DNA from: Haliangium sp.
Lineage (GTDB): Bacteria; Myxococcota_A; Polyangia; Haliangiales; Haliangiaceae
NCBI RefSeq assembly: GCF_050303215.1
Contig: NZ_JBNLBH010000019.1
Span: 128,001-149,096, forward strand
Reading direction: 5' to 3'
DNA length: 21,096 nucleotides
Shown: one piece after another, positions 1 through 21,096 of the stretch
Layout: each line of letters begins with the position of its first letter
Position numbering within the stretch: position 1 is the stretch's first letter
The notes under the pieces: generated by a model
The model's input: the letters and a program-made list of their open reading frames with translations, nothing else
The model's database searches: none
Told to the model about the DNA's origin: nothing
Position numbers and translations under genes: made by a program

Positions 1-254
1 GCTCTTGGCCCTGGCCAGCCGCGCCGCGACCGCGGCGACGGTGTCCCGGTCGGACTTGGAAAGCTCATTGGGTGTTGACACCCTCGCAGTCTACCGCAAT
101 CGCCGCCGCCGTCAGGTCCGGGGCCCCGCATCATCCTGTCGCGACGGCGGCTGGCTCGTGGATCGCGCCCGCAACCACCGGTCCCAGCCACTGTCAGGGG
201 TGGCTAGGCCCACCTCGCCCCACCGCGGCGTCACATGAGTATGATGCCGCCACT

Positions 255-1079
255 ATGAAGCGACCCAGCGTTCTTTGGTTCCATGCCGGCGTGGCTGCGC
301 TCTGTCTCGGCTGCACGAGCGCCGCACCGGCTCCCGACACCACCCCTGAGGCGCCTTCGGCGACCGAGGCCAGCGCCGAGCCCGGCGGTGACAGCGCTAC
401 CGCCACCAGCGGCGACGACCTCATCCTCGCCGCCGTGAACGCGCCCCGCGACCCTCGTGACACCGGCCGCGACGAGATCCGCAAACCCGTCGAGTTGCTG
501 CGCTTCTTCGACGTGGCCGAGGGCATGCGCGTGGCCGATCTGGGCAGCGGCCCGGGATACACCGCCAGCCTGGTGGCCGCCGTGGTCGGGCCCACGGGCA
601 AGGTCTTCGCCCAGAACCCGGCCGAGTGGAGCCAGTTCTCGTGGCCGGCGTGGGAGGAGCGCAAGGCCAACGGCCGCCTGCCCCAGGTCGAGACCGTCGA
701 GCGCCCCTTCGACGATCCCCTGCCGCCCGAGGCCAGCAACCTCGACCTGGTGCTCAGCGTGCTCATCTACCACGACGTGGCCTACATGCCCTTCGATCGC
801 GACCAGATGAACAAGAAAGTCTTCGCCGCGCTCGTGCCCGGCGGCATCTACGGCGTCGTCGATCACTACGCTGTCGACGGTGCCGGGGTGTCGGTGGCCG
901 AGTCTCTGCATCGCATCGAGAAGGCCATCGTCATCGCCGAGGTCGAGGCCGCCGGCTTCGAACTGGTCGACGAGGCCGACTTCCTCCGCGACCACGACGA
1001 CGACCGCACCTCCAAGGCCTGGAACAACCCCCAGCCGGTCACCGACCGCTTCGTGCTCAAGTTCCGCAAGCCCGAGTGA
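255..1079 (+). CDS. Exported (lipoprotein-type signal) class I SAM-dependent methyltransferase, COG4798-like
   Basis: This is the frame of track ORF 72..1079. The internal ATG at 255 gives the N-terminus MKRPSVLWFHAGVAALCLGC-TSAAP: a positive n-region, a hydrophobic core and an L-G-C lipobox-like motif. The upstream 61 codons of the longer ORF are not protein-like. Motif I of class I SAM methyltransferases is present (VADLGSGPGYTASLV, a GxGxG loop), with downstream acidic and aromatic positions typical of the fold. Stop codon at 1077-1079. Confidence 0.75.
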   Translation: MKRPSVLWFHAGVAALCLGCTSAAPAPDTTPEAPSATEASAEPGGDSATATSGDDLILAAVNAPRDPRDTGRDEIRKPVELLRFFDVAEGMRVADLGSGPGYTASLVAAVVGPTGKVFAQNPAEWSQFSWPAWEERKANGRLPQVETVERPFDDPLPPEASNLDLVLSVLIYHDVAYMPFDRDQMNKKVFAALVPGGIYGVVDHYAVDGAGVSVAESLHRIEKAIVIAEVEAAGFELVDEADFLRDHDDDRTSKAWNNPQPVTDRFVLKFRKPE

Positions 1080-1114
1080 TGTCGGGCGGGTCCGGGCGGT
1101 CGGTGCGGGCTCGA

Positions 1115-1148
1115 GGCGAGCGCTCGCCGGCCCTCGGACGGCCGTACG
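1115..1148. terminator. Palindromic GC-rich elements between convergent genes; possible bidirectional terminator hairpins
   Basis: Perfect 14-nt palindrome GGCGAGCGCTCGCC at 1115-1128, followed by the palindrome CCGTACGG at 1142-1149. They lie in the 115-nt gap between the stop of the + gene (1079) and the stop of the - gene (1195). No U-tract is present, so this is not a canonical intrinsic terminator. Confidence 0.25.
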
Positions 1149-1194
1149 GGCTCTCACCTGGGCCGGCGCCCAGCGCGCCCGAGCGGCTCAGGGA

Positions 1195-1905
1195 TCAGCC
1201 GAGGCGGAGGTCTTCCGACTCGAGCACCACTGCCTCGGTCGTGGCGTCCAGGGCTCGCGCCACCAGCGCGCGCGCCAGCACCTGGTTGCTGGTCGAGCGA
1301 TAGCGGGCGCGCAGGCGCCGGGCGCCGAGCAACCCGGCCACGGCCAGAAGCCCATCGCTCACCGCTGCGCCCACGCGCTCACCTGGACGGTCCTCGTCGC
1401 GATCGGACCCGGTGATGAACGACGGCCGCGCGATCAGGTACGGCAACCCGCACCCGCGCAGCGCCTCCTCTGCCCGCCACCGCGCCTGCATGTACGCACC
1501 CGACGCGCGCGCGCTCACGCCTGCAGACGACAGGTACACGAAGCGCGGCCCGGCGCCCGTGGCCACCGCTGCGTCCATGAGCAGCTTGGCCAGGCCGTAG
1601 TCGACGCTCTCGTACGATTCCTCGCGGCCCTCGCGCGCGGCCATCCGGCCGCGCTTGCGGGTCGTGCCCAACAGCGCGAACACGTGGCTCGGCACCAAAG
1701 CGCCCAGGCGGGCCTGCATGTCGGCCGGCGTCCACGGGGTGATATCGACCTCGGCCCCGAGGCCACCGAGGCGGTCACGCCACGCCTCCAGCCGGGGCGA
1801 GTCCGGCCGCACATGCGCCACCGCGCGGACGCCGCGCTCGACCAACGCAGCCACTACCTCGCGGCCGGTGTACCCCGTGGCCCCTGCGACGAAGGCGATG
1901 CTCAT
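1195..1905 (-). CDS. NAD(P)-binding Rossmann-fold protein (atypical SDR / NmrA-like family)
   Basis: The ATG at 1905 gives the N-terminus MSIAFVAGATGYTGREVV, a classic GxxGxxG dinucleotide-binding motif immediately after the start, as in NmrA/atypical SDR proteins. The track ORF extends to a TTG at 1950 and an ATG at 1947 (MMARASARRGVGYAV...), but neither has a better RBS, so the start is uncertain within about 45 nt. The protein is about 236 aa with Rossmann-like alternation of hydrophobic strands and helices. Confidence 0.7.
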   Translation of the reverse strand: MSIAFVAGATGYTGREVVAALVERGVRAVAHVRPDSPRLEAWRDRLGGLGAEVDITPWTPADMQARLGALVPSHVFALLGTTRKRGRMAAREGREESYESVDYGLAKLLMDAAVATGAGPRFVYLSSAGVSARASGAYMQARWRAEEALRGCGLPYLIARPSFITGSDRDEDRPGERVGAAVSDGLLAVAGLLGARRLRARYRSTSNQVLARALVARALDATTEAVVLESEDLRLG

Positions 1906-2015
1906 GACCGCGTAGCCTACGCCACGGCGTGCGGACGCGCGAGCCATCAAAGCGGTATGGTCCGGGCCATGTTCACCTGGGTCGCCCTACCTGGCCGCGC
2001 TCGCCGGAGCACGCG

Positions 2016-3614
2016 GTGATCCGCGACCTCCACCTCTTGGCGACCGCAGCCGCCGAGGCCTGCGCCGCCACCACCGACGCGGCCGAGAAGAAGTCCTGGG
2101 GCCAGTACTTCACCTCGGTCGAGGTAGCCGGGTTCATGGGCTCCCTCGTGGCTGTAGGCGCCGCGACGGCGCCGATCCGAGTGCTCGATCCCGGCGCGGG
2201 CACGGGCATCCTCGGCCTCGCCGCGGCCGCCGCCCTGCTCGCCCGGGGCGCCGAGGCGGTTCGGCTCACCGCGATCGAAGCGCACCCCGGGGCTCGCGCC
2301 CACCTCCACGAGTCGCTCCGGCTCGCCCGCGAGGCCAGCGCGGGCCGGCTCGACGCCAAGGTCATCGGCGCCGACTTCCTCGACCTGGCCCCGCCGGGCC
2401 TCGACGCCTCTCTATCCTCCGAGCCCTTCGACGTGGTGATCGCCAATCCACCCTACTTCAAGCTGAGCCCGCGCGACCGCCGCGGCGGCGACGCGCCCAA
2501 CATCTACGCCCGCTTCATGGAGATTTCGGCCGGGCTGCTGCGCGAGCGCGGCCAGCTCTTGTTCATCGTGCCGCGCAGCTTCGCCTCGGGCCGCTACTTC
2601 GAGCGCTTCCGCCGGGCGTTTCATCGCCGCATGAGCCTGCACCGCGTGCACGTCTTCGAGTCTCGGCGCGACCCGTTCAAGGCCCACGGCGTGCTGCAAG
2701 AGAACATCATCGTCGACTACCGCAAGGCCACGCGCGCCCCGTCGTCGGTCACGATCACTAGCTCGCGCGGCGCTCGTGATCTCGACCGACCGACCAAAGT
2801 CGAGGCCAGCCGGAGGCTGCTCCTGCCCGATCACGCACCCCACGCCGTCCTGCGCCTGCCCACATGCGACGAGGATCTGGCGCTGCTCGCCCGCCTAGAG
2901 CGATGGCGCGATGACCTCGGCAGCTACGGGCTCGCAGTATCCACCGGGCCGGTGGTGCCGTTCCGGGCCACGGACCAGCTCGTGCACACGGCGAGCGCCG
3001 CCACAGCGCCGCTGCTGTGGATGCAGCACGTGCGCGCGGGCCGAGTGACCTGGCCCCTCGGCGCCGGGTTCCGTAAACCCGAGCACATCATGCGCTCAGC
3101 CCCATCCAAGCTCCTGGTCACGAACCGCACCTATGTGCTCCTGCGCCGCATCTCCGCCAAAGAGGACCGGCGTCGGCTCACCGCCGCGGTGCTGCACGCA
3201 GGCGCCCTGCCCGGCGACGTACTCGGGCTGGAGAACCACCTCAACTTCATCCATCGCCCCGGCGGCGAGATCGACCAAAACGAGGCCACCGCCCTGGCCG
3301 CGCTGCTGAGCTCCTCGCTGTTCGACCGATACATCCGCATGGTGAGCGGAAGCACTCAGATCAACGCCACCGAGCTCCGGACGCTGCCGCTACCGCCGCG
3401 ACCGGACGTGATCGAGCTCGGCCGGCAGCTCCTGCGCCGACCCGAGCTCGCCCAGCAGACCCAGCTCGACGAGCTCATGCGAAGCCTGACCGGCGCCAAC
3501 ACCAATCCCCACGCGACGAGCCCGGGTGCTGCACCGCACGCGCCATCGCAACCGCCCAGAGAGACGGCGCACGCGGCGCGCCGACGCGTCAGCGATGCTC
3601 ATCGAGGCGGATGA
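2016..3614 (+). CDS. N6-adenine DNA methyltransferase, gamma-class (Eco57I/TaqI-like MTase domain plus C-terminal target-recognition region)
   Basis: Ordered motifs of the gamma-class N6-adenine methyltransferases are present: GQYFTS(VEVAGFM) (motif X), VLDPGAGTGILG (motif I, SAM binding) and VIANPPYFK (motif IV, catalytic NPPY). About 330 aa follow and probably form the target-recognition domain. The track ORF begins at GTG 1929 with no RBS and no in-frame ATG before the domain. GTG at 2016 is preceded by GGAG with a 6-nt spacer and leaves about 28 aa before motif X, so I prefer it. The true start is 1929 or 2016. The 3' end overlaps the convergent pafA-like gene by 26 nt. Confidence 0.8.
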   Translation: MIRDLHLLATAAAEACAATTDAAEKKSWGQYFTSVEVAGFMGSLVAVGAATAPIRVLDPGAGTGILGLAAAAALLARGAEAVRLTAIEAHPGARAHLHESLRLAREASAGRLDAKVIGADFLDLAPPGLDASLSSEPFDVVIANPPYFKLSPRDRRGGDAPNIYARFMEISAGLLRERGQLLFIVPRSFASGRYFERFRRAFHRRMSLHRVHVFESRRDPFKAHGVLQENIIVDYRKATRAPSSVTITSSRGARDLDRPTKVEASRRLLLPDHAPHAVLRLPTCDEDLALLARLERWRDDLGSYGLAVSTGPVVPFRATDQLVHTASAATAPLLWMQHVRAGRVTWPLGAGFRKPEHIMRSAPSKLLVTNRTYVLLRRISAKEDRRRLTAAVLHAGALPGDVLGLENHLNFIHRPGGEIDQNEATALAALLSSSLFDRYIRMVSGSTQINATELRTLPLPPRPDVIELGRQLLRRPELAQQTQLDELMRSLTGANTNPHATSPGAAPHAPSQPPRETAHAARRRVSDAHRGG

Positions 3615-5298
3615 CCTTGCCGGCAAAGGGTTTGCCGACCCGGATCCGGTCCCAAGACACCCTGACCTTGGCCTGACGGCGACCGAGCTCTCGGATCATG
3701 CGACTCCGGGCCCGGGCCGAGCCCGGTGACGGCGGATCGTGCATGGCCTGCGCGATCTCGTCCGGGCTCCATATGTGCGAGACCAGCCCGGCTCGGTCGA
3801 GGCGGGCGAAGTAACCACCGCCAAGCTCGTGGTACTTGAGGTCGATCTTCTTGCGCGCGGCCGGGCTCAGCTCGCGCCCGGCGGTGTCGAGCAGATAGCG
3901 CTTGGTGATCCAGTCGAGTTGGCCCAGTAGCGGGCTTTCGCTCACCTCGTGCTCGCCGCGGGCGAGCGCGTCGAGGGCGTCGAGCGTGCGCTGCCACAGC
4001 GCCAACAGCTCCACCGCCTCGATCGACGTCACCTCGGCCTGGTCCACGAAGGCCCGGGCTCGCTCCAGGTAGGCTCGCTGGATGTCGAGGGCGCGCATGG
4101 GCGAGCCGCCCACCACCTCCACCTCGGCCTGCAGGCTGGGGTCGGAGATGATGTGGCGCAGGGCCTCGACCGGCCGGCGCAGCCGCGGCAGACCGGCCAG
4201 GGCCCCAGCCTCGGCCATGTCGATGACCAGGGCGGTGGTGGCCAGCTTGAGGTAACCGGCGACCTGAGCTGGGTTGGCGTCGGCGAGGCCGAGCTGCATG
4301 CGCTGGCGGCGCCGGAATAGACCCAGGAACGAGCGCAGGTCGAGGTAGGCCACCCGCAGCGCGGCCTTGCACAGGTTGCCGGCGTCGAACACGGCGCGGT
4401 CATGCTGGCCTACCCACAGTCGCACCACCCGGCGGATCGTCGGGCCTTTTTCGGACAGTCCAAAAACGCCCTCGTCGTCGAGGGTGCCGGCGCCGGAGAG
4501 CACCGGCCGGGACATGAGGAAGGCCAGCCCATCCCGACGCACCCGGCGAAAGGCGACCAGCCGGAACAGCGCGAAGAATGGCCACAGCACCGGCGCCCAC
4601 AGCACGTGGCCATAGAGCACATATTCGATCCGGCCGAGCGCGCGCACGATCCGGCGCGACGGGGTAGTGAAGGCCACGGCCGCGGGCACGCCGCTCCGGC
4701 GCAGACTCGGGCTGACCACCGCCGCCAGGCCGACGCCGAAGAGCAGCACCAACCACGACACCGCCAGCGCCACGAAGCTAACCCAGCTCACCACCGCGCA
4801 CACCAGGATGATCGGGATCAGGGCGGCCACGCCCGCGCGCCATAGCCACAGCGTCGGGCCGGTCCCGATGTCGGCCTCGAAGTTCTCCTGGGCACCGTAG
4901 ACGTGCCCTTCGGCGTCGCGGCAGTTCTCCAGCAGGCCTAGGCTGCCGCGGTAGCCCTGATGGGCCAGGATGTGCTCGGCCGCGGGCAACGCCTGGATGA
5001 GCAGGGCCCGCTGCGCGCATTGATACAGCAGGCCTTCTTCGGGGCCACGGCACTCCGGGGTCGCGCCCTCGACCAGACCGCCGTCGGGGGCCGTGGGCAG
5101 ATACTCGTAGGCGAAGGCGCCCCCGTTCTCGACAAAGAACTGCTCGCGCGCCCAGTCCCCTTTGCGGGTCAGGACCAGGTCGCCGATAGCCTCCCGCACA
5201 GCGCCGTAGACCACGTTATTGTCGGGCGATTCACTGCCCGGCAGCGACGTGAAGCGGATCGCGTACTCGCTCTCCAGGCCCAGCAGGCGGCGCAGCAT
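3589..5298 (-). CDS. pafA: Pup-ligase/deamidase family protein (PafA/Dop homologue, glutamine-synthetase-like carboxylate-amine ligase fold) with a ~115-aa multi-helix hydrophobic insertion
   Basis: Direct similarity to Mycobacterium PafA along the whole length. Pairs (this ORF vs PafA): GLESEYAI vs GIETEYG (N-terminal catalytic Glu); ENGGAFAYEY...GATPEC vs [27 protein letters not shown] vs YGCHENY; FLMSRPVLSGAGT vs FLVTRQLICGAGK; ALDIQRAYLERA vs ALDIQREYYTRA; QLDWITKRYLL vs EIDWVIKRKLF; IDLKYHEL vs LDLAYHDI; DEIAQAMHDPP...ARARSRMI vs EEIAEAVDQPP...TRARLRGEFI. Between the HENY-like motif and the GAGK-like motif, residues ~146-262 (nt 4513-4863) replace PafA's ~18-aa loop with three to four strongly hydrophobic helix-length segments. 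The ATG at 5298 is preceded by GAGGGG. Stop codon at 3589-3591. Confidence 0.75.
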   Translation of the reverse strand: MLRRLLGLESEYAIRFTSLPGSESPDNNVVYGAVREAIGDLVLTRKGDWAREQFFVENGGAFAYEYLPTAPDGGLVEGATPECRGPEEGLLYQCAQRALLIQALPAAEHILAHQGYRGSLGLLENCRDAEGHVYGAQENFEADIGTGPTLWLWRAGVAALIPIILVCAVVSWVSFVALAVSWLVLLFGVGLAAVVSPSLRRSGVPAAVAFTTPSRRIVRALGRIEYVLYGHVLWAPVLWPFFALFRLVAFRRVRRDGLAFLMSRPVLSGAGTLDDEGVFGLSEKGPTIRRVVRLWVGQHDRAVFDAGNLCKAALRVAYLDLRSFLGLFRRRQRMQLGLADANPAQVAGYLKLATTALVIDMAEAGALAGLPRLRRPVEALRHIISDPSLQAEVEVVGGSPMRALDIQRAYLERARAFVDQAEVTSIEAVELLALWQRTLDALDALARGEHEVSESPLLGQLDWITKRYLLDTAGRELSPAARKKIDLKYHELGGGYFARLDRAGLVSHIWSPDEIAQAMHDPPSPGSARARSRMIRELGRRQAKVRVSWDRIRVGKPFAGKVIRLDEHR

Positions 5299-5322
5299 GG
5301 CCCCTCGGACACACGCCGGGGG

Positions 5323-5499
5323 CTACTCGCCGCCCTCGGGAACCACGGTCTCGCGCAAGTACGCCTCGGCCCCCTCGACGGCGTCGACGGCGATCTCGGC
5401 CACCGCCTCGGCGACCCGATCACGGGCCGACGGCGCCGCGCTGTCGTCATCCCGCCGGAGGTCACGGGCAACATTCGATGGAGTGTGAGCAGGTCGCAT
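5323..5499 (-). CDS. pup: Pup-like prokaryotic ubiquitin-like protein, 58 aa, C-terminal Gly-Gly-Glu
   Basis: The ATG at 5499 is preceded by a strong RBS (CAGGAGAGACTC-ATG). It encodes MRPAHTPSNVARDLRRDDDSAAPSARDRVAEAVAEIAVDAVEGAEAYLRETVVPEGGE. The C-terminal third aligns with Mycobacterium Pup (EIDDVLEENAEDFVRAYVQKGGQ vs EIAVDAVEGAEAYLRETVVPEGGE): an acidic helix, AE-x-[FY]-[VL]-R-x-x-V and a terminal GG[QE]. The N-terminal half is low-complexity and acidic, like Pup. The track ORF starts at an upstream GTG (5529) with no RBS. The gene ends 24 nt upstream of the pafA-like gene on the same strand. Confidence 0.65.
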   Translation of the reverse strand: MRPAHTPSNVARDLRRDDDSAAPSARDRVAEAVAEIAVDAVEGAEAYLRETVVPEGGE

Positions 5500-5503
5500 G
5501 AGT

Positions 5504-5510
5504 CTCTCCT
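5504..5510 (-). promoter_or_regulatory. Shine-Dalgarno (AGGAGAG) for the pup-like gene
   Basis: The plus-strand CTCTCCT at 5504-5510 is AGGAGAG on the minus strand, 4 nt upstream of the ATG at 5499. Confidence 0.5.
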
Positions 5511-5883
5511 GGCTGACGTCAACCGACACAGGCCGATACGCGCAGATCGCGCCGACTGGACAGTCCGTCCCGTACGAGGCTCAGTGTACAGGGTCCCGCC
5601 CACGTTGGCCACGACCACGCAACGTCGGCCCGGCCTGACCTAGCCCCGCCGCGGCGTGTCCCGACCACACCATGGACCGAACTTCGTCCCCGGCCTCGCC
5701 TCGGGCCGCCAGGCTGGCCTAGACAGCACTCGATCTGTTCATCCGTCGCGGCACCTACACTGGAATGCACACCGATCTTTCTCGCCAGAGCAGCTTGGTG
5801 GCCGCCCCCAACCAGCGTCTGTATCTCAATGACAGCCGACTGCCGTCACGCGACGTACACACCGGCAAGACATGTACGTCGTC

Positions 5884-6933
5884 TCAGGTATCCGAACTCA
5901 TCACCTCAGCGACGCTTCCGGCCGCGAACAGGCGCTCGTACCACGTGTCGAGTTCAGCCTGGTCGGCCGCCTTGATGCGGGCCTGCGCCGCCCGTGAGAC
6001 CCGTCCGAATCGGGCCCTCAGCAACCGGATGAGCCGCTCCTGCTCGGCCTCACGACGACCCTGCTGTTGGCCTTCCTTCCGGCCCTTTTCGAGACCCTGT
6101 TCGAGGCCCTGTTCGCGGCTCTTGTAGACGATCTCGTCGTAGGTGTTCGTAAACACTTGGTGTGCCATGGGACTGACCTCGGTCTTCAGGAAGCGAGCCA
6201 TGTGCTCTCGCTCGATGCGGGCAACGCTCATAGTATACGTGAACAGCATGCCCAGGGCAGCCACTCCGGAGGGGGCCTCGGCCAGGTCCGCGAGCAGGGT
6301 TGCGATGTCGCGACCCATCGCGGCCAATAGGTCTGGCTCGCGACGGGCGTAAGTGAGCGCCCACAAGATCACCTGCGGAATCGCGCCACTCACTCGCTGC
6401 CACAGGGCCTCATCGTCATCGGGCAGCAATTCCTCCAGCACGAACGCATACCGCGGCAGGTGCTCGCCAATGGCGTCGAGCGTCCGGTGCGGGCAGTCGT
6501 ACACCTCGTCCATCGTGATCGATGCACGCCAGGGGATGCCGTGGTACATGACGATAGGCAGGATCACGGGCACTCGGATCGCGTCGGGGTGCTCGCTGCG
6601 GTGCTCGTCCCAGATCGCGCTCAGGTAACGCAGGATGCGTACCGGCATCAGCACCTGGGGCTTGCTCTGGTGTTCCATCAGCACGTAGATGTACGCCTTG
6701 CTCGGAGCACCCGCGTCGTCATCAGCGGCGGCGTCCAGGGGCACGCGCATGAGCAGATCCGTGAGCTGCTCGCGCAGGTGCTCGTCGATGAAGGTCCGCT
6801 TCTCTACCTTCACACGACGAAAATCGACCTGCCCAGATAGCCCACGCGGTAGCAACGCTCGGAGCAATGCGCGGGCGTTCCGAGGTTTTGAGAAAATGCC
6901 TCGAAACAGCCGATCATGTGGTGTGCTAACCAT
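5884..6933 (-). CDS. Rpn-family (YhgA-like / Transposase_31) PD-(D/E)XK recombination-promoting nuclease
   Basis: The N-terminus TPHDRLFRGIFSKPRNARALLRALLP closely matches the E. coli RpnA N-terminus ([26 protein letters not shown]), and the YVLMEHQS core motif matches IYVLIEHQS. The C-terminal region has the family's Gly-spaced repeats (EQGLEQGLEKGRKEGQQQGRREAEQERLIRLLRARFG). The ATG at 6933 is preceded by AGGGGA with a 5-nt spacer. The gene's GC content is visibly lower (~60%) than neighbouring genes. Confidence 0.85.
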   Translation of the reverse strand: MVSTPHDRLFRGIFSKPRNARALLRALLPRGLSGQVDFRRVKVEKRTFIDEHLREQLTDLLMRVPLDAAADDDAGAPSKAYIYVLMEHQSKPQVLMPVRILRYLSAIWDEHRSEHPDAIRVPVILPIVMYHGIPWRASITMDEVYDCPHRTLDAIGEHLPRYAFVLEELLPDDDEALWQRVSGAIPQVILWALTYARREPDLLAAMGRDIATLLADLAEAPSGVAALGMLFTYTMSVARIEREHMARFLKTEVSPMAHQVFTNTYDEIVYKSREQGLEQGLEKGRKEGQQQGRREAEQERLIRLLRARFGRVSRAAQARIKAADQAELDTWYERLFAAGSVAEVMSSDT

Positions 6934-7222
6934 CCGTGTCCCCTGGCTGCGCGCACTCCTACCGTGACGCGCGAAGTTGATGACACCTCACCCGTCCATT
7001 GGGCCCGGCCTCGCTGTACCTATCACACCGGGTTCTGAGCAGCAACCTATCTAATCCGGTGCCGCAACGCAAGCAGAACTGTCAAGGCGCGCGCGTGGCC
7101 GCGGTCGGTCGAGGTCTGTTCGGGTTTCGGGGAGCCACTCCGAGCCCGACTTGGCGGCCGTTAGACATGCCTGGATGCTATCGGCGGCTCATTCGCCGCA
7201 GGCTCGCATCGCCACGGAGACC

Positions 7223-8566
7223 CTAGGGGGCGCAGCCTACGGCGCCGGCGTCGGTCGAGGGCGGGGGGCTGAGGACCGGGCTGCCGGTGAGCTGGCAGTC
7301 GGTGTTGGCGTTGAGGCGGATGCGGCCCACGCTGCCACCGCCACCACCGCCGCCGGCGTCGGGGCCGGGGCCACCGACGCCAGCGTTGCCGTTGTTGGGG
7401 GGGGACGTGCCGGCGCCGCCGTTGCCGCCGTCACCGCCGCTGGCTGAGCCGTCGCGTCCGCCCTTGGCCATGAGCGCGTCGTTACTCCGGCCGTCGTCGC
7501 CGGAGTTCTCCAGGTCGGAGTCGTTCTCCGAGCCGCCCTCGCCACCTCCGCCGCCGTTGGCGGTCACGGCCGCGCTGTTGCCAATGCGGAGGGAGTCGGC
7601 CTCGAGCAGGACGGAGCCGCCGGAGCCGCCACCGCCGCCGCCGTCACGCAGCGCGCCGCCTCCTCCACCGCCGCCAGCCGCGCTGATGAACGCGCCGACG
7701 CTGAGTTGATCGGCAGCCGAGATCTGGATCCCGCCGCCACCTCCACCGCCGTTGCCACCACTGCTGAAGTCACCTGCGCCGCCGTGGCCGCCGGCGCAGC
7801 CGCCGCGCAGGGGCACGATGGCGTCGTTGCCGTTGGCCTGGCCGCCATCGCCGCGGTTCGCGTTGCTGCCGCCCTGGCCGCCCAGGGCGCCGTTGGTGCT
7901 GTAGCCGCCGCCTCCTCCGCCTCCTCCGTTGTCGCCGTTCTTGAAGCCGTCCTGGCCGGTGCCGCCGCCGCTGCCACTGGTGCCGCATACGCTCGCGAGG
8001 GAGCCGCCGGGACCGGGCGTACTGCCCGTGGCTCCGGCGTCGAGGTTGCCATCGATGGTGGCGTCGCCGAAGACGGCAAAGATCACCGAGCGATTGCCGA
8101 CGAGGGTAAGCGAGCCGGTGGCCGTGATCGTGACGTCGAGCATGGGCAGGATGACCAGGTCGCTGCTCGTAACCGGGACCGGCTCGGGCTGGCCGCACCA
8201 CTGAGTGAAGGTCGCGGTGGTCGAGTCGAAGGTGGCGGCGCAGTCAAGAGAGACTGCCACCGTCGGGGTCAAAGTGTCGGGATCGAAATTGCTCGGAACG
8301 TAGGGGAAGGGCGGAGCCGGCACTGCGTCCAGCGGCGCAGCATCCGGCGGGGCCGCGTCGGGCCCCCCGGCGCCGGGGCTTGCATCGGGGCTGTCGGCAT
8401 CAGGACCCATGGGAGGCTCGGCATCGATCGGGTCCGTCCCGCCATCTGCCTGGCGCGAGGGCAGATCCTCGATGCCCAGGGCCTGCACGCAGCCACCCAG
8501 CGCAACCGTCAACGCCAGACATCCGCCGGCAAACTTAGCCATCGTTCTCGTACCGCTTGTCGTCAT
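7223..8566 (-). CDS. Glycine-rich secreted lipoprotein (low-complexity poly-Gly/Asn/Ser blocks; possible beta-helical surface protein)
   Basis: The N-terminus (MTTSGTRT)MAKFAGGCLALTVALGGCVQ is a lipoprotein signal with an LGGC lipobox; the alternative ATG at 8542 gives the same signal. The mature protein begins with a Pro/Asp/Ala-rich linker, followed by ~300 aa dominated by Gly runs (GGGGGGGG, GGGGGGG) interspersed with N, S, D and short hydrophobic stretches, ending ...DCQLTGSPVLSPPPSTDAGAVGCAP. The gene is same-strand and 20 nt downstream of the preceding gene. Confidence 0.7.
   Translation of the reverse strand: MTTSGTRTMAKFAGGCLALTVALGGCVQALGIEDLPSRQADGGTDPIDAEPPMGPDADSPDASPGAGGPDAAPPDAAPLDAVPAPPFPYVPSNFDPDTLTPTVAVSLDCAATFDSTTATFTQWCGQPEPVPVTSSDLVILPMLDVTITATGSLTLVGNRSVIFAVFGDATIDGNLDAGATGSTPGPGGSLASVCGTSGSGGGTGQDGFKNGDNGGGGGGGGYSTNGALGGQGGSNANRGDGGQANGNDAIVPLRGGCAGGHGGAGDFSSGGNGGGGGGGIQISAADQLSVGAFISAAGGGGGGGALRDGGGGGGSGGSVLLEADSLRIGNSAAVTANGGGGGEGGSENDSDLENSGDDGRSNDALMAKGGRDGSASGGDGGNGGAGTSPPNNGNAGVGGPGPDAGGGGGGGSVGRIRLNANTDCQLTGSPVLSPPPSTDAGAVGCAP
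7397..7404 (-). repeat. G8 homopolymer on the plus strand (C8 on the coding strand) inside the Gly-rich lipoprotein gene
   Basis: The plus strand reads GTTGTTGGGGGGGGACG. It encodes ...GTSPPNN... (ggc acg tcc ccc ccc aac aac). This is an 8-nt homopolymer within a coding sequence. Confidence 0.6.
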
Positions 8567-8586
8567 CTACTCGTGCTCGTCGCTCG

Positions 8587-9615
8587 TCAGAACCGCCACG
8601 AGGCCTGGACCCCGTTCCACTGCTGGCCGATGACCGGCTCGATCCGCACGCCGGACGCAGTCTCTGTCGGGGCAGGTGACTGCTCGGGGGCGTTCATGAA
8701 CCACAGCGCGACCCCGGCGCCGAGCCCGACCACGCCGACGATCAAGGACGCTGTGGCCAGGTTGGCGTCGCCGCGGGCGTCGCTGCGCAGGGCCTGGCTG
8801 GCGTCGTAGTCCGCGATCGCGCAGGTCATGTACTCGTCGACGGTGCACAGGTCTTCGGCGTCTCTGTATCGGCCCCGGGCGCGCAAGCCGAACACGACAC
8901 CGACGATGACACCGGCCGCGCCCACGGCGCCGCTGCCGAGCGCGAGCTTGCGGCCGAGCGGCATCGGGGTGCCTTCGCCGCGTTCCACGTCATCCACGCC
9001 GGCCGGCGTGACCGGAACGACAGGCGACTCGGGCTCGGACACTGCGACCTCGAACTCGGGCACGGTGACGCGCTCGGTGCTGCCCGCGCCGGCGACGGTC
9101 ACGGTGACCTCGAAGGGCTCGGCGTCGGGCACTTGGGCGGTGATGACGTGCTGGCCGGGATCGACGGCGATGGGCTGGCCCCACTGCGCCGGGTCCACGA
9201 TCACGTCGCCGCGTCGCACGGTCGGCGCGCCGTGCCGCGCGCTCTCCGTCACCTCGATCACCAGGAACGAGAGCTGCGGCGCCAGCGCGGCGATCTGCTC
9301 TTCGGCGTAGGCGGCGCGCTGCTCATCATCGGCTTCGCGGGCCATGGCCTGGGCGCGCCGATACACCTCGACCGCGGTGGCTGGTTGCTGGTTGAGTTCG
9401 CGGCACTTGGCCAGGTTGAGCAGGGCGCCGACGCTGGCCTCGGCCTCGTGGCTGGCTTCGAACTTGCTGCACGCCTCGGCGAACTTCCTCTGCGCGAGCA
9501 GCTCGCGTCCTTCTTCGAACAGGCGGTCGGCCTCGGTCTGCTGGGCCCAGCTCAGGCTCGGCAAGAAGCAGACCACGAACAAGACCGTCATGGCGCATCG
9601 ATGCAGTGTCCCCAT
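8587..9615 (-). CDS. Secreted protein with N-terminal TPR-like helical pair, PEGA-like beta domain and two C-terminal hydrophobic helices
   Basis: The ATG at 9615 is preceded by AGGGGA with a 5-nt spacer. The signal peptide is MGTLHRCAMTVLFVVCFLPSLSWA|QQ. The mature N-terminus (ADRLFEEGRELLAQRKFAEACSKFEAS...LLNLAKCREL...AVEVYRRAQAMA) is TPR-like. The middle (VRRGDVIVDPAQWGQPIAVDPGQHVITAQVPDAEPFEVTVTV) resembles a PEGA beta-sandwich. Two hydrophobic segments follow (LALGSGAVGAAGVIVGVVFGL; LATASLIVGVVGLGAGVALWF). The gene is same-strand and 24 nt downstream of the kinase gene. Confidence 0.6.
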   Translation of the reverse strand: MGTLHRCAMTVLFVVCFLPSLSWAQQTEADRLFEEGRELLAQRKFAEACSKFEASHEAEASVGALLNLAKCRELNQQPATAVEVYRRAQAMAREADDEQRAAYAEEQIAALAPQLSFLVIEVTESARHGAPTVRRGDVIVDPAQWGQPIAVDPGQHVITAQVPDAEPFEVTVTVAGAGSTERVTVPEFEVAVSEPESPVVPVTPAGVDDVERGEGTPMPLGRKLALGSGAVGAAGVIVGVVFGLRARGRYRDAEDLCTVDEYMTCAIADYDASQALRSDARGDANLATASLIVGVVGLGAGVALWFMNAPEQSPAPTETASGVRIEPVIGQQWNGVQASWRF

Positions 9616-9639
9616 GGAGTTCCCCTGTTGTTGACGAGG

Positions 9640-11913
9640 CTAACGACCTTGCAGCGCGGGATCGTTAATCTCTTTCATGATGGCCGGCTGCTTGGGCTCC
9701 AACTCGACCCCGTGCCGCAGGCAGACCTGGGCCAGCGCGGCTCGGCGCGCGCGCGGCGTCCGCTTGTAGTATCGCTTTGCTCGGCCCTCGTCCTTCAGCG
9801 AGCACGCGGCCATCCCGCATATCGTGAGCGCATCTCGATTCCGGGGCTCGAGTTCCAGCGCATCGTTGCAGTGCCGAAGGGCGACGCCGTACTGCCCGCT
9901 CTTGGCGGCCGTCCGGGCATCGTCCATCAACTCATCGACCCGCTTCTTGCGCTGCACGGGCGACGGTCGCGATGGTTGCTTCGTCTCGGCCTCGGCCTTG
10001 GCCGCACGGCGGCAATCGTCCGCGGCCGTGGCGGCCTCGTCCCATTCGTCCGGCATCGCCTTGGCCAACTCGGCCAGGTCGTCACAAGCGTGGGCGCGCG
10101 CGTGCTTTGTCACCTTTTCGACCACCTCGGCGTGGGCTCGCTCGTAGGCCCCGCGGGCCTGGTCGTACACGACCGAGCCCTCTTCGATGGCGAGCAGGTG
10201 CTCGCGCGCAGCTTTGTACTGCTGGGCATCGAGCGCCTCGCCCATCGCGGCCAGGGCCTTGGCGAACCGCGCCTCTCTCGTCGCGGTGTCCACCAAGGAC
10301 TTCGCCTGCTCGTGGTTCGGATCGCCGGCCAGGATCTCCTTGCCGAGACGCTGTGCCGTCGCCCAGTCGTGCTCGCCGAGCGCTCGCTTCGCCGCCGCGA
10401 GCGCGGCCTCGCCGTCGTCCGCCCCGATGCCCTCTCCGCCGGCACCGGCCGCGGCCTGGGCCTCCTGCTCGGCCGCCTCTTCCGGGCTGACCGCGGCGCT
10501 CGGTTCACCGATGTCAGACTGCTCGGGCAGCAACACGACCGGCTCCGAGGGTTCCTCCGAGGGCCAGAGTGCAGCCACGCCGACCACGCCGACCAGCACT
10601 GACGCCGACACGGTCACGAGGAGTCGCCGCCGCCGCGGCCGCTGCGATACCGGCAGCCGCTGGGAGGCGGCCGTGCGCAGCGTCGTCTGTCCGCCCGATG
10701 CAGCGGCATGCCCAACCGGCGATGAAGCCCCGGCCGCGGCCCACGGCTGGGCAGCGGCGCCGGAAGCATGCGGCTGGTATCCGTCATGGGACGGTGCACG
10801 CGCCGGCGTCCGGGCCGGGTCAGGTCCCGTGGCCGCCTGGGGTGGCACCCGCACGGCGGGGATCCCCTGCGGCACGGTGGCCACCGGCGGGGCGCTGCTC
10901 GCTCGCCTAGGGGCGCCGGGGGTTACCGCAGCCGGTCCGGGGGAGGCGATGGGCGCCGAGGCCCGGGCGGCGACCGGCTCGCCATCCTCATCCCACCGCT
11001 TTTGCTGCGGCACACGCTGCGTAGGTCCGTGGGGATCGTACTCCGGCGGCGGCGCCAGCGAGGGAGCGCGGCGAAACGCCCGCAGCGCTTCCCCGAACTC
11101 GGCGATCGTGGCGTAGCGCTCGTCGGGCGCCTTGGCCATGCCCTTGGCGACGATGGCCTCGAGCGCGGGCGGCACCGAGGGCTCGAACCGGCGCATGGGC
11201 GGCAGCGGCTCCTTCATGTGCCCGACGATCATGTCGCCCGCGCCTTCGCCGATGAAGGGCGGCCGCCCGCACACGGTTCGGAACAGCACGCAGGCCAGCG
11301 AGTAGATATCGCTGCGGTGATCGACCCGGCCGGCGCCGCGGCACTGCTCGGGCGACATATAGGCCGGGGTGCCCATCATGCTGCCGGTGCTGGTCAACAA
11401 GTTGCCGCCGGTCAAGGGCTCGGCCAGCTTGGCGATGCCAAAGTCGAGGATCTTGGACCGCTCGCCGGCCTCCATCTCCTCGTCGGAGGCCAGGAAGATG
11501 TTACCGGGCTTGAGGTCGCGGTGAACGATGCCGGCCTCGTGCGCGGCCGCCAACGCGCTGGCGCACTGGCGCACGATGCGGACCGCGTCGGACACCGGTA
11601 TGCGCTTCACCCGGCGCAACCGCTCCTCCAGGGACTCGCCGTGGAGCAGCTCCATCACGATGTAGGCGCTGTTGTCGGTGTGATAGTCGAAGTCGGAGAT
11701 CTTGACGATGCCGGGGTGATTGACGGCCCCGGAGGCGCGCGCCTCGTTGAAGAAGCGCTGCACGATCTCGGGCTTCTGGGACAGCTCGGGCTTGAGCATC
11801 TTGAGCGCGACGTTGCCCCCGATGCGGGTGTGCTCGGCGAGATAGACCATCCCCATCCCGCCGGTGCCGAGTACTTTGATGAGGCGATAGCGCCCCACTG
11901 TTTGGCCAAGCAT
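9640..11913 (-). CDS. Hanks-type Ser/Thr protein kinase with single TM segment and C-terminal (periplasmic) TPR/Sel1-like repeat domain
   Basis: Kinase subdomains are present: G-loop LGTGGMGMVYLA, VAIK-like VALKML, catalytic loop HRDLKPGNIFL, DFG (DFGIA), APE-like (PAYMSPEQ) and a subdomain XI Arg. This is followed by a Pro/Ala-rich linker, the TM segment RRRRLLVTVSASVLVGVVGVAALW, then about 300 aa of helical repeats. The track ORF starts at TTG 11979. The first ATG (11913, MLGQTVGRYRLIKVLG...) leaves 6 aa before the G-loop and is my preferred start. Confidence 0.85.
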   Translation of the reverse strand: MLGQTVGRYRLIKVLGTGGMGMVYLAEHTRIGGNVALKMLKPELSQKPEIVQRFFNEARASGAVNHPGIVKISDFDYHTDNSAYIVMELLHGESLEERLRRVKRIPVSDAVRIVRQCASALAAAHEAGIVHRDLKPGNIFLASDEEMEAGERSKILDFGIAKLAEPLTGGNLLTSTGSMMGTPAYMSPEQCRGAGRVDHRSDIYSLACVLFRTVCGRPPFIGEGAGDMIVGHMKEPLPPMRRFEPSVPPALEAIVAKGMAKAPDERYATIAEFGEALRAFRRAPSLAPPPEYDPHGPTQRVPQQKRWDEDGEPVAARASAPIASPGPAAVTPGAPRRASSAPPVATVPQGIPAVRVPPQAATGPDPARTPARAPSHDGYQPHASGAAAQPWAAAGASSPVGHAAASGGQTTLRTAASQRLPVSQRPRRRRLLVTVSASVLVGVVGVAALWPSEEPSEPVVLLPEQSDIGEPSAAVSPEEAAEQEAQAAAGAGGEGIGADDGEAALAAAKRALGEHDWATAQRLGKEILAGDPNHEQAKSLVDTATREARFAKALAAMGEALDAQQYKAAREHLLAIEEGSVVYDQARGAYERAHAEVVEKVTKHARAHACDDLAELAKAMPDEWDEAATAADDCRRAAKAEAETKQPSRPSPVQRKKRVDELMDDARTAAKSGQYGVALRHCNDALELEPRNRDALTICGMAACSLKDEGRAKRYYKRTPRARRAALAQVCLRHGVELEPKQPAIMKEINDPALQGR

Positions 11914-12031
11914 CCTGTCCGGCAGGGTACCACGCCTGTCTCGGTTCAAGAACCTCTCTGTTCGTTCTGACCGTATCAAGCCGTACCAAGGCTACACCGC
12001 CCGCCCCGGGCCGCTCCGGACGGGAGGCTGC

Positions 12032-20491
<8,460 letters not shown>

Positions 20492-20612
20492 GTTTTGCGG
20501 GCATTTTCCGAGCTTGGCGCTCGCTTCATCGGCCCGTCACGGGGCCCAACGCGACCTCGCCCGAGCCGCGCCTCGTCGCCCGCGCCTCGCCCACGGAGCA
20601 GCCGACCCTCGC

Positions 20613-21096
20613 TTACAGCCCCAGATCGATACCCTTGAGGCGCACCCGCCTCCGCAGCTTGCCGTCACGGCCGGCGTCGCGTGTGCGCACGCGCAGGGTC
20701 TCCCGCCGATGCCCCGGCGCCGATACCCGCACGACATAAGCCTTGTCGCGCCGTTCGAGCACGATCGGCTGGCGCGTCACCACCGCGCCATCGACCTCGA
20801 TGCGAGCCGGAACACCTCGGGGCGAAACCCGCACATACAGCTCGACCGGGCCGCGGCGCTTGGGCTTGCGCTCTCGGGCCGGGGCAGGCGCTGGTACCGG
20901 CGCGACCTCGGTCCGCCGCCCGGACTCGGGCTTGGGCTCGGTCCGCCCGGGCGCGGGTTCGGACGCGGACTCGGGCTCGGACGCGGACAACGCTCCGCCC
21001 TCGGGCCGCGCACCCGGTACCGGCGCGGCCGGCGGCTTCGATGCGCGCTCGCCCCCGTCGACCACCTCGGAGGCGGCGTCCACGGGCGCGACCGCC
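20613..21096 (-). CDS. PEGA-domain protein, 3' portion (5' end probably lies beyond the window edge)
   Basis: The C-terminal ~80 aa (VELYVRVSPRGVPARIEVDGAVVTRQPIVLERRDKAYVVRVSAPGHRRETLRVRTRDAGRDGKLRRRVRLKGIDL) fit the PEGA beta-sandwich pattern: S-P-x-G-a-x-i-x-v-D-G, then G-x-H-x-v-x-v. Upstream is a Pro/Ala/Glu-rich low-complexity region. An in-window ATG at 21083 exists, but the open frame continues to the window end (21096). In many bacteria PEGA domains form the C-terminus of larger proteins such as kinases, so truncation is likely. Stop codon at 20613-20615. Confidence 0.55.
   Translation of the reverse strand, partial: AVAPVDAASEVVDGGERASKPPAAPVPGARPEGGALSASEPESASEPAPGRTEPKPESGRRTEVAPVPAPAPARERKPKRRGPVELYVRVSPRGVPARIEVDGAVVTRQPIVLERRDKAYVVRVSAPGHRRETLRVRTRDAGRDGKLRRRVRLKGIDLGL

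Follow-up and report, generated by a model that had tools for sequence, protein, structure and literature searches.

The known systems closest to the locus analysed here were described as predictions in 2008, when a class of Pup-like systems was proposed for the myxobacterium Plesiocystis pacifica and the planctomycete Rhodopirellula baltica (Iyer, Burroughs and Aravind, Biol Direct 3:45; PMC2588565). In the passages of that paper that deal with the class, Pup is paired with a Pup ligase that carries a transmembrane (TM) insert, given as '4 TM segments after core strand 4', and the pair is not linked to proteasome genes. The planctomycete enzyme is single-copy and has been used as an outgroup to PafA and Dop (Hecht et al. 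2020), and our literature search found no experimental study of such a pair of Pup-like protein and TM-inserted ligase. With the Plesiocystis and Rhodopirellula pairs, as these passages present them, the Haliangium locus shares a small protein ending in G-E that is encoded beside a single gene of the Pup_ligase family, a TM insert directly after core strand 4 and the lack of proteasome-gene linkage, and with the Plesiocystis pair also the host lineage, Myxococcota.

The locus lies within a stretch of 21,096 nucleotides (GC 0.73) from Haliangium sp., a member of the Myxococcota, which was analysed as a whole and is referred to below as the window. Both open reading frames (ORFs) are present at the positions at which a previous, sequence-only reading of this DNA had placed them, and the region is organised as follows:

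1929/2016-3614, plus strand: Eco57I-type DNA methyltransferase, convergent with the ligase gene
3589-5298, minus strand: gene of the Pup_ligase-family enzyme, 569 aa (Pfam PF03136 match)
5299-5322, minus strand: spacer from small gene to ligase gene, 24 nt, with GAGGGG just before the ligase ATG
5323-5499, minus strand: gene of the Pup-like small protein, 58 aa, with ATG start and the stop codon (5323-5325) included
5504-5510, minus strand: Shine-Dalgarno site of the small gene, AGGAGAG, 4 nt upstream of its ATG, read from the sequence
5884-6933: Rpn/Transposase_31 gene

The small gene encodes MRPAHTPSNVARDLRRDDDSAAPSARDRVAEAVAEIAVDAVEGAEAYLRETVVPEGGE, with the C-terminus ...YLRETVVPEGGE and VVPEGGE as the final residues. 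An alternative in-frame start, GTG at 5529, would yield 68 aa. Independent gene calling on the Logan contig of the same organism (L001) arrived at 58 aa as well. The ATG is preceded by a good Shine-Dalgarno site (CCAGGAGAGACTC-ATG), as the earlier reading had noticed, and the gap to the downstream ligase gene is exactly the 24 nt that it gave. Spacers in related loci are mostly 3-41 nt long, and the pair is probably a single operon.

The arrangement of the pair is conserved far beyond chance. The 86 homologous loci encode ligases that share only 30-69% identity, and about 84 of them have a small ORF with a GGE end immediately upstream of the ligase gene; an automatic scan recovered 80 of the 86, four of its six misses show a GGE-ending ORF on inspection, and in one homologous locus (L023) no small ORF accompanies the enzyme. 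Across the loci the small protein follows the consensus L..vL..I..DA...P..YL.ETvVP.GGE, in which G56, G57 and E58 are invariant, so that the proposal of a two-gene module with a characteristic GGE terminus is borne out by the homologues. Among the small ORFs of the 86 loci a GGQ ending was never seen, the last residue always being Glu, and none of 90 loci (775 kb) has a second PafA/Dop paralogue in its flanks. Direct use of the tag without deamidation, as had been suggested from this one locus, is thus the natural reading.

The identification of the small protein as Pup, in contrast, did not hold at the level of sequence profiles, an outcome that the earlier reading had itself named as counting against its proposal. 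None of 75 members of the small-protein family matches Pfam PF05639 (Pup) at E <= 10, a HMMER profile of the family found no Pup chain in the PDB, and alignment of the family with Pup by hhalign is marginal (P about 0.03-0.04, with 8 of 200 column shuffles scoring equally well); its register brings the small protein in line with the PafA-binding helices of Pup. AlphaFold2 (AF2), run on the single sequence, gives a non-globular model (pTM 0.45) with helices at residues 7-20 and 25-51 and an extended tail at 52-58. As modelled, the tag has the layout of Pup, with a pair of short amphipathic helices and then x-GG-E.

Along its entire length the large ORF matches Pfam PF03136 (Pup_ligase; E 1.2e-62, 212.8 bits; residues 4-552 on profile positions 1-440 of 441), in agreement with its previous assignment to this family. 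In the NCBIfam models it reaches 148 bits for PafA (TIGR03686, cut-off 551) and 125 bits for Dop (TIGR03688, cut-off 492), and it is 29% identical to PafA and 28% to Dop, which are 44% identical to each other. The AF2 model of the enzyme (pLDDT 88, pTM 0.89) retrieves Dop and PafA structures in Foldseek (E about 1e-24, TM 0.73-0.81), and further matches are 1tt4 and 1va6. Judged by these sequence comparisons, the enzyme represents a third clade of the Pup_ligase family that is neither PafA nor Dop. Its recognisable elements are:

5266-5280, minus strand: GLESE, residues 7-11, the GhExE nucleotide/Mg-binding motif, by alignment
5104-5127, minus strand: NGGAFAYE, residues 58-65, counterpart of NGARLYLD in PafA/Dop
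4882-4899, minus strand: YGAQEN, residues 134-139, counterpart of YGCHEN
4543-4869, minus strand: insert of hydrophobic, helical character, about 108 aa (residues about 144-252), by alignment, hydropathy and AF2
4273-4305, minus strand: QRMQLGLADAN, residues 332-342, counterpart of RRLHVIVGDSN

Residue equivalences were taken from MAFFT and from HMMER profile alignment to 4b0t/4bjr, and invariance was judged across 21 diverse homologues. The earlier reading had the enzyme aligning with PafA/Dop motif for motif. This applies to the GhExE motif, whose G7, E9 and E11 are invariant and correspond to GLENE/GIETE of PafA and Dop (for its role see PMC7947786 and PMC8599861), to Glu77, the equivalent of Dop Glu99, and to the TRQ arginine; Glu77, Arg264, Asp340 and Asn342 vary little or not at all. 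It does not apply to the position of the PafA/Dop catalytic Asp, which in the alignments is taken by an invariant Glu65 (both alignments agree on this register; Y64 is invariant too, and the loop that follows is about 7 residues longer), nor to two of the Mg ligands listed in PMC8599861, His155 of Dop and His241, in whose places an invariant Gln137 and an invariant Gln335 are aligned, the latter within a motif that retains its Arg, Asp and Asn. The RDEPHAD motif is replaced as well, and the scores stay far below the NCBIfam cut-offs. These changes suggest that the chemistry or the acceptor may differ from that of PafA; then again, the substituted residues do not vary in the family either, which argues for a functional site maintained by selection.

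The insert, which had escaped the earlier reading, is the defining feature of the enzyme. It follows directly upon the active-site strand ending in QENFE, is absent from the aligned PafA and Dop, and its hydrophobicity is conserved across the family. A strongly hydrophobic block at about 150-195 is long enough to form a membrane hairpin of two helices, and a weaker one lies at about 228-248; AF2 places helices at 147-159, 161-195, 215-233 and 235-248. The conserved insert should anchor the enzyme in the membrane.

Neither the 21 kb window nor a further 5 kb of contig L001 contains a proteasome or AAA ATPase gene, and tblastn with Pfam-verified Mpa, PrcA and PrcB queries matched in 0 of 90 loci (775 kb), the same queries matching 11-12 of 13 control loci. 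The absence of proteasome linkage, first remarked for this locus alone, thus extends to its relatives.

What, then, would such a pair do? We consider it reasonably probable that it constitutes a self-contained, proteasome-independent, membrane-anchored Pup-like conjugation module, and most likely it tags membrane-proximal targets independently of the proteasome; Iyer and colleagues had arrived at the same view of the class. From the position of the hairpin beside the active-site strand one would expect the enzyme at the inner face of the cytoplasmic membrane, with membrane or membrane-proximal targets. The 58-aa helical peptide with its flexible VPEGGE tail would dock on the catalytic domain of the 569-aa enzyme at the cytoplasmic side. 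With ATP and Mg, the enzyme would phosphorylate the gamma-carboxylate of the C-terminal Glu as PafA does, and the acyl-phosphate would be attacked by an amine, most likely a lysine epsilon-amino group, to form an isopeptide bond. This chemistry is modelled on PafA and on other carboxylate-amine ligases of the glutamine-synthetase fold. Since the tag is encoded with its terminal Glu no deamidase would be needed, and the same enzyme may also take the tag off, as PafA itself can depupylate and transfer Pup according to the pertinent part of PMC5358908. With no proteasome linked to the pair, the outcome is probably regulatory or the feeding of another protease rather than proteasomal degradation.

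Among the alternatives, the one that survives best, although we regard it as unlikely, concerns the acceptor, which instead of a protein lysine would be an amine at the membrane surface such as the phosphatidylethanolamine headgroup or another small amine. The small protein would then be lipidated or derivatised, comparable to Atg8-PE or to GCS2 gamma-glutamyl peptide synthesis. Such a role would fit the location of the hairpin immediately after the active-site strand, the divergence of the site from PafA, the lack of a conserved partner or target gene near the pair and the fact that the nearest non-Pup relatives of the fold, 1tt4 and 1va6, make gamma-glutamyl bonds to small amines (for such relatives see also the relevant part of PMC2588565). 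However, all characterised PF03136 members use protein lysines, and the long conserved helical region of the tag is typical of a protein-protein docking element.

It is less probable still that the small protein remains unconjugated and serves as a regulatory or assembly partner or as a processed precursor peptide, or that the enzyme is a catalytically altered pseudo-ligase. The small protein's lack of significant homology to Pup and the substitution of metal ligands and catalytic residue are consistent with this, but the terminal GGE is absolutely conserved across distant lineages, which would make little sense if the Glu did not enter the active site, and the invariance of the substituted residues speaks for a selected site that works. 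To an enzyme that is mainly a hydrolase and not a ligase, that is, a Dop-like amidase or depupylase, we assign a marginally lower probability. JGI names many homologues 'Pup amidohydrolase', the profile match to Dop structures (184 bits) exceeds that to PafA (156 bits), and the A-T-P triplet, like the spacing that follows the acidic residue, shows a partial resemblance to Dop. Yet a tag that always ends in Glu leaves nothing to deamidate, and no ligase paralogue is nearby to make conjugates for removal. The Dop-loop is missing, with 47 residues from GhExE to NGG as compared to about 68 in Dop, the NCBIfam scores favour PafA, and overall the enzyme is equidistant from PafA and Dop.

The methyltransferase gene, which overlaps the 3' end of the ligase gene by 26 nt, and the Rpn gene do flank the pair, as had been pointed out, but only in this organism: the pair lies beside them at none of the other loci, not even at one whose ligase is 67% identical. 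Their adjacency carries no information on function. A defence or mobile island made up of the pair and these two genes is very improbable and already contradicted by the comparative data. Physical adjacency, the PADLOC call of the methyltransferase as a type II MTase and the lower GC of the Rpn region (0.63 versus about 0.70) speak for it; against it, PADLOC matches neither gene of the pair, the GC of the pair equals that of the surrounding genome and the flanks differ in every lineage.

Of the known systems, Pup (PF05639) resembles the small protein in size (50-90 aa), in its non-globular nature with two short helices before a C-terminal GG-E, and in that the tag gene adjoins the enzyme gene. 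It differs in that the similarity is below HMMER detection, that in the small protein the conserved Arg/Glu position lies one residue further from GGE, and that the tails read VPxGGE versus QKGG[EQ]. PafA (TIGR03686; 4B0T, 4BJR) shares with the Haliangium enzyme the fold, the GhExE motif, the two-domain architecture, the lack of a Dop-loop and a small GG-E-ending partner encoded alongside, whereas the Haliangium enzyme carries the 108-aa membrane insert, lacks the mpa-prcBA context, does not conserve the alpha-loop WEGxSSA and RDEPHAD, and aligns Glu with the catalytic Asp and Gln with two His. Dop (TIGR03688; 4B0R, 7OXY) is the best structural and profile match, and common to both are the absence of an extra residue after the acidic catalytic position and Ser/Ala-Thr-Pro before the conserved Glu. 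The Haliangium enzyme however has neither a Dop-loop nor a ligase partner nearby, and unlike with Dop no deamidation is required, as its tag never ends in Gln.

A Pup-like, Gly-Glu-ending tag outside Actinobacteria is also found in UBact, which Lehmann and colleagues are said to have described in 2017 as a Pup-like protein with a Gly-Glu end from Nitrospirae and other Gram-negative phyla. The Pup-like proteins of two of our loci (L010 and L014), which we take to be UBact examples, end in ...RYRQR[TS]GE and are encoded beside enzymes of 497-512 aa that have no membrane insert and share about 42-43% identity with PafA and Dop. The Haliangium tag ends in VPEGGE instead, and the identity of its enzyme to these UBact-side enzymes is only about 30%. 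Proteasome-independent pupylation, with ferritin disassembly by ARC, has reportedly been observed in Corynebacterium by Kuberl and co-workers. This organism lacks the 20S proteasome and likewise encodes Pup with a terminal Glu, but it keeps canonical PafA, Dop and the ARC ATPase, whereas the Haliangium system has one divergent, predicted membrane-bound enzyme and no ARC nearby.

Compared with what the passages on the class in PMC2588565 state, the 'linked membrane-protein gene' mentioned there is absent from the Haliangium window and was seen only in three loci of another lineage, hydropathy gives two clear TM helices and a weaker hydrophobic pair in place of four TM segments, and the replacement of Asp by Glu and of His by Gln is not among the features these passages describe. 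Otherwise the locus agrees with their description in every point, the position of the insert included, and the Haliangium pair is one more example of a class known since 2008, not new as a kind.

The gene pair of the window is a clean, well-delimited new member, from Haliangium, of a kind predicted in 2008 by Iyer et al. (PMC2588565, in the portion available to us), and it introduces no new principle. What is new lies in the scale on which the GGE-ended tag is conserved, in the lack of nearby proteasome genes at 90 loci, in a list of invariant active-site substitutions and in a negative result for sequence homology with Pup. The literature searched contained no experimental work on this clade, by which we mean the homologues of the 569-aa enzyme that carry a hydrophobic insert. 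The sequence-only reading had described a GGE-ended 58-aa ORF with a ribosome binding site just upstream of a ligase-family gene, and this is borne out by the coordinates and by an independent gene call on Logan contig L001, from the same organism, in which the same two genes appear:

5323-5499, minus strand: small gene (the tag), 58 aa, ATG start, ending ...EAYLRETVVPEGGE (ORF reading)
4 nt 5' of the small-gene ATG, minus strand: Shine-Dalgarno-type site AGGAGAG (sequence reading)
24 nt, minus strand: spacer from the small gene to the ligase gene (ORF coordinates)
3589-5298, minus strand: ligase gene, 569 aa (ORF and Pfam Pup_ligase match)

The ligase is 100% identical to an NCBI Haliangium sp. 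(Myxococcota) entry named 'proteasome accessory factor PafA2 family protein', and the database label of the small protein is 'hypothetical protein'. The GC content is 73% for the window and 70% for the pair. No sigma-70-like promoter was found 5' of the small gene, a result that is uninformative for Myxococcota.

That the larger protein belongs to the Pup ligase family follows from a full-length match to the Pfam profile Pup_ligase (PF03136; 212.8 bits, the gathering cut-off being 25; E 1.2e-62), in which residues 4-552 cover positions 1-440 of the 441 in the profile. With 21 homologues as input, AlphaFold2 gave a confident model (pLDDT 88.2, pTM 0.89) whose best Foldseek matches are the Dop structures 7oyh and 4b0r and the PafA structure 4bjr (E 3e-24 to 1e-23; target-normalised TM 0.73-0.81). 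The NCBIfam scores stay far below the cut-offs of both equivalogs, at 148 bits against 551.3 for PafA (TIGR03686) and 124.6 bits against 492.3 for Dop (TIGR03688). Identity over the 405 alignment columns in common is 29% between the family and PafA, 28% between the family and Dop, and 44% between PafA and Dop. This agrees with the figures of Hecht et al. 2020 (PMC7947786), who took a planctomycete single-copy paralogue, 29-31% identical to PafA and Dop, as outgroup. Judged by its sequence, the ligase represents a third Pup_ligase clade, in which a distinct active-site variant is conserved.

This variant was delineated by sequence alignment onto PafA and Dop sites, using a 21-sequence family alignment (A1), MAFFT with actinobacterial PafA and Dop from fetched loci, and HMMER profile alignments to PDB chains. 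In Acidothermus Dop the Mg ligands are Glu8, Glu10, Tyr92, Glu99, His155 and His241 and the catalytic residue is Asp94 (PMC8599861); PafA Asp57/64 and Dop Asp94 served as reference positions for the catalytic Asp. The ATP/Mg motif GhExE is present as GLESE (residues 7-11), with G7, E9 and E11 invariant in the 21 homologues, and the Mg-ligand positions Glu9, Glu11 and Glu77 (equivalent to Dop Glu99, invariant) are kept. Arg264, the TRQ arginine, and Asp340 are invariant, Asn342 nearly so. The full Dop set of Mg ligands is not present in the alignment, since the three Glu residues are kept and the other three positions differ: that of Tyr92 is Ala63, adjoined by an invariant Tyr64; that of His155 is an invariant Gln137 (YGAQEN for YGCHEN); and that of His241 is an invariant Gln335 (QRMQLG for RRLHVI). 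Both the MAFFT and the HMMER alignments place an invariant Glu65, acidic but not Asp, at the position of the catalytic Asp (NGGAFAYE for NGARLYLD), after which comes a loop some 7 residues longer than in PafA and Dop. A GNLxK segment with a 13-aa insert takes the position of RDEPHAD, and GhExE and NGG lie 47 aa apart, where Dop has about 68 and PafA about 39. As PafA-specific residues Hecht et al. 2020 (PMC7947786) name L-D-V-G-S around the Asp and H.WEG.SSA..RS in the alpha-loop; in the alignment this signature is absent, the family showing Y-E-x-L-P with the longer loop and, at the alpha-loop, SEKGPxIRR. The Dop discriminators from the same source, the Dop-loop (an insertion of about 37 aa), V-D-H-A around the Asp and the Dop alpha-loop signature, are likewise absent. 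The earlier description of the enzyme as aligning motif for motif with PafA/Dop is therefore only partly right: it stands for GhExE, Glu77, Arg264 and Asp340, and it fails at the position of the catalytic Asp (aligned with Glu65), at both His positions (Gln137, Gln335) and at RDEPHAD, because active-site positions have changed and the Dop-loop and both alpha-loop signatures are missing.

Immediately C-terminal to the active-site strand, whose last residues are QENFE, the alignment shows an insertion of about 108 residues (about 144-252) with no counterpart in PafA or Dop. It is helical in the AlphaFold2 model and hydrophobic in all homologues checked. When its hydropathy is averaged over the family, two blocks appear, a strong one at about 150-195 with room for a two-helix hairpin and a weaker one at about 228-248. 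An Arg-rich stretch on the C-terminal side of the first hydrophobic block would fit a topology with both ends in the cytoplasm.

The small protein is nearly invisible to searches with its own sequence. A word-indexed search returned the protein itself alone, and an exhaustive phmmer search of 1.84 billion representatives yielded two true relatives only (proteins P0123 and P0124) and no Pup; the other matches, a repetitive 1570-aa mucin-like protein and a repeat protein, were rejected as spurious. We therefore examined the regions 5' of the ligase homologues, in loci drawn from a genome collection (whose scan, seeded with one sequence, yielded four close relatives only), from exact-protein look-ups and from a metagenome scan. 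An automatic scan found a GGE-ended ORF at most 200 nt 5' of the ligase in 80 of 86 loci. Four of the six loci missed also have a GGE ORF, two of them farther upstream, one masked by an ORF in another frame and one at a truncated contig end; a fifth (L053, about 100-355) reads through the GGE as ...IVPEGGELLRR..., to be explained by a sequencing error or by a variant in which cleavage would have to expose the GGE. Locus L023 is the sole one without a GGE-ended small ORF, none being present anywhere in its 17.6 kb; at about 7600-8000 a small hydrophobic, membrane-like ORF lies directly 5' of the ligase, in the place of the tag. The consensus of 75 non-redundant small proteins is L..vL..I..DA...P..YL.ETvVP.GGE, in which G56, G57 and E58 are invariant and a terminal Gln occurs in none. 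Since upstream GGE ORFs recur and the GGE is invariant in 75 sequences, the small gene is real and inherited together with that for the enzyme, and the Glu at the C-terminus of its product is absolutely constrained. AlphaFold2 on the single 58-aa sequence gives helices at 7-20 and 25-51 and an extended tail, with no globular fold.

Is this protein then a Pup? Iyer et al. 2008 recognise Pups, in the portion of the paper available to us, by a C-terminal G-G-[EQ], a length of 50-90 aa and a gene beside one of the Pup ligase family, and the window has a 58-aa protein with a GGE end encoded 24 nt 5' of the ligase gene. The assignment to Pup made at first finds no significant profile match: none of 75 family members matches the Pup profile PF05639 at E <= 10, precomputed PF05639 matches are present for genuine Pups in the same database but not for the 58-aa protein, and a PDB search with the small-protein family profile turns up no Pup chain. 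Compared by hhalign with Acidimicrobiia Pups, in a profile not broadened by a search that returned near-identical Pups only (at least 88% identity), it aligns in register over 30-31 columns at P ~0.03, a score equalled by 8 of 200 column shuffles; tag helix 1 falls on DDLLDEID, helix 2 on AEEFVR and GGE on GGE. Because the Pfam match is lacking and the hhalign result marginal, we call the protein Pup-like, by design and context, its membership in the Pup family being not proven.

The expectation that proteasome genes are missing nearby held well beyond the window. Neither the 21-kb window nor the extra 5 kb on L001 contains a proteasome or AAA ATPase gene. With Mpa, PrcB and PrcA of a canonical actinobacterial locus as queries (positive control L008, gene order mpa-dop-pup-prcB-prcA-pafA verified with Pfam), none of 90 family loci (775 kb) was matched, as against 11-12 of 13 PafA/Dop control loci. 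A second Pup_ligase-like region was found in no family locus, in keeping with the single ligase-family gene already noted.

What, then, would such a pair do? By analogy with the chemistry of the family, the tag would dock on the enzyme via its two conserved helices, the enzyme would use ATP and Mg to phosphorylate the gamma-carboxylate of the terminal Glu, and an amine would attack the acyl-phosphate, with no need for a deamidase step. With a membrane hairpin by its active site, the enzyme would act only on targets lying at the membrane's inner face. As no proteasome is linked, the outcome would probably be regulatory or feed another protease. The same enzyme may also reverse the tagging, as PafA can reverse its own reaction according to the part of that study available to us (PMC5358908). 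A different acceptor is conceivable: as a third branch of the family with a function of its own, the enzyme might be a membrane-embedded single-enzyme writer, and perhaps eraser too, that places the GGE peptide on amines at the membrane surface, such as the phosphatidylethanolamine headgroup, in an Atg8-like manner. If so, the invariant Glu-for-Asp and Gln-for-His exchanges would reflect a different acceptor chemistry, and the acceptors would not be soluble proteins on their way to a proteasome; we rate this reading as unlikely. That the small protein is a partner which is never conjugated seems decidedly improbable; it lacks a Pup profile match, and its terminal Glu never varies. Very improbable, too, is a Dop-like hydrolase, the enzyme being devoid of a Dop-loop. 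The preferred reading remains ligation of the tag to targets at the membrane.

The wider surroundings of the pair are as follows:

255-1079, plus strand: weak 'mad2' methyltransferase match (PADLOC)
1195-1905, minus strand: 236-aa NAD(P)-binding (Epimerase/NAD_binding_10) protein (L001 gene call)
1929/2016-3614, plus strand: Eco57I-family N6-adenine DNA methyltransferase (PADLOC MTase_II, E 4.6e-102)
5884-6933, minus strand: Rpn/YhgA-like gene, Transposase_31 and DUF4351 (Pfam/NCBIfam)
7223-8566 and 8587-9615, minus strand: ORFs of 447 aa and 342 aa
9640-11979, minus strand: 779-aa Ser/Thr protein kinase with a C-terminal TPR-like region (profile matches)
12032-20491, minus strand: 2819-aa ORF with TPR and ARM-like repeats (TPR_8, TPR_1, TPR_19, ARM_TT21; Pfam)

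The methyltransferase and ligase genes are convergent, their 3' ends overlapping by 26 nt, and no restriction partner of the methyltransferase is recognisable in view. The Rpn stretch has a GC content of 0.63, against about 0.70-0.75 elsewhere, and the gene is possibly a recent insertion beside the pair. The 447-aa and 342-aa ORFs have no significant Pfam, NCBIfam or PADLOC match, with a sub-threshold TPR_2 on the latter; the 2819-aa ORF is very large for a bacterial gene. On the plus strand a 379-aa ORF (880-2019) is probably no real gene but a shadow ORF, the L001 call placing the 236-aa protein opposite. About 12 related loci have Ser/Thr kinases no more than about 8 kb from the pair, a recurrence that we judge to be chance in kinase-rich genomes. 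In relatives the pair is not kept next to the methyltransferase or Rpn: these flank it in Haliangium sp. only, and the other flanks differ in every lineage examined, the neighbour clustering (crude ORF picking, with antisense shadow ORFs in 70% GC genomes) supporting just the statement that no neighbour recurs across lineages. The only conserved unit is the two-gene pair. A defence island with methyltransferase and Rpn can hardly be credited: the comparative data contradict it, these neighbours being unique to this organism, and neither the ligase nor the small protein has a match in PADLOC-DB v2 at E <= 0.1.

Pupylation has been studied almost exclusively as a path to the mycobacterial proteasome. 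The clade described here is widespread; with hundreds of homologues in Myxococcota, besides a Vicinamibacteria genome, and known also from Planctomycetes (Hecht et al. 2020, PMC7947786), it combines one enzyme, a processing-free tag and a putative membrane anchor with no nearby proteasome genes. It may resemble the state before the split into ligase and depupylase, because it is about equidistant from PafA and Dop and its planctomycete version is the outgroup in Hecht et al. 2020. The existence of the pair will not surprise a specialist; the active-site differences are directly testable and the functional question is now well-posed. The targets would reveal the role of Pup-like tagging without a proteasome, and the minimal two-gene form could become a membrane-localised proximity-tagging tool.

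Among known systems, UBact has the C-terminal signature R-[TS]-G-[EQ], unlike the tail VPEGGE of the tag in the window. Tails of the type QRTGE/QRSGE were confined to two control loci, L010 and L014, from a Nitrospirales and a Fraserbacteria genome, where small ORFs ending ...RYRQRTGE (L010, about 11080-11283) and ...RYRQRSGE (L014, about 2630-2817) lie beside Dop-like genes; we take these to be UBact-type tags, distinct from Pup and from the myxobacterial tag. The closest counterpart is the pair of Pup and membrane-inserted Pup ligase of Iyer et al. 2008 (PMC2588565), who, in the portion available to us, describe a ligase with a transmembrane insertion that follows directly on core strand 4, in Plesiocystis and Rhodopirellula, the two organisms with Pup and ligase unlinked to proteasome genes, and propose membrane proteins as pupylation targets. 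Unlike in that description, a linked membrane-protein gene does not stand beside the pair in the window. Immediately 3' of the ligase, a conserved multi-span membrane protein (about 180 aa; 184 aa) is encoded in L058 (6121-6654), L059 (2616-3161) and L065 (6182-6736), the only loci with such a gene directly downstream and of a lineage with VPHGGE tag ends; it probably corresponds to the 'linked membrane protein' that Iyer et al. 2008 mention. As far as the available portion of that paper allows the comparison, the Haliangium pair agrees with theirs in having the insert at the same place, after core strand 4, and one ligase-family gene adjoining a Pup-like gene, with proteasome genes unlinked.

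Follow-up and report, generated by a model that had tools for sequence, protein, structure and literature searches.

The gene at positions 3589..5298 on the minus strand of the 21-kb window (the whole 21,096-nt stretch of Haliangium sp. DNA analysed here) raises the question of whether a pupylation-type ligase can be held in the membrane, and what it would do there. Nearly all work on pupylation concerns Actinobacteria, where it leads to the proteasome. The gene encodes a 569-aa protein with a large hydrophobic insertion, which NCBI lists, at 100% identity, as 'proteasome accessory factor PafA2 family protein [Haliangium sp.]'. It matched the Pfam profile Pup_ligase (PF03136) with an E-value of 1.2e-62 and 212.8 bits (cut-off 25) over positions 1-440 of 441, and it stayed far short of the equivalog cut-offs of both PafA (TIGR03686; 148 bits vs 551.3) and Dop (TIGR03688; 124.6 bits vs 492.3). 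The AF2 model (pLDDT 94.5, pTM 0.93) retained the PafA/Dop fold and showed the insert as two very long helices, and a second orthologue (P0078) was modelled with a pLDDT of 93.7. The best Foldseek matches of the model were Dop (4b0r/7oxy) and PafA (4bjr), with E-values of ~1e-26 and target-normalised TM-scores of 0.72-0.84, and both the GS-like beta-sheet cradle and the family-specific C-terminal domain were found. Thus, the PafA-like identity proposed in a preliminary description of this DNA is borne out by Pfam, fold and active-site motifs, the protein being a genuine PafA/Dop-family member, and the predicted ligase fold is intact around the insert in both modelled orthologues.

The insertion proper (residues 144-249; 4552..4869, minus strand), delimited by profile alignment to PafA and in all aligned orthologues, lies between the active-site strand YGAQENF and the helix leading into FLMSRPVLSGAG. 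This strand is beta6 in the PafA structural numbering and 'core strand 4' of Iyer et al. (PMC2588565). The span first noticed, 4513..4863 on the minus strand, corresponds to residues 146-262 of the ORF. In the family profile alignment, ligase residues 143 and 250 stand opposite residues 134 and 141 of Corynebacterium glutamicum PafA, i.e., ~105-106 ligase residues occupy the place of ~6. Both flanking motifs, YGAQENF and FLMSRPVLSGAGT, aligned formally with the PafA/Dop motifs YGCHENY and FLITRQLICGAG.

The insert was present in all of the ~180 orthologues examined, which belong to Myxococcota, Acidobacteriota, Planctomycetota, Spirochaetota and Verrucomicrobiota. The motif-to-motif distance ranged from 109 to 143 residues (median 121; 171 orthologues), and 158 of 178 sequences retained a stretch of 35 or more residues without charge. 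The insertion of ~105 extra hydrophobic residues after YGAQENF is therefore real and lineage-wide across at least five phyla, and the earlier argument that an intact reading frame spoke against a frameshift holds. That the insertion is an assembly chimera or frameshift artefact is next to impossible and was rejected: we found no point in its favour, the insert is in frame with a base composition uniform with that of its flanks, and the same insert occupies the same site in ~180 orthologues that come independently from isolates and MAGs across several phyla. With the insert alone as query against 1.84 billion representatives, only seven proteins matched, six of them full-length Pup-ligase-family proteins with the match at the same position and the seventh a 350-aa protein. 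Every match of known full length belongs to the ligase family, and the insert is therefore neither a mobile domain nor a shared one.

The most conspicuous part of the insert, by composition, family profile and AF2, is an uncharged hydrophobic block at residues 155-199 (AGVAALIPIILVCAVVSWVSFVALAVSWLVLLFGVGLAAVVSPSL; 4702..4836, minus strand). This run of 45 residues lacks D, E, K and R in a protein that is otherwise 26% charged, and such a run is expected by chance ~0.0007 times per protein. It is preceded by the invariant R154 and followed by R200 (89% conserved). Across 112 orthologues, positions 155-197 contain almost no charged residue, and the sequence itself varies. P162 and P236 are nearly invariant in the family alignment. 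Kyte-Doolittle 19-residue windows exceeded 1.6 over residues 148-200 and 232-250, and the summed insertion free energy was negative only at the block. AF2 drew the block as a continuous helix in both orthologues (161-195 here, 147-194 in P0078). Judging from these sequence properties the block is a probable lipid-embedded segment, and the conserved composition of the insert as a whole supports an assignment to lipid-embedded helices with arginine flanks.

The rest of the insert appears to form a return arm. Its first half is predicted to be an amphipathic, Arg-rich helix at residues 215-233 (RRIVRALGRIEYVLYGHVL; 4600..4656, minus strand), with a hydrophobic moment of 0.57 and a mean hydrophobicity of 0.00, which coincides with an AF2 helix of the same extent and is touched by the weak covariation pairs 185-216 and 188-220. 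Next comes a moderately hydrophobic helix rich in aromatic residues and proline (residues 235-250), followed by RRVRR at 251-255 (together 4534..4596, minus strand; hydropathy and K/R profile, AF2). This region holds P236 and the invariant R254, is modelled as helices 235-248 and 251-263, and is touched by the weak covariation pairs 156-244, 160-241 and 174-238; we propose, from the models, that it completes the return arm as its second half and provides a positively charged cytoplasmic flank.

The preliminary description had counted three to four hydrophobic segments with Arg-rich flanks. The hydrophobic insert and its arginine flanks stood, and the segments did not separate clearly: we found one hydrophobic block (~155-197), one amphipathic helix (215-233) and one moderately hydrophobic helix (232-250). 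Iyer et al. counted four TM segments in the TM-insert clade (PMC2588565), whereas here the hydropathy profile gives one ~43-residue block and one weaker segment, and AF2 gives two long helices. Both AF2 models, together with weak covariation, lean towards a single long antiparallel hairpin built from two ~48-residue helices. In a mean-field DCA (Neff ~111) that set an internal 155-175/177-197 hairpin against the long AF2 hairpin, 5 of the 45 top pairs fell on the long-hairpin diagonal vs ~2 expected, which is suggestive only. A continuous hydrophobic helix of 43-48 residues, as modelled by AF2, is about twice the thickness of a bilayer, and in a simple two-pass model derived from the AF2 hairpin the Arg-rich segment 198-223 would be on the wrong side.

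This geometry bears on whether the hairpin lies outside the membrane altogether, either buried as the helical-bundle core of a soluble homo-oligomer or bound to a hydrophobic partner. At 35-48 residues, the modelled helices exceed the length needed to cross a bilayer once; in addition, the return arm is amphipathic, and PafA itself can dimerise. We nevertheless regard a soluble hairpin as very unlikely, since buried cores are usually conserved in sequence and here only hydrophobicity is kept, with residues varying among L, V, I, A and F as in lipid-facing helices. The arginine brackets R154 and RRxRR also resemble membrane-interface flanks, and Iyer et al. likewise predicted TM segments (PMC2588565).

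Directly upstream of the ligase gene is a gene for a small Pup-like protein of 58 aa (5323..5499, minus strand; MRPAHTPSNVARDLRRDDDSAAPSARDRVAEAVAEIAVDAVEGAEAYLRETVVPEGGE), which was absent from the preliminary description. The 58 aa are counted from ATG 5499, which has a Shine-Dalgarno-like AGGAGA (5505..5510, minus strand; a consensus match only) 5 nt upstream; the mechanical ORF begins at GTG 5529 and encodes 68 aa. The ORF ends in VPEGGE, and 24 nt separate its stop codon from the ligase ATG. The 58-aa protein is acidic with a largely low-complexity N-terminus and a conserved C-terminal Y-L-x-E-T-x-V-P-x-G-G-E. It combines the traits of a Pup: its length falls within 50-90 aa, its C-terminus shows the G-[EQ] signature and finishes in GG-E/Q, and a PafA-family gene is adjacent. 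Protein look-ups gave five loci with the same arrangement and the C-terminal motif Y-x-x-[ED]-[ST]-x-V-P-x-G-G-E. In the genome scan, a GGE-terminated ORF stood directly upstream of the ligase at 72 of the 75 assessable insert-bearing loci, the three without it being planctomycete (L073, L075 and L082). GGE is invariant in the alignment of these proteins, and the partner ends in Glu, never in Gln, at every locus found.

Profile searches did not connect the small protein to known Pup. The ORF had no Pfam or NCBIfam match, Pup (PF05639) included, and a 42-sequence profile of the Pup-like C-terminus matched nothing among all PDB sequences, and thus no Pup chain, at E ≤ 10. Aligned by hhalign with Mycobacterium tuberculosis Pup, the Pup-like profile scored a probability of 1.4%, in a register that is plausible and not significant. 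Iyer et al. report having found such Pup-like proteins by iterative searches (PMC2588565).

Since a GGE-ending Pup-like gene lies directly upstream, the reading of the enzyme as a ligase is strengthened. Within the family, it is PafA-like rather than Dop-like. Its N-terminal half aligns contiguously with PafA residues 9-134, and the alignment with Dop is broken there. The Dop loop is defined as ~40 residues before beta2; only ~11 residues separate helix 27-41 from strand 53-56 in the AF2 model, and the protein therefore has no such loop. PafA (PDB 4B0T, 4BJR) has the same two-domain fold and active-site strands and similarly no Dop loop, and it has in common with the ligase the motifs GxExE, PEYAT-EC, KNxxD, YGxxEN, TR-x4-GAG and RRLxxxxGD, at an overall identity of ~19%.

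The sequence and fold scores, on the other hand, were slightly better to Dop (PDB 4B0R, 5LRT, 7OXY; best E-value 2e-26, target-normalised TM-score ~0.8) than to PafA, the C-terminal domain of Dop is well conserved in the ligase, and the active sites of PafA and Dop are nearly identical (PMC3511204). The enzyme could thus be a Dop-like hydrolase (a depupylase or deamidase) or act in both directions; it is the single family member at the locus, and if tagging is reversible it may need both roles. We consider this unlikely, because the Dop loop is absent, because a partner that always ends in Glu needs no deamidation, and because the conserved module has no ligase elsewhere and so would leave a hydrolase nothing to act on.

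Most motifs for nucleotide, Mg2+ and catalysis are invariant in the family, i.e., GxExE (E9, E11), E77, E82, N125, D128, Y134-G135, E138, R264, G269, G271, R333 and D340. R531 and W549 are also invariant; the C-terminal segment in which they lie is aligned with the C-terminal domain of PafA, the source of the nucleotide contacts R418 and W440 in that enzyme. Two catalytic positions differ from PafA. The first is Glu65 (5104..5106, minus strand), which by alignment to chains 4b0t and 4bjr stands opposite the catalytic Asp in the beta3-beta4 loop of PafA; the role of this Asp is described in PMC3511204. Glu65 is invariant in three family alignments, whereas C. glutamicum PafA reads LYLD64VG at this place and the 4bjr chain has N. 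The second lies in YGAQENF (Gln137-Glu138; 4885..4890, minus strand), where family and PafA/Dop alignments place Gln137 in the position of the His of YGCHENY. The Rhodopirellula-type orthologue L073 retains C-H there. Given these Asp-to-Glu and His-to-Gln replacements, the chemistry or specificity could differ from that of PafA.

We then profiled the genomic context of the module. None of the scanned ORFs of the window contained proteasome, Mpa, AAA or Dop domains, so that, of pup, dop, mpa/arc and prcBA, only the Pup-like ORF is linked to the ligase here. Across 83 loci, no proteasome, AAA or Dop gene was conserved near the module, and an all-against-all BLAST of their ORFs for a third conserved gene returned only the ligase, besides spurious antisense ORFs. 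The Pup-like ORF is therefore the only conserved neighbour. Ser/Thr kinases within 6 kb at 14 loci were judged compatible with chance, such kinases being abundant in these genomes. Two terminator-like hairpins in the coding region (4428-4444 and 4484-4469; 0.7 expected) were likewise put down to chance. Pfam, NCBIfam and PHROGs scans of the unannotated neighbours were empty, as was a PHROGs scan of the small ORF.

At a probability of about 65%, we favour a two-gene, proteasome-independent, pupylation-like module, in which a membrane-tethered ligase links the Pup-like protein, through its C-terminal Glu, to lysines of proteins close to the membrane. By analogy with PafA (mechanism: PMC3511204), the enzyme would use ATP and Mg2+ to phosphorylate the gamma-carboxylate of the terminal Glu of the small protein, and the epsilon-amine of a lysine would then attack to give an isopeptide bond. 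A deamidase would be dispensable, since the gene itself specifies a tag that ends in Glu. The insert would act as a long helical hairpin, its outgoing arm uniformly hydrophobic over ~43 residues and bracketed by arginines (R154; R251-R255). Embedded in the inner membrane, the hairpin would keep the catalytic domain at the cytoplasmic face and thereby limit tagging to membrane or membrane-proximal proteins. The consequence of tagging would probably be regulatory, or else delivery to a non-proteasomal protease.

A different acceptor would fit several of the same observations. The tethered enzyme could join the terminal Glu to a non-protein amine at the membrane surface, e.g., the head group of phosphatidylethanolamine, as an analogue of Atg8 lipidation. 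Members of the superfamily join carboxylates to a variety of amines (glutamine synthetase, gamma-glutamyl-cysteine ligases; PMC2588565), and Foldseek also recovered carboxylate-amine ligases of the YbdK/GCS2 type (PDB 1R8G, 1TT4; E-values of 6e-5 to 9e-4), proposed by Iyer et al. as the evolutionary source of Pup ligases (PMC2588565). These have the GS-like core in common with the ligase, at ~9% identity, and differ from it in having no PafA/Dop C-terminal domain and no protein substrate. The insert leaves right beside the active-site strand, which would set the active site close to a surface where primary amines abound; the catalytic residues are unlike those of PafA (E65, Q137); and the neighbouring genes encode neither a conserved protein substrate nor downstream machinery. 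PafA-family enzymes are, however, known only as protein-lysine ligases or amidases, and we rate a non-protein acceptor as improbable as the soluble hairpin. Its narrower form, with the GGE-ending protein placed on an inner-leaflet lipid amine (e.g., phosphatidylethanolamine) instead of, or in addition to, protein lysines, is a longer shot still. If true, bacteria would have a protein tag anchored to a lipid, analogous but not homologous to Atg8/LC3 lipidation, and this would explain a module without a proteasome, an unfoldase or a conserved protein partner.

The preferred membrane-tethered, proteasome-less pupylation module is not new, having been predicted in 2008 by sequence analysis. Iyer, Burroughs and Aravind (Biol Direct 3:45; PMC2588565) described computationally, in Plesiocystis and Rhodopirellula, Pup ligases with a TM insert, a Pup gene beside them and no linkage to the proteasome, and their functional proposal was identical. 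The novelty implied by the preliminary description for a PafA/Dop protein with membrane segments thus falls away. The full-length orthologue of Plesiocystis pacifica SIR-1 (L079) shares 46-49% identity across residues 1-569, the insert being part of the alignment, and the Rhodopirellula sp. orthologue (L073) is 33-34% identical. In that clade, as here, the insertion directly follows core strand 4, a Pup gene adjoins the ligase gene, and proteasome genes are unlinked. Iyer et al. also reported a linked membrane-protein gene, whereas none adjoins the module in the window and none was conserved in the 83 loci. In the Plesiocystis module, the upstream neighbour looks, from its sequence, like a BI-1/YccA-type membrane protein; nothing comparable was seen in this window. 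Our literature searches found no experimental follow-up and no study of the TM-insert clade after 2008, and the clade is unmentioned in a 2012 pathway review.

Among better-known systems, Corynebacterium-type Pup ends in GGE like the partner here, and the neighbourhood of the ligase differs from that of PafA in lacking Mpa, proteasome and Dop genes. Outside Actinobacteria, a small tag ending in a C-terminal Glu or Gln is likewise encoded beside PafA-family genes in the UBact/Pup systems of Nitrospirae, Verrucomicrobia and further Gram-negative phyla. Loci of this type show linkage to genes for the proteasome and an AAA ATPase, and their ligases lack the hydrophobic insert (PMC2588565).

In five phyla, this clade would thus package what is, by analogy, pupylation-type chemistry as a minimal two-gene module with a predicted membrane tether and without linked proteasome, Mpa or Dop genes. 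For those who use PafA in proximity labelling (PUP-IT), a Pup ligase that is naturally anchored in the membrane, as predicted here, could be of interest as well. Several carriers of the module are cultured, i.e., Plesiocystis pacifica SIR-1, Chondromyces apiculatus DSM 436, Paraliomyxa miuraensis, Pseudenhygromyxa sp. and Roseiconus nitratireducens, and the role of pupylation without a proteasome is therefore directly testable.

The PafA/Dop-family protein of the window (569 aa; 3589..5298, minus strand; hereafter, window ligase) matched profile positions 1-440 of 441 of Pfam Pup_ligase PF03136 (E=1.2e-62), and was identical to the database entry 'proteasome accessory factor PafA2 family protein [Haliangium sp.]'. 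Its scores against the NCBI equivalog models were far under the cut-offs, at 148 bits for PafA (cut-off 551) and 125 bits for Dop (cut-off 492). The preliminary description had placed a multi-helix hydrophobic insertion at 4513..4863, which on the minus strand corresponds to residues 146-262. Formal alignment to PafA and Dop showed that the motifs named as flanking the insertion are indeed homologous to those of both. In a 112-orthologue profile aligned to C. glutamicum PafA chains, family position 143 lies opposite PafA 134 (the end of ...YGCHENY) and 250 opposite PafA 141, thus the family has ~106 residues where PafA has ~6.

Residues 155-199 form a 45-residue run without D/E/K/R; charged residues make up 26% of the remaining protein, and chance runs of such length are expected ~0.0007 times per protein. 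Kyte-Doolittle 19-residue windows exceeded 1.6 at residues 148-200 and 232-250. The G+C content is ~70-77% across the whole window, with no compositional break at the insert. The insert was found in every member of alignments of 20, 112, and 10 sequences, and the spacing from YGxQENY to (S/T)Rx4GxG was 109-143 residues (median 121) in 171 sequences. The best 120 database relatives were 512-720 aa long save one partial entry, nearly all covering 96-100% of the query. Two orthologues, P0113 (659 aa) and P0115 (720 aa), have long Pro/Thr/Asp-rich low-complexity C-terminal extensions that other family members do not have, with 'AATRD/AATHD' units repeated in P0115. When the insert alone was searched against 1.84 billion representatives only seven proteins were matched, six of them full-length Pup-ligase-family proteins in which the match falls at this very site; the remaining one is a 350-aa protein. 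These results confirm that the hydrophobic insertion is real and non-random. As it is common to the lineage, an assembly or sequence artefact was ruled out as its source.

The catalytic fold is kept around the insert in predicted structures. AlphaFold2 models of the window ligase (112-sequence alignment; mean pLDDT 94.5, pTM 0.93) and of a Vicinamibacteria orthologue (P0078, 48% identical; pLDDT 93.7, pTM 0.93) were obtained, and Foldseek searches of the PDB retrieved Dop (4b0r, 7oxy, 5lrt) and PafA (4bjr, 4b0t) with E values of 2e-26 to 4e-18 and target-normalised TM-scores of 0.72-0.84. YbdK/GCS2-type ligases were more distant matches to the window ligase model.

A membrane-type Pup ligase is not new as a prediction. 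Iyer, Burroughs and Aravind (Biol Direct 2008) described Pup and Pup-ligase genes unlinked to proteasomal genes in Plesiocystis and Rhodopirellula (PMC2588565). The orthologue from Plesiocystis pacifica SIR-1 shares 46-49% identity with the window ligase along the entire protein, insert included in the alignment, and on this ground we assign the window ligase to the clade predicted in 2008, as its Haliangium sp. member. The biology proposed in the preliminary description is plausible and backed by conservation, but its implied novelty does not stand. No later work on the clade, whether experimental or computational, was found in the searchable literature, and a 2012 pathway review does not mention it. 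A genome scan with one genome per species gave 77 loci, from Myxococcota / 'Deltaproteobacteria' (n = 24), Planctomycetota (n = 23), Acidobacteriota (n = 16), Spirochaetota (n = 3), Verrucomicrobiota (n = 1), unclassified 'bacterium' MAGs (n = 7), oddly labelled MAGs (n = 2), and Latescibacterota (n = 1; a canonical enzyme without the insert). This breadth, the two-gene module, the tag C-terminal motif, the substitutions Glu65/Gln137, and the long-hairpin models are what we add to the 2008 prediction. Several cultured carriers are available, and the system is now easy to test.

A partner gene that the preliminary description did not mention lies directly upstream of the ligase. This small Pup-like ORF (minus strand) was called mechanically at 5323..5529 and likely starts at ATG 5499, which has AGGAGA 5 nt upstream, to give a 58-aa protein. 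It ends in ...AEAYLRETVVPEGGE, with the stop codon 24 nt ahead of the ligase ATG. The same arrangement with a GGE-ending ORF was present in five loci found via protein look-ups, and in 70 scan loci such an ORF lies a few to ~400 nt upstream of the ligase. It is also present in locus L059, and in L077 (~5900..5990) the ORF (…RDRYLKETVVPEGGE) is split by a frameshift/stop from its N-terminal part (…FFEIEEDARRLK, other frame); this locus is from a long-read MAG, and the split likely reflects an error in sequencing, or otherwise a pseudogene. Excluding the Latescibacterota locus and L067, whose upstream sequence is missing, 72/75 insert-bearing loci have a GGE-ending ORF. The other three, from Rhodopirellula-type Planctomycetota (L073, L075, L082), had no GG[EQ]-ending ORF within the 6-13 kb fetched, and may represent a sub-clade with the tag gene elsewhere or lost.

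The tag C-terminal consensus is L-x2-[IV]-x2-D-[AS]-x6-Y-[LA]-x-[ED]-[ST]-x-V-P-x-G-G-E, with GGE invariant. Pfam, NCBIfam, PDB profile, and hhalign comparisons revealed no significant sequence similarity to Pup. We call the ORF 'Pup-like' because of its size, its GGE end, its PafA-family neighbor, and the report of Iyer et al., whose iterative searches recover such small proteins as Pup orthologues (PMC2588565). The window protein (5323..5499, minus strand) contains zero lysines, thus it could not itself receive a tag. Given that several orthologues contain lysines and that high G+C favors Arg over Lys, the absence of lysine may be meaningless.

Across the 112 sequences, E9 and E11 (GxExE), E77 and E82 (PEC), N125, D128, Y134-G135, E138, R264, G269, G271, R333, D340, R531, and W549 are invariant. 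The last two fall near the C-terminus, in a part alignable to the PafA CTD, a domain which in PafA provides the nucleotide contacts R418 and W440 (PMC12053664). In PafA and Dop the Asp of the beta3-beta4 loop is the catalytic base or nucleophile (PMC3511204); here an invariant Glu65 aligns with it (LYLD64VG in 4b0t; N in 4bjr). Gln137, also invariant, occupies the His position of YGCHENY, and the Rhodopirellula-type orthologue L073 keeps the canonical C-H. Glu65 and Gln137 are clade-specific active-site substitutions. A Dop-like or bidirectional enzyme is a rival reading, and Dop structures are among the matches to the model. The Dop loop (as defined in PMC12053664) is absent: the N-terminal half of the family is contiguous with PafA 9-134, Dop alignments break there, and in the AlphaFold2 model helix 27-41 and strand 53-56 are only ~11 residues apart.

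Within the insert hydrophobicity is kept while sequence varies, and 155-197 is nearly free of charged residues in the 112 sequences. The sole conserved positions of the region are G147, L150, R154 (invariant), P162, R200 (89%), P236, R254 (invariant), and the R251/R252/R255 cluster, a pattern that looks like lipid-facing helices with interface arginines. Since a single catalytic domain must fold, both insert ends must lie on one side of the membrane, and three topologies were considered. Based on hydropathy and the positive-inside rule, 155-197 would make two passes joined outside by a very short turn close to conserved W172. The chain would then return to the cytoplasm with the Arg-rich loop 198-223, helix 215-233 (hydrophobic moment 0.57) would be interfacial and amphipathic, and helix 232-250 peripheral or re-entrant. 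Iyer et al. proposed four TM segments (PMC2588565). The two high-confidence AlphaFold2 models suggest, over four passes, a long antiparallel hairpin of two ~48-residue helices (147-159/161-195 outgoing and 215-233/235-248/251-263 returning in the window ligase; 147-194 and 214-245/248-260 in P0078). Mean-field DCA (Neff ~111) lends this hairpin weak support, with 5 of the top 45 pairs on its diagonal (156-244, 160-241, 174-238, 185-216, 188-220) vs ~2 by chance, and none on that of the two-pass arrangement. Because a hydrophobic helix of 43-48 residues is ~2x the bilayer thickness, the hairpin would have to be strongly tilted or in-plane (monotopic), or the protein oligomeric. A soluble oligomer with the hydrophobic bundle buried inside is the rival to membrane insertion. 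All three membrane topologies would hold the catalytic domain on the cytoplasmic side, with R154 and RRxRR flanking it.

PafA works in two steps via a gamma-glutamyl-phosphate on the terminal Glu of the tag (PMC3511204). By homology, the ligase would most likely use ATP to activate the Glu at the end of the small protein encoded upstream and then join this tag to lysine amines; in a rival reading a lipid amine is the acceptor. A deamidase step would not be needed because the tag gene already specifies a final Glu and the Dop loop is absent. With the insert, the enzyme would be restricted to the inner membrane, and we propose that its substrates are therefore membrane or membrane-proximal proteins. 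As a linked proteasome/Mpa is missing, the outcome is probably regulatory or via another protease. This whole course, from ATP activation to outcome, is our inference.

No proteasome subunit, AAA unfoldase, or Dop was found among the other window ORFs. In an all-against-all ORF comparison of 83 loci, only the ligase and its antisense shadows recurred in most loci, and the conserved unit is strictly two genes. Convergent with the ligase gene is an Eco57I-like N6-adenine DNA methyltransferase (1929..3614, plus strand; Pfam Eco57I E=1e-12), which as mechanically called runs 26 bp into the 3' end of the ligase, has weak partial matches to Alw26I-family and BREX PglX models, and has no restriction partner identified within the window. 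Directly upstream of the Pup-like ORF is a YhgA/Rpn-like 'Transposase_31' PD-(D/E)XK nuclease with a DUF4351 tail (5884..6933, minus strand). The window module is thus flanked by mobile-/defence-type genes, of types not seen beside the module at other loci. Two consecutive minus-strand ORFs (447 aa, 7223..8566; 342 aa, 8587..9615) had zero matches in Pfam, NCBIfam, and PHROGs, and are followed by a Ser/Thr protein kinase bearing a TPR region at its C-terminal end (9640..11979, minus strand) and then by a giant 2819-aa TPR-repeat protein typical of Myxococcota (12032..20491, minus strand). Ser/Thr kinase genes were <6 kb from the module in 14 loci, the window among them, and in L010, L029, and L058 such a gene immediately follows the ligase, a proximity that we judged compatible with chance.

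In Plesiocystis pacifica SIR-1 (locus L079), the Pup-like gene is preceded by an ORF (3968..5644 of that locus, plus strand) with a C-terminal half that reads as a seven-helix BAX-inhibitor-1/YccA-type membrane protein; this ORF is probably the linked 'membrane protein' of Iyer et al. This linkage was not conserved at other loci. YccA of E. coli is both degraded by FtsH as a substrate and a modulator of this protease.
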